Assembly (NCBI GenBank): GCA_964016885.1
Contig: OZ024762.1
Coordinates: 22,506,001-22,570,000, forward strand
Length of the DNA: 64,000 bases
Reading direction: 5' to 3'
Source of the DNA: Eledone cirrhosa
Taxonomy: Eukaryota
Made by a program: the position numbers and the translations under genes. This document shows positions 1 to 64,000 of the stretch, piece by piece. The notes below the pieces were generated by a model, which was not told where the DNA came from, made no database searches, and was given only the letters and a program-made list of their open reading frames with translations. Each line of letters starts with the position of its first letter. The first letter of the stretch is position 1.

Positions 1-46
1 TTTTTACACATTTCACAATGCTTCAAGCAAACTTTAACACCCTCTT
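1..46 (+). mobile_element. 3' tail of a Penelope-like element ending in (TA)n
   Basis: acaatgcttcaagcaaactttaaca resembles the reverse complement of 43546-43580, the 3' terminus of the Penelope-like element at 43545-45482. Confidence 0.55.
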
Positions 47-375
47 ATATATATATATATATATATAAACTCTGATGCACTCATCAATGGACATGAAGAT
101 ATATAAAGGATAGTAAAGAATGCCGTTATGTTAGGAAAACAGGAGAGAGTTTGACGTTAGGTGAGATATTGGTGAGTATATATATATATAGATATATATA
201 CAAATTTACATATATTTTTATGCATATATATAAAATATATATATTTATATGCATATATATATATATATATATTCATGATGTAGTGGTATCTAGTGGACTT
301 GAGAGGGGATAATTGAATTAAACATCCGTCATATTCCAATTCAATGTATAAATCTGTCCCCCCACCCCCCACCCT

Positions 376-941
<566 letters not shown>

Positions 942-1277
942 TACCAAAAGTTTATAATAAAACATATAACAATATCTATAACAATACATGCTTCTTGTGA
1001 GTGTGTCTGCCTGTGTAGCAAATGATATGAAGACTTCAGTGGAACAGTAAACTATCAATAATATATCATTGCTGACAAATAAACGGATTTCTAACAGCTG
1101 GAAATGCTATAGGAAGGGAATAAAGGTTTCAGAAATCTAACAAATCTGTCAACTGACGAACAGAATGCTTAGAGTCTTCAAATATACAGGGTTTGGTAAG
1201 GTTAGGTATCTGCCTAACTGTAACGGAAGCGGAAACGAAACCGGAAGCCGTTGCCGACTGCAATGTGTGTACGTATA

Positions 1278-1326
<49 letters not shown>

Positions 1327-1329
<3 letters not shown>

Positions 1330-1522
1330 AAAGTTTTTACAAAGGCAGCCTCCTAATTTAATGGTCGCTTATATTATGGTACGTCAAAATTATTTATAAA
1401 ACTGTTTATATATTGTATTTTATCTGACGAAGGCATGCCATATTTTTAATATGGTATCCCTGAAATATGTATAATGAAATAAATATGGTTTTATAATTAT
1501 AGTTTCCATTTGTTTAATATCG
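1327..1522 (+). mobile_element. Family B1 hammerhead-bearing element, single arm, in (TA)n
   Basis: Homologous to 45854-46099, 48157-48624 and 55277-55544; TA runs on both sides. Confidence 0.85.
1410..1486 (+). ncRNA. Minimal type-I hammerhead ribozyme (B1)
   Basis: atattgtattttat CTGACGA aggcatgccatatt-ttt-aatatggtatccct GAAA tatgta TA atgaaataaatat; stems I and II pair. Confidence 0.85.
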
Positions 1523-1566
1523 TATATATATATATATATATATATATTTTTATATATATATATATA

Positions 1567-1781
1567 GGAACGAGTAGGACCCCGACGGCTGAGCTCAAGC
1601 CGTTTCGACGGCTAATTCTGGACTAAAAAAAAAAAAAAAAAAATAGTCCAGAATTAGCCGTCGAAACGGCTTGAGTTCAGCCGTCGGGGTCCTACTCGGT
1701 CCTATTACCCACTCTACTACCCTAAGTATTGAGTACTTTGGTGCGTTATGGTCCACCTGGTTCCTTACCACATTCCCTTCG

Positions 1782-1783
<2 letters not shown>
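1567..1783 (+). mobile_element. Family A foldback element (hairpin with poly-A loop plus ~80-bp tail)
   Basis: Arms 1567-1624 and 1645-1702 are inverted repeats; five copies in the window, all in (TA)n. Confidence 0.9.
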
Positions 1784-1868
<85 letters not shown>

Positions 1869-1954
1869 TATATATACATATATTCATATGCATTTTCTGA
1901 ATGCACCTAAATATATACTTATGTGTCTGGTGTATGTGTTTGTATATGCATATC

Positions 1955-2013
<59 letters not shown>

Positions 2014-2213
2014 CCATGTATACACACACAGACACACACACAGATACATATATCACACACACACATATACATATATATATATATATATGTATATGAATAT
2101 TTATATATTATATCTATATACATATATATCAATTATATTTGGTAAAAGCAAACAAGATAAAGAAACATTTACGTATTTACTTAGAAATTCCCAACTGCAG
2201 TGTCGTTTATTAT

Positions 2214-2287
<74 letters not shown>

Positions 2288-2493
2288 ATATTTGGGGAGG
2301 GTCATATTTGCGTAATATTGCCAGAATTAATAACAGAACACACTCACTGTTTGGTTGGTTTTCGCTTCTCGCTGTCTTTTATATATATATATCTGCGATC
2401 TAACTTACTCGGTCCTCAATGTTGCCATTGACTGACCGGCGGTCAAAAATAATACAGATACAATATAGACAAACACATATATATATATAGTTT

Positions 2494-2533
2494 ACATAAA
2501 TCTTTCGTTGCACATCTGCAACATCGTCAGTGG
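2494..2533 (-). ncRNA. Minimal hammerhead ribozyme (H), ~270 nt downstream of the GIY-YIG stop
   Basis: Minus strand: cca CTGACGA t gttgca-gatg-tgcaac GAAA gatt TA tg; perfect 6-bp stem II, short stem I. Confidence 0.75.
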
Positions 2534-2801
2534 TGTTATATTCATTGTTCCTCCTGTTGTGTTGTATGTCTACGCCATTTTTTTGTTCAGTCTGTCTATA
2601 TATTTATTTATTTATTTGCTTGTTTGTTTATCTTATTTTATTTTGTCTTCTTTGCGCATGCGTTTGCGTGTGTGTATAGTGTTATGTGTGATGTGTGACT
2701 AGTGTGTATAGTGTTGTGTCTGCTGGGTGACTAGTGTGTGTTTATGTGCTTGTGTATGTATTTATTTATCTTATTTTATTTAATTTAATTTACTTATTTA
2801 T

Positions 2802-3275
2802 TTATACTTCTCTTAGGTCAGTGTTGTTTGTTTGGGTGTTGTTGTTGTTCCACTCATTCTTTCTGTTTAGCTTTGGTCTTCTAATTTCTATTTCACTGGC
2901 CTCTCTGATTTGCCTATCTGCTGGGTCATTCCTATGTTTAGATATTATTCTAATTTCTATGTTGTCTATGTTACCGTCATGATGTTGTCTAGCATGTTCG
3001 TATAGTACTGACCCGTTTTTTCGTCCTTTTAGTTCCCCCCAGTGTTGGTCTATCCTTTCACCTATGCTACGAGCTGTCTCACCTATGTATGTTGTTGTCG
3101 TGTTTCTGCAAGTACCCTCTGTACATCTTATGCTATAGACTACGTTTCTAGTTTTACAGTTTATCCGGGGGTTCACCTTACATATGATACATTTCCTATT
3201 GGTACAGTGGGTTTTCTTAAAAGGGTAGGTTTTGCTGATCAGGGATTTTATGGTGGTTCCTGGCTTTTCTACCAC
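2802..3275 (-). pseudogene. GIY-YIG endonuclease domain of a Penelope-like element (5' truncated)
   Basis: CxxC...NCKTRNVVYSIRC...YIGETARSIGERIDQH...LYEH...RQIREASEI...PKLN. Confidence 0.9.
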
Positions 3276-3309
3276 CTTTATTTTTAATATATTATATATA
3301 TATATATAT

Positions 3310-3604
3310 GTAGGAGGTGAGTTTTATTGTAGTACAATAAAGCAATGCAGATATCGGATAAGAAGCACTCTACAGTCTGTAGGACTGGAATATACATAAT
3401 ATAATATATAAGAACAAAAGATGGTTGATTTAAAACTGCACTATGTTGATTTAAAACTGCACTATCCACAAGTGTTTTTTAACCTTCATATCATGTCTTC
3501 CTGTTTTATCTGATGAAAACACAAATATTATTGCATGATGATATTTGTTTTTGAAATGCGCATAATAAAATACATGGAACTCTTTTAACCATCTTTTGTT
3601 CTTA
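3310..3604. mobile_element. Family C element with one arm mostly deleted
   Basis: Inverted homologue of 55570-55998; keeps the tail, ~20 bp of one arm and one full arm. Confidence 0.9.
3502..3572 (+). ncRNA. Minimal hammerhead ribozyme (C)
   Basis: tgttttat CTGATGA aaacacaaatattatt-gcat-gatgatatttgttttt GAAA tgcgca TA ataaaata. Confidence 0.88.
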
Positions 3605-3613
3605 TATATATAT

Positions 3614-4151
<538 letters not shown>

Positions 4152-4158
4152 GTTATTT

Positions 4159-4343
4159 AATTGTTTCTACTTTTGGCACAAGGCCAGCAATTATCCCAGT
4201 GCATTACTGGTAATTTATTTTATCGACCCAGTAAGGATGAAAAGCTGAGTTAACTTCGGCGCGATTTGAACTCAGACCGTAAAGGGACGTAACTATGCTG
4301 GAAAGCATGGCGTCCCACCCTCTACCGATACTGCCCAATCCAC
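4159..4343 (-). mobile_element. tRNA-derived SINE (main family)
   Basis: A-box-like ggcagtatcgg, B box gagttcaaatc, central tttcatcctt...gtcgataaaa, tail ggccttgtgcc...gtagaaacaatt. Confidence 0.9.
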
Positions 4344-4718
4344 TATAATAACAGCAAGAACATCATAAACTACAACAACTCTACTTGAGGTTATTCAACA
4401 AGTTAAATACAAAGAATCAAAAAGAAAGAAGCAGAAACAACAATATAATAAATTAATCTAAAAAATCTAAGCCGCTTATGTCAAGGCTAAATCGATTAGA
4501 AATGGCGCATACCATCCAATTAACAAGTATCAAATATTCAGGTGAGGATTCAAGCGATGAAGAATTTCAAAGATCTTTCCTCAATTACGTGTTTGCAAAC
4601 CCTGCGGTACCCCACCCCTAAAAGATCACTTTCTCTCTTGCTGTTTTTCTCTCCCCTTTCACCATTCCTAACAGGTCTTCTATATTTTTATCTTATCTAT
4701 CGCAGTCTTGTGTATATA

Positions 4719-4798
<80 letters not shown>

Positions 4799-4810
4799 TG
4801 TATATATATA

Positions 4811-4848
<38 letters not shown>

Positions 4849-4909
4849 TGTATATATATATATATGTGTGTATATATATATATATATGTGTATATATATA
4901 TACATATAT

Positions 4910-5048
<139 letters not shown>

Positions 5049-5439
5049 CTATGTATGCATATATATATATATATATATGTGTATATATATATGCATGTAT
5101 ATCATATCTAAAAGATTACAATCACATACAAATTTAACGTGTTGTTGTTAATAATTAATACGAACAGAAACAAACAATATATATATATATATCAATAAAG
5201 AAATAGGAGAACTAGACACCACTAATCATCTCTGAAGACAGAAGCTCTAACTTAAAGAATTAAAAAGCTAACTTATTGAAGCTAAAACAAGGTTTACTGT
5301 ACTTAAAATTGGTTCTTACGTTTACTGTAAATTACAACCCTCTTAATTATTCATTCAAAATATATTCTGTGCGGATTCATTCGTCTATTATTAATTTATG
5401 CAAGATAAAAGAGAGTTTTGTAAGTTTTTTTTTCTATGA

Positions 5440-5670
5440 AGTCGAGTGTTGAATCAAATATAATAATATCACTGATGGTGTCACAGGTGGGTGACGAAAG
5501 TATTCTGAGAAACTATATTTATAACTATATTTCTAACTGTTGGTCAATCAGTGATAAACATTGATTGCCAGCTGAATTAATTATAGAATTATAAAATATG
5601 CTGAAGAGAGAACCAACCCAACCCAAACAGCAAGTGTTTTTTATTATATATTTCTGGCAATATTATAACA
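5440..5670 (+). mobile_element. Family H Penelope 3' end with degenerate hammerhead at 5467-5510
   Basis: tatca CTGATGG t gtcac-aggtgg-gtgac GAAA gtat TC tgaga (A9 replaced by G); downstream matches 18663-18810. Confidence 0.7.
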
Positions 5671-5673
5671 ACA

Positions 5674-6050
5674 TCTGAGTTCAAATTCCGCCGATGTTAG
5701 CTTTGCCTTTCATTCTTACGGGGTCGATAAAATAAAGTACCAGTCACGCACTGGGGTCGATATAATTGAACACCCCCCGCCCCCCCAAAAAAAATTGCTG
5801 GTCTTGTGCCTATATAAGAAACCATTATTAGTGCGGTGGATTGGCAGAATCGGTAGAGCGTCTGACAATATTCTTTGTGGCATAGAGGTACGGCACTTTA
5901 CGTTCTGAGTTCACATCCTATCAAGGTTAGCTTTGCCTTTCATTCTTATGGGGTCGATAAAATAAAGTACCAGTGATGCATTGGGGCCGATTTAATTAAA
6001 TTTCCCCTCCCCTTCAAATTGCTGGCCTTGTGCCTAATTAGAAACAATTA
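5674..6050 (+). mobile_element. Two adjacent main-family SINE copies
   Basis: 5674-5830 (5' truncated) and 5833-6050 match the SINE consensus. Confidence 0.85.
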
Positions 6051-7234
6051 TTATCGAAGTGAAAATAATACTACCAGGGATATTGGTAGTCGTTAAAGGA
6101 AAATATTTTTGTTTCAGCGAGATCAGATTAACGAACATTTCTAATAAGTGATGTCTTAATTCTCTTAGTACCATATCAATTAAGTAACCCTTAAACTACT
6201 TTAAACTATATTAAGTAAAATTAAGATGAATTTAAAATAAATTAAAATGCATAATTCAAATTATATTAAGAGAAATTGAGACGGTATTTTCTTAATTCTA
6301 AAACGCTAATCTCAAATTTTATTGAAATGTCTGGAAATATAATAATGATAGACTAATTTATATTAGGATAAGCCTTATAAATGAGCTACTCTGTTATAAT
6401 TGTATTATAATTCTAATTAATAAAGTTGAATGCCAGTTAGATTTCTATATGCTTCTATAGTGCTTCCTTTAGTTAATAATATAAATCAACTTAAATTTGA
6501 CTCACCTCAACAATGGGTCTGTATAAGTGATACAACATCAAAAAATCTGCATCTAATCGTTAATTTTAACCACAATAATCCATCTAATAGTTAACACCTT
6601 AGAAAGTCTACCAAATTATAACTCTATTAAATTTACCACTTTTAATCTTAAATCAGAGTCATGTCGTAATTTTACAGGATTAGAAGCTCAAACAATGTAT
6701 ATGAATATTTAAAACGTAGAATTGTATTCAAAATTTCACTTTTAGAAAACCTCTGAAGAGATTCTTTTAAAGATATAGAGAGAAAGCGACGTCTATATGA
6801 GTATCTTTCACCTTCAACTAACTTCTAACTTACCCTCCACCTCTGGGTCCCGGGGGACAGCGAGAGAGACACGCTTGAACAGGCCACTCCACCTCGCGTG
6901 GCTCTCACCTGCGGGCGACCAAGTTTTATGAGTGAGAAACATGAACAGGTTTGTGTTTTCACGCCAGGAAGTTTTTAGCTTTGGTTAACGTTCGAAGAAG
7001 CCTTATTTGAAGCTGAATCCTCAGTAGAATTTTTCTGTAAAATATATGGTCTCAACACTTCAAAGTCTGAAGTCTCATACTTAGGAGAGGAAAAAGAAAA
7101 TGTACGCCCAACATCTTTGGCAGTTTCTTCAAATGCTAACAGCTTTTGGGATCACTTCACTTAAAACTTATGATTTCTCAAACTTAACCATCGTTTCACC
7201 AATGAGTGCCTTTTAAGACAGAATATTGGTTTCT

Positions 7235-7370
7235 GATTCAGGCACAAGGCCAACAATTTCAGGAAAATGGAAAGTCGATTAAATCGACCCTAGTGCATTA
7301 CTGGTACATTATTTTATCGACCACATAAGGATGAAAAGCAAACCTTAGCGGGATTTGAACTCCGAACGTA
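7235..7370 (-). mobile_element. Main-family SINE fragment
   Basis: ggcacaaggcc...tttatcgacc...ggatgaaaagc...ggatttgaactc. Confidence 0.8.
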
Positions 7371-7404
7371 ACATGTATTTACACTTACAATTAGGTCACA
7401 ATAA

Positions 7405-7957
7405 ATTCCCCCTGGACGGGACGCCAGTCCAGCGAAAGGTTAAACCCCCAGCTATTGATGGTAAACATTTCAAGCTGAGTATACTGGAGTAACCTGAAAT
7501 GAAGTGTCTTGCTAAAGACCTCAACACAAAACCTAGCCCTTATTTTCACTAGCTACTGGTGGAACTTATTTTCAGCTGAATATAGTAGAGCAACATGAAA
7601 TGAAGTCTTTTGCTCAGCAACTAGTCGAGGAATCGAACCCACGACATTAAGATCGAAAGTCCAACACACTTACCACTTGGCCATGTTACACTCCCCCTTG
7701 GACAGGACGCCAGTCCAGCGAAAGGTTAAACCCCCAGCTATTGCTGGTACTTATTTTGATCTGACTCTACTGGAGCAACGTAAAATGAAGTGTTTTGCTC
7801 ACAAACGCAATACACAAACTAGTGGAGGAATCGAACCCACAGCATTAAGATCGAAAGTCCAACACACTTACCACTAGACCACGATAAACACCCCTTGGCC
7901 AGGACGCCAGTCCACCGCAAGGTTAAACCACCAACTTTTGCTTCTATACATTTCAAG
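7405..7957 (-). mobile_element. Second tRNA-derived SINE family, 2-3 tandem copies
   Basis: Repeated ggacgccagtccagcgaaaggttaaaccccc...ggaatcgaacccac (reverse-complement B box)...taccact. Confidence 0.8.
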
Positions 7958-9050
7958 CTGAGTATACTGGAGCATGGTGAAATGAAATGTTTTGCTGAAG
8001 AACACAACACACAACCCAGTCAAAGAATCTAACACACTACAGTAGGATCGTAAGTCAAACAACCTTACCACTAGGCCACACACTTCCACTGAGTATACTG
8101 GAGCATGGTGAAATGAAATGTTTTGCTGAAGAACACAGTATACTGGAGCATGGTGAAATGAAATGTTTTGCCGAAGAACACAACACACAACCCAGTCAAA
8201 GAATCTAACACACTACAGTAGGATCGTAAGACCAACAACCTTACCACTAGGCCACACACCTCCACTGAGTATACTGGAGCATGGTGAAATGAAATGTTTT
8301 GCTGAAGAACACAACACACAACCCAGTCAAAGAATCTAACACACTACAGTAGGATCGTAAGACCAACAACCTTACCACTAGGCCACACACCTCCACTGAG
8401 TATACTGGAGCATGGTGAAATGAAATGTTTTGCTGAAGAACACAACACACAACCCAGTCAAAGAATCTAACACACTACAGTAGGATCGTAAGACCAACAA
8501 CCTTACCACTAGGCCACACACCTCCACTGAGTATACTGGAGCATGGTGAAATGAAATGTTTTGCTGAAGAACACAACACACAACCCAGTCAAAGAATCTA
8601 ACACACTACAGTAGGATCGTAAGACCAACAACCTTACCACTAGGCCACACACCTCCACTGAGTATACTGGAGCATGGTGAAATGAAATGTTTTGCTGAAG
8701 AACACAACACACAACCCAGTCAAAGAATCTAACACACTACAGTAGGATCGTAAGACCAACAACCTTACCACTAGGCCACAAACCTCCACTGAGTATACTG
8801 GAGCAACGTGAAACAATGTGTTTTGCCGAAGGAATGAACACACAACCCAGTCAAAGAATCTAAACCACTACATTAGGATCGTAAGACCAACAACCTTACC
8901 ACTAGGCCACACACTTCCACTGAGTATACTGGAGCAACGTGAAATAATGTGTTTTGCTGAAGGAATGAACACACAACCCAGTCAAAGAATCTAACCCACT
9001 ACATTACGATTGTAAGACCAACATCCTTACCACGGGGCCACGCGTCTCCA
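7958..9050 (-). repeat. 131-bp tandem array derived from the SINE head (~8 copies)
   Basis: Identical ORFs recur at 131-bp spacing (8450, 8581, 8712, 8843); the unit aligns to the adjacent SINE 5' part. Confidence 0.92.
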
Positions 9051-9294
9051 CAGGCATCTGTATAGCATAAGTAATCTTTGACGAAAATTGCGCTAAATAA
9101 AGAAAACATCTATTCAATAGTAAGCGTAATGAATTAATTATGTTAATTATAATTAACATTTTAATCATAATTATAATATTATTATGATATAATGACAAAA
9201 TACGGATCTTATCTTAATCTAATTTAATCTGTTATAATTAAAGTTTGAAACATTTGAGCGTAATTAAGGAAAACTATAACTGACTTAAATAACA

Positions 9295-9345
<51 letters not shown>

Positions 9346-9348
<3 letters not shown>

Positions 9349-9538
9349 CGAAGGAAATGTGATAAGGAACCAGATGGACCATAGCGCACCAAAGTACTCA
9401 ATACTTAGGGTAGTAGAGTGGGTAATAGGAACGAGTAGGACCCCGACGGCTGAGCTCAAGCCGTTTCGACGGCAAATTCTGGACTCCAGAATTAGCCGTC
9501 GAAACGGCTTGTGCTCAGCCGTCGGGGTCCTACTCGTT

Positions 9539-9541
<3 letters not shown>
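9346..9541 (-). mobile_element. Family A foldback element
   Basis: Tail then inverted repeat centred ~9484; TA flanks. Confidence 0.9.
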
Positions 9542-9627
<86 letters not shown>

Positions 9628-9691
9628 CATTAAATTATGCCATGACTAAATTATAACCATCAACATAGTCAGGGTATGTCAGGCATCAACT

Positions 9692-9757
9692 TATTTTATC
9701 TGATGAGGACGTACTGTTGAAATAGCTCAGTATCTCTGAAATATGTATAATAAAATA
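9692..9757 (+). ncRNA. Minimal hammerhead ribozyme (B2; element ~9629-9803)
   Basis: tattttat CTGATGA ggacgtactg-loop-cagtatctct GAAA tatgta TA ataaaata. Confidence 0.85.
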
Positions 9758-9815
9758 TATTTCATCACATGAATGTCTATATTTATTAATATTTTGAAGT
9801 AATATATATATATAT

Positions 9816-9883
<68 letters not shown>

Positions 9884-9889
<6 letters not shown>

Positions 9890-10396
9890 AGTGTAATTTT
9901 CTACACAAAACGAAGGTTATAGAGAAAATTGAGGTTGGTAATGGCACATGGAATATATAAGAGACAGAATACTTTTTTGTGAAAAAACATATAATTTTAT
10001 AAGGTAAGGAAATAATAAAGGGTATAAAAAATGACCGGTTTCGATGGGTCTGCAAAAGCCATCTTTTCAAATGTTGATTAATATTAAGAAAAATTAATAA
10101 TAAGAAGAAGAGTTAAAATTTGGTATGTTTGTATATATAGGTGTGTGTATATATATATGTACTTACACCTATATATACACACACCTATATATACACACAT
10201 ACCAAATTTTAACTCTTTTTATTATTAATTTTTCTTAATATTAATCAACATTTGAAAAGATGGCTTTTGCAGACCCATCGAAACCGGTCATTTTTTATAC
10301 CCTTTATTATTTCCTTACCTTATAAAATTATATGTTTTTTCACAAAAAAGTATTCTGTCTCTTATATATTCCATGTGCCATTACCAACCTCGCTTT

Positions 10397-10401
<5 letters not shown>
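9884..10401. mobile_element. Family D foldback element (~235-bp arms plus short tail)
   Basis: 9921-10160 is the near-perfect reverse complement of 10165-10401. Confidence 0.92.
10247..10294 (+). ncRNA. U3-A8 variant hammerhead (D); mirror copy on - at 10028-10075
   Basis: TTGAAAA gatgg-cttttgcagac-ccatc GAAA ccgg TC; stem I weak. Confidence 0.6.
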
Positions 10402-10455
<54 letters not shown>

Positions 10456-10769
10456 GGTTTAAGCAGGAAATTACAACTTTCACCTCATTATATATATATA
10501 TAGGTTGACTTTGCCTTTCATCCTTACGGGGTCGATAAAATAAAGTACCAGTAATGAACTGGTTAATTGCTGGCCTTGTGCCTAAAGTAGAAACAATCAT
10601 ATATATATATATATAGATAGATAGATAGAGAGAGAGAGAGGGGGGGGGGAGAGAGAGAGAGTGACAGTCTGTTGTATGTTGTACAGAAATCAATATATGG
10701 ATAAGGTATAGGTCGTATAAATTATAATTTAAGGAAGAATACATTCACGTACATTATTACATTATAACA

Positions 10770-11155
10770 TTATTACTATTAGTTTCACCTTTTACCGTTA
10801 CTGAGGCAAGCAATCGGATTAATAAAGGAGACAATTTTGAATTTATATACGATATAAATTACGAAAACTAGTGAATAAACACGTTAAGAATACACGACTA
10901 TTTGATGTAGCTTTAACATTATTGTATAAATCTATATGCCGTTCACTCACTTGTCATCTTGATATATGGCGGCAGCGCTAATGTTATGTCTAGATCAAAT
11001 AGCTTTGTATTGTTAACGTCCTAATTCAGCGGAGGTTTTTTTTTTCTATTTGTTAGTTTTTGTCTAGTAAATACTATATAGAAATATCTAAGGTGTCTCC
11101 TTTATTAAAATGATTGCTTGAAAAATCGGTTAAACGGGAAAATAGTCGTAATCTA
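10770..11155. mobile_element. Old, diverged foldback element
   Basis: caagcaatcggattaataaaggagaca vs tgtctcctttattaaaatgattgcttg, and acgttaagaatac...aacatta vs taatgtt...gtattgttaacgt, are inverted pairs. Confidence 0.7.
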
Positions 11156-11253
11156 TATGTGGTTTAACATAGCAATATATACACACAGACACGCACACAC
11201 ACACACACATGTATATATAATTATGTTTATGCATGTATGTATGTAGTTGTATG

Positions 11254-11349
<96 letters not shown>

Positions 11350-11378
11350 TATGTTCATATGTATATAAATATAAATTA

Positions 11379-11410
<32 letters not shown>

Positions 11411-11588
11411 GCACGCACACACACATATATATATATATATGTACATACACATTCTCACACACTCACACACACATATATATACTTACATAGATATATATAT
11501 ATATATATGTATGTATATACATATATCAATATATATATATAAGTATATATAAATGTGTGTGTGTGTATATATAGATGTATGTATATGA

Positions 11589-11684
<96 letters not shown>

Positions 11685-11762
11685 TCACAGGTCATGTACT
11701 ACCCTTTTAGCAACACATTTTCAATTTATATATTGACACCTGAGACACAGTCAAATGAACCG

Positions 11763-11818
<56 letters not shown>

Positions 11819-11836
11819 CCTCATTATCATCATTAT

Positions 11837-12245
11837 TGGCAGTATCGTTAGCGAATCAGACTCCCTGCATCGCGGAATAGAGTTACGGACCTTTACTTTC
11901 TCCGTTCAAATCCCGTCGAGGTAAGCTTTACCTTTCATCTTTTTAGGGTCGATAAAATAAAGTACCAGTAATGTACTGGGGTCGATTTAATCGACTTTCC
12001 CCTCCCCCACAATTACTGGCCTTATGCCTATATAACGAAACATTATTATCATAGGTCGGTGGATAGGCAGAATATGTAGAAGGTGGCACACCATGCTTTG
12101 ACGCATAGAGTTACGGCCCTTTCCATTCTGTGTTCAAATCTCGCCGAGGTTGACTTTGCCTTTCATTCTAATGGCGTCGATAAAATAATGTACCAGTAAT
12201 ACACTGGGTAATTGCTGGCCTTGTGCCCAAAGTAGAAACAATTAT
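11837..12245 (+). mobile_element. Two adjacent main-family SINE copies after (ATT)n
   Basis: 11837-12045 and 12055-12245 match the consensus. Confidence 0.85.
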
Positions 12246-12261
12246 TATTATTATTATTATT

Positions 12262-13390
12262 CCGCTACGTGGTGGGCTGGCCATGCCGTGGCTGATGATG
12301 CGCAGACACGCACTCGGGCTACGACATCTCCACCTCTTCCTCAACGCTGATCAGGTGTGGTCGCCGTTTGCTAGACGTGTCTTTCCCCAGCTCGTCTCCT
12401 TGACGGAGCTGCAGTCCTGGGTCAAGCGAAGACCGAGAGGGAGCGCTTGGAGACTGGAATGTCTTCAGGTGCTCACGGCCCTCGACCAGTCGGGAAATGT
12501 GATCGGTGGAAACTTCACCTTGGCGTTCTATAGAGGATTAGTGGAGAGGAAGAGCGACGACGTACTTGGGGAAACTCTAGGCGTCGACGAAAATCAAATA
12601 GCCAATCTCTTCGGAAGAACTTTCGGGCCGGGGCCTATGGACAAATTCCAGAAATCCCTGGCCTGGCAGTGCTACCGAGGAGCTTTGCCAGTTCGGGATA
12701 AACTCTACAGGCACGGAAGTGCCGTCAGCCGGGCATGTCCGAGATGCGCGCAGAGCGACGAAACCGTCCTGCATGCACTCGTCCAGTGTCCGAGCATTGT
12801 TGACTTGTGAGTTTATGTCGAACACCTGCTGTCGCGTGTAGAACGGAACCGGCTATCAGCTGAGTCCATCGTGAGGATTTCCCCGCCCTCTTCCTTTAGC
12901 CGGGAAGGGCAGGCAGTTTTTTATCTGTCTGGTGGCCATGGCGAAAGAGATAGTATGGTGGACGCGTCTGAAAGGGCTGAAGACGAGCACTTACCTCTTC
13001 GGTGATGCCCTGATTAACTTTTTTAAATTTCATTTGAAAAGGAAAATCAGGGTATAGAGGGAGGTGCTCTCCTCCCAGCATTTTGTTGAAAGATGGGTGA
13101 GAGAGGCAAGAATGGCCCGAGTGAATGGACCTACTCTGAGTATAAGTCTGTAAATTGAAGGTGGAAAACTGGGTCAGAGTCACCGTGGCTTTTTTTAATG
13201 GGCTTTCTCCACGATGGCCCTCAAAAGTCTCCCCCCCCTATTGGGGTATTTTTCATTGTTCTTTTTTTGTTACATCGTCTGTTTTTTTTTTATTACACGC
13301 AGCAATGTCCATTTGTACCGTCCTGTATTGTCCTGTACTGTCCTTAATGTCTACTTTGTGTAAACCCTTGTGGTTAATAAAGAAAGCATT
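12262..13390 (+). mobile_element. Tx1/L1-clade LINE 3' fragment with zf-RVT region
   Basis: GGLAMP...LAWQCYRGALPVRDKL...CPRCAQSDETVLHALVQCP; stops and frameshifts after 12810; AATAAA near the 3' end. Confidence 0.85.
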
Positions 13391-13401
13391 ATAATAATAA
13401 A

Positions 13402-13434
<33 letters not shown>

Positions 13435-13844
13435 TATTATTATTTATTGATACGAGATTAATTATGCACAGTTTTGTTCGATAGGTCATCAATTCTATCA
13501 TACAATCACTGCCAGCCCACACCCCACACCCCACACTCACCGTCATCTCGAATTAATGTTGCGGAACTCGGATTTGTTGCTTTCACACCTGTTTACACAT
13601 ACATAATAATGAAATATATCGCAACAACAACAACAGCAACAATACTAACAAATATATAAAACTAGCAAATATAAAAAAAGAAAAAATTATGTTGTGTATA
13701 TATATACAGTAGATATGTATATATACATGTATATATACATATATATACATGTATATATACATATATATACACACATATACTGTATATATATGTACACACA
13801 CATACTGTATATATATATATATATATATATTTATACACACACAT

Positions 13845-13906
<62 letters not shown>

Positions 13907-13957
13907 TGTATATATACACATATACACTGTATATATATATATATATTTATACACACA

Positions 13958-14004
<47 letters not shown>

Positions 14005-14024
14005 TGTATATATACACACACATA

Positions 14025-14065
<41 letters not shown>

Positions 14066-14098
14066 TGTATGTTTATATATATATATATACACACACAC

Positions 14099-14135
<37 letters not shown>

Positions 14136-14138
14136 TGC

Positions 14139-14171
<33 letters not shown>

Positions 14172-14201
14172 CATATATGCATATATGTATATATACATAT
14201 A

Positions 14202-14268
<67 letters not shown>

Positions 14269-14382
14269 TATATACTGTATATATGTATACACACATACAT
14301 ATACACGCATATATATCGGAACAACAATCTTTTCAAGAACCAACAATCCAACACGCTAACTCGAACTGTGAACTTGAACTCC

Positions 14383-15395
14383 AAACTTGACTATCAACAC
14401 ATGAACTGTGGAACTAGTACCAACTTTGACTATCAACACATGAACTGTGGAACTAGTACCAACTTTACTATCAACACACCAACTGTGGAACTAGTACCAA
14501 CTTTGACTATCAACACACAAACTGTGGAACTAGTACCAACTTTACTATCAACACACAAACTGTGGAACTAGTACCAACTTTACTATCAACACACAAACTG
14601 TGGAACTAGTACCAACTTTGACTATCAACACACAAACTGTGGAACTAGTACCAACTTTGACTATCAACACACAAACTGTGGAACTAGTACCAACTTTGAC
14701 TATCAACACACAAACTGTGGAAATAGTACCAACTTTGACTATCAACACACCAACTGTGGAACTAGTACCAACTTTGACTATCAACACACAAACTGTGGAA
14801 CTAGTACCAACTTTGACTATCAACACACAAACTGTGGAACTAGTACCAACTTTGACTATCAACACACAAACTGTGGAACTAGTACCAACTTTGACTATCA
14901 ACACATGAACTGTGGAACTAGTACCAACTTTGACTATCAACACACAAACTGTGGAACTAGTACCAACTTTACTATCAACACACAAACTGTGGAACTAGTA
15001 CCAACTTTGACTATCAACACACAAACTGTGGAACTAGTACCAACTTTGACTATCAACACACAAACTGTGGAACTAGTACCAACTTTGACTATCAACACAC
15101 AAACTGTGGAACTAGTACCAACTTTGACTATCAACACATGAACTGTGGAACTAGTACCAACTTTGACTATCAACACATGAACTGTGGAACTAGTACCAAC
15201 GTTACTATCAACACACAAACTGTGGAACTAGTACCGACTTTGACTATCAACACACAAACTGTGGAACTAGTACCAACTTTGACTATCAACACATGAACTG
15301 TGGAACTAGTACCAACTTTGACTATCAACACACAAACTGTGGAACTAGTACCAACTTTGACTATCAACCCATGAACTGTGGAACTAGTACCAACT
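14383..15395. repeat. 39-bp minisatellite (~26 copies, 38-bp variants)
   Basis: Unit aactgtggaactagtaccaactttgactatcaacacaca. Confidence 0.97.
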
Positions 15396-15599
15396 TGTCC
15401 ACTTACTCATGCCGCTACTATTTATATGTCGTGGTCCAGCCCATTCTGACCAGGGGCCACAGTACTCTCGCACAACAGGATGAAACGCAAAGGTCTGAAT
15501 GCATCAGATGCTTTCCATAGAAGGATAGAAAATTGACGGGCCAAGGAAACAATGTTTCCATTGGTCTTGCCATTGCTGATACGATCTACCAGTCGCAGC

Positions 15600-15722
15600 T
15601 CCTGGCTGTAGGGGCAACGTGAAGTAAAGTGACTTTCTGAAGGACACAACCCACCACCCTGTCCGAGCATTGAACTCGCAACCTCACGATTGCCAATCCA
15701 ACTCTCTAACCACTAAGCTACG
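15600..15722 (-). mobile_element. Diverged tRNA-SINE head related to the second family
   Basis: gcaacgtgaagtaaagtgac...ttgaactcgcaacc...ctctaaccactaagctac. Confidence 0.55.
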
Positions 15723-15807
15723 CCCCTTCATATTCTGGCCATGATTCTTGTAAATCTAAATCCGGGAAGCCATATGTTGTTTCTTTAAGTATGTATATAT
15801 ATATATA

Positions 15808-16290
15808 TGGTCCCGTAATTCCTGATATAATCGTAGGGGCGCCGTATTGGCATACGGGGTGGGGTTTCTTGGGCATTTTAAGCCAGGCGGAGCCCATCCT
15901 TCTCCAGGCCTGAGTACAGCAGATTTCTTCCAGAGAGAGATAGAAAGTGAGAGAGAGAAAATGAGAGAAAGAGATATAATGGAAGAATCCACCCCTGTAC
16001 CAGACTGGTACTTTTTGATCGCCCACGAAAGAATGAAGGGGAAAGTTGCCCTCGACGGGATTTGAACTCAGAGTGCAGAGAGCCGGAACGAATATTACAA
16101 AGCATTCTATCTGACGTTCTAATGACTCTGTCAATTTCCCACTTATATTTGTCAGATGTATGGTCCCTTAACTTCTGGGATAGCCGTAGGGGCACCGTAG
16201 TGAAATACGGCGTTTCTTGGGTATTTTAAGCCTACCGGAGATCATCCCTCACCAAGTCTGAGTACAGCAGATTTCTTAGAGAGAAAATAT
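15808..16290 (-). mobile_element. Composite SINE (main head plus alternative tail M) and a second tail M fragment
   Basis: Reverse complement of 24729-25055; tail M repeated at 16160-16290. Confidence 0.8.
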
Positions 16291-16399
16291 CAACCTCATT
16301 ATTAAACTCGTACCGGATTTCCCGGCGTCGAAGACATTATTTTTTCCCTAAAATAAGTTTAAAAAATCTACCATGCGTCTTGGAGGCCGAAAGTTGTTT

Positions 16400-16822
16400 A
16401 TTATTTATTTTTCAAAGGGTGGTGAATTGGCAGTATCGGTAGAGGGTTGGACGCCATGCTTTCTAGCATAGTTAAGTCCCTTTACGGTCTGAGTTCAAAT
16501 CCCGTCGAGGTAAACTTTGCCTTTCATCATTAAGGGGTCGATAAAATAAAGTACTAGTAATGACCTGGGTGATTGCTGGCCTTGTGCCAAAAGTAGAAAC
16601 AATTATTTATTTTTCAAAGGGTGGTGAATTGGCAGTATCGGTAGAGGGTTGGACGCCATGCTTTTTAGCATAGTTAAGTCCCTTTACGGTCTGAGTTCAA
16701 ATCCCGTCGAGGAAAACTTTGCCTTTCATCATTAAGGGGTCGATAAAATAAAGTACCAGTAATGAACTGGGGTAATTGCTGGCCTTGTGCCAAAAGTAGA
16801 AACAATTATTTATTTTTCAAAT
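16400..16822 (+). mobile_element. Tandem duplication of a SINE with its flank (~201-bp period)
   Basis: Two nearly identical copies, each preceded by ttatttatttttcaaa. Confidence 0.9.
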
Positions 16823-17284
16823 TTTTGGTTGTCAAAAATTAGGGTTCTAGCCTCGAGGAGGAAGCGTCTTCGGAGCCGCGAAATACTAGACTGGTACCTT
16901 TCTATCAACCACGAAAGGATGAAAGGTAAAGTTGACCTCGGCGAGATTTAAACTCAGAGAGCAGAGAGCACAGAACCGAAACGAACCCCACAAAGCACTC
17001 TATCTGACGTTCTAAGGACTCTTCCAATTCGCCGTCTTGAGTCCAACAACCTACTCGTTAGGCCAGCCACCCCTTCTTCATCTTATAAACTTATCAATCC
17101 TTAAAGCTACTTGATTCCGGTACTGGAAAATGCCGGATATAACACATTCTAATGGTATTTCCTGGTCCAATTCTTGTATAAACTAAATTACGTCTGAAAC
17201 AAATCTTGTTACATTCACTTAACAAACAACTAATAGAAAACCATTCTTCCCTATCATCTCCTTCTATTTCCTTCTCCCTTCCAC

Positions 17285-17305
17285 ACATTTCTCTTTCTCT
17301 CTCTC

Positions 17306-17376
<71 letters not shown>

Positions 17377-17792
17377 ATACACAGACACATGCACGGACAC
17401 ACAAACTCTCTCTCTCTCACACACACACATACAGACTCTCTCTCTCTCTCACTCACATACACACTCTCTCTTTCATACACAGACACATACACGGACACAC
17501 ACACTCTCTTTCTCTCTCACACACACACATACACACTCTCTCTTTCATACAAACACACATACACGGACACACACACACACACACTCTCTCTCTCTAACAC
17601 ACACATACACACTCTCTCTTTCATACACACACACACATACTCTCTCCCTGATACACACATACACACTCTCTCTTTCATAACCACACACATACAGGGACAC
17701 ACACTCTCTCTCACACACACATACACACTCTCTCTTTCATACACACACACATACGCGCACACACTCTCTCCCTCATACACACACAGTCTCGC

Positions 17793-17829
<37 letters not shown>

Positions 17830-17958
17830 TTATATATGTGTGTGTGTGTGTGTGTGTATAAACGCATATGTACAGTGCATAATTTGTTTGTATATATTGG
17901 CACATGATTAGACGTAAATCTATAGTCATTCACTCAATCACACGCACATACATATATT

Positions 17959-18051
<93 letters not shown>

Positions 18052-18070
18052 TTATATATATATATATATG
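17285..18070. repeat. (CT)n/(CA)n/(TA)n compound microsatellite
   Basis: Direct inspection. Confidence 0.95.
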
Positions 18071-18128
18071 ACTGCCAATACTGGAATTGAACCATCATGG
18101 CAGTTGAGATATGTCATACATCAATTCA

Positions 18129-18198
18129 TATATTTTATCTGACGAGGACGTACTGAAAAAACATCACAGTACCTCCGAAATATATATAATAAAATATA
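18129..18198 (+). ncRNA. Minimal hammerhead ribozyme (B2; element ~18070-18243)
   Basis: tatattttat CTGACGA ggacgtactg-loop-cagtacctcc GAAA tatata TA ataaaatata; 10-bp stem I. Confidence 0.9.
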
Positions 18199-18259
18199 TA
18201 TTTTGATTATGTGAACGTTTTCATTTATTAATATTTTGAATAATATATATATATATAGT

Positions 18260-18816
18260 CTAAATACTGTTTCCATATATATGAGTCCCGGGGGTTTAAT
18301 CGGGGATAACAACGGGAGGATTCATAATAGTACCACTGATGATGTCATAGATGTGTGATGAAAGAACTTTGATAGACTATATATATATATATATAGTATT
18401 TAAGTATCGAGAAAGAGAGAAAAAGAAGGGATAGGTGATACATATAGTTATTTACCAAGTAGCGTATGCCAAAGGTGCTCGATACTAGTGCCGGCAGTAT
18501 TAAATATTCGAAGTGTTAATATTTAGTGGGCTAGAGAGTTAGCAGAGCGTAAGCACGTGGGAAAGTAAGAAATCGGAGAATTCTCCGATATTTTACTTTC
18601 TCCGATTTTTTACTTTCTCCGATTTTTTACTTTCCCACGTGTATATATATATATACACATATCTGTATTTTTAACCGTTAGTCAATCAATGATAAACATT
18701 GATTGCCAGATAAATTAACTATGGAGATATAAAAGATACAGGAGCGAAAACCAATCCAAACGGAACAGTGAGTGTGTTTTAATATTATTTCTGGCAATAT
18801 TATAGCAATATGACCC
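18260..18816 (+). mobile_element. Family H Penelope 3' end (hammerhead 18331-18374) split by a nested insertion
   Basis: tacca CTGATGA t gtcat-agatgt-gtgat GAAA gaac TT tgata; homology to the reverse complement of 2283-2460 resumes at 18661. Confidence 0.75.
18396..18641. mobile_element. Nested tail-plus-hairpin element with internal ~17-bp triplication
   Basis: cacgtgggaaagtaagaaatcggagaa vs ttctccgatt...ttactttcccacgtg; TA flanks. Confidence 0.7.
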
Positions 18817-18890
18817 TTAACGGCCGAGCAGCCTAATTTGCATATCGAGTGAACTCACTCGATATGCAAATTAGGCTGCTCAGCCGTTAA
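18817..18890. repeat. Near-perfect ~36-bp-arm palindrome
   Basis: ttaacggccgagcagcctaatttgcatatcgagtga-ac-tcactcgatatgcaaattaggctgctcagccgttaa. Confidence 0.95.
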
Positions 18891-18945
18891 TTTTCATAAG
18901 GAAAGTATATACTTTCGAACGTTCAACCATCTGGCAGAAGGGTAT

Positions 18946-18988
18946 ACGGTGCTGATGATAGCTAAGAAGCTTGAAACTAGTACATTGT
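18946..18988 (+). ncRNA. Minimal hammerhead ribozyme (singleton)
   Basis: acggtg CTGATGA t agct-aaga-agct t GAAA ctag TA cattgt. Confidence 0.8.
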
Positions 18989-19276
18989 TCCTGTGTCAGT
19001 GTTGAACAAAAAGGTCACGTGGTTGCCTTAACACCGTACGGCATAAATTCAGGCTGTCAGTTTGTTTAGAAACGGACAAAGCGGGCGTTATAATAAACGT
19101 CCGCTAAACTGATACGTACATATATGTATGTGTACCTGTATGTATATATATATGTATATATGCATGCTACTGTACGTCTGTATACATATATGTATGTACG
19201 TATACATACATACTTACATTTATGTAAGTGCCGTACTAAGAGTGAGAAATGAAATTTCGTTTTCATTTTATTACAA

Positions 19277-19336
<60 letters not shown>

Positions 19337-19339
<3 letters not shown>

Positions 19340-20202
19340 GTAAATATTCTATGGCGGTTGTCGTGAAGAGATTGCTGTCGTTTATTTATCTACTATTTCT
19401 TTATAGGTGCCTTTTAATCTTATAGCCTGGTCTAATTGATTTTTTGTGTGGTTAATTATGCTAATTGGGAGAGGAAATGGTGTATATATACTATCAAAGG
19501 ATTCTATGGACATACTTTATAGTATATTGCTCTGATTATTTAATTTATTAATCCATCATTGAGCCACAACGTGAATGGCTGCCAGAACATATATATCTGT
19601 GACTTTGTCTAATTTGTGTATATGTAAATCTTTATATTTAATAATCTCCCATAAGTTTGAGATGCAATTTGGGCAATATTGGGCTGCGCTTTCTAGCAAC
19701 CAGCCCACTCGCCGTAAGCAACCAATCACATTCTTTCTGACTTGACCACTGCCACGTCACAGTCTTTAGATATTTTGAATTCGTTTCTGGCGGAGATCAC
19801 TTAAGAAAGTCCTTTGTCCAAATGAGTTTGTTTCCTGATGAGTTGGAAGCTCGAGATTTTATCCTTAATCGGATATTTCGGAAAGCGAACGAAACCCTAG
19901 TGTAGAAACGTGATCCTGGTATGTGTATATGCATTTTTTCTTCTAATTTTAATTTTATACCTAATTGTGTATGGTTGACGGTATATTTAATCGATTTCCA
20001 CGTGCTATTGAAATGTTGGGTAAATATTCTATGGCGGTTGGTCGCGAAGAGATTGCTGTCGTTTATTTATCTACTATTTCTTCATAGGTGCCTTTTAATC
20101 TTATAGCCGGGTCTAATTGATTTTTTGTGTGGTTAATTATGCTAATTGGGAGAGGAAATGGAGTATATATATTATCAAATGATTCTATGGACATACTTTA
20201 TA
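19337..20202 (+). mobile_element. Terminally redundant element: 680-bp unit plus ~185-bp direct repeat, in (TA)n
   Basis: 19337-19521 repeats at 20017-20202; internal hammerhead. Confidence 0.88.
19830..19909 (+). ncRNA. Hammerhead ribozyme with extended stem II
   Basis: gtttc CTGATGA gtt...aac GAAA ccctagtg TA gaaac; perfect 5-bp stem I. Confidence 0.8.
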
Positions 20203-20229
20203 ATATATATATATATATATATATATAAA

Positions 20230-20420
20230 GGAACGAGTAGGACCCCGACGGCTGAGCTCAAGCCGTTTCGACGGCTAATTCAGTCCAGAATTAGCCGTCG
20301 AAACGGCTTGAGCTCAGCCGTCGGGGTCCTACTCGTTCCTATTACCCACTCTACTACCCTAAGTACTGAGTACTTTGGTGCGTTATGGTCCACCTGGTTC
20401 CTTACCACATTTCTTCCGTT
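20230..20420 (+). mobile_element. Family A foldback element
   Basis: Matches 1567-1783; no poly-A loop. Confidence 0.9.
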
Positions 20421-20441
20421 ATATATATATATATATATATA

Positions 20442-20625
<184 letters not shown>

Positions 20626-20811
20626 CTTTGACGATGATATCTAACAAATATAATAAATATAAAGGATATAATTCGCTGGAAATCTCTCATTTGGTGTAAA
20701 AATGAGATAGGAAGATTTTTATATTTTTTGTACTGCCTTCTATTAATATTACAACAGTTCTCGCTTCATTTATACAAATGTCAAATTCATTTGTTGCATA
20801 TATATATATAT

Positions 20812-20856
<45 letters not shown>

Positions 20857-20923
20857 CTCTGTGTTTGTGTGTATATATTTATATTCATATACACGTTTCT
20901 ATCCATCTCACTCTCCCTCTCAC

Positions 20924-21015
<92 letters not shown>

Positions 21016-21128
21016 TCCATATTTATATATATCCATATATATATATATATACATATATATATACATATACATATATATATATATATACATATATACATAC
21101 ATACATATATATATATATACACATATAT

Positions 21129-21193
<65 letters not shown>

Positions 21194-21804
21194 CATATAT
21201 ACATACATAAATATATATACATATACATGCATACATATATATATATATACACAGACTCACACACACATCCACACACACACACATATATATATATATTACA
21301 CAAACCTTTCAGAAATTCAATTCCATTTACTGGAACTGTACCACAATGATAATGGGTTGTTGATTCTGTTTGTTTGCATTTGTTGGGGCTTTTTTTGCTT
21401 TGATACTTGTTTGTTTGTTATAGTATTGTTTGTTTTGTTTTCTTGTTGATGTTTTTGTCGTCTTTCTAATCACTATTATTATTATCATTGTTATTGTTGT
21501 TAATTTTTTTTTTTTTTAATCCTCGAAACACAATTGACGCAAGGGAAATGGTTTATGTTTTAGAGATTAAAAAGAAATGATAATGAAAATGCAACATCAA
21601 ATACAAATAACAACAACAACAACAACATAATAATTATAATAATAATAATAATAATAATAATAGTAATAATAATAATAATAATAATAATTGTTTCTCCTTT
21701 AAAGAATAGGCCGACAATTTTTTGAGGATGGGAAAGTCGATTAAATATACCCCAGTGCATCACTGGTGCTTTATTTTATCGACCCAGTAAGGATGGAAGG
21801 CAAA

Positions 21805-23190
21805 ACTATGGCCATGTGATTAGAATGTCCCAGGAAAGAATCCCTGGACAGATTTGTAGCTCGGAGATCAGAGAGTCACTCCAGGTAGAGCCGCTACTTC
21901 TCCGAATTGAGGGATCACAGTTCTGATACTATGGACATGTGGTTAGAATGTCTCAGGAAAGAATCACTGGACAGATTTGTAGATCAGAGAGTCACTCCAG
22001 GTAGAGCCACTATTTCTCCGAATTGAGGGATCACAGCTCCGATACTATGGACATGTGGTTAGAATGTCTCAGGAAAGAATCACTGGACAGATTTGTAGCT
22101 CAGAGATCAGAGAGTCACTCCAGGTTCAGCTGTTACTTCTCTGAATTTAGAGATGACAGCTCCGATACTATGGACATGTGGTTAGAATGTCTCAGGAAAG
22201 AATCACTGGACAGATTTGTAGCTCAGAGATCAGAGAGTCACTCCAGGTTCAGCTGTTACTTCTCTGAATTGAGAGATCACAGCTCTGATACTATGGACAT
22301 GTGGTTAGAATGTCTCAGGAAAGAATCACTGGACAGATTTGTAGCTCAGAGATCAGAGAGTCACTCCAGGTTCAGCTGTTACTTCTCTGAATTGAGAGAT
22401 CACAGCTCTGATACTATGGACATGTGGTTAGAATGTCTCAGGAAAGAATCACTGGACAGATTTGTAGCTCAGAGATCAGAGAATCACTCCAGGTTCAGCT
22501 GTTACTTCTCTGAATTGAGAGATCACAGCTCTGATACTATGGACATGTGGTTAGAATGTCTCAGGAAAGAATCACTGGACAGATTTGTAGCTCAGAGATC
22601 AGAGAGTCACTCCAGGTTCAGCTGTTACTTCTCTGAATTTAGAGATTACAGCTCCGATACTATGGAAATGTGGTTAGAATGTCTCAGGAAAGAATCACTG
22701 GACAGATTTGTAGCTCAGAGATCAGAGAGTCACTCCAGGTTCAGCTGTTACTTCTCTGAATTGAGAGATCACAGCTCTGATACTATGGACATGTGGTTAG
22801 AATGTCTCAGGAAAGAATCACTGGACAGATTTGTAGCTCAGAGATCAGAGAGTCACTCCAGGTTCAGCTGTTACTTCTCTGAATTTAGAGATTACAGCTC
22901 CGATACTATGGAATTGTGGTTAGAATGTCTCAGGAAAGAATCACTGGACAGATTTGTAGCTCAGAGATCAGAGAGTCACTCCAGGTTCAGCTGTTACTTC
23001 TCTGAATTGAGAGATCACAGCTCTGATACTATGGACATGTGGTTAGAATGTCTCAGGAAAGAATCACTGGACAGATTTGTAGCTCAGAGATCAGAGAGTC
23101 ACTCCAGGTTCAGCTGTTACTTCTCTGAATTTAGAGATTACAGCTCCGATACTATGGACATGTGGTTAGAATGTCTCAGGAAAGAATTGT
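21805..23190. repeat. 123-bp tandem array (~11 copies)
   Basis: gatactatgg at 22041, 22164 and onward; the 41-aa repeat ORF reflects the unit. Confidence 0.97.
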
Positions 23191-23384
23191 TGGACGGATT
23201 TTACAGGCAGGCGACCCAGGGGTAGAGCCTGAGCAAGATGGTTAGTTGGATAACATCCATGAGCTTGACTAGTCACGCTTGGGGATCCAGCCGGATCAGT
23301 TAGATATGGTTGCCTTTAACAGGGCCCACAGGGCGGCGTGTTTGAGGACTCTGTCCCCCACGACCCTCTCAGTAATAAGTGGGC

Positions 23385-23730
23385 GAAGAAGAAGAAGAAG
23401 AAGAAGAAGAAGAAAGAAGTGCGAGGTGAGAAGAAGAAGAAAGAAGTGCGAGACGGGAAGAAGAAGGAGGAGGAGGAAGAAGAAGTAGCACGAGAAGGAG
23501 AAGAAGACGAAGGAGAAGAAGACGAAGAAGAAGAAGAAGAAGAAGAAGAAGAAGAAGAAGAAGAAGAAGAAGAAGAAGAAGAAGAAGAAGAAGAAGAAGA
23601 AGAAGAAGAAGAACGAGAAGAAAACGAAAAAGAAGAATACGAAAAAGAAGAATACGAAAAAGAAGAAGAAAAAGAAAGAAGAAGAAGTATAAGAAAAAGA
23701 AGAAGAAAACGAAGAAAACGAAGAAGAAGA
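23385..23730. repeat. (GAA)n tract
   Basis: Direct inspection. Confidence 0.97.
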
Positions 23731-24169
23731 TGTTTTCTTTCTTAATGTAACCAGCCTTTTCACTTTTCTCCAGTTTGTTCCATTTCTCATTAGCTGTCTT
23801 CCCAACACTTCTTTATCTAACTAGATATTAGTGAGTTGTTGTTTTTTATTAGATTTGCATCATCAAGGCTTGTGTTAGCGAAGGTTTCTAAACTGAATTA
23901 TCTGTCAATCCTGCCAGACATTCTAAATAACCTCGGTATAAATTTTCCAAGTGATTGCTTACAACTTGTTGTCAATAGACAAAGAAATGTTGACTATAAA
24001 AATGCCATTCATAGATGAGTCCAGTCATGTTCAACATTTATCGTTTCAGATTTTTAAATGATTGCTTACAAACTATGGGGTACAACTCGATGTTGTGAAA
24101 AGAAAAACATCGAAAATTTGACTATATATACATAGCATTCATAATAGAGTCGAGTTTTGTATAACATTT

Positions 24170-24720
24170 CATCATCATAATCATCAGGTGGCCTCACCCG
24201 AAATCGACTCAACAATTGATCTCCACGTGGGTCTGTCGTTCATTGCCGTTGCCAAGTCCTTGGATTTTAATGCCAGAATCTCTGGAGATGACGTCGGGGT
24301 AAGGGAGCTTGCGCCCCCTGTTATTAGTGACTGTTAGTGGTTTCCAAAGCACTAATGGGGACACAGCCTTGTAGATGGCACGATGGCAGTGGCCAGTAAA
24401 TCGGGATAGGAGAGCTTGCGCCCCCTGTTATTAGTGACTGCTATGGTTTACAAAGCACTAATGGGGACACAGCCTTGTAGATGGCACGATGGCAGTGGCC
24501 AGTAAATCGGGATAGGAGAGCTTGCGCCCCCTTTTATTAGTGACTGCTATGGTTTACAAAGCACTAATGGGGACACAGCCTCGTAGGTGGAAACATGGCA
24601 GTGGCCAGGAAATCTTACTCTCCTTTTACGTACAACGACAGATATACTTGGGGGGCCAGCATATATCTCTCTTAAAGGCAGATGTCCCCAACTTATGTTC
24701 TGAATGCTTTTAGTGTAAGA
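24170..24720 (-). mobile_element. RTE-type LINE 3' end with internal ~107-bp tandem duplication
   Basis: Minus translation includes RRVRFPGHCH, LVLWKP, PYPDVISRD and MNDRPTWRSIV; (TGA)n-like tail. Confidence 0.75.
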
Positions 24721-24728
24721 GTATCATA

Positions 24729-25055
24729 GGCGGCGAATTGACAGAGTCGTTTTAACGTCGGATAGAATGCTTTATGGTTGCGGCTCTCGGCACTCTGTGT
24801 TCAAATCCCGCCGGGGTCAAATTTGCCTTTCATTCTTTCGAGGTCGATAAAAAAGTACCAGTCTAGTACTGGATTCGATTCTTTCTCTATATCTCTTTCT
24901 CATTTCCTCTCTCTCACTTTCTATCTTTCTCCAGAACAAATCTGCTGTACTCAGATCTGTATAGGGATGGGCTCCGCCGGTCTCAAAACGTCCGAGAAAC
25001 CCCGTATGTCAATACCGCGCCCCAACTACTCTTTCAGGAGTTACGGAACCATTCA
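24729..25055 (+). mobile_element. Composite SINE (main head plus tail M)
   Basis: A/B boxes and central domain, then ccagtctagtact...ttacggaaccat; further tail M at 25288-25550. Confidence 0.8.
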
Positions 25056-25070
25056 TACATAATATATATA

Positions 25071-25258
25071 ATTGTTTCTACTTTTTTTTGGCACAAGGCC
25101 AGCAATTACCCAGAACATTACTGGTACTTTATTTTATCGATCCCGAAAGGATGAAAGGCAAAGTGAACCTCGGCGGGATTTGAACTCAGACCGTAAAGGG
25201 ACGTAACTATGCTGGAAAGCATGGCGTCCGACTCTCTACCGATACTGTCAATCCACTG
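25071..25258 (-). mobile_element. Main-family SINE
   Basis: Full consensus match. Confidence 0.9.
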
Positions 25259-25895
25259 CACTCCACCACATACATAATATATATAATACCAGTCTAGTAC
25301 TAGGGTCGATTCTTCCTCTATATCTCTTTACCATTTCTTCTATCTCACTTTCTATCTTTCTCTGGAAGAAATCTGGTGTACTCAGGCCTGGAGATTGATG
25401 GGCTCCGCCAGGCTTAAAATGCCCAAGAAACGCCGTATGTCTATACAACGCTCACTAGGACTCAGAAGACTCCACCAGGCTTAAACTGCCGTATGTTACA
25501 CGCAGTATGTCAATACACTACCCTTCGACCCTAGCAGAAGTTACGAGACTAGGCTAGATAGTAAGGATATCATATCGTTTCGGTTTCAATCGAATTGTTT
25601 CTGTGTTTCAAAAAATCCTTGGCGTTTCTTCAGGCCGAGGCTTCCTTGTCCATATTCCAAATATTTCTTGGAAATGACGTGTTATATTTCTGTTATATTC
25701 ATGTCTCAGTCATTTTTCTCAGCTGTATTGTTGTTTTCCTTCTTTTTCTTATCATCCTCCTCTTCCTCATCGCCCTCTTCTCCTTTATGTTGTTGTTGTT
25801 TCTTTTTTCGTTTTCTTTTCCTCCTCCTTCGTGTCCTTCTCCGTCTCCCTGTTCTTTTTCTTCGTCTTTTATGTATGCATGTATATATATATATA

Positions 25896-26074
25896 ATTGT
25901 TTCTACGTTAGGCACAAGGCCAGCAATAACCCAGTGTATTACTGGTACTTTATTTAATCGACCCCGTAAGGATGAAAGGCAAGTTTAACCTCGGCGGGAT
26001 TTGAATTCAGAATGGCAAGAGCCGTAACTCTATGCGTAAAACATGGCGTCCGACCCTCTACCAATACTGCCAAT

Positions 26075-26078
<4 letters not shown>
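25896..26078 (-). mobile_element. Main-family SINE
   Basis: Full consensus match. Confidence 0.9.
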
Positions 26079-26118
<40 letters not shown>

Positions 26119-26758
26119 CAATACATATTCTTATATAGTTATAACATATGCATGTATGTATATATATATATGCATGTATGTATATATATATGCATGTATG
26201 TATATATATGCATGTATGTATATACGTACGTATATATGTATGTTTATGAGTGTAGCTATACATATAAAGTGAAAAGTATGTTACCTATTATAATGATATT
26301 GTCATATATCTGCAACTATATATTATATTATAATATATTGTAAAAGATTCTATGTAATGGCGACCAATATATTTTTTTTCTGGTGAAAATGTCGCCATTT
26401 TTGTGTATTTTTTAATCAAAAATAACCAGCATTGTGTCTCCATTTCTCTATTCTGTGTTTTTATTTTATTTTATGCATATAAGAATATGTGAATAAGATA
26501 GCGTGTCTCTGTGTGTATGTAGGTATTAGTCTTAGTGTGAGTATGTAAGAGTAAATCACTCGACTGCTTGTGTGAGTAGATGTACGGTGTGTCACTCTGT
26601 GTGTCTGTGTGTGACTGTGTGTATACATGGATCTGTAGAATTGTATGTATTTATATGAAATGATGTATATGCATCATACTCTTCCATCACTTTCATTATA
26701 CACACCTGTCTAGCTGTACTATCGCTAACTTTCTTTTCTTTCTTACACCATGTCTCTC

Positions 26759-27945
<1,187 letters not shown>

Positions 27946-28269
27946 ATGGAATTTTAATCATTATTATTCTAATATTTACTTCATTTTAGCTACAGCTACT
28001 TCGAAAGTATTTTGTAAGATTTCATAAGATTTTACCAACAAAAAAGAAATTATACTTGAAGAATAATATAAGTTTCATAACTATTTTAGTTAATACTTCA
28101 TTTCAATTTTTATCTTACAAGTCATTCTAACATTATTGCACGTGTTGATTCAATGTAATACAGAACGTTGATAAAATAAAACTACTGTTGATATCCATAT
28201 ATCTTAACCTTAAGATTTTTGCAAAAATACATCATCACCCTTCAACCTCAACCGAAAGAGAATCATTAC

Positions 28270-28650
28270 GAGATTTCTAAGACGTCTGTAGGTCTGCCGT
28301 TCGATTCATTGCCTAGATATCGAGCGTCAATTCCTGAGTCTCTGGTCATGAGATCTAGATAGGAGAGCTTGTAACATCTTTGGCTTTTGTCAGTTGTTGG
28401 TTTCCAATCTACGTAGGTCTGTTGTCCGTAGCATTGCCCAGATCTTGAATATCAATACTAGAGTCTTTGGTCATGACATCTGGATAGGAGAGCTTGTAAC
28501 CTCTTTGGCTTTTGATATTTGTTGGTTTCCAAGTAACATAGTTCTGTCTCGTATTAAATTGCCCAGATCTCGAATATCAATAGCAAATTCCCTTGTGAAG
28601 ACATCTACATAGGACAGATTGTGAGCTCTTTGGCTTTTGATAGATGTTTT
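28270..28650 (-). repeat. Degenerate ~124-bp tandem of an RTE-like 3' end
   Basis: ggagagcttgtaac at 28362 and 28486; minus translation LSYPDVMTKD...QDLGNA resembles the LINE end at 24.2 kb. Confidence 0.6.
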
Positions 28651-28661
28651 CTAAATCACAC

Positions 28662-30440
28662 AGTCTAGGTTGTTTATCTCAGCTGTGGTAAGGAGTGACA
28701 GACTCTACACCCCAGTCTAGAAGGTTTATCAGAGCTGTGGTAGGGAGTGACAGACTCTACATCCCAGTCTAGGTGGTATATTTCAGCTGTGGTAGGGAGT
28801 GACAGACTCTACACCCCAGTTAAGGTGGTATATCTCAGCTGTGGTAGGGAGTAACAGACTCTACACCCCTGTCTAGGTGGTATATCTCAGCTGTGGTAGG
28901 GAGTGACAGACTCTACACCCCAGTTAAGGTGGTATATCTCAGCTGTGGTAGGGGGTAACAGACTCTACATCCCAGTCTAGGTGGTATATCTCAGCTGTGG
29001 TAGGGAGTGACAGACTCTACACCCCAGTCTAGGTGGTATATTTCAGCTGTGGTAGGGAGTGACAGACTATACACCCCAGTCTAGGTGGTATATCTCAGCT
29101 GTGGTAGGGAGTGACAGACTCTACACCCCAGTCTAGGTGGTATATCTCAGCTGTGGTAGGGAGTGACAGACTATACACCCCAGTCTAGGTGGTATATCTC
29201 AGCTGTGGTAGGGAGTGACAGACTATACACCCCAGTTAAGGTGGTATATCTCAGCTGTGGTAGGGAGTAACAGACTCTACACCCCAGTCTAGGTGGTATA
29301 TCTCAGCTGTGGTAGGGAGTGACAGACTCTACACCCCAGTTAAGGTGGTATATCTCAGCTGTGGTAGGGGGTAACAGACTCTACATCCCAGTCTTGGTGG
29401 TATATCTCAGCTGTGGTAGGGAGTGACAGACTCTACACCCCAGTCTAGGTGGTATATTTCAGCTGTGGTAGGGAGTGACAGACTATACACCCCAGTCTAG
29501 GTGGTATATCTCAGCTGTGGTAGGGAGTGACAGACTCTACACCCCAGTCTAGGTGGTATATCTCAGCTGTGGTAGGGAGTGACAGACTATACACCCCAGT
29601 CTAGGTGGTATATCTCAGCTGTGGTAGGGAGTGACAGACTATACACCCCAGTTAAGGTGGTATATCTCAGCTGTGGTAGGGAGTGACAGACTCTACATCC
29701 CAGTCTAGGTGGTATATCTCAGCTGTGGTAGGGAGTGACAGACTATACACCCCAGTCTAGGTGGTCTATTTCAGCTGTGGTAGGGAGTAACAGACTCTAC
29801 ACCCCAGTCTAGGTGGTATATTTCAGCTGTGGTAGGGAGTGACAGACTCTACACCCCAGTCTAGGTGGTATATCTCAGCTGTGGTAGGGAGTGACAGACT
29901 ATACACCCCAGTCTAGGTGGTATATCTCAGCTGTGGTAGGGAGTGACAGACTATACACCCCAGTTAAGGTGGTATATCTCAGCTGTGGTAGGGAGTGACA
30001 GACTCTACATCCCAGTCTAGGTGGTATATCTCAGCTGTGGTAGGGAGTGACAGACTCTACACCCCAGTTAAGGTGGTATATCTCAGCTGTGGTAGGGAGT
30101 GACAGACTATACACCCCAGTCTAGGTGGTATATCTCAGCTGTGGTAGGGAGTGACAGACTATACACCCCAGTTAAGGGGGTATATCTCAGCTGTGGTAGG
30201 GAGTGACAGACTCTACATCCCAGTCTAGGTGGTATATCTCAGCTGTGGTAGGGAGTGACAGACTATACACCCCAGTCTAGGTGGTCTATTTCAGCTGTGG
30301 TAGGGAGTAACAGACTCTACACCCCATTCTAGGTGGTCTATTTCAGCTGTGGTAGGGAGTAACAGACTCTACACCCCAGTCTAGGTTGTATATCACAGCT
30401 GTAAGTAACATACTCTATACCCCAGTCTAGTGGGTATATC
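28662..30440. repeat. 52-bp minisatellite (~34 copies)
   Basis: Unit cagctgtggtagggagtgacagactctacaccccagtctaggtggtatatct. Confidence 0.97.
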
Positions 30441-30587
30441 TCTGATGCGGATAGTAGACAAAATAGTGAAGATACTGCCGTGTAAAGAATGACGAGCGAC
30501 CCCACTACATCAACCATTCATTCATTCTCCAAGGAACCCCTTACCTCATCACGAATGTACGCCTCCTAATTAATTATTATTATTATT

Positions 30588-30972
30588 GGGGGAGGATTGG
30601 CAGTATCGGTAGAGGGTTGGACGCCATGCTTTCTAGCATAGTTACGTCCCTTTACAGTCTGAGTTCAAATCCCGCCGAGGTTAACTTTGCCTTTCATCCT
30701 TATGGGGTCGATAAAATAAAGTACCAGTAATGTACTGGGTAATTGCTGGCCTTGTGCCTAAAGTAAAAACAATTATTATTGGGGGGTGGATTGGCAGTAT
30801 CGGTAGAGGGTCGGACGCCATGCTTTGACGCATAGAGTTACGGCGCTTGCCATTCCGAGTTCAAATCCCGCCGAGGTTAACTTTGCTTTTCATCCTTACG
30901 GGGTCGATAAAATACAGTACCAGTAATGCACTGGGTAATTGCTGGCCTTGTGCCTAAAGTAGAAACAATTAT
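30588..30972 (+). mobile_element. Two head-to-tail main-family SINE copies
   Basis: 30588-30778 and 30781-30972; different subfamily variants joined at attattatt. Confidence 0.9.
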
Positions 30973-30974
30973 TT

Positions 30975-32547
30975 AACTGGAAAGTTTGTTGAAATGAATA
31001 TCAACCCGCTACCTGCAGCCTCCGATATTCAGGACGTATTGGAGGGTTCTTGCTGTTCCCAGCAAGCATGCCTTTTGAAGTGTTCCAAAAAGCGGGGCTG
31101 GACTAATTTTCTTTAACCATCCTTGAAAACTCTCTGAGATAGTAACTACTGCTCCTATGACAATCGGGATGACCTTGATCTCATGGCAGTCCCAAATCCT
31201 TTTTAGCTCCCACTTTAAATCCTGGTATCGGTTAATTTTCTCCTCCTTTTCTTGCACTCTTGTGTTAAAGGGACAGGCTACATCTACAATCAGGCACGAT
31301 CTTTTCTCCTTGTCAAAAACGTAGAGGTCAGGCCTATTGTGTTCCAGTTTCTTGTCCGTCTGTATCCTGAAATCCCACAGCATCTTCACCTGATCGTTTT
31401 CTATCACCGACTCTGGCTTATGCTCATACCACTTCTCAGAATGTGTTAAATTGTTTACTTTGCATAGGTGCCAGTGGATCTCCCTGCCCATCACATCATG
31501 TCTCCAGCCTTTATAGTGAGTCTGGTCTAGGTGTTTACACTCGGATACAATGTGAGCCACAGTCTTCTCTCTCTCTCCACAGATCCTGCACAGTGGGCTA
31601 GCCTCCTCCTTGTAAATATGGTGTTTCACCCACTTCGTTTTGACGGCCTGCTCTTGCGCAGTTATTAGCATTCCTTCTGTAATTTTTTAAGGTCTCCTCT
31701 TTTTAACCAGTTCCATGTATGTGGATCTTTAAAATCCATTCTCTTAAAGAAGGTACTATGAAGGGAATTTTCATGAAGGTTGCTCTTCCTCCTTGTTGTT
31801 ATTTCCTCCTTGGACATCACCTGGTCTATTGTCTTCTTCAGTACAATTCTGAGCATTGGCTCCCTACTGTCAGTCACATATTTGTGCAGGTTGTTTTTCT
31901 CCATCCGAACACAGTCCTCTATGCTGATAAGACCTCTTCCACCTTCAGATCTCCTTAAGTAGAGCCTATCGACATCACACCTCTTGTGGAACATGTTGTA
32001 GATAGTCATTTGCTTCCTAGTCTTCCTATCCATTTCTTTTTGTTCAGCAACATTCCATTTCAGAATTCCCGCACTGTACCTAATAATAGACACAGCAGGA
32101 ATTCACTGCACTTATGACATTCCTACTATTTAGATGTGATTTTAATACTCTCCTTACTCTCCTAATGTACTCAGCTCTTATTGATTCCTTCATTTTTTTG
32201 TTCTTAATGTCATCTGCCTCCAGAACACCTAAACATGTGAATCCTTCTTCAGTGTCAATTTCCTTTATCTTCTCACCTGTTGGTACCTGGATTCCGTTGC
32301 TTCTGCTCAATTTACCCCTCTTCATCACTAGGACTCCACACTTATTAATACCAAATTCCACCCAAATCCTTCTCACTCTTCCCAAAGAGTTTAAGATCGT
32401 CCATGAAGAGGAGGTGGTTGATGGTAAGCTCTCCTTTTTCCAACTTGTATCCTGCTCTCACTTTTCGCAATATAACGGTCAGGGATATCAGGGCAAGGAC
32501 AAACAGCAGAGGGGACAAACTATCTCCCTGGAAGATACCTCTCTTGA
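30975..32547 (-). mobile_element. R4/Dong-type non-LTR retrotransposon (RT, CCHC, restriction-like endonuclease), 5' truncated and frameshifted
   Basis: GIFQGDSLSPLLF, HLLFMDDLKL, GGRGL, CRICGEREKTVAHIVSEC, RHD, NRPDL...IVDVACP, EKINRYQDL. Confidence 0.9.
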
Positions 32548-32551
32548 TCTT

Positions 32552-32582
<31 letters not shown>

Positions 32583-32594
32583 TTATTATTATAA

Positions 32595-32925
32595 TGTGGC
32601 GAGAATGGCCCGTGTGAATGGGCCTACTCTGACCATGCGCCTATAGGCTAGTTAACTTGAGGAGAGGGATGTTCTCCCTGGGTGCCCAAGAAGCGCAGAG
32701 TGGTTCAGGATTGGTGGGGTACCTGAGTCACCCCTGGGTCATCCACCCCCTATAGGGGAATTTATTTTGTTATATTTATGCATAGTTTATTTTATATTTT
32801 TATATCTTGATTGTTAAATTAGTCTTGCCATTGTGCACTTTTACTCGACATTATTGTAAACCCCCACTGTCCCTGTCTTCGTATTGTCCCCTACATGTCG
32901 GCCCTTGCGGCTAATAAATTGAATC
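32595..32925 (+). mobile_element. Tx1/L1 3' end related to 13100-13390
   Basis: agaatggcccgtgtgaatgggcctactctga and cccttgcggctaataaa are shared; (ATT)n on both sides. Confidence 0.8.
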
Positions 32926-33207
32926 ATTATTATTATTATTATAATTTTGTAATAAATGTTATTCTAATTAAATGTATTTGTCATTCCCCATCGTCAGTAT
33001 GTTCGGACGGAGAGATAAACAAAAAGCAAAACAAAAACAAGGAATATAATCCATATCTGAAGTGATATGCATATGACCACATCTGCTTGAAATATATAGA
33101 ACAGTTACAACGTTTAACGAGGATGTAAAAATAGATTATACTGTTTTCCATGAAGGACAGTATTTAACGAGATCACATAAAGTGTAATAATGAAAAAATA
33201 TTGCATT

Positions 33208-33614
33208 GGAGAGAGAGAGAGAGAGATGGAGAGAGAGACAAAGTATAATGAAGAGAATGGGAGAGAGAGAGGGGGAGGTGGAGAGAGACAACGTATAAGG
33301 AAGAGAATGGGAGAGAGAGAGAGGGAGATGGGGAGAGAGAGAGTGGGGGAGAAAGACAGAGAAAGTGGCATAGAGCGAAAAAGGGAGAGAATGAGAGAAA
33401 GAGAGAAAGAGAGAAAGAGAGAAAGAGTGTCATGGAGTGAAAAAGGGAGATAATGAGAGAGAGAGAGAGAGTGAGAGAGTCATGGAGTGAAAAAGGGAGA
33501 GAATTAGAGAGAAAGAGAGAAAATCTGTGCGTGTGTGACAGAGCGAAAGTGGAAGAGAATGAGAGAGTGAGAGAGAACGAAAGAGATAGAGAGAAAGTGA
33601 TAAAGAAAGAGAAT

Positions 33615-33686
<72 letters not shown>

Positions 33687-34130
33687 GAGAGTGAGAAAAA
33701 ATAAAGAGAGAGATAGATAGAGAGAGAGTGAGACAGAGAGGGCGAAAAAGATAGAAAATGGGAGAGACAGAGAGAGAGAAAAAGAAAGAGAGAGAGAGAG
33801 AGAACGAGAGAGAGACATTGAGAGAGAAAGAGAACGAGAGAATGAGAGAGAGAGAGAAAGAGAATGAGTTTGAGAAAGAGAACGAGCGAGAGAGAGACAA
33901 TGCGAAAAAGGAAGACAGAGAGAGAAAGAGAAAGAGAGAGAGATCTAGAGAGAGCAAAGGAAAGAGAGATAGCTAGAGAGAGAGAGAGAGTGAGACCGAC
34001 AACAGAGCTAGAGAAAGAGAGAGAGAGAGAGAGTGAGACCGACAAGAGAGCTAGAGTGAGAGAGAGAGAGAGAGTGAGACCGACAAGAGAGCTAGAGAGA
34101 GAGAGAAAGAGTGAGGCCAACAAGAGAGTT
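33208..34130. repeat. (GA)n-rich tract
   Basis: Direct inspection. Confidence 0.95.
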
Positions 34131-34611
34131 TATCAGAGACGTCTCTCTATAATGAACCCGATATATATATTAATGGTTCGTTAAAACAGAAATATATGAC
34201 TGAATGATATGAATTTTATTGACTTTTATTATATTAAAGTTAACTTAACTATTGAATATCGAGTTTTGTTTTCAGATGGGATTAGTTTCGCCTATATTTT
34301 TATAGTCAATATTTGAATTTACAGCTCCGTTGTCATTGCGTTTGTTGTAGTATTTTCCACTTTAAGAGTCCTTTCCCTTGTTTTACAAATTTACGAATGG
34401 TACATCGATTTTCAGATGCATTGTTCAACGTCTGTTAAGATTCGTAAATGTTGCACCAAACACATATAATGTATGTTATATTGCATTAAAATGGCGGCGG
34501 CCGCGGTGATTACCACTATATATGGACACTTAAATAAATTAAATTCATTCATATATTCTGTAGTGAAGGTTGGGACGGGAAGAGATTTTTCATGCGGGGA
34601 TTCTTACATAT

Positions 34612-36600
<1,989 letters not shown>

Positions 36601-36709
36601 TAATGTATTTTTTTCTTTGCTATTTTTTCAATATTTTAATTTATATCTTTCCAATATGAACATGTTGATGTTCCACTTAAGATGTTGAAAAGATGACAAA
36701 CAGGAGGAT

Positions 36710-37840
36710 AAAACAACAACAACAATAACAACAAAAACAACAAAAAAAAACAACAACAACTACAACAAAAATAATACGAGAAAGACGGCAACAAATGCAG
36801 TAACAACAAAGAAAAGACCAACAACAACAATGACAACAAAAGCAACAACAATAACAACACACACAAACAACGACAGAACAATAAACAACAACAACGACAA
36901 CACTACCACCACCAACAATATTGACAACAGCATCAACAACAACAGCAACAACAACAACGAAAACAACAACAACAATGACAACAAATACAACACTGCCACC
37001 ACCACCAACACCAACGACAATAACACCAATACCACCACCAACACCAACGACAATAACACCAATACCACCACCACCCAACATAACAACGACAACAACAACA
37101 ACAGCAGCAACAACACAGAAAACAACAGCAACAACGACAACAAATACAACACTGCCACCACCACCTACACCAACGACAATAACACCAATACCACCACCAC
37201 CCAAAACAACAACAACAACAACACCACCATCACCAAAACGACAACACCGTCAACAACAACAACAATAACAACAACAACAACAACAACAGCAACAACAACA
37301 AAAGTAATAGCAACAAATACAAAAAGCACCAACACCACCACGCAAAACAACAACAACAACAACACCACCACCACCAAAACGACAACACCGTCAACAACGA
37401 CAATAATAACAACAACAACAACAACACCGTCAACAACGACAACAATAACAACAACAACAACAACACCGTCAACAACGACAACAATAACAACAACAACAAC
37501 AACGTCAACAACGACAACACCGTCAACAATGACAACAATAACAACAACAGCAACAACAACAGCAACAACAACAAAAGTAATAGCAACAAATACAAAAAGC
37601 ACCAACACCACCACTAACAACAACAATAACAACAATAACACCACCATCACCAAAACAACAAAAAACAACAACAATATCACCAATACCACCACCACAATAA
37701 CACCAACAACAACAAAAGTAATAGCAACAAATACAAAAAGCACCAACATCACCACTAACAACAACAAAACAACAATAACAACAATAACACGACCACCACA
37801 ATACCAGCAACAACAACAATGGCAACCACAGCAGCAGCTA
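36710..37840. repeat. Cryptic (ACA)n repeat with internal duplications
   Basis: aaagtaatagcaacaaatacaaaaagcacc occurs three times. Confidence 0.92.
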
Positions 37841-38038
37841 AATCTAATCTCCCTGCGGGTTAGACAATTCTTGGCATTCTAAATTATCCAGAATTTAAAA
37901 GTGGCAAACGAGCAAAAAAAAAAGACGGTATTTAAAATTACATTTATGGATAAAATGTTCGTTATTATTTTTATTTTATTTTGTTCCGTTTCTGTGTATA
38001 CATATATATATATATATATATAAATGTGTGTGTGTATG

Positions 38039-38113
<75 letters not shown>

Positions 38114-38150
38114 GTGTATGTATGTATATATATATATATATGTGTGTGTG

Positions 38151-38210
<60 letters not shown>

Positions 38211-38230
38211 AATGTGTATGTGTATGTATG

Positions 38231-38261
<31 letters not shown>

Positions 38262-38734
38262 ATGTATGTATATATATATATATGTATGTATATATATATA
38301 AATATATGTATATAAATAAATATACACATATATATGTGTATATATATATTTATATTTGTATATATTTATATATATATATATATATATAGATAGATATATA
38401 TGTATATATATATATATATATATACATGTGTGTGTGTACTAGAATAAGAAAAAATAAAACGCATTAGGGGAAAAGTGCATTTAGATAATTGTCATGTGAT
38501 AAAGCTAGTTATTTGTAGATGTCACGTGTGTGTGCCTATTCGACAGCTTTCACGATATAATTTTTAATCCAAGGGAGTTAATCACCTTCACGGAACCAAA
38601 TATTTATAACTCTGACCATATTCTACACGTGCGCATGGCATGATACCTGTATATAATTAAACCTTGTTGTGTAGGAACTAATTATAATTACGAGATATGA
38701 TTTTACTACACATATGAACATTTAAGTCCTTCCT

Positions 38735-40230
38735 AATCATTCCATCCTTGTCTCTGAGGGTCAGGAGTCATGGGCTTATGGACCAGCACTCTACATCTTT
38801 TCCTGTCTCTTGCCATTGTTGTACATTCCACCAAACTCCTTCCTGTCCATTCCTTAATATCATCTCTCCATCTCATTTTCTGCTGTCCCCTGGCCCTTTT
38901 TCCCCTGTATTCCTCCCTCCTCTCCATTCCGTAATATCATCTCTCCATCTCATTTTCTGCTGTCCCCTGGCCCTTTTTCCCCTGTATTCCTCCCTCCTCT
39001 CCATTCCGTAATATCATCTCTCCATCTCATTTTCTGCTGTCCCCTGGCCCTTTTTCCCCTGTATTCCTCCCTCCTCTCCATTCCGTAATATCATCTCTCC
39101 ATCTCATTTTCTGCTGTCCCCTGGCCCTTTTTCCCCTGTATTCCTCCCTCCTCTCCATTCCGTAATATCATCTCTCCATCTCATTTTCTGCTGTCCCCTG
39201 GCCCTTTTTCCCCTGTATTCCTCCCTCCTCTCCATTCCGTAATATCATCTCTCCATCTCATTTTCTGCTGTCCCCTGGCCCTTTTTCCCCTGTATTCCTC
39301 CCTCCTCTCCATTCCGTAATATCATCTCTCCATCTCATTTTCTGCTGTCCCCTGGCCCTTTTTCCCCTGTATTCCTCCCTCCTCTCCATTCCGTAATATC
39401 ATCTCTCCATCTCATTTTCTGCTGTCCCCTGGCCCTTTTTCCCCTGTATTCCTCCCTCCTCTCCATTCCGTAATATCATCTCTCCATCTCATTTTCTGCT
39501 GTCCCCTGGCCCTTTTTCCCCTGTATTCCTCCCTCCTCTCCATTCCGTAATATCATCTCTCCATCTCAATTTCTGCTGTCCCCTGGCCCTTTTTCCCCTG
39601 TATTCCTCCCTCCTCTCCATTCCGTAATATCATCTCTCCATCTCATTTTCTGCTGTCCCCTGGCCCTTTTTCCCCTGTATTCCTCCCTCCTCTCCATTCC
39701 GTAATATCATCTCTCCATCTCATTTTCTGCTGTCCCCTGGCCCTTTTTCCCCTGTATTCCTCCCTCCTCTCCATTCCGTAATATCATCTCTCCATCTCAT
39801 TTTCTGCTGTCCCCTGGCCCTTTTTCCCCTGTATTCCTCCCTCCTCTCCATTCCGTAATATCATCTCTCCATCTCATTTTCTGCTGTCCCCTGGCCCTTT
39901 TTCCCCTGTATTCCTCCCTCCTCTCCATTCCGTAATATCATCTCTCCATCTCATTTTCTGCTGTCCCCTGGCCCTTTTTCCCCTGTATTCCTCCCTCCTC
40001 TCCATTCCGTAATATCATCTCTCCATCTCATTTTCTGCTGTCCCCTGGCCCTTTTTCCCCTGTATTCCTCCCTCCTCTCCATTCCGTAATATCATCTCTC
40101 CATCTCATTTTCTGCTGTCCCCTGGCCCTTTTTCCCCTGTATTCCTCCCTCCTCTCCATTCCGTAATATCATCTCTCCATCTCCTTTTATGCCGTTCCCT
40201 GGCCCCTTTCCCCTGTATTTGTCCCTCAAG
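38735..40230 (-). repeat. RTE LINE 3' end with 77-bp unit amplified ~17.5 times
   Basis: gtaatatcat at 38931, 39008 and onward; translation GKRARGQQKMRWRDDIKEWTG...MARDRKR is an RTE-type C-terminus. Confidence 0.92.
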
Positions 40231-40591
40231 GATGTGGGTATTCAAATTTTGGGCCCTGATGACATGACATTTACTACATCTGTATCATGGAATACTAATT
40301 CACATACATTACCCCCCCCCCCCCCCACTGGGGGCTGGTCTGCTTTGGAAGATATGTGGGAGCGCAAGAGCAACACAAAAAAGGTAGAGCTGTTAAAAGT
40401 GGTGGATGATTCCTCAGAGTCAACGGTCATATATTCCAACAATAGTTTAAATAGACTCACTAATTGGAAAATGGCGGCCAAGCATGATGAATACTGCTAC
40501 AATCTTGAAGCCATGATCAAGCGAATCATAAACCTGTGAAGGTCAACCAAGGAGTGGTTCCTCCAACAAGAGCGAGGAGGCCCTAGTTTGG

Positions 40592-40636
<45 letters not shown>

Positions 40637-40638
<2 letters not shown>

Positions 40639-40770
40639 CGAAGGAGGTGTGTTAAGGAACCAGATGGACCATAACGTACCAGAGTACTTAATATTTAGGG
40701 TAGTAGAGAGGGTATTAGGAAAATGTTTAAGCACGTCGAAACGGCTTGAGCTCTGCCGTCGGAGTTAACC

Positions 40771-40774
<4 letters not shown>
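40637..40774 (-). mobile_element. Family A diverged, internally deleted copy
   Basis: Tail plus gtcgaaacggcttgagctctgccgtc. Confidence 0.85.
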
Positions 40775-40804
<30 letters not shown>

Positions 40805-40940
40805 TAATTTAGAGTTTTCACTCAGGAGTCAAATACAATTATTAAGCTCTAAGAAATATTTCTATCTGGCTAAATTATTGTCAATTTGCAATGAAAACAC
40901 ATTAGTGTTGATCATATTTTTTTTATATTAACTAGAATTA

Positions 40941-41018
<78 letters not shown>

Positions 41019-41023
<5 letters not shown>

Positions 41024-41259
41024 TAACAGATTAAAGTTTAAGCAAAGAATCGCTGCTTTCACTCTTAACGGCATCTTCTGAAACTAAAAAAATCAATCTG
41101 TGAACGCACAAGATCCCGTTAAGGGTGAAAGCACCGATTCTTTACTTAAACTTTAATCTGTTATTTTAGTACATATTTGCACTAGGGTTCTTATATATTT
41201 GATATATATTTATCCTTATCAAGCCCTCTTTGGATTTTAGTCTTCGCAGTTATTATTAT

Positions 41260-41262
<3 letters not shown>
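41019..41262. mobile_element. Family J foldback element (~60-bp arms plus tail)
   Basis: 41019-41077 inverted versus 41110-41168; TA flanks. Confidence 0.85.
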
Positions 41263-41317
<55 letters not shown>

Positions 41318-41743
41318 CATAAAATTAAAAGTTGAATGACATATATATATATATGAAAAACAAACCCATCAAACAATTACAGGGGATAATTTGTAAAGAA
41401 TGTAAAGACACATAGTTAGTGAGGTGACATATTAAAGATTAACAAGAACCTTGAAAATAGATAACTTACAATTATGATTAATCGCCTTTGTATATATTCC
41501 ATTGACGAAATATATTTCACCATTAATCGGCGAATCATAGAAGTCTAATCTTAGATCATCGGCAAAAGAGAAGATTTAATTATCTGTCATTACACACCAA
41601 AAGCAAATGAGGGAAGAACGACGAGAAGCACACGTTGTTTAAAAAAAAACACATCGCCCCGCCGCCAAGCCATAATGCTATATATCTAAGTTTGGTGGTT
41701 AACCACTGGACAGAACTGGTCATTCAGTATATATTACTATAAC

Positions 41744-41839
41744 AGAAGTCCGAAGAGCTTTTGATTCCAGAGCCGTTCCAGATCGATACAGATCATATTG
41801 AGCCTTGAGTTTATCCATCGCGAAACGCGCGTCACATCT
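41744..41839 (+). ncRNA. Hammerhead variant with CCGANGA core and long stem II (K)
   Basis: agaagt CCGAAGA gc...gc GAAA cgcgcg TC acatct; homologue on - at 46516-46604. Confidence 0.65.
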
Positions 41840-41898
41840 CAATACATGTAATGAATATCAACACCTCATCCTTTTTATTATTATTATAAATATATAAA

Positions 41899-42092
41899 GG
41901 GCGGTGGATTGGCAGTATCGGTAGAGGATCGGACGCCATGCTTTGCAGCAAAGAGTTACGGCCTTTTATGGTCTGAGTTCAAATTCCACCGAGGTTAACT
42001 TTGCCTTTCATCCTTACGGCGTCGATAAAATAAAGTACCAGTAATACACTGGGATAATTGGTGGCCTTGTGCCAAAGGTATAAACAATTATT
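41899..42092 (+). mobile_element. Main-family SINE
   Basis: Full consensus match. Confidence 0.9.
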
Positions 42093-42132
42093 ATTAGTAT
42101 ACCTACACAGTCACACACATTATATATATATA

Positions 42133-42165
<33 letters not shown>

Positions 42166-42173
<8 letters not shown>

Positions 42174-42290
42174 GTGAGGTTTTTTTTACAAAATGAAAAA
42201 TAACCGAGTTGTCCTACACGAGTGAAAGTATAAAGAAAAAGAGATAAAATCGAAAATGCAACTGGAGTCTTATTTTTTTTAAAAATATAT
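42166..42290 (-). mobile_element. Family E fragment (tail plus outer arm)
   Basis: Reverse complement of 55130-55250. Confidence 0.85.
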
Positions 42291-42291
42291 A

Positions 42292-42330
<39 letters not shown>

Positions 42331-42337
<7 letters not shown>

Positions 42338-42762
42338 TAAACGGAATAGAAAATGCTGACAAATTGTTCACAGTTGAAAAATGGTTTAATTAGGAATAAA
42401 AGAGTATTAGTCATTGTATGGGTTAGTATTCAGTTGTGGTTTTAAGTTTTTAAAGTTTTTACCGGTTGCGCATTTCTAAATGCTTTTCAAAAATAATTTT
42501 GAGATAGAGTGTCCGTGTTGTTTGCTCTGATCTGGGCAAACAACACGGACACTCTATCTGAAAATTATTTTTGAAAAGCATTTAGAAATTCGCAACCGGT
42601 AAAAACTTAAAAAACTTAAAACCACAACTGAATACTAACCCATACAATGACTAATACTCTTTTATTCCTAATTAAACCATTTTTCAACTGTGAACAATTT
42701 GTCAGCATTTTCTATTCCGTTTACCAATATATAATAACTTGTGTGTTACACCTCTATTCTTT

Positions 42763-42766
<4 letters not shown>
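42331..42766. mobile_element. Family F foldback element (~200-bp arms plus tail) with mirrored U3-A8 hammerhead-like motifs
   Basis: Arms 42331-42528 and 42535-42730; TTGAAAA gcattt-ag-aaatgc GCAA ccgg TA at 42456-42494 (-) and 42567-42605 (+). Confidence 0.9.
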
Positions 42767-42813
<47 letters not shown>

Positions 42814-43073
42814 TGAGAGAGAGAGAGATCAAAAATAGAAAAATATATTCAAATCCCGAATGAAAGTAGAGATGGATAGATAAGATTAAATACCAGGCGT
42901 AAAAGCAGCGTGTAGCTCGATATTTATTCATGCGATCCTAATAAGCGTTGCGATTTATCGATATATGCAGAGTTAGAGCTTATGAAGTGTTAGTGATGCA
43001 TATAGTTGATAAGCAGAGCATTTATAATCAGAATTTAAAGAAGGAGAATTAAATATCAATTATCAGAGATGTA

Positions 43074-43243
43074 GGCGGTGGATTTGGCAGTATTGGTAGG
43101 GGGTCGGACGCCATGCTTTGACGCATTATCAGTTCAAATCCCGCCGAGGTTAACTTTGAATTTCACCCTTACGAGGTCCATAAAATAAAGTACCAGTAAT
43201 ACACTGGGTAATTGCTGATCTTGTGCCAACAGTAGAAACAATT
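43074..43243 (+). mobile_element. Main-family SINE with internal deletion
   Basis: A/B boxes, central domain, tail. Confidence 0.85.
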
Positions 43244-43248
43244 AACAG

Positions 43249-43500
43249 AGAGGTTTATTCACATTGCGGACAATTGTTTCTTTGATCTGGCAGGTCTAGA
43301 GATAGCTACCCGCCTGATTTTGCATCAATCGATCACCAATACTTTGTTATAACCAGTCTATTCATCAAAGCATGCGAGAATGAAGGTGAGACTGGTTATA
43401 ACAAAGTATTGGTGATCGATTGACGCAACATCAGGCGGGTAGCGATCTCTAGACCTACCAGTTCAGAGAAACAATTGTCAGCAATGTGAATAAAGCTCTT
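43249..43500. mobile_element. Family G foldback element (~110-bp arms)
   Basis: 43249-43359 inverted versus 43389-43498; arms contain GAAA caattg TC. Confidence 0.88.
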
Positions 43501-43544
43501 ATTGTATAGCAAACCATGTCACTCTTCTTTCTTGATATATTATA

Positions 43545-45482
43545 TATGAAAGTATTGAAGTTTGCTTGAAGCATTGTAGAATAATAAACATTTGGTCGTT
43601 TTGGAAGCCTCAACAAAGCAGATGGGTAAATCTCCGGGTAACAGAATCCGGTGGTGAAGAGAGAGATTTAAGAGGAAATGTATAATGAGACGTATAGTGT
43701 GTAGAGGAACGCAGGAAAGAGTGTAAAAATAATAACACGAGATAGAGTTACCTTGGGAGAGATTTAATTGTCCTTATATTTCGGATTTCGTATCCATCAA
43801 CTGGGGGTTTTCCCAGGGGAAAGTTTTTAGTCGGAGAGGAACGGTACGTGGCCTCTGTTGTCCGCCGTTTGTGTTCAACTCTACACACATATTCTGTAGA
43901 GCGCGCGTGCGCGGGGAATAGGTGCGGTGAAGCAAATGTCGAGGCAGTTCCTCGGAGTGGGATGGTGCATCACTGTCAATCCATTATACTACCTATATTC
44001 AGTCTTTGATACTGGCAATGTCGGTAGTCTGCCTGGTCGCTTGTTGGTCGGTGGATGGTGGGCACGCTATACACACCATAACAATCGTTCGAATGCCACT
44101 GTGTGTGTGTGTGTGTTGTTGTTTTGTTTGTTTACACCAGCCACATCATCTCCCCTCTCTCGGATCGGTTATTTATTTGTGGTCCTAGGCGTTTGATCCA
44201 AAGTGCTTCCTTGATTCTTAAAGTGCCGATGTTGCGTTCTGTCGCTAGCACTGTGGCAATGGGCCTTTCGTCTTTGTTTCCGCATTTGGTTATGTGTTTG
44301 CAGGAAGACGAGGCTCTGGTGTTGATGTGCTCCTTGATCCGGATATGTAGTGGCCGGATTGTGCTACCGATATAGTAGTGGTTGCACTTGTCACATTCTA
44401 CCCAGTATACAACGTATGTGCGTAAGCAACAGTTCGTTTGGCGCATCGGACAGTTGCTGAGGGAACACGCGTCAGCCAATTTCCCGGGTTTCCAGGAGAG
44501 GCATCTCCGTAGGGAGGGGCCCGAGTGGGCCAGGTGGATGTCGAGGCCCCCTCTCTCGGTATAGCCCTGCGGATAGCGTTGGTGGTTTTCTCGCTCAGGT
44601 TCGGGATTTTAAGGAAGCACTTGCTTTGGGTGTTTCTCTGCCTCTTGCGTCTAGTGTCTCTTACTCTGCTTGTAAGTGAGGCTGGGTATCCGTTCGTCTC
44701 CAGCACCCTGAGGAACCGCTTGGTGTGGGTGACACCACTCACGGGATCGCTGCATCTGTTTTTAAACCGCGTGATCTGGTTCGTGATGTACCCTCTTTTA
44801 GCACTGTTAGGGAGGGCATATTTGTAGTGGCTGAACAAGTCTTTGCAGGATGACTTGCGGTAGAAGCTGGTGTGGACCCCTCCCTGCTACGTGATGTTGA
44901 TTCGGAAGTCGAGGAGGGCAAGGGATCCATTGTCGTTGGGGTGTTCAACACTGAAGTCAATATTCTCGTCCGTGTTGCTGAACGTCTCGTTAATCCGGCT
45001 CGCCATCTCCTGGGAAGATGTGAGGATGGCGATGTCATCCATGTATCTTGAGAAGAAGACGACGGCGTTGGGGTGGCAGGTGTTGAGTACCTTGCGCTCG
45101 AGGCTGTCCATGTATGAGATCGCTAGCACAGCCGACAGGCTTGAGCCCATGGGCAGCCCCGAGGTCTGCCGGTATGTTTGGTCGAGAAAACCGAAATACG
45201 TGTTGTCAACGACGACGGATAGGAGTTGATGGAGGTCAGTGGGGGGTGAGCCCGAACCAGTGTAGGTCGGCAGATTGGACGCGTTCCATCAGTATATCAA
45301 CAGCCGGGAGCGCCGGGACCGAGGTGTAGAAAGCGACCACATCAAGGCTGAAGTCATACCTGTTAGCCTTCCTGGTGTCTGGATCCATTTGATGCAAGCG
45401 CTCCAACACCTTCTCGGAGCTGTTTACGTGTCCACGCAAGGTGTCTAGTATGGGTTCGAGTATTCTGGCTAGGAGCCATGAA
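43545..45482 (-). mobile_element. Penelope-like retroelement, 5' truncated, TA-flanked
   Basis: RT and GIY-YIG in one frameshifted reading frame, followed by ~590 nt of 3' region. Confidence 0.9.
44132..45482 (-). pseudogene. Penelope-type reverse transcriptase plus GIY-YIG endonuclease (frameshifted)
   Basis: FSLDVVAFYTSVP, GLPMGSSLSAVLAISYM, SRYMDDIAI, LALLDF, VVYWVECDKCNHYYIGSTIRPLHIRIKEH, LRIKEALWI...PQINNR. Confidence 0.92.
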
Positions 45483-45567
45483 ATTTGTATATATATATAT
45501 ATATGGCGTAGAAAAATGGCGTAGGATAGAAGAAAGGAAAGGCACAGAAACGAAGAAAGAAATCCCC

Positions 45568-45612
45568 AGTCACTGAAGAGGTCACAGAGTGTGTGACGAA
45601 AGAACTATGACT
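45568..45612 (+). ncRNA. Minimal hammerhead ribozyme (H-like; element ~45505-45770)
   Basis: agtca CTGAAGA g gtcaca-gagtg-tgtgac GAAA gaac TA tgact; 3' end atgaccctcccaaagtataacaata matches family H. Confidence 0.85.
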
Positions 45613-45853
45613 ATATATATATAAACAACTATCTGGTTGTGGAACCAACCAACCAACCAGAAATTTATAAATTTGTAAATTTATAAATATATAATAAATT
45701 AAATTGAAGTGAAAGCAACTGGTGCGTGTGTTTCTTATTGGCAACATGACCCTCCCAAAGTATAACAATATCGGTTTCAACACACGATTTCAGATAAAGA
45801 ATCTTGCTAAACAAATTCAGAAACGAAATATATATATATTTATATATATATAT

Positions 45854-46098
45854 GCAAAAGTTCTATTTAAATTGTTGGGATACCACAAGTAAATATTTTT
45901 ATAACTGATATAAAGCACTCGATGTCTTCCAAAGTTAACGGTCGCATTTTGAAAGGGTACGTCAATGTTTATTTATAAAACTGGTATATATTGTATTTTG
46001 TCTGATGAAGGCATACCATAATTTAACTTGGTATCCTTGAAATATGTATAATGAAATAAATATGGTTTTATAAATATAGTTTCCATTTGTTAATATCG

Positions 46099-46099
<1 letters not shown>
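45854..46099 (+). mobile_element. Family B1 element with hammerhead at 45988-46063
   Basis: atattgtattttgt CTGATGA aggcatacca-loop-tggtatcctt GAAA tatgta TA atgaaataaatat. Confidence 0.88.
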
Positions 46100-46166
<67 letters not shown>

Positions 46167-46294
46167 TCGAGGAGAGAGAGAGGGAGAGAGAGAGTGTAAC
46201 GTGCAGTTACTGTAGGTTTAACCGTGAGAGAGCACTCGATGTTTAGATCCATGTCTGTAACGAGGTGTAGAACGAAACAGTGTGTAAATATAAT

Positions 46295-46475
46295 AATTGT
46301 TTCTACTTTAGGCACAAGGCCAGCAATTATCCCAGTGCATTACTGGTACTTTATCTTATCGACCCACGTAAAGATGAAAGGCAAAGTTAACATCGGCGGG
46401 ATTTGAACTCAGACCATAAAAGGGCGTAACTCTATGCTGCAAAGCATGGCGTCGGACGCTCTACCGATACTGCCA
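46295..46475 (-). mobile_element. Main-family SINE
   Basis: Full consensus match. Confidence 0.9.
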
Positions 46476-46515
46476 AAAAGGAGGATTTGTTATATCTTCC
46501 TTACGTTTATTGATT

Positions 46516-46604
46516 GGTGCCGCGCGTTTCGCTATTGATCAGCTCAAGGTTCGATCTGTATCGATCTAGCCCGACTCTGGTAGGTATCAAAAGCTCATCG
46601 GACC
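46516..46604 (-). ncRNA. Family K hammerhead variant, cleavage triplet mutated
   Basis: Minus strand: ggt CCGATGA gcttttgat...atcaatagc GAAA cgcgcg GC acc. Confidence 0.55.
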
Positions 46605-46989
46605 TCTGGTTATATAGTTAAATAGCTTCACCAAACCGCAATTGGCAAAAAGTGGGGGGTATTGTTACACAGTTGAAGACATGGCTAATACCAAATAGAT
46701 AGAAAGCGGGCAACCAGGGAGAGGTTCTTCTAACAAGAGTGATAAGGCCTCGGATAGGATTGGATTGGACTACAACAAGATAAATACTCTACAATACGTA
46801 TTGAGTTCTCATATTTTTCTGCTTAAAGTCTATGGTTGATCTCCTATAATGTTGAGATCTTATACAGATGATTATGTTATATACTTCTGCTGAGTATCTT
46901 GAAAGTGGATGGCTGTATCTCATGGACGTTTGATGAGCTGATAAGGAGATACGGAGAGAGAGAGGGGGGGGGGGAGAAAGAGAAGGAAA

Positions 46990-47770
46990 GAGAGGAGAGA
47001 AAGAGAAAGAGACACACACACACACACACACACACATACACACACATATATCTACATGCAAACACAAACATATATTTATATATATATTTATATATATATT
47101 ACAATAAATATATATATATATGTACATTAATATTTATATGTACAAACATAAACACACCCAAACATATATATATATATAGAGAGAGAGAGAGGAGAGAAAG
47201 AGAAAGAGAGGGAGACACACACACACACACACACACACATATCTACATGCAAACACAAACATATATTTATATATATATTTATATATATATTACAATAAAT
47301 ATATATATATATGTACATTAATATTTATATGTACAAACATAAACACACCCAAACATATATATATATATAGAGAGAGAGAGAGGAGAGAAAGAGAAAGAGA
47401 GGGAGACACACACACACACACACACACACACATATCTACATGCAAACACAAACATATATTTATATATATATTTATATATATATTACAATAAATATATATA
47501 TATATGTACATTAATATTTATATGTACAAACATAAACACACCCAAACATATATATATATATAGAGAGAGAGAGAGGAGAGAAAGAGAAAGAGAGGGAGGC
47601 ACACACACACACATACACACACATATATATACATGCAAACACAAACATATATTTATATATATATTACAATAAATATATATATATATGTACATTAATATAT
47701 ATATGTACAAACATAAACACACCCACATACACACATACACGCACAGACATATATATATAGAGAGAGAGAG
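46990..47770. repeat. ~192-bp compound-microsatellite tandem (4 copies)
   Basis: Near-identical ORF starts at 47127, 47318 and 47511. Confidence 0.9.
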
Positions 47771-47902
47771 AGGAAAGAGAGGAGAGAGACCGGAAAGAGG
47801 AGAGAGGAGAGAGAGAGGCGAAAGAGAGAGAGAGGAGAGAGAGAGGCGAAAGAGAGAGAGGAGACAGAGAGGCGAAAGAGAGAGAGGAGAGAGAGAGGCG
47901 AA

Positions 47903-47934
<32 letters not shown>

Positions 47935-47983
47935 AGTAGGGAGAGATAATGTGTTAAATATATATATATATATATATATATAT

Positions 47984-48122
47984 AACGAAGGAAATGTGGT
48001 AAAAAACCAGGTGGACCATAACGCACCCAAGTACTCAATACTTAAGGTAGTGGAGTGGGTAATAGGAACCAGTAAGACCCCGTCGAAACGGCTTGAGCTC
48101 AGCCGTCGGCGTCTTACTGGTT

Positions 48123-48125
<3 letters not shown>
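47984..48125 (-). mobile_element. Family A copy with internal deletion
   Basis: Tail, ggaaccagtaagac, then gtcgaaacggcttgagctcagccgtc and the inverted end gtcttactggttcc. Confidence 0.88.
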
Positions 48126-48156
<31 letters not shown>

Positions 48157-48164
<8 letters not shown>

Positions 48165-48624
48165 ATATTAATAAATGGAAACTATATTTATAAAACCATA
48201 ATTATTTTATTATACATATTTCAAGGGTGACCAAGGTAAATTATGGTGCGGTTTCATCAGATAAAATACAGATTTGTTTTATAAATAAATATTGACATAC
48301 CCGGAAAAGAGGCAACCTCAACGGTTGAAATTCGGTGGATATACTATATATTATCCAGCGAATTTCTACCGTTGAGGTTGTCTTTTTTTCGGGTATGTCA
48401 ATATTTATTTATAAAACAAATCTGTATTTTATCTGATGAAAGCGCACCATAATTTACCTTGGCCGCCCTTGAAATATGTATAATAAAATAATTATGGTTT
48501 TATAAATATAGTTTCCATTTATTAATATATTGTATATTTACTCCACTCAGCTGTTGAGTGCTTTATATCAGATATAAAAATGTTTAAGCTTGTTGAATCT
48601 CAACAAATTAAATATAACCACTGC
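48157..48624. mobile_element. Family B1 complete foldback element with mirrored hammerheads (48203-48268 -, 48425-48490 +)
   Basis: ~185-bp arms centred ~48346; tail 48537-48624; tattttat CTGATGA...GAAA tatgta TA ataaaata. Confidence 0.92.
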
Positions 48625-48734
48625 ATATATATATATATATATATCACGCATAAGCATATAAGAATTGTCCGTTTTAAAATACGAACATAAAACGAAGAAG
48701 TGAAAGAGAGAAAGGAGGTCAGAGAAAGAAGGTC

Positions 48735-48765
<31 letters not shown>

Positions 48766-49303
48766 AGGTAAGGAATTTGAATGATTAATTGGAAGTCACG
48801 TGACGTTGAAAGACCTTTCCATTGAACAGAGCCCGGACACGCTGCCATAAATATTAGAGAGCGAATCCAAGAGAACGGTCACTGATATTCTAATGAATCT
48901 TTGATTGGTTCTGGGAATTCTGGCTAGAAGTTTTGCACAGAGAACGCCGTCTGGGAGGCAAGTTTTGTACAACGTTTGGAAAATTGGAATTAACGCAGAG
49001 ACACGCTTGCTTGCTCGGTGGCATTAGTTGGAGGGGGGTACGTTGGTGTTTTTGAACGTGTGAAGATGTGAAGATGTGAAGATGAGAAAGAAAATTATGT
49101 GATATGGGTGTGTGTGTGTGTATGATATGTGGGGGTGATATGTGAGGTAAGCTATAGCTTTGCAGCTTTGCAGTGTTGTACAATTATGAAGAGAAGAGCT
49201 GGTTATTAAAATGCTTGCTATTACACATATATATATATTTATGTATGTACGTATAAATGTATATATATATATTTATATGTGTATATATTTATATATGTAC
49301 GCA

Positions 49304-49340
<37 letters not shown>

Positions 49341-49667
49341 GTGTGTGTGTGTACGTATAAATATATGTATATATACTTATGTATGTACGTATAAATATAT
49401 GTATACATATATTTATGTATGTACGTATATAAATATATATATACATATATATATATATATATTTATGTACGTATATATATATATATATATATGTGTATAA
49501 TAGCAAGCAGTTTAATAAATAAATAAATATCTCCATATATATATACATATGCGTTATATATATATGCATATACGTTATATATATATGCACATACGTTATA
49601 TATATGTGCATATATGTTGCATATATATATATATATATATATATGTATACACATTATATATACGTGT

Positions 49668-49728
<61 letters not shown>

Positions 49729-49873
49729 GTATATATACATATATGATTTATACGCGAGTGTATATGTGTATATCTTAGCATGTATATGAGGTAGTTGTAT
49801 GTGGCGACAGATTATGAATGTGTTCGTGAAAACACTCCATCAAACGATGGAATTAATTATGCAGAGACACACG

Positions 49874-49909
<36 letters not shown>

Positions 49910-49963
49910 CATACATACATAAATGCATACATATATATGTGTGTGTGTCTGTAAGTATATATT

Positions 49964-50023
<60 letters not shown>

Positions 50024-50038
50024 CATGCATATATATAA

Positions 50039-50099
<61 letters not shown>

Positions 50100-50195
50100 T
50101 ATATATATATATATAAGTATATATATATATAAGTATATATATATATAAGTATATATATATAAGTATGTATATATAAGTATATATATATGTATATA

Positions 50196-50441
<246 letters not shown>

Positions 50442-50465
50442 CATATATATATATGTATATATATA

Positions 50466-50553
<88 letters not shown>

Positions 50554-50689
50554 TATGAGGGGGGAATGTGTGTGTGTATGTGTGTCCGTTTATACGAATG
50601 AGTTTGTGTGTGTTTCAAAAATGTGTGAAATATTGTGTGAAGACGTGTTCTCACGTGTTCTGTCAGCTTTGCAATTTACACACAGACAC

Positions 50690-51290
50690 ACAGACACACA
50701 GACACGCATTAGTAAACATAGATAAACACACAATACACACACACACACACACAGACACGCATTAGTAAACATAGATAAACACACAATACACACGCAGACA
50801 CGCATTAGTAAACATAGATAAACACACAATACACACGCAGACACGCATTAGTAAACATAGATAAACACACAATGCACAAACACACGCATTAGTAAACATA
50901 GATAATACACACAATACACACACACACACACAGACACGCATTAGTAAATATAGATAATACACACAATACACACACACAGACACGCATTAGTAAACAGATA
51001 AACACACAAACCACACACACACACACACAGACACGCATTAGTAAACACAGATAAACACACAATACACACACACACAGACACGCATTAGTAAACATAGATA
51101 AACACACAATACACACACACAGAGACACGCATTAGTAAACATAGATAAACACACAATACACACACACAGACACGCATTAGTAAGCAGATAAACACAATAC
51201 ACACAGACACGCATTAGTAAACATAGGTAAACACACAATACACACACACACACACAGACACGCATTAGTAAACATAGATAAACACACAAT
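50690..51290. repeat. Variable ~45-bp minisatellite
   Basis: cagacacgcattagtaaacatagataaacacacaata(ca)n. Confidence 0.93.
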
Positions 51291-51304
51291 CCACTCTTAA
51301 GAGT

Positions 51305-51725
51305 CAATGGCCATCCAAAATCCCCGGGAGAGATGACCCCTTAGCCTTTGTCAAGGCAGAATTCTAGGAGAAGGAAAACTCTGATATAACACCTGCAACC
51401 CTGATGGTATCCAATGATGTTGACTTGTTCTTCTTTTTGGTAAATATCATCTTGGTTAAGAGAGTGGGACTGGCTTTGTGCAGTGCCTTTGCTCACTATA
51501 AAAGCTTCACGGCACAGGCATTGCTTTATATCTAGAGATCTCTCTGCACTTGTCGTCACATGGTACCATGGGCCCAGCACAATGTGTCAATAATTGTCAC
51601 AAGTGTAGTGTTTGTACCAGTCGCTGGCTGGACTAAAAAGTCACACTCGTTCAGCGCATCAGTAGGGGTTCTCCTACATGGATATAAAGTAGTGGCCGTA
51701 CTCGAAAACGAGTTGGCAGCCACCA
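51305..51725 (+). mobile_element. Interspersed repeat, possibly an RTE-type 5' region (second copy 53880-54105)
   Basis: Shared ttctaggagaagg...agagagtggga...ctttgctcactataaaa...cacaggcattgc; family assignment is a guess. Confidence 0.5.
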
Positions 51726-52275
51726 TGTACGTATGTATATATCTATGTGTGTGTGTAAGTATGTATATATCTATGTGTGTGTGTACGTATGTATATATCT
51801 ATGTGTGTGTAAGTGTGTATATATCTATATATGTGTGTGAACGTATGTATATATCTATATATGTGTGTGAACGTATGTATATATCTATGTGTGTGTGTAC
51901 GTATGTATATATCTATGTGTGTGTATGTATGTATATACCTATGTGTATGTGTACGTATGTATATATCTATGTGTGTGTGTACGTATGTATATATCTATGT
52001 GTGTGTGTACGTATGTATATATCTATGTGTGTGTGTAAGTGTGTATATATCTATATGTGTGTGTAAGTATGTATACATCTATGAGTGTGTATGTATGTAT
52101 AAATCTATGTGTTTACGTATGTATACATCTATGTGTGTGTGTAAGTATGTATATATCTATGTGTGTGTGTACGTATCTATATATCTATGTGTGTGTGTAC
52201 GTATCTATATATCTATGTGTGTGTGTACGTATGTATATATCTATGTGTGTGTGTAAGTGTGTACATATGTGTGTT
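51726..52275. repeat. ~28-30-bp microsatellite-derived tandem
   Basis: gtatgtatatatctatgtgtgtgtgtac. Confidence 0.9.
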
Positions 52276-52317
52276 CGTATTTAAACCAGAAGAAATAACC
52301 CACCAAAGACAACTGGA

Positions 52318-52391
52318 ATCATCAGGAAGCCCTGATGATTTCTCCCGAATGAAACAGTTCTAGTCCTGTAGAAGCCATTTCTATATTAAAT
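52318..52391 (+). ncRNA. Family L hammerhead-like motif
   Basis: CTGATGA tttctcccgaat GAAA cag-ttctagtc-ctg TA gaagcc; preceded by its own inverted copy aatcatcagg. Confidence 0.55.
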
Positions 52392-52457
52392 ATTTAAACT
52401 CTGCTATGTATTGAGTACCTTACTTACTGTGGTTACCCCCGATTGAACCCGGGATAA

Positions 52458-52491
<34 letters not shown>

Positions 52492-52522
52492 ATGTATATA
52501 CATAAATATGATGTGTGTGTGC

Positions 52523-52586
<64 letters not shown>

Positions 52587-53140
52587 ATATATTTGTAGTA
52601 GTACCGACTCACTCCTGTCAATCAAACCAAAGCCACGCCTACCTATTAAGAGATAAATTAGATCTAAACAAAACAAGATGTCTTTCTTATTTAGTATTAA
52701 AACCAGAATCTTAATGGTAAGGGAGATAATCCATATAATTGTTTCTACTTTTAGCACAAGGCCAGCAAATACCCAGTTCATTACTGGTACTTTATTTGAT
52801 CGACACGGTAATGATGAAATGAAAAGTTAACTCGACGATAATCCAGATACTATTAATGGTTTCTAATTTAGGCACAAGACCAGCAAATATCTTACATATA
52901 ATGTGTAGAAGCCGTGAGTTAGCAATGTCGTTAGAACGCCGGATAGAATGTTCTACGATATTCTTTCCAGCGCTTTGCAATCTGAGCTCAAATCTTGTGG
53001 AGGTCAACTTTGCCTTTCACCCTTTCGAGATCGTTAAATATAATTACCAGTGGTGTATTGAGCAATCGATTCTTTCCCAATATTTTATTTATCACATTCT
53101 CTGCAAGAATTCGAAGTCGACTAAGTGTAATATTATCTAT

Positions 53141-53232
53141 AGTGGTAGTAGTAGTACTAGTAGTAGTAGTAGTAGTAATAATTACAGTATTAGTAGTAGT
53201 AGTAGCAAGAGCAGCAGCAGTAGTAGTAGTAA

Positions 53233-53301
<69 letters not shown>

Positions 53302-53394
53302 CAGTATTAGAAGACGCAGCAGCAGTAGTAGTATTAGTAATAATAGTAGTAGTATTATTAGTAGTAGTAGTGGTCGAAGTAGTAGTAGTAGTAA

Positions 53395-53455
<61 letters not shown>
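53141..53455. repeat. (AGT)n/(AGC)n tract
   Basis: Direct inspection. Confidence 0.95.
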
Positions 53456-54121
53456 TAAGGAACATATCAGCTTTCATCGATCAAAGCGTTGATCGAATGA
53501 TCGAAGTCGTGTTATTCCTGATCACTTAATTAATTATTAAATATGTGTATCTAAGGTTGTTGATGGACACTGATCAAACAGACCTAGGATCAAAGAGCTT
53601 CCATCCGTGGCCACCCCATGTATTATTCAGACATTGTACTGTACCTAGAGACACCGTTGACAAATACGTGAGTAATGTTGTGTAGCGCAAGATCAAACCT
53701 GACAATACAAACCCATGACGATAGATATTCCATATATGGCAATCACATCAATTATGTATGTATGTGTATATGTGTATATGTGTACATGTGTGTATGAAAG
53801 GGTGTATGTATATGTGTGTATATATGTATATATGTATGTAGGTACGTATGTAGGTACGTATGTATGATCGCGCAGTTAAACCACTGGGAGTGAAGGACCC
53901 CTAGCCTCTGTCAGAGCATTCTTCTAGGAGAAGGCAACTCAGGGAACTCGGATAAAACCGACATAAAACCTGCGGATCAATAGTTACCGATGGTGTTGAT
54001 ATTTTCTTCTTTTCTGGTTATAGCTACTGTCACTCAGAGAGTGGGATTGGTTCAGTGCACAGTCTTTGCTCACTATAAAAATATCTTCACACACAGGCAT
54101 TGCACGATAGAATTAATTAAT

Positions 54122-54300
54122 TGATTCTACTTTAGGCACAAGGCCAGCAATTACCCAGTGCATTACTGGTACTTTATGTTATCGACCCCGAAAGGATGAA
54201 AGGCAAAGTCAACCTCGACGGAATTTGAACTCAGATCGTAAAGGGACGTAACTATGCTGGAAAGCATGGCGTCCGACCCTCTACCGATACTGCCAATCCA
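54122..54300 (-). mobile_element. Main-family SINE
   Basis: Full consensus match. Confidence 0.9.
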
Positions 54301-54511
54301 ATTAATAATGGTATATCGTGCAATGGCCATACTCGATAATGAGGGGGCAGCCATCAGGTATGCATATACGGATGCATGTATATATGCATGTATATGTGTA
54401 TGTTTGCATGTACATATACATCTATGAATGTACATATATATCTATACATGTATGTACGTGCGTGATATGCAACAAAGTGTATACAACTAGTTCCGGAGTA
54501 AAAAAAACACA

Positions 54512-54712
54512 TGGTGGTACCTAAAGATTGTGTCCCAAAGGGTGACCCCACCGGTCCTGTGGAAAGCACAACTCTCTTCTGTCACCTGTGTCGTAAACCA
54601 TGCAGATCTACCGCTGGCCTACAAAGTCATCTACGGAGTTATGGACGCAGATGGGATGATAACGAAGAATCAATAAGAGGCAGCAATCATCTATGAAGAC
54701 GCTGCAATCCTC
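54512..54712 (+). mobile_element. LINE 3' remnant with C2H2-like finger (RTE type likely)
   Basis: FCHLCRKPCRSTAGLQSHLRS. Confidence 0.55.
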
Positions 54713-54864
54713 AATATATACAAGGTGAACCCCAGAAATGTATACACAGGTTGATTAGAATGCTTTTGAGGTGTGTAACACCCTGTATATATAAGTACAT
54801 ATATATGTATATAAATATGTATTAGGCATATCCTGATATATGCATGTATATGGGAATGTATGAA

Positions 54865-54909
<45 letters not shown>

Positions 54910-54913
<4 letters not shown>

Positions 54914-55250
54914 AAAAAGGGATGAAATCGAAAATGCAACTGAAGTCTTATTTAAAAAAAAATATATATATATTTATTTGGTTCCTTTACCGGTTTCGCA
55001 GTTCTTCTGCTTTTCAAAAGGTGAGTTGAGATGGAGGGTCTGTGGTTTTCACAGACCCTCCATCTCAACTCACCTTTTGAAAAGCAGAAGAACTGCGAAA
55101 CCGGTAAAGGAACCAAATAAATATATATATTTATAAAAAAAAATAAGACTTCAGTTGCATTTTCGATTTCATCCCTTTTTCTTTATACTTCCACTCGTGT
55201 AGGACACCTCGGTTATTTTTCATTATGTAAAAAAAACCTCACTTTCTAAT
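54910..55250. mobile_element. Family E foldback element (~135-bp arms plus tail)
   Basis: Near-perfect inverted repeat around gtttt at 55045-55049. Confidence 0.93.
55073..55110 (+). ncRNA. 38-nt U3-A8 hammerhead (E); identical mirror on - at 54984-55021
   Basis: cctt TTGAAAA gcag-aagaa-ctgc GAAA ccgg TA aagg; stems I and II fully Watson-Crick. Confidence 0.85.
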
Positions 55251-55276
55251 ATATATATATATATATACATATATAT

Positions 55277-55544
55277 GTAGAAATGTAGAAGTTCTATTTA
55301 AATTGTTGGGATACAACAAGCAAATATTTTTATAACTGATATAAAACACTCAACAAAATTATCCGGGAGTTTCCACCAGACATGGTCGCATTCTTTAAGG
55401 GTATGTCAATATTTATTTATAAAACTGGTCTCTATTATATTATATCTGATGAAAGCACACCATAATTTAACTTGGTGTCCTTAAAATATGTATAATGAAA
55501 TAAATATGGTTTTATAAATATAGTTTCCATTTGTTAATATATCG
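55277..55544 (+). mobile_element. Family B1 element with mutated hammerhead (GAAA to AAAA at 55483)
   Basis: CTGATGA aagcacacca-loop-tggtgtcctt AAAA tatgta TA. Confidence 0.85.
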
Positions 55545-55569
<25 letters not shown>

Positions 55570-55577
<8 letters not shown>

Positions 55578-55995
55578 AGATCAAAAGATGGTTAAATGAG
55601 TTCCATGTATTTTATTATGCGCATTTCAAAAACAAATATCATCATGCAATAACATTTGTGTTTTCATCAGATAAAATAGGAGGACATGATATGAAGGTTA
55701 AAAAACACTTGTGGATAGTGCAGTTTTAAATCAACATATCATATGTTGATTTAAAACTGCACTATACACAAGTGTTTTTTAAGCTTCATATCATGTCTCC
55801 CTATTTTATCTGATGAGAACGCAGATATCATCCCATGATGATATTTGTTTTTGACATGCGCATAATAAAATATATGGAACTCATTTAACCATCTTTTGAT
55901 CTTATATATTATGTATACTCCAGTCCTACAAACTGTAGAGTGCTTCTTATCCGATATCTGCATTGCTTTATTGTACTACAATAAAACTCACCTCC

Positions 55996-55998
<3 letters not shown>
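55570..55998. mobile_element. Family C complete foldback element with mirrored hammerheads (55608-55678 - intact; 55802-55872 + with GACA)
   Basis: ~170-bp arms centred ~55740; tail 55911-55998. Confidence 0.92.
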
Positions 55999-56054
<56 letters not shown>

Positions 56055-56396
56055 ATGGGTGGGTGTATTGATGGATATATAGATAAATAATATTTATTTA
56101 ATATCGTATATATATATTTATTTAATAAGTTTTACGACCGGAAAATCGAATACAAAATGGCCATCAGTTTTGTTTTCGTTTCCCTATTGAGACGTCAGTG
56201 ATAGTCAATAGTCATCGAGTTTCAAGAAAGACAATAAATAACAGAATAGAGGTGTTTACACATACATATGTTTACTTAGGAATTATGTTATTGAAAAGAC
56301 ACTCGAGATTTTCAAAAAGCCATCTTTTTAATTGTCCATTCTCCTATGTTTTTATTGTTATATCTTGTCTTGTCTGGTGATAATTCTGAAGACTTC

Positions 56397-56511
56397 TGTA
56401 TGTATGTATGTATGTATGTATGTATGTATGTATGTATGTATGTATGTATGTATGTATGTATGTATGTATGTATGTATGTATGTATGTATGTATGTATGTA
56501 TGCATGTATAT

Positions 56512-56566
<55 letters not shown>

Positions 56567-57095
56567 AATATATATACAGTTATATATATATACAAATATA
56601 TATACAGATATATATATATATATATACAAAGATATACACACATATATATGTATACATATATAGAAAGATACATATATATATACATATATACATACATATA
56701 CATACACATAAATTTATGGACATATACACATGTATGTATTTACATATATATATATATATATATAAATATATAAATATATAAATGTATATGCATATATGGA
56801 TGTATATATATATGCATATGTATTTACATATGTACATATACATGTACATATATAACTGTATATATGCATATATGTATATATGTATATACATATATACATG
56901 TATGTATATACATATATATATATATATGCATATATACATATATACATATATACATGTATATATATATATACATGTATGTATATACATATATACATATATA
57001 TACATGCATATATACGTATATATATATATATATTATATATATATATATACACACACACAAATATATATATATATACGTATATATGCATATATATG

Positions 57096-57131
<36 letters not shown>

Positions 57132-57259
57132 AATACATATTTCTATACACACACACACATATATATGCACACACACGCATATATATACACACACTCACGC
57201 ATATATATATACACACACACGTATATATATATACACACACATACACATATACACACACG

Positions 57260-57313
<54 letters not shown>

Positions 57314-57352
57314 TATATATATATACACACACATACACACATATGTTCACAC

Positions 57353-57386
<34 letters not shown>
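56397..57386. repeat. (TATG)n, (TA)n and (CA)n tracts
   Basis: Direct inspection. Confidence 0.95.
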
Positions 57387-57392
<6 letters not shown>

Positions 57393-57569
57393 TCTTTTTC
57401 CGACAGCAAATTATATTGTTTATTAAACATTTCAAAATGGCTGTCAACGACGTTGTCGTAGATTGTGCGACATTTTCTTAATTTAATGAATACAACAAAC
57501 ACTTAGGTTTGAAAGCTGTAATATTATACCACTATTATTTCTATTGTCATACTAGCTTTTGTTCGTCTT

Positions 57570-59250
57570 CTCGTCGTGGTCGTTGTGGTGACGTTGTTGT
57601 TGCGGGCGCTGTTGTTGTGGTGACGTTGTTGTTGCGGGCGCTGTTGTTGTTGCAGGCGTTGTCGTTGTGGTGACGTTGTTGTTGCGGGCGTTGTCGTTGT
57701 TGCGGTCGTTGTTGTTGCGGTCGTTGTTGTTGCGGGCGTTGTCCTTGTTGCGGTCGTTGTTGTTGCGGGCGTTGTCGTTGTTGCGGTCGTTGTTGTTGCG
57801 GGCGTTGTCGTTGTTGCGGGCGTTGACGTTCTTGCGGTCGTTGTTGTTGCGGGCGTTGTTGTCGTTGTTGCAGGTGTTGTCGTTGTGGCGGTCGTTGTTG
57901 TTGCGGTCGTTGTTGTTGCGGTCGTTGTTGTTGCGGGCGTTGTCGTTGTTGCAGGCGTTGTCGTTATTGCGGGCGTTGTCGTTGTTGCGGGCGTTGTCGT
58001 CATTGGCGTTGACATTCTTGCGGTCGTTGTTGTTGCGGGCGTTTTCGTTGTTGCGAGCGTTGTCGTTGTTGCGGGCGTTTTCGTTGTTGCAAGCGTTGTG
58101 GTTGTTGCGGGCGTTCTCGTTGTTGCGGGCGTTGTCGTCGTTGGCGTTGACGTTCTTGCGGTCGTTGTCGACGTTGTCGTTGGGTCGTTGTCGTTGTTGA
58201 CGTTGTTGTCGTTGATGTGTTTGTGGACGTCGTTGGCGTTGAACGTCGTTGCTGTCGTTGTCCTCGTCGGCGTTGACGTCGTTGTGGTAGTCGTTTGCGT
58301 TGATGTCGTTGTGATCGTAGTAGTTGTTGTTGACGTTGTTGTTGTTGTGGTCGTTGTTGTTGTTGTTGTTATTGTGGTCGTTGAAGTCGTTGCGTTGTGG
58401 TCGTTTTTCTTGTTGTAGTTGACGACGACGTTGTTGTTGTTGTGGTTGTTGACGTTGCTGTGATGGTTGCGGTCGTTAACGTCGTTGTGTTGTGGTCGTT
58501 TTTCTTGTTGTAGTTGACGACGACGTTGTTATTGTTGTCGTTGTTGTTATCTTCGTTGTCGTTGACGTTGTTGTTGTCATCGTCTTGGTTGCTGTTATGG
58601 TTATCGTCGTCGTCGTTGTCACCTTGTTGTTGTAGTTGTTGTCACTGTTGTCGTTGTTGTGTGCACAGGATGGCCAACGACGACAACGCCCGCAACAACG
58701 ACAACGCCCGCAACAACAACAACGCTCGCAACAACGACAACGCTCGCAACAACGACAACGCTCGCAACAACGACAACGACCGCAACAACGACAACGCTCG
58801 CAACAACGACAACGCTTGCAACAACGACAACGACCACAACAACAACAACGACCGCAACAACGACAACGACCGCAAGAACAACGCCCGCAACAACGACAAC
58901 GACCGCAACGACGACAACGCTCGCAACAACGACAACGCCCGCAACAAAGACAACGCCCGCAACAACGACAACGCCCGCAACAACAACGACCGCAACAACG
59001 ACAACGCGCGCAACAACGACAACGACCGCAACAACGACAACGCTCGCAACAACGACAACGACCGCACAACGACAACGCTCGCAACGACGACAACGCCCGC
59101 AACAACAACGACCGCAACAACTACAACGCCCGCAACAACGACAACGACCGCAACGACGACAACGCTCGCAACAACGACAACGACCGCAACGACGACAACG
59201 CCCGCAACGACGACAACGCCCGCAACAACGACAACGCCCGCAACAACAAT
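57570..59250. repeat. Two inverted arrays of a 15/18-bp GTT/GCG-rich repeat
   Basis: Left unit gttgtcgttgttgcgggc; right unit gcccgcaacaacgacaac (its reverse complement). Confidence 0.9.
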
Positions 59251-59746
59251 ATTAATATTTTAAATATTTCTCTGCACACAAGCTTCTATATCATACATAT
59301 AAAATACTATACAACCCCCATAATACTCTTGATTGCCCGCTTAAAGTGCTTATATTCCATATAACAGCTTACCGCACTATAATCTTATATAAATAAGACA
59401 CAGGTGCATGCCCCACGTGTAACTAACTACTTCTAACTATCCTCCTGCATCACCTTCATAAACTGCCAATGTTGTATTATAACTTCAATTTTGTTGTAAT
59501 TTTCTTTTAATATGACTTTAATCTTTAAATGTAAACTGCCATGTTTAAATATTATAATGGATGTCAACCCACTGTGCATCAATATATACATATGTTTCTG
59601 TATGTCTCTTGTGTTGAAAAGGAGGTCAAGTATGTAAACAATCATTGAAAAATTGGTTCGAAGACTCCAAACCTCGGTTTGGAAGAAACAATTGTAAGCG
59701 AATAAATGATTTGAACAGAACTTTGATTCATGTAATTTCTATATAA

Positions 59747-59777
<31 letters not shown>

Positions 59778-59904
59778 AAATTAAATATATGTATATATAT
59801 ATAATTAAATATATGTATACGTATATATGTATATATATATATAATTAAATATATTTATATATATATTTATATATATATATATGTATATATATATATAAAA
59901 TTAA

Positions 59905-59939
<35 letters not shown>

Positions 59940-59983
59940 AAATTAAATATATGTATATATATATATATATATATATACATATG

Positions 59984-60088
<105 letters not shown>

Positions 60089-60206
60089 GTATATATATAT
60101 ATATAGAATGAAATATATGTATATAATTAAATATATATATATATAGTTTATAATTAAATATATGTATATATTTATATATATATATAAATATCAATAATTG
60201 AATATA

Positions 60207-60278
<72 letters not shown>

Positions 60279-60586
60279 TATAAATATATATATAAATATA
60301 TATATATATACACACATACATATATACATACCTACCTAGATACATACATACATACCTATATACATACATATGTGTGAGGGAGTTTTAGTCTAATTAATAC
60401 TGCTACTAACTGCATCATGCCAATTATAATTTTCATGTTTCAACTAACGTCATTTTTAAACAGTAAAAAATAGTCTGTCTGTTGAAACTTAGTTTCAATC
60501 GTGACTAAATAAACGGAAATAATTACTGTTTAATCATTTGTATATTCTTGTCTTTAAAATAAGTGGCTCTACTATATGTACACACC

Positions 60587-60630
<44 letters not shown>

Positions 60631-60635
<5 letters not shown>

Positions 60636-61539
60636 GACGTAAAATAAGAAAATTATAAAAATTAACTTACTAAAATTTCACTCCAACTAATTAGTTTCTG
60701 AAAGGGAATAAACATAGTTTCCGAAGAAACGTACGGAGAAGCCTTTCGTCATCAGAGAAGTCTATTCTCAGCTAAGTTTCCAGGCGATGCGTGGACACAG
60801 GGAACTTATACAAAAATAATTCAGTGGATGGAAAAAAGCAAAGCGTGGACTAAGTTCCAAGATATTGAAAAAATCACTGCCTACAGCGTCGGTGGCAAAT
60901 TCAAAAGAATCAATCACGTGACATCGAGGTTAATCAGTGAGGAGTGGTTTGTTAAGAAGACAGCAGCCGAACCATTACTATGAAATATAGTAGCAGTTTT
61001 GGCCAATTTTGGCTCAACAAAATAATTTGGAGATAATTATAAAGAATTAGTATATCTACTAACATATATATACAGATGCATACTTATGCCAGCAAATATA
61101 TAGGTTTTGTCTTAGTAACTTTGTGGTTCAATGCAAGGGGATGCAGAACAATACTATGAAAGACGTCGACGCAATAGGCAGTGATTTGTTCAATGTCTTG
61201 GAACTTAGTCCACGCTTTGCTTTTTTCCATCCACTGAATTATTTTTGTATAAGTTCCCTGTGTCCACGCATCGCTTGGAAACTTAGCTGAGAATAGACTT
61301 CCCTGATGACGAAAGGCTTCTCCGTATGTTTCTTCGGAAACTATGTTTATTCCCTTTCAGAAACTAATTAGTTGGAGTGAAATTTTAGTAAGTTAATTTT
61401 TATAATTTTCTTATTTTACGTCTTTCATATTATTGTTCTGCATCCCCATGCATTGAACCACAAAGTTACTAAGACAAAACCTATATATTTGCTGGCATAA
61501 GTATGCACCTGTATATATATGTTAGTAGATATACTAATT

Positions 61540-61543
<4 letters not shown>
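60631..61543. mobile_element. Family I element: inverted, circularly permuted 526-bp unit joined to a forward arm plus tail
   Basis: 60631-60891 inverted versus 61167-61427; 61042-61166 inverted versus 61417-61543; tgaaagacgt at 60631 and 61157. Confidence 0.9.
61290..61352 (+). ncRNA. Atypical hammerhead candidate (I); mirror on - at ~60705-60768
   Basis: CTGATGA cgaa...ttcg GAAA ctatg TT tattc; stem I (gaata/tattc) is offset by 7 nt. Confidence 0.4.
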
Positions 61544-61609
<66 letters not shown>

Positions 61610-61963
61610 CATACATATATATCATACATATATAATACACACATATATATAAATATGTATATAGATATGCATACATATAAGTATATATATATTTATATAT
61701 ATATATATATATGTGTGTATATATATATGTATATATGTATATATGTACATATATATACATGTACATGTATATGTATATATATATATATGTACATATATAT
61801 ATGTATATATGTATATATATATATATATATATATGTACATATATATATATATGTACATTTATATATATGTACATAAATATATATATATGTACATATATAT
61901 ATATATACATATATATATATGTACATATATATATGTACATATATATATATGTACATATATATA

Positions 61964-62003
<40 letters not shown>

Positions 62004-62065
62004 TGTGTGTGTGTGTACATATATATATATATGTGTACACATATAAGTACATATACAAGTATATA

Positions 62066-63275
62066 CAGCTCACATGTGGACGTGATATATCTTGACTTTG
62101 CGAAGTCCTTTGACAAGGTCGATTACGGAATGATATGTCACAAACTACACAAACTCGGCATAACTGGAAATGTAGGTGAGTGGCTGCACGACTTCTTAAA
62201 GGCAGAAGCCAGACAGTCGCAGAAATCGGGGCCCTATCAAAAGAAACATCAATAACAAGTGGGATGCCTCAAAGCACAGTCCTGGACCACTACTGTTTTT
62301 GGTGCCTCTCTCAGACATGCCCCCTGTTGTACATACAACAACATCCCTTTCTAGCTATGCTGATGACACTAAGGTAGCACAGGCAATCAAAACCCGGCTG
62401 ACGCTGCCTTTTTACAACAAGATCTGGATGTCATATACAAATGGGCGGAAGACAACAACATGCAGTTTAATGCTGGCAAATTCAAAGCCCTTCAATACAA
62501 ACCTGCAAATACAGTACAACACAGTTACGCAGGACCAGGAGGGACCGATATTCCCGTGGCAAAATCGATACGAGACCTGAGCGATGATGCATCTTTTGCC
62601 TCACACATCACGAAAGTGGCGACAATGTGCAGACGTCTCTCTGGCTGGACCTTGAGGACTTTCCGGACAAGAGACCGCGACACCCTGTTGAAACCCATGG
62701 AGGACATTTGTCCTAAGCCGCCTGGACTATTGCTCCCAGTTGTGGTCACCCCATAGTGTCAAACTAACCACGGAGCTTGAGGCAATCCAGTGAAGCTACA
62801 CCAAGAGGATTACCACGATGAAGGAGATAAGCTACTGGGAGAGGCTAAAAGAACTGAACCTCTACTCCTTGGAACGAAGACGGGAGAGATACGCAGTGAT
62901 CTACATGTGGACAATCCTGGAGGGACTAGCACCAAACTTTGGCATTGGTGTCAAAGGTCCCGTTTTCTACATCTAGAATAAGGAGCAGAATTTGCAATAG
63001 CCTGGGGTTCAAGGGTCCTCAACTCTTCAACAAGCTGCCGAGGGATCTGAGAGATCTGCATGGTGTGGCGGTGGATGTCTTCAAGAAACATCTCGATACC
63101 TTCCTATCCAGGATCCCGGATGAGCCCACAGCAAGGCACGAGGGAAACCTAAGGGCAGCAGCAACAAAATCTCTCTTACACCAGTGGCAACCAATACAGG
63201 CTGGAGATAAAATGTGTAGCAACAAGGGCGGTGCCCCAGCATGGCCTCAGCGGGATGGCTGGAACAGGTAAAAGA
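62066..63275 (+). mobile_element. CR1-type LINE, RT to 3' end, frameshifted
   Basis: [58 protein letters not shown]. Confidence 0.88.
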
Positions 63276-63328
63276 GTAAAAGATATATATATATATATAT
63301 TTATGTGTGCATGTGTGTATATGTGTGC

Positions 63329-63421
<93 letters not shown>

Positions 63422-63694
63422 TGTGCGTGTGTGTGTGTGTGTATTTAACTCTGTGCTAGAAATAATATAGCTGACCTATGATCGAAGATAAACCAGCTTC
63501 TCATCAAATTTTGGATATTGTTTTTGTGGCATTGCTCAACAGTAATGATGAAACATGTGTTACCATTTTATTTTTCTAAAAGTTGTAGAGTGTATTTAAT
63601 TTGAGATGTACACCTTATTTGGTTTATTTGGCATGGTATATCGAAGACTACACTAACAAATATTTATTTCCTGTTTTTGTAATTGTATTCTATG

Positions 63695-63922
63695 TTTCCT
63701 TTCATCCTTACGGGGTCGATAAAATAAAGTACCAGTAATACACTGAGGACATTTAATCGACTTCCCCTCCCCGCAAATCGCTGGGCCTGAAGTAAAACAA
63801 TTATGTATCTTGTACTACATTATAAAATGTATCTTTGTTTTTTTCACCTCATTCTAGTATATTAGTACCAGTAATGCACTGGATAATTGCTGGCCTTGTG
63901 CTTAAAGTAGAGACAATTATTC
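63695..63922 (+). mobile_element. Two main-family SINE 3' fragments
   Basis: cctttcatccttacggggtcgataaaataaagtacc; gctggccttgtgcttaaagtag. Confidence 0.8.
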
Positions 63923-64000
63923 TATATGTATAGATATTTAGTAGTCAATTTTATTGATCATGTACTGTATACCTGGGACATTATCCACTGAGGTCTCGTT

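Follow-up and report, generated by a model that had tools for sequence, protein, structure and literature searches.

An insertion in a TA microsatellite of Eledone cirrhosa is a decayed, 5′-truncated copy belonging to a non-coding family with a unit of 680 nt, which is scattered through TA microsatellites in hundreds to thousands of copies. It lies in a stretch of 64,000 nucleotides (assembly GCA_964016885.1, contig OZ024762.1, positions 22,506,001 to 22,570,000 of the forward strand), hereafter called the window, and positions are counted from the first letter of that stretch. On balance we favour the reading that the family is an animal non-LTR retrozyme, put into the microsatellite by a PLE reverse transcriptase and GIY-YIG nuclease that copied a predicted RNA circle. 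That it is a retroelement of the retrozyme type seems to us virtually certain, and that its helper was a PLE rather than a LINE very probable; that the template was a circle, and not an uncut multimer or the product of a template jump, is fairly likely. The ends of the copies appear to record both the start of copying and the cut made by the ribozyme.

The features of the window copy are collected in Table 1. The direct repeats that the initial annotation had put at about 185 bp, 680 bp apart, cover 19337-19527 and 20017-20208 with a period of 680 (96% identity over 192 columns, one 1-nt indel); about 186 nt of this is element and the remainder is TA. The TA runs described on both sides are indeed pure TA. 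Nor did a convincing reading frame emerge where none had been seen before, as no ORF inside the element exceeds 89 codons, and a six-frame translation gave no meaningful match to the PLE proteins of the same genome (best E 0.012). A tRNA search of the element found none, and it has no tRNA-related head of the kind seen in a tRNA-derived SINE. The GC content of the unit is 0.35. The CCAATCA and CCACGTCA motifs, which had been placed some 80-110 nt upstream of the hammerhead, lie close to that distance; they are listed as putative promoter elements, and a review, in the portion available, describes retrozymes as seemingly without promoters. Directly to the right of the insertion, at 20229-20419, is a very high-copy short element that opens with an inverted repeat of ~110 nt and finishes in TA; it recurs beside loci L008, L011, L025, L110 and L119.

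Table 1. Features of the insertion and its flanks. Unit positions are numbered from 19337 (unit 1).
Feature	Position in window	Strand	Remarks
Whole insertion	19337..20203	+	1.27 units of the 680-nt monomer; 5′-truncated at unit position 1; ends at the fixed 3′ end of the family
Left (TA)n target tract	19279..19337	.	pure TA
First of the two terminally redundant copies (unit 1-186)	19337..19522	+	its end, which this copy reads through, is where reverse transcription is presumed mainly to start
Second 3′-end site of the family (unit ~297-304)	19630..19640	+	used by 2/30 copies and many inverted arms
CCAATCA motif, putative promoter element	19722..19728	+	102-108 nt upstream of 19830; kept in subfamilies A and C, altered in B and D
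CCACGTCA motif, putative promoter element	19752..19759	+	71-78 nt upstream of 19830; unchanged in subfamilies A and B, altered in C and D
Type I hammerhead motif; long insert in stem II, stem III short and palindromic	19830..19909	+	read by eye from the sequence and by family comparison
Terminal copy of unit 1-186	20017..20203	+	reaches the fixed 3′ end and continues as (TA)n
Right (TA)n target tract	20199..20227	.	pure TA

The family was followed through 3.0 Gb of genome sequence. In a similarity search the best 40 of 4974 candidates yielded 62 matches, the full-length ones at 90-96%, and a second search gave 3260 first-look candidates of which 40 were scored. The exact 3′ end joined to a TA pattern has 396 matches genome-wide (control, 0), which disposes of a local one-off duplication, the outcome that would have undone the earlier reading, while the version in which this site continues into the next unit is matched exactly 167 times. 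Copies lie on many chromosomes and on both strands, and the average divergence of a segment from the column majority is 4.2% (238 segments from 129 loci). Besides the subfamily of the window copy, A, four sisters (B, C, D and E, with identities of 65-79%) were met by chance beside PLE loci; B and C have 2638 and 1706 search candidates respectively and together 1233 exact 3′ ends. Two or more hammerheads in head-to-tail units occur at L013, L026, L028 and other loci, and arrays of at least three units at L028 and L019. This genome-wide family bears out the initial description of a partial-tandem, non-autonomous unit of PLE or retrozyme type. At L028 (G000:C4:297235073-297237538) there are more than three units, the inner ones differing by 0.2-0.9% and the first, partial one by 3%, a pattern in the sequence that suggests a later local duplication. 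Seven hammerhead matches at near-regular steps of ~60 kb in G000:C12:17028724-17488098 likewise suggest a large tandem duplication carrying a copy.

The 3′ ends were mapped in 30 copies that an internal probe had picked out, among them the window copy and nine from the first search. In 27 of them the element ends at unit 186-191 in (TA)n; two end at the second site, ~115 nt away, and one is interrupted. Subfamilies B and C mostly share the orthologous 3′ end, though these sisters are only 65-72% identical, and have secondary ends of their own besides. The unit contains seven TA-like stretches, and two that are longer than the one used, at 147-155 and 253-260, are not the main end, which argues that the 3′ end is a chosen site and not mere microhomology. 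No shared fold was evident at the start sites. Lengths and 5′ ends in subfamily A were taken from 92 of the 396 exact ends, namely the first ones along the genome, where the distance from 5′ to 3′ end ranges from 27 to more than 1500 nt; dropping five rows (three internal jumps, one local rearrangement and one duplicate) and correcting two by hand left 87 copies. Their median length is 431 nt, with 28 reaching at least one unit and four exceeding 980 nt. An inverted 5′ arm is present in 15 of the 87 and in 28 of 88 B/C copies, and TA stands at the 5′ junction in 45 of the 68 non-inverted A copies. Internal jumps were seen at L182, L147 and L219. A genome search for different permutation points had been proposed; the 5′ end does vary from copy to copy, but the 3′ end is fixed. 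Since permutation is thus confined to the 5′ end, the length of the 185-bp repeat is incidental. A partial tandem with a fixed 3′ end in (TA)n, variable 5′ truncation and 5′ inversions is the anatomy of a PLE.

Repeats within one locus differ by 4.0% compared with 7.3% between loci, and share variants four to five times more often (2.1% versus 0.45%). Changes are divided evenly between the upstream and the terminal repeat (127/127 in 39 pairs) without a consistent direction. The likeness within loci together with this even split indicates that each insertion was made from one homogeneous template and then decayed neutrally.

The hammerhead consists of stem I (19830-19834/19905-19909), CTGATGA (19835-19841), stem II (19842-19846/19886-19890) enclosing a 39-nt insert, GAAA (19891-19894) and a short stem III (19894-19903), with the cut predicted after A19904 (19904/19905). 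Rfam did not detect it in the window, either at the gathering score or at E<=5, where the matches returned were of miRNA type, at chance level and none credible; nor did the window copy on its own fold into a hammerhead (z 0.07). The support for the motif comes therefore from the family. The circular fold has a z of -2.2 against 40 shuffles. In 18 copies from four subfamilies three of the five stem II pairs change on both sides, and stem II is 89% paired against 30-52% for slid partners, a score inflated by the relatedness of the sequences. Stems I and III were parsed by anchors in 164 motifs, the core being required by construction; the column alignment was unusable for counting them, as subfamily B is misaligned there. 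Variants of stems I and II mostly keep the pairing, and stem III differs between subfamilies in the same manner: in A it is ACCCTAGGGT in 11 of 48 and ACCCTAAGGGT in another 11 of 48, while ACCATGGT is found in 73/74 B and 17/18 C motifs. The commonest B and C variants each have one stem mismatch or bulge. As far as sequence comparison goes, the stems covary across subfamilies, and the hammerhead first proposed at this place is upheld, with its core and three stems. Conservation within subfamily A is no higher in the hammerhead than in the remaining unit (6.3% versus 2.9-5.7%). Its intact 3′ half has 99 exact matches genome-wide.

Stem III is too short to close alone and is predicted to work as a dimer, the palindromes giving -11 to -18 kcal/mol as homodimers and 0 to -2.9 as monomers. 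Dimer-dependent cutting is described for type I motifs with a weak stem III in the accessible part of PMC7761336. The window copy itself carries G at 19845 in stem II, where 108 of 114 family sequences have C, and T at 19901 in stem III, where 106 of 119 have G. Both changes are private to this copy and break their stems, and its dimer value falls to -3.6. It had been suggested that in a tandem array the hammerhead would release 680-nt monomers; for the window copy this does not hold up, since with a single hammerhead and two stem-breaking changes it can probably not release one and is likely a dead end. The copy is probably dead.

Other hammerheads were also noticed. A second type I family, with a palindromic TGCGCA stem III in short TA-flanked elements, is present in the window at 3506-3580 (+) and ~55200-55700 (-), the latter copy with a 5′ inverted arm, and also at L087, L108, L111 and L132. 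At L110 (~5865, both strands) and L119 (~901, -) are TA-flanked type I hammerheads with stem II inserts of ~60 nt, their sequence unrelated to the 680-nt family. The PLE family at L085, L086, L091, L106, L115, L124, L125 and L136 has a minimal hammerhead with a palindromic AGTACT stem III, ~380 nt after the ORF.

If cut linear RNA were an occasional template, some copies would be expected to start at the cut, and 5′ ends were compared with the expectation from a constant stop rate. In subfamily A ten 5′ ends fall at -2 to +16 from the cut (unit 567-585) against 2.6 expected (P 4e-4), with none in the 19 nt upstream of this window; the width of the window was picked after viewing the A data, and P is 0.023 after scanning all windows. 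The TA-rich interval at unit 131-149, made up of short copies, is equally strong (14 versus 4.25). With the window fixed beforehand, 90 B/C copies (from the first 92 of the 1233 listed, two pairs sharing a stretch) gave eight 5′ ends against 2.26 expected (P 0.0024), and four against 0.68 within 3 nt of the cut; these ends were mapped on references only 79-98% alike, and the upstream window was not empty (3 versus 1.98). The predicted cut is crossed by 53 of the 87 A copies and 44 of the 90 B/C copies, that is by most of the longer ones, and the junction there is seamless. The usual template was evidently joined at this point, as either a circle or an uncut multimer.

The genome holds 10,595 GIY-YIG candidates. 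Searches with blastn and nhmmer of 76 GIY-YIG stretches, from 67 distinct places among them, found no PLE pseudo-LTR or 3′ UTR homologous to the unit, and alignments of the unit with the 3′ ends of four PLE families were no better than those with shuffles; with no homologous end in the 67 sampled places, we do not claim descent from a PLE pseudo-LTR. A possible helper is the L092-type PLE family (1877 candidates), which codes for RVT_1 together with a C-terminal GIY-YIG and has a TA target, 5′ truncation, inverted arms (11/30) and an optional tail (12/30). At L357 (G000:C1:145567300-145572500) we find in succession TA, an inverted 127 nt of B, a truncated L092-type PLE, shuffled A fragments, 1.2 A units and TA, with TA tracts at the two outer sides only and none at the inner junctions. 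One integration with template jumps could explain this locus, a nested insertion followed by deletion being the alternative; it is the one chimera among ~180 anchored loci, which were screened in part. The choice of the L092-type PLE as candidate helper is based on the shared anatomy and on L357.

Several other candidates for such a link were discarded. The apparent PLE pseudo-LTR matching the unit at L069/L081 is sister subfamily B in the TA tail of a PLE that has its own, different terminal repeat. L092, L208 and L182 are not chimeras with the helper, as TA runs or other DNA separate the parts, and a short likeness between the helper 3′ end and the second 3′ end consists of AT-rich sequence and does not exceed shuffles when the whole end is compared. 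Within the window a decayed PLE reverse transcriptase/GIY-YIG region lies at 44159-45487 (-), 54-55% identical to the L092 protein, and a GIY-YIG-like fragment, seen by eye and without a Pfam match, at ~2900-3290 (-).

The course of events that we propose would begin with transcription of a multi-unit source locus. Two hammerheads would pair through their palindromic stem III and cut, giving unit-length RNA of which a part would be ligated into circles. The PLE protein would nick (TA)n, and reverse transcription would begin at the fixed internal site at unit 186-191 or sometimes at ~300. On a circle, copying would pass the ribozyme junction and stop at random after 0.04 to more than 2 units; on a cut linear RNA it would run off at the cut. 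The other DNA end may then prime a second, inverted arm. A PLE protein of an anole was shown to cleave both strands of AT-rich DNA and to begin copying internally, at two sites (PMC11167929), in agreement with the two 3′ ends and inverted arms seen here. A fuller version, which we put forward tentatively and at somewhat less than even chances, is of an old retrozyme lineage whose PLE pseudo-LTR parent has not survived, which keeps a PLE start signal of its own, has an L092-type helper, and whose copies record both circles and cut linear RNA.

The nearest alternative keeps the element and the PLE helper and changes the template: linear, uncut multi-unit transcripts would be copied, tandems would arise by template jumps, and the hammerhead would cut a minority of transcripts, with circles taking no part in copying. 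We consider this rather unlikely. Uncut RNA was the main substrate of the anole PLE in vitro, with no reads at the cut (PMC11167929). A dimer-dependent stem III would cut slowly, the internal jumps at L357 and the three loci given above are of the required kind, the arrays of at least three units are possible sources, and reading through the cut fits uncut multimers equally well. Set against this, multi-unit loci are rare (the four of 87 beyond 980 nt), copying would only shorten arrays unless jumps restored them, the cut junction is seamless in read-through copies, and other animal retrozymes are reported to accumulate as circles in the accessible text of PMC7229834.

Changing the helper instead, to a microsatellite-targeting LINE with the family as its SINE-like passenger, gives a reading that we regard as highly improbable. 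Truncation and inversion at the 5′ end are marks of LINE-type priming too and would suit it, as does the lack of homology to a PLE among the 76 GIY-YIG stretches, but the 3′ end is internal to a tandem unit, the 167 exact internal matches read through it, there are two alternative 3′ ends and no tRNA head, and at L357 the family is joined to a PLE. Direct repeats at both ends could also come from a TRIM-like small LTR element, or from a local tandem duplication or satellite fragment, and the window copy happens to begin with TG. The T of this TG belongs to the TA run, however, the length of the repeat varies, and fixed LTR ends of the TG...CA kind or a target-site duplication of fixed length are absent among the family copies, so that it fails as an LTR retrozyme or TRIM; the spread of 5′ ends and the dispersal over chromosomes and strands refute this reading, to which we attach a negligible probability.

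The way in which animal retrozymes move is called an open question in the parts of the literature available, and an earlier PLE study saw no in vivo trace of hammerhead cutting (PMC11167929). In the present family the start site is fixed, a helper can be proposed, the footprint at the cut can be measured and intact multi-unit copies exist, and with these the circle model becomes testable with a defined RNA and protein. If the reading with two templates, circle and cut linear RNA, is true, the copies would be direct genomic evidence of rolling-circle target-primed copying and of germ-line hammerhead cutting.

A search of the literature found no description of the 680-nt family or of such a mapping of ends, and the family may already bear a repeat-library name; the portion of PMC13282606 available makes no mention of a ribozyme. 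With plant LTR retrozymes it shares the ~700 nt between ribozymes and the terminal redundancy, but its hammerhead is of type I and not type III, it lacks LTR ends and a fixed 4-bp TSD, and its GC content is low. Going by the accessible parts of PMC8557442 and PMC11167929, EN+ PLEs and their non-autonomous partners such as MRC1 resemble it in their pseudo-LTR partial tandems, inverted 5′-truncated arms, (TA)n preference, alternative 3′ ends and hammerhead. It differs from them in having no ORF and no 3′-end similarity that we could find to an autonomous family, in alternative ends ~115 nt apart rather than 30-40, and in a full three-stem hammerhead rather than a minimal one. Closest are the animal non-LTR retrozymes, which in the available text of PMC7229834, PMC7761336 and 10.64898/2026.07.22.740005 likewise have a non-coding tandem unit of low GC (35% here) with one type I hammerhead per unit, a weak stem III fit for dimers, monomers as well as multimers in dispersed positions, and coexistence with PLEs. 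Their RNA is documented there; the present family is described from genome sequence. Their units are typically 170-400 nt (reported range 51-972) compared with 680 nt here, and 24 of 57 Xenopus retrozyme families match known elements, mostly PLEs, whereas no PLE pseudo-LTR among the 76 stretches compared matches this one. It is set apart from the descriptions in those same portions by the 39-nt stem II insert, by its strict targeting of (TA)n, by a 3′ end fixed inside the unit and by the 5′ inversions. By its type I hammerhead, tandem units, lack of coding sequence and of LTR ends, low GC and dispersal beside PLEs the family is nonetheless, on sequence criteria, an animal non-LTR retrozyme, a member of a class already known but with an unusually clear mechanistic footprint.

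What the first reader, a model, noticed from the sequence alone, without database searches (positions are those of the whole stretch)
48157..48624. Shared asymmetric architecture: (TA)n - inverted arm - arm - one-sided tail - (TA)n, ribozymes pointing outward
Seen in B1 (here), C (55570-55998), D (9884-10401), E (54910-55250), F (42331-42766), A and J. Two head-to-head arms, with a 35-120-bp extra tail on only one side. Wherever a motif is present it reads away from the centre. Symmetric-TIR MITEs would not predict the tail or the ribozyme polarity. Inference: this matches the PLE inverted pseudo-LTR plus tail configuration, with each strand of a cut TA tract priming its own cDNA and the two joined at the template 5' ends.
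Basis: partly seen in the sequence, partly recalled or inferred. Interest (0 to 1): 0.82.

Follow-up and report, generated by a model that had tools for sequence, protein, structure and literature searches.

The report
Paired Penelope retrotransposon ends in microsatellites
These lopsided palindromes are the two cut-short ends of Penelope-type jumping genes inserted into TA repeats, a known layout, and their junctions suggest that both strands of the cut DNA copied the same capped RNA from two different start points.

Summary
Observation confirmed. B1 is (TA)n, an inverted short arm, a direct arm, a 92-nt tail and (TA)n, with outward-facing minimal hammerheads; seven other window families share the layout.

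The unit is the pLTR plus tail of Penelope-like elements (PLEs). B1 and A are tied to Hydra-clade RT/GIY-YIG ORFs, C probably so, F (probably E) to a Neptune-type one; D, J and G are unlinked. The layout is published (Craig 2021).

Possibly new is the evidence on mechanism:
- Outer ends are fixed at two sites (257 of 284 arms) and pair one of each (54 of 64).
- Centres vary but pile up at one 5' limit, where 44 B1 arms carry a non-templated G, like a reverse-transcribed cap.
- Arms of one insertion share derived variants 20-fold above permutation.
- Both start sites precede a covarying hairpin.

Best model: both nicked strands prime on one capped RNA at two sites, and the cDNA ends are joined by microhomology. 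Fold-back joints occur in independent raw reads, so this is no assembly artefact.

Against: no RNA data, no clear cap signal in family A, and one palindrome copied whole.

The parts
48125..48160 (.). left (TA)n target tract
48161..48341 (-). B1 short arm: inverted pLTR copy, 3' end at initiation site 1 (about +186 to +191), 5' end at +3
   Evidence: L001 1622-1434
48218..48260 (-). hammerhead core to GAAA on the short arm, reading outward
   Evidence: motif scan; missed by the stricter descriptor
48342..48351 (.). 10-nt AT-rich filler at the head-to-head junction
48352..48624 (+). B1 tail arm: pLTR from +3 to initiation site 2 (+275)
48425..48490 (+). minimal type I hammerhead: 8-bp stem I, CUGAUGA core, stem II, GAAA, 2-bp stem III; predicted cut after 48482
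   Evidence: descriptor; no Rfam hit; activity untested
48533..48624 (+). 92-nt tail, which is the start of the element's 5' UTR; the ATG lies about 51 nt further on in ORF-bearing copies
48540..48564 (+). hairpin motif just 3' of site 1 (ACTC..GAGT-GCTTT); a second copy (GCTC..GAGC) follows site 2 in ORF-bearing copies
48625..48644 (.). right (TA)n target tract
47985..48124 (-). family A insertion next to B1 (Hydra PLE end, 80-nt tail, 3' half of hammerhead)
1567..1782 (+). family A insertion
9348..9540 (-). family A insertion
20228..20419 (+). family A insertion
40638..40773 (.). family A inverted tail plus short arm, no palindrome
55571..55998 (+). family C insertion (probably Hydra PLE end, 89-nt tail)
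3310..3602 (.). family C inverted tail plus short arm, no palindrome
9886..10414 (-). family D insertion (35-nt tail on left, U3-A8 hammerhead variant); parent ORF not found
54910..55248 (+). family E insertion (about 61-nt tail, U3-A8 hammerhead); relative of F
42335..42766 (+). family F insertion (3' end of a Neptune-type PLE, 33-40-nt tail)
41019..41262 (+). family J insertion (94-nt tail); no hammerhead recognised, parent ORF not found
60632..61541 (+). family G insertion: tail arm joined to an inverted arm made of tail + about 146 nt + pLTR, i.e. a short, probably non-autonomous tandem unit
45854..46101 (.). B1-related inverted tail plus short arm, no palindrome
55268..55544 (.). B1-related inverted tail plus short arm, no palindrome
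1327..1522 (.). B1-related tail stub plus short arm, no palindrome

Best explanation
SHOWN: each object is an insertion of PLE pLTR sequence into (TA)n, made of two arms joined head to head. One arm ends at site 1 (end of the pLTR), the other at site 2 (end of the tail, which is the start of the 5' UTR). Arms can be any length, up to the whole ORF. INFERRED: the element's GIY-YIG endonuclease nicks both strands of a TA tract. Each 3'-OH primes reverse transcription on the same sense RNA, one at site 1 and one at site 2. Each site has a few TA-like bases and, in the Hydra families, an RNA hairpin just downstream that probably positions the RT. Each cDNA runs toward the RNA 5' end and often reaches a capped start inside the pLTR (+1), adding a C opposite the cap. 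Where the site-2 cDNA displaces the site-1 cDNA the arms overlap and a palindrome results; where it stops early, only an inverted tail is left. The two cDNA 3' ends are joined by microhomology or filler bases. Arms that pass +1 into the 3' UTR and ORF come from priming in the 3' pLTR, from tandem or circular templates, or from a jump to the 3' pLTR. The ribozymes point outward because both arms are sense copies fused at their 5' ends. Confidence: PLE identity about 0.97; two target-primed cDNAs 0.8; one capped RNA 0.6.
For: ORF linkage: L098 reads TA, inverted tail stub, pLTR+tail, 741-aa ORF, 3' UTR, pLTR without tail; 28 of 30 ORF-start copies have the unit directly upstream; A is linked to a second Hydra ORF at 40% identity; F follows a Neptune-type endonuclease in 8 of 10 copies. 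Fixed outer ends: 109 short-type, 148 tail-type, 27 other of 284 arms; 54 of 64 fully classified pairs are one of each. Variable centres: 70 classes among 80 pairs. 5' limit: 37 of 45 young pairs have an arm ending at -2..+5 (partly selected by my queries). Non-templated base: 44 genome matches with C after +1 on the cDNA strand, control 0, against 11 A and 8 T among 100 of 118 listed (hand count); 0 of 30 examined continue into upstream template, and two loci show it on both sides of the junction. Same source: 30 shared derived non-CpG variants in 5942 sites (0.0050) against 0.00025 mean and 0.0011 maximum in 1000 permutations, while private differences stay near the between-insertion level (0.026 vs 0.035). 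Not fold-back of the tail cDNA: the short arm reaches more than 10 nt further 5' in 22 of 45 pairs, and ORF-length short-type arms are joined to tail-type arms (L031, L104, L105, L107, L108). Hairpin outer pair is A-T or G-C in 77 of 78 B copies, 35 of 35 A, 5 of 5 C. At least 3 TA-phase bases at site 1 in 8 of 8 families (read) against 6.5% background. In vitro, a PLE nicks and extends both strands from two RNA sites that bracket the tail (PMC11167929).
Against: No RNA data, so +1 as a capped start rests on genomic junctions alone. In 11 of the 30 examined C-junctions the C could come from the partner arm. Family A has a sharp 5' limit (57 of 100 listed diverge within about 6 nt) but C follows in only 8 of the 57 (hand count). 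None of 28 ORF-start copies begins at +1, although a full-length cDNA should sometimes stop there. The bias 'short arm reaches further' (22 vs 7) did not repeat in the tail-only sample of family A (3 vs 6 of 20 pairs). Shared variants could come from one locus rather than one molecule, or from conversion between arms. One palindrome with an identical complex junction sits at two loci with non-homologous flanks. 10 of 64 pairs are tail/tail or short/short. The hairpin regex fixed the inner bases, so only one pair was tested, and folds are weak (-3.6 to -9 kcal/mol). PAc primed without target homology in vitro. D, J and G are not linked to an ORF.
Confidence: 0.65

Rival explanations
1. Self-priming or fold-back: one cDNA, or an antisense RNA template as proposed by Arkhipova and colleagues, folds back at a palindrome and is copied back toward the target, giving the inverted arm.
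For: Proposed in PMC3846280 (passages). It explains shared variants. Some centres lie in self-complementary stretches of the hammerhead (L181, L184, L193). In family A the tail arm reaches further in 6 pairs and the short arm in 3.
Against: A copy of the tail cDNA cannot reach further 5' than it, yet the short arm does in 22 of 45 B1 and 3 of 20 A pairs. Five window insertions have little or no overlap. ORF-length short-type arms are joined to tail stubs. An antisense template does not predict a G at the sense +1.
Confidence: 0.12
2. Two separate RNA molecules from the same source locus (cis-preference), each primed at one strand, rather than one RNA used twice.
For: Needs no strand displacement. 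Explains shared variants, tail/tail and short/short pairs (10 of 64) and a G on both arms.
Against: Does not by itself explain the one-of-each rule (54 of 64, about half expected) or the many tail arms that stop early.
Confidence: 0.15
3. The palindrome is itself the mobile unit (MITE-like, or spread by DNA conversion between TA tracts) and centres vary by later deletion.
For: L007 and L065 share a complex junction at non-homologous flanks 124 kb apart. Six other junction classes recur. Palindrome centres are deletion-prone (general knowledge).
Against: 70 classes in 80 pairs. Recurrent classes sit at the +1 limit or an internal palindrome, and the +1/+2 class occurs in both polarities. Private variants form no arm-specific sibling haplotypes. 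Arms run on into RT/endonuclease ORFs. No symmetric terminal repeats.
Confidence: 0.06
4. Fold-back artefact of sequencing or assembly.
For: Perfect palindromes are a known long-read artefact (recalled). The B1 locus itself was not checked in independent reads.
Against: Arms differ by 2.6% per site and share fixed outer ends across loci. Opposite-strand joints of family A at 1632-1638 (the +1 region) appear in raw Illumina reads of X7 and X8 and in contigs of X1.
Confidence: 0.01

Closest known systems
Hydra-clade Penelope-like elements (Craig et al. 2021, PMC8557442; includes Hydra-1_Obim)
   Same: Single ORF with RW(K/R), DKT, CxCX5C linker, C-terminal GIY-YIG, CxxC and CxH; hammerhead in the pLTR; (TA)n target; inverted 5'-truncated copy; tail at one end.
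   Different: Tails of 79-92 nt against the 30-40 nt given for PLEs; element about 4 kb with a 1.3-1.6 kb 3' UTR against 'generally <3 kb'; the listed Hydra-1_Obim hammerhead differs from these by eye, so probably new families; a duplicated hairpin and a capped limit were not seen in the passages I read.
Poseidon PAc of Anolis (Frangieh et al. 2024, PMC11167929)
   Same: Both strands nicked and extended; two internal RT start sites bracket the tail; ribozyme cleavage does not define the template (no pile-up of 5' ends at +134 here).
   Different: PAc starts lie inside the ORF and lack target homology. Here they lie in the 5' UTR, 80-90 nt apart, with TA-phase bases. The parts I read do not explain how inverted copies form.
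Neptune-clade PLEs
   Same: F (and probably E, D): CX4CxxC linker with long spacing before a C-terminal GIY-YIG; U3-A8 minimal hammerhead; tails of 33-61 nt.
   Different: Clade assigned by eye against supplement alignment rows; no tree; full ORF not fetched.
LINE-1 twin priming (Ostertag and Kazazian 2001; only the reference entry was seen, content recalled)
   Same: Second-strand nick primes internally on the same RNA; cDNAs joined by microhomology; untemplated 5' G from the cap in full-length copies (PMC4859970).
   Different: In L1 the second site is variable and arms do not overlap. Here both sites are fixed and arms often overlap fully.
Non-LTR retrozymes / paired minimal hammerheads (PMC4209133; bioRxiv 10.64898/2026.07.22.740005)
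   Same: Short non-coding PLE-derived repeats with type I hammerheads; pairs on opposite strands 100-700 bp apart were noted in Schistosoma; G looks like a short tandem unit.
   Different: Retrozymes are head-to-tail arrays. These are head-to-head single insertions, mostly truncation products of ORF-bearing elements.

Membership tests
EN+ Penelope-like elements | ORF with RT and GIY-YIG endonuclease linked to the repeat | tested here: met
   B1; A; F. Pfam support is weak: GIY-YIG E=7e-4, below cutoff; no RT family for P0003; no solved relative. Atlas hits at 0.96-0.98 carry HTH_animal, GIY-YIG or RVT_1 in part of their members.
EN+ Penelope-like elements | pLTR at both ends of the ORF (partial tandem) | tested here: met
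   L098; 28 of 30 ORF-start copies
EN+ Penelope-like elements | inverted 5'-truncated copy and tail at one end | tested here: met
   definition
EN+ Penelope-like elements | hammerhead motif in the pLTR | tested here: met
   descriptor 11 hits vs 0-3 shuffled; Rfam negative; none recognised in J
EN+ Penelope-like elements | ribozyme self-cleavage and retrotransposition activity | not testable with these tools
   needs biochemistry; P0003 itself has altered RT and linker motifs
EN+ Penelope-like elements | ORF linkage for families D, J, G (and firm linkage for C, E) | tested here: inconclusive
   D search blank; J and G no ORF in the loci held; C follows a Hydra endonuclease at 828 and 874 nt in 2 loci; E one rearranged locus
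Hydra clade | RWK-type and DKT motifs | tested here: met
   RLRWR and SDKT in P0003; RLRWR and SDKT in the A ORF; definition
Hydra clade | CxCX5C linker; CxxC and CxH near the end; no CCHH core | tested here: met
   read directly in P0001 and relatives; regex in 18 loci: CxCX5C 18, CxH 18, CxxC-E 15 (loose patterns)
Hydra clade | (TA)n insertion preference | tested here: met
   94 of 109 short arms and 132 of 148 tail arms are followed by TA-phase sequence
Hydra clade | placement in RT phylogeny | not tested
   reference proteins were seen only as supplement text and compared by eye
Neptune clade (F, E) | CX2-5CxxC linker and CCHH-type C-terminal endonuclease | tested here: inconclusive
   motifs seen in L246 and L230 and match Neptune rows by eye; no RT tree
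MITE / TIR DNA transposon | symmetric terminal inverted repeats and fixed internal structure | tested here: not met
   asymmetric fixed ends and variable centres
MITE / TIR DNA transposon | fixed-length target site duplication | not testable with these tools
   hidden inside TA tracts; no empty alleles examined
Non-LTR retrozyme | head-to-tail tandem units each with a hammerhead | tested here: not met
   arms are head to head; only G shows a partial short tandem

The most novel reading that the evidence does not exclude
Hydra PLEs carry two copies of an RT-positioning hairpin in their 5' leader. A dimeric protein primes both strands of a TA cut on one capped RNA and makes two 'strong-stop' cDNAs that run off at the cap. 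These either fuse (the abundant palindromes) or jump to the 3' pLTR, like retroviral first-strand transfer, to make long and tandem copies. One cycle would then explain the tail, the inverted copy and the pseudo-LTR.
Probability: 0.4. Interest if true: 0.72.

Novelty: new member of a known kind. Interest (0 to 1): 0.5.

Why it matters
How PLEs make inverted copies and one-sided tails is named as unresolved in PMC8557442 and PMC3846280, and the one in vitro study says later steps are unvalidated. This genome holds thousands of natural junctions (13,159 exact pattern matches for family A). They favour two target-primed cDNAs from a sense RNA over self-priming on an antisense template, and they name two start sites, a hairpin and a 5' end that can be tested directly. 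Practically, these repeats fill about 9% of this window and could be mislabelled as MITEs or miRNA hairpins (Rfam returns only such sub-threshold hits). If transcribed they would form long double-stranded RNA; that is untested.

Tried and rejected
Rfam: no hammerhead hit, only sub-threshold miRNA/snoRNA matches. The repeat finder was swamped by TA arrays. Pfam found no RT family on P0003 or P0002 and PDB gave nothing useful. I first took the linker for Nematis from memory; the supplement showed Hydra. Ribozyme cleavage as the template 5' end: rejected, no pile-up near +134. Palindromic masters making arm-specific siblings: not seen. Cap signature in family A: not clear. Search for D copies was blank, probably because simple sequence is skipped. 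The link C to ORF start in L164 was discounted because a TA tract intervenes. The depth drop near 1631 in the RAD runs was discounted as a probable restriction site, and the joint cluster at 1584 as a subfamily alignment break. My hammerhead descriptor did not detect the complete family A motif; it rests on reading. Sequencing runs: no RNA holder listed. Earlier findings: none. A test of strand transfer by recombination breakpoints at +1 was considered and not run (too little divergence between pLTRs). Supplements of PMC11167929, PMC3846280 and PMC4209133 were not opened, and the bioRxiv supplement is closed; they may bear on novelty.

Full report
SETTING. The window is G000:C23:22506001-22570000 of a 3.0-Gb assembly. 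Its SINEs look octopus-like; that is recalled and comes from no call. Family letters other than B1, C, D, E and F are mine.

OBSERVATION. B1 is as described: TA tract, inverted arm 48161-48341, 10-nt filler, direct arm 48352-48624 ending in a 92-nt one-sided tail, TA tract. The same layout holds for C, D, E, F, J, G and four copies of A, with tails of 35-115 nt. Hammerhead motifs read outward wherever present. My descriptor found 11 in the window against 0-3 in 20 shuffles, but missed several that I accept from reading. Rfam found none. Five further insertions have the same two outer ends with little or no overlap, so the palindrome is a special case.

WHAT IT IS. B1 copies run upstream through a 1.3-1.6 kb non-coding region into a GIY-YIG ORF. 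L098 holds TA, inverted tail stub, pLTR plus tail, a 741-aa ORF, 3' UTR and a pLTR without tail. In 28 of 30 ORF-start copies the unit lies directly upstream, with the ATG about 51 nt after the tail. So the unit is the pLTR and the tail is the start of the 5' UTR. The protein has RWR, DKT, CxCX5C (lost in P0003, present in P0001), CxxC and CxH, the features that define the Hydra clade. Family A belongs to a second Hydra ORF, 40% identical over 438 aa. C follows a Hydra endonuclease in 2 loci. F follows a Neptune-type endonuclease in 8 of 10 copies taken from 41 matches. E shares upstream repeats with F and has one rearranged link. D, J and G are unlinked. Library support for the ORF is weak; the Atlas places it among RT/GIY-YIG-type clusters.

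ENDS AND CENTRES. Numbering B1 from the A of ACTATCC as +1, 284 unique arms end near +191 (109), near +275 (148) or elsewhere (27). Of 80 head-to-head pairs, 54 are one of each, 8 tail/tail, 2 short/short and 16 have an unclassified end. The 80 pairs fall into 70 junction classes. These loci came from queries that favour arms reaching +1 or long tail arms. In a tail-only sample of family A, 20 of 30 copies have an adjacent short arm, again with varied centres. ORF-length arms obey the same rule (L031, L104, L105, L107, L108, L110).

THE 5' LIMIT. Genome-wide, 44 exact matches have C after +1 on the cDNA strand, where the template would give G. The complementary search gave 118 matches, 100 listed; by hand, 71 read through, 11 have A, 8 have T and 10 have G and then diverge. 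C is 14.5% of the unit. None of the 30 C-loci examined (of 44) continues into upstream sequence; in 11 the C could be the partner arm's; two show it on both sides. An untemplated 5' G is read as a reverse-transcribed cap for L1 and SVA (PMC4859970). Family A also has a sharp limit (57 of 100 listed, of 13,159) but only 8 of 57 have C. That limit lies in hammerhead loop II, which explains why A palindromes keep half a ribozyme. Against a start at +1: none of 28 ORF-start copies begins there.

ONE SOURCE. Of 62 young pairs (both arms at least 88% identical to the reference), 43 overlap by 60 or more sites. They share 30 derived non-CpG variants in 5942 sites, 0.0050 against 0.00025 (maximum 0.0011) in 1000 permutations. 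Private differences are 0.026 against 0.035 between insertions, so arms are not recently homogenised. Variants A129G, A107G and C73G occur on both arms in 3, 2 and 2 insertions and never on one. This shows one source locus; one molecule is inferred. The short arm reaches more than 10 nt further in 22 of 45 pairs, the tail arm in 7; in family A it is 3 against 6 of 20.

START SITES. At site 1 the template continues for at least 3 bases in TA phase in 8 of 8 families (read); background is 6.5% of 1426 positions. In B1 and A both sites are followed within 3-8 nt by RCTC..GAGY-RCTT, with ACTC/GAGT at site 1 and GCTC/GAGC at site 2; C has it at site 1. The outer pair holds in 77 of 78 B, 35 of 35 A and 5 of 5 C copies. 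One regex caught both B sites and I assign its 17 G-C cases to site 2. Only one pair was free to vary and folds are weak. D, E, F, J and G have other hairpins in their tails.

INDEPENDENT READS. A non-palindromic family A copy was used as reference for 4 of 9 listed runs. Raw reads of X7 and X8 show loose TA ends at both sites (1498, 1578) and opposite-strand joints at 1632-1638, several also in contigs of X1. B1's own locus was not tested.

AGAINST PURE DE NOVO FORMATION. L007 and L065 share one complex junction, 97.3% over 482 nt, with non-homologous flanks in 7-kb stretches. Some palindromes are therefore copied whole, by an unknown route.

WHAT IS KNOWN. Craig 2021 (PMC8557442; passages, section 11, supplement searches) describes inverted truncated copies, a 30-40 bp tail at one end, and TA targeting. 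Frangieh 2024 (PMC11167929; parts 1-2 of 4) shows both-strand extension from two sites bracketing the tail. Cervera 2014 (PMC4209133; parts 1-2 of 4) reports opposite-strand hammerhead pairs and the U3-A8 variant, and proposes circular templates. PMC3846280 (passages) proposes self-priming on antisense RNA and calls the question open. The retrozyme preprint was read in part 1 of 5. Searches returned no paper giving cap-G, shared-variant or duplicated-hairpin evidence for PLEs; the library lacks most subscription papers, including several Penelope studies, so this is no proof of absence.

VERDICT. The added value is genomic evidence that favours twin priming on a capped sense RNA. Interest 0.5.

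Noticed in passing
G000:C28:77527.7 kb and 77651.8 kb (L257, L258): A whole B1 palindrome with the same 12-nt templated junction insert at two loci 124 kb apart with unrelated flanks.
   Followed up: partly
window 60632-61541; L098 254-751: Family G unit (tail + about 146 nt + pLTR, about 535 nt) recurs and looks like a non-autonomous, retrozyme-like PLE derivative.
   Followed up: partly
window 9628-9801, 18070-18242, 45568-45612, 19829-19910: Further type I hammerheads from other families, the first three ending at TA tracts.
   Followed up: no
window 44135-44886 (-) and 2805-3323 (-): Decayed GIY-YIG-like ORF pieces of other PLE types (read by eye); not Hydra-like by tblastn. A 251-nt palindrome lies at 43249-43499.
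   Followed up: no
window 57388-59746: TA-bounded 2.4-kb segment with GC-rich GTT/AAC-type repeats in inverted arrangement.
   Followed up: no
loci L066, L072, L124, L232, L235: Different PLE families stack in the same TA tract, each insertion leaving new targets; possible positive feedback on microsatellite growth.
   Followed up: no
window 3809-4078, 18809-18898: SINE-associated and other palindromes not flush with TA tracts.
   Followed up: no
L033 155-6010: Near-perfect 310-nt tandem array with an internal inversion; may be an assembly artefact.
   Followed up: no
runs X5, X6: Other organisms hold small shares of B1 words; X6 contigs carry family A with the same tail end.
   Followed up: partly

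Follow-up and report, generated by a model that had tools for sequence, protein, structure and literature searches.

How an element with no coding capacity came to be written twice, in opposite directions, into a single (TA)n tract is the question raised by the locus at 60631–61546 of our window, the 64,000-nt stretch of the Eledone cirrhosa genome (assembly GCA_964016885.1, contig OZ024762.1) that was analysed here. The longest open reading frame (ORF) inside the element is 55 aa long, and neither a reverse transcriptase (RT) nor a GIY-YIG ORF of a Penelope-like element (PLE) is present. A first-pass annotation of the locus had noticed that the minus strand from 61166 to 60631 makes a full 526-bp turn with the same ten letters at both ends, and the sequence agrees: these 536 nt are one 526-nt turn plus 10 nt, with ACGTCTTTCA present at both the start and the end. 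Unit coordinates are counted on this strand (u1 = 61166). The plus arm, 61167 to about 61546, aligns with u276–526 and then u1–129 at 97% identity. It had been read as an extra piece fused to the turn; the forward arm is certainly there, and together with the minus arm it makes up an outward-facing pair with different 3′ ends, A and B. The two arms abut 5′-to-5′ at 61166/61167 and both enter (TA)n (Table 1). Each arm has one hammerhead, the two point in opposite directions, and the locus is without two consecutive tandem hammerheads.

Table 1. Features of the head-to-head insertion and its target, in window coordinates
Feature	Position	Strand	Basis
Left (TA)n target microsatellite	60594..60630	.	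sequence
Arm A, 5′-truncated, one 526-nt turn + 10 nt, 3′ end at site A, tail-less	60631..61166	-	
Site A (u10–12), putative first reverse-transcription start; last TA common to the microsatellite	60629..60640	-	99/237 arms stop at u12
Arm A type I hammerhead; predicted cut 60685/60684	60680..60761	-	sequence comparison
u130–275, ordinary family sequence, once at the locus	60892..61037	-	
Tail u13–129, internal in arm A, running on into u130	61038..61154	-	
Blunt head-to-head (5′-to-5′) junction of the arms	61166..61167	.	
Arm B, 5′-truncated, u276–526 + u1–129, 3′ end at site B, tailed	61167..61546	+	
Arm B type I hammerhead	61297..61378	+	sequence comparison; no Rfam match
117-nt tail between sites A and B; two predicted hairpins, the longer at about u63–116	61430..61546	+	
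Right (TA)n-rich target microsatellite	61543..62000	.	sequence

The locus is one of thousands of copies of an ORF-less repeat of about 530 nt with a predicted self-cutting ribozyme. A similarity search of the same genome (3.0 Gb, 1,796 contigs) gave at least 136 matches, the locus itself included, with 40 of 2,427 candidates scored; 46 of the 136 matches listed span essentially the whole 521-nt query at 95–100% identity. The direct joining of the tail to the upstream segment at about 61040, which the first-pass annotation had pointed out, recurs in these near full-length copies, and the segment 60892–61040, whose relation to the family had been left as the critical point, is family sequence. 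An exact 19-mer lying just after the ribozyme has 3,493 matches and the exact pattern of an A end followed by TA has at least 2,753, the reversed-pattern control giving 0 in both cases. The unit has a GC content of 35%, and most units are about 530 nt long; the length varies by 4 nt, and the copy at 60631–61546 has the shorter version.

Our counts come from 139 distinct loci with 238 arms: 88 loci were found through similarity and pattern searches, 12 through a tail pattern and 39 on account of a B end, the latter drawn from 40 of the first 100 B-end places listed. Duplicates were removed before counting (12 of 100 loci and 18 of 70 loci). One locus had been retrieved more than once: L178 replaces L177 and L180 in the template counts, L177 stands for the locus in the end-pairing count, and none of them is in the end-position count. 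L037 and L092, which are unrelated neighbours, were omitted from the cross-arm tests. The arms reach up to four turns, 93 of 238 exceeding one unit and 10 of 238 exceeding two, in samples partly biased toward long copies.

Each unit carries a structurally conserved type I hammerhead, for which cleavage is predicted. The motif had been placed at 61290–61352 at first; a hammerhead does lie there, with a true span of 61297–61378. In arm B the CUGAUGA box occupies 61303–61309 and the catalytic GAAAC 61360–61364, and the cut is predicted at 61373/61374 after GUU, which is a weaker triplet than GUC; the GAAAC near 61337 sits in a hairpin inside stem II and is not the catalytic one. The predicted fold consists of stem I, CUGAUGA, a C-A mismatch, a stem II of 6 bp that continues into a second helix, and GAAA; the long stem II carries a UUCG-capped hairpin and stem III is a 12-nt palindrome. 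The arm A hammerhead has a single C-to-U change beside the core with the wobble pair retained. Core letters are 96–100% conserved over about 146–176 segments, the distal part of stem II being variable. Over 62 distinct sequences 97.7% of 992 stem cells are paired, with 61 double-sided changes, counts which overstate independence because the sequences are related and the structure was drawn from the same sequences that were later scored for covariation; none of 500 shuffles scored as high, and slid structures were 23–46% paired. Length variants of stem I, as judged by eye, compensate each other between subfamilies. The Rfam search returned no hammerhead match at E ≤ 10, the matches being low-complexity miRNA ones. 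Folding of the 131-nt hammerhead region is no more stable than that of its shuffles (z −0.65), and in its minimum free energy structure the core is paired away; the whole unit folds better than 100 of 100 shuffles (z −3.57). Hammerheads found beside autonomous PLEs in the same genome also have a mismatch at the base of stem II, a palindromic stem III and GUU or GUA-type triplets.

The anatomy of the insertions is of the PLE type, in a non-LTR retrozyme. There are two fixed 3′ ends, sites A and B, 117 nt apart, and the tail u13–129 lies between them. Among the first 88 loci, site A (u4–14) is the end of 71 arms and site B (u116–134) that of 64, with 11 arms ending elsewhere, and (TA)n follows 128 of the 135 A or B ends (146 arms in all). 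The exact end is u12 in 99 of 237 arms and u129 in 96, 39 loci having been pre-selected for a B end. Head-to-head, two-armed insertions account for 54 of the 88 loci of the first set and for 86 of 139 overall. The pairing of their ends is close to a rule: 76 of the 86 combine A with B, none combines A with A, two combine B with B and eight have a non-standard end. Both of the B+B loci have one end outside TA, and among the loci selected for a B end 24 of 27 two-armed ones are clean A+B. A short TA match to the target (2–4 nt) is available at A as well as at B. The longer TA run at about u95–103 is unused as a 3′ end, so that the end position would be set by something else, probably the tail hairpins.

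At their other ends the arms are 5′-truncated, and 181 such ends scatter over the unit, with 2 of them at u1. The 10-nt redundancy of arm A is therefore a chance truncation point, and the argument that had been built on one turn plus about 10 bp fails; the idea of a retrozyme-like, ORF-less unit copied from a circular or tandem RNA is supported at the level of the family, not by the length of this copy. A modest excess of 5′ ends at u436–454 (61327–61345, the UUCG-capped stem II hairpin; 17 against 8 expected, in a window chosen post hoc) could reflect an RT pause or a transcript start. A further excess at u494–497 is probably an alignment artefact at the 4-nt indel and was set aside. Where the two arms meet, 19 of 39 insert-free junctions overlap by at least 2 nt against about 21% by chance, the mean being 2.5 with and 1.9 without a single 24-nt outlier, in a count that scores many mismatched ends as inserts (47 of 86). 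Several of the junction inserts are local duplications.

The arms and turns of one locus have rare alleles in common about 30–60 times more often than chance would give. Subfamily alleles are common to the turns in 358 of 510 comparisons and to the arms in 461 of 627; between loci the figure is 11%, and neither kind of turn is favoured (77 versus 83). Locus-private alleles, private here among 139 of thousands of loci, are common to turns 22 times in 24,680 columns (14 of 67 loci) and to arms 11 times in 25,574 columns (11 of 67 loci), with about 0.4 expected in each case; gene conversion could be another source of such sharing, and conversion or local expansion could homogenise the turns. The arms pass the cleavage site 263 times with no pile-up of 5′ ends: u482–484 holds 3 of 181, where 1.4 are expected (p = 0.16). 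Out of 173 passes 124 are identical in sequence and 13 show a subfamily variant, with hardly any scars. The longest array among the sampled loci (L178:543-2602, G000:C1:289.726 Mb) has four 518-nt turns with a common 7-nt deletion, which differ from each other by one substitution and one 4-nt indel; its best match among the other sampled copies is 96.1% over 408 nt, the closest of these copies being 4–5% different. On account of the shared alleles, the lack of a 5′ pile-up at the cleavage site, the nearly scar-free junction and the turns of this array, we lean towards a ligated monomer circle as the template rather than an uncleaved multimer. Such a circle would close at the hammerhead site and not at about 61040, so that the back-splice search suggested by the first-pass annotation would look in the wrong place, and a back-splice circle was rejected.

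The alternative that survives best retains the same element and the same two-ended PLE priming and takes the template to be uncleaved linear read-through RNA of a young tandem copy, any circles being side products. Truncation of A arms is indeed not memoryless, the rate of 0.27–0.29 per 200 nt rising to 0.72 beyond 600 nt, and few arms go beyond two turns; this rise would suit a linear multimer of small size, or else stalling once a turn is complete. In-register matches between arms are slightly commoner than out-of-register ones (51 versus 38), a difference that is not significant (p = 0.20), and the excess at u436–454 would serve as a transcript start. Hammerhead cleavage was dispensable in an in vitro system in which unprocessed RNA was the main substrate (PMC11167929). 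Against this, linear copying would only shorten arrays, alleles common to all turns without turn bias would need a one-monomer bottleneck or conversion, and the hammerhead stems are maintained by compensatory change. Altogether we consider the linear template rather unlikely.

Linear monomers released by the hammerhead, with the RT jumping from the 5′ end of one to the 3′ end of another, would also yield shared alleles, and for a few arms the cut is indeed the starting point (L029; about 3 of 20 distinct places among the matches listed). RT jumps usually leave bases added or lost, and the near absence of scars in the 173 passes, together with the lack of a significant 5′-end pile-up at the cut, makes this route improbable. 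An origin at the DNA level, as a MITE- or Helitron-like element, a local duplication, a fold-back or an assembly error, is very improbable and as a general mechanism largely excluded: the TA-flanked inverted arms are MITE-like and the four turns of L178, nearly identical as they are, might have arisen by local expansion, but arm lengths and 5′ ends vary freely, the 3′ ends are fixed and unequal, and the RNA structure is conserved. At the locus 60631–61546 neither arm is contained in the other, which rejects a fold-back, including that of a single cDNA. Mobilisation of a SINE-like RNA by an ordinary LINE, with inversion through twin priming, is hardly credible, since, despite decayed LINE-like RT remnants close by and the 5′ truncation, inversion and junction microhomology that LINE insertions commonly show, the starts of both arms are fixed sites inside the unit, the arms share part of their sequence and run across the unit boundary, and the element has no poly(A) or simple 3′ tail of its own.

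The insertion by way of a ligated circle may be pictured as follows. Read-through RNA of a tandem copy would cleave itself at two hammerheads, and the monomer so released would be ligated into a circle. A PLE protein with RT and GIY-YIG domains, probably as a dimer on the A–B tail, would cleave a (TA)n tract on both strands; priming would take place at site A from one DNA end and at site B from the other, aided by the 2–4 nt TA match, and each cDNA would travel round the circle for a variable distance before the two cDNA ends are joined through microhomology or end-joining repair. The sequence-level comparisons agree in making the family, very probably, a non-LTR retrozyme mobilised by a PLE. 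That the whole course of events, circle included, is a non-autonomous, Penelope-dependent retrozyme insertion seems to us somewhat more probable than its contrary. The most specific version is put forward tentatively, as a possibility that falls short of an even chance: a single circular retrozyme RNA would offer two different fixed start sites, one for each end of a double-strand break in (TA)n, and a PLE enzyme acting as a dimer would prime from both and roll on round the circle.

The kind of element is already known, and it is not an autonomous PLE. Metazoan non-LTR retrozymes, as described in PMC7229834 and bioRxiv 10.64898/2026.07.22.740005, are likewise ORF-less and low in GC, with one type I hammerhead, and occur in thousands of copies as dispersed monomers to short tandems in genomes that also contain PLEs. 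The present unit, at 526–530 nt, is longer than the 150–450 bp given in the former account and within the 51–972 bp of the latter. RNA expression and circles have been shown for metazoan retrozymes (PMC7229834; bioRxiv 10.64898/2026.07.22.740005), whereas the Eledone family is described here from genome sequence. Two consecutive tandem hammerheads are used as the mark of an active element (bioRxiv 10.64898/2026.07.22.740005), and such pairs are present at other Eledone loci (L005, L014, L021 and L178). The words "inverted", "microsatellite" and "octopus" do not occur in the searched text of PMC7229834, and the main text of bioRxiv 10.64898/2026.07.22.740005, as far as available, describes no head-to-head insertions or tail. 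In the literature searched, mostly open-access, we found no account of this family, nor any count of how A and B ends pair in a retrozyme; a catalogue entry for the family may already exist.

The likeness to endonuclease-containing PLEs, as these are portrayed in PMC8557442 and PMC3846280, extends to 5′ truncation, partial tandems, an adjacent inverted 5′-truncated copy, a tail at one end only and a hammerhead upstream of the 3′ ends. In these PLEs the tail is often confined to one end, and inverted copies most commonly stand head-to-head (PMC8557442; PMC3846280), which has been explained through self-priming on an antisense template (PMC3846280). A (TA)n preference like that of the Eledone retrozyme is reported for Naiads, and the PLE tail is 30–40 bp long (PMC8557442; PMC3846280), against 117 nt in the Eledone retrozyme, which is without an RT or GIY-YIG ORF. 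The closest mechanistic parallel is Poseidon PAc of Anolis in vitro, for which two internal RT start sites define a tail with a hammerhead upstream, the target is AT-rich, both strands are cut and extended, and a dimer is predicted (PMC11167929). For PAc no difference in start site between strands and no homology to the target are reported (PMC11167929); the Eledone two-armed loci, in contrast, nearly always combine A with B, each of which has a short TA match. Non-autonomous Chlamys elements, e.g., MRC1, are also PLE derivatives with pLTRs and multicopy head-to-tail insertions, but belong to green algae, have no canonical hammerhead and share 3′ similarity with a known autonomous partner (PMC8557442).

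Unlike the case of MRC1, no autonomous partner sharing sequence with the Eledone unit was found in 70 stretches round GIY-YIG matches, of which the genome search listed 150 out of 10,597 candidates; no pLTR homologous to the unit was seen in these stretches, 30 of which reach just 1.5 kb from the match. The same 70 stretches contain several PLE families with hammerheads of their own, none found sharing unit sequence. Matches to the unit in L118, L139, L155 and L167 were considered as a partner; judging from a full reading of L139 and a partial one of the others, they seem to be ordinary copies of the family in the neighbourhood. A PLE with a C-terminal endonuclease is the more likely partner, since Naiads are without canonical hammerheads. 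One autonomous, RT-encoding PLE (L133, with RVT_1 and GIY-YIG matches) has the tailed/untailed head-to-head layout in (TA)n. In L093/L151, 63 nt of the retrozyme tail are joined, with about 1 nt of overlap, to a 5′-truncated ORF of the L133 family, and in L151 (9531-9901 and below; G000:C1:70.78 Mb) a retrozyme A arm stands head-to-head with this tail–PLE fusion; a template switch accounts for the fusion as well as a nested insertion with deletion does, so that it is not taken as evidence.

Many distinct type I hammerheads were seen near GIY-YIG matches (L111, L132, L134, L141, L159, L162, L163, L169, L171 and L173–L175), several of them in head-to-head pairs, which points to more PLE or retrozyme families in the genome. 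Two further loci (L136 and L146) are whole-element palindromes of 3.3–3.8 kb, with two head-to-head PLE ORF arms 97–99.7% identical. Within the window, a degenerate hammerhead-like motif with a hairpin and a palindromic stem III at 59640–59740 ends in (TA)n and by eye resembles the flank of L131; a second family of PLEs or retrozymes that targets TA may have left it behind. A decayed RT fragment, recognised by eye and presumably LINE-like, follows the TA tract and lies at 62066–63260. Related tandem dimers of about 200 nt at 16400–16821 and 30579–30973 are what we take to be a tRNA-type SINE. The window also contains young minisatellite arrays (92–99% matches) at 8137–9041, 14387–15396, 21805–23201, 28661–30442 and 38836–40227, with periods of 131, 39, 123, 52 and 77 nt, respectively.

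Retrozyme circles are already known as RNA, and the dependence of retrozymes on PLEs has so far been argued from co-occurrence and pLTR phylogeny. The origin of the tandem and inverted structures of PLEs themselves has been called undefined (PMC8557442). In the Eledone family thousands of short, alignable insertions make end pairing, template sharing and truncation countable, and from so many copies the way in which Penelope-type enzymes write the two ends of an insertion can be read with unusual clarity. The near-strict rule of one A end and one B end is a sharp prediction for the existing in vitro PLE assays. If the proposed mechanism is true, the tail, the tandem copies and the inverted arrangement would be explained by one mechanism, retrozyme circles would be tied directly to the PLE machinery, and the insertions would constitute a large natural record of the PLE integration step.
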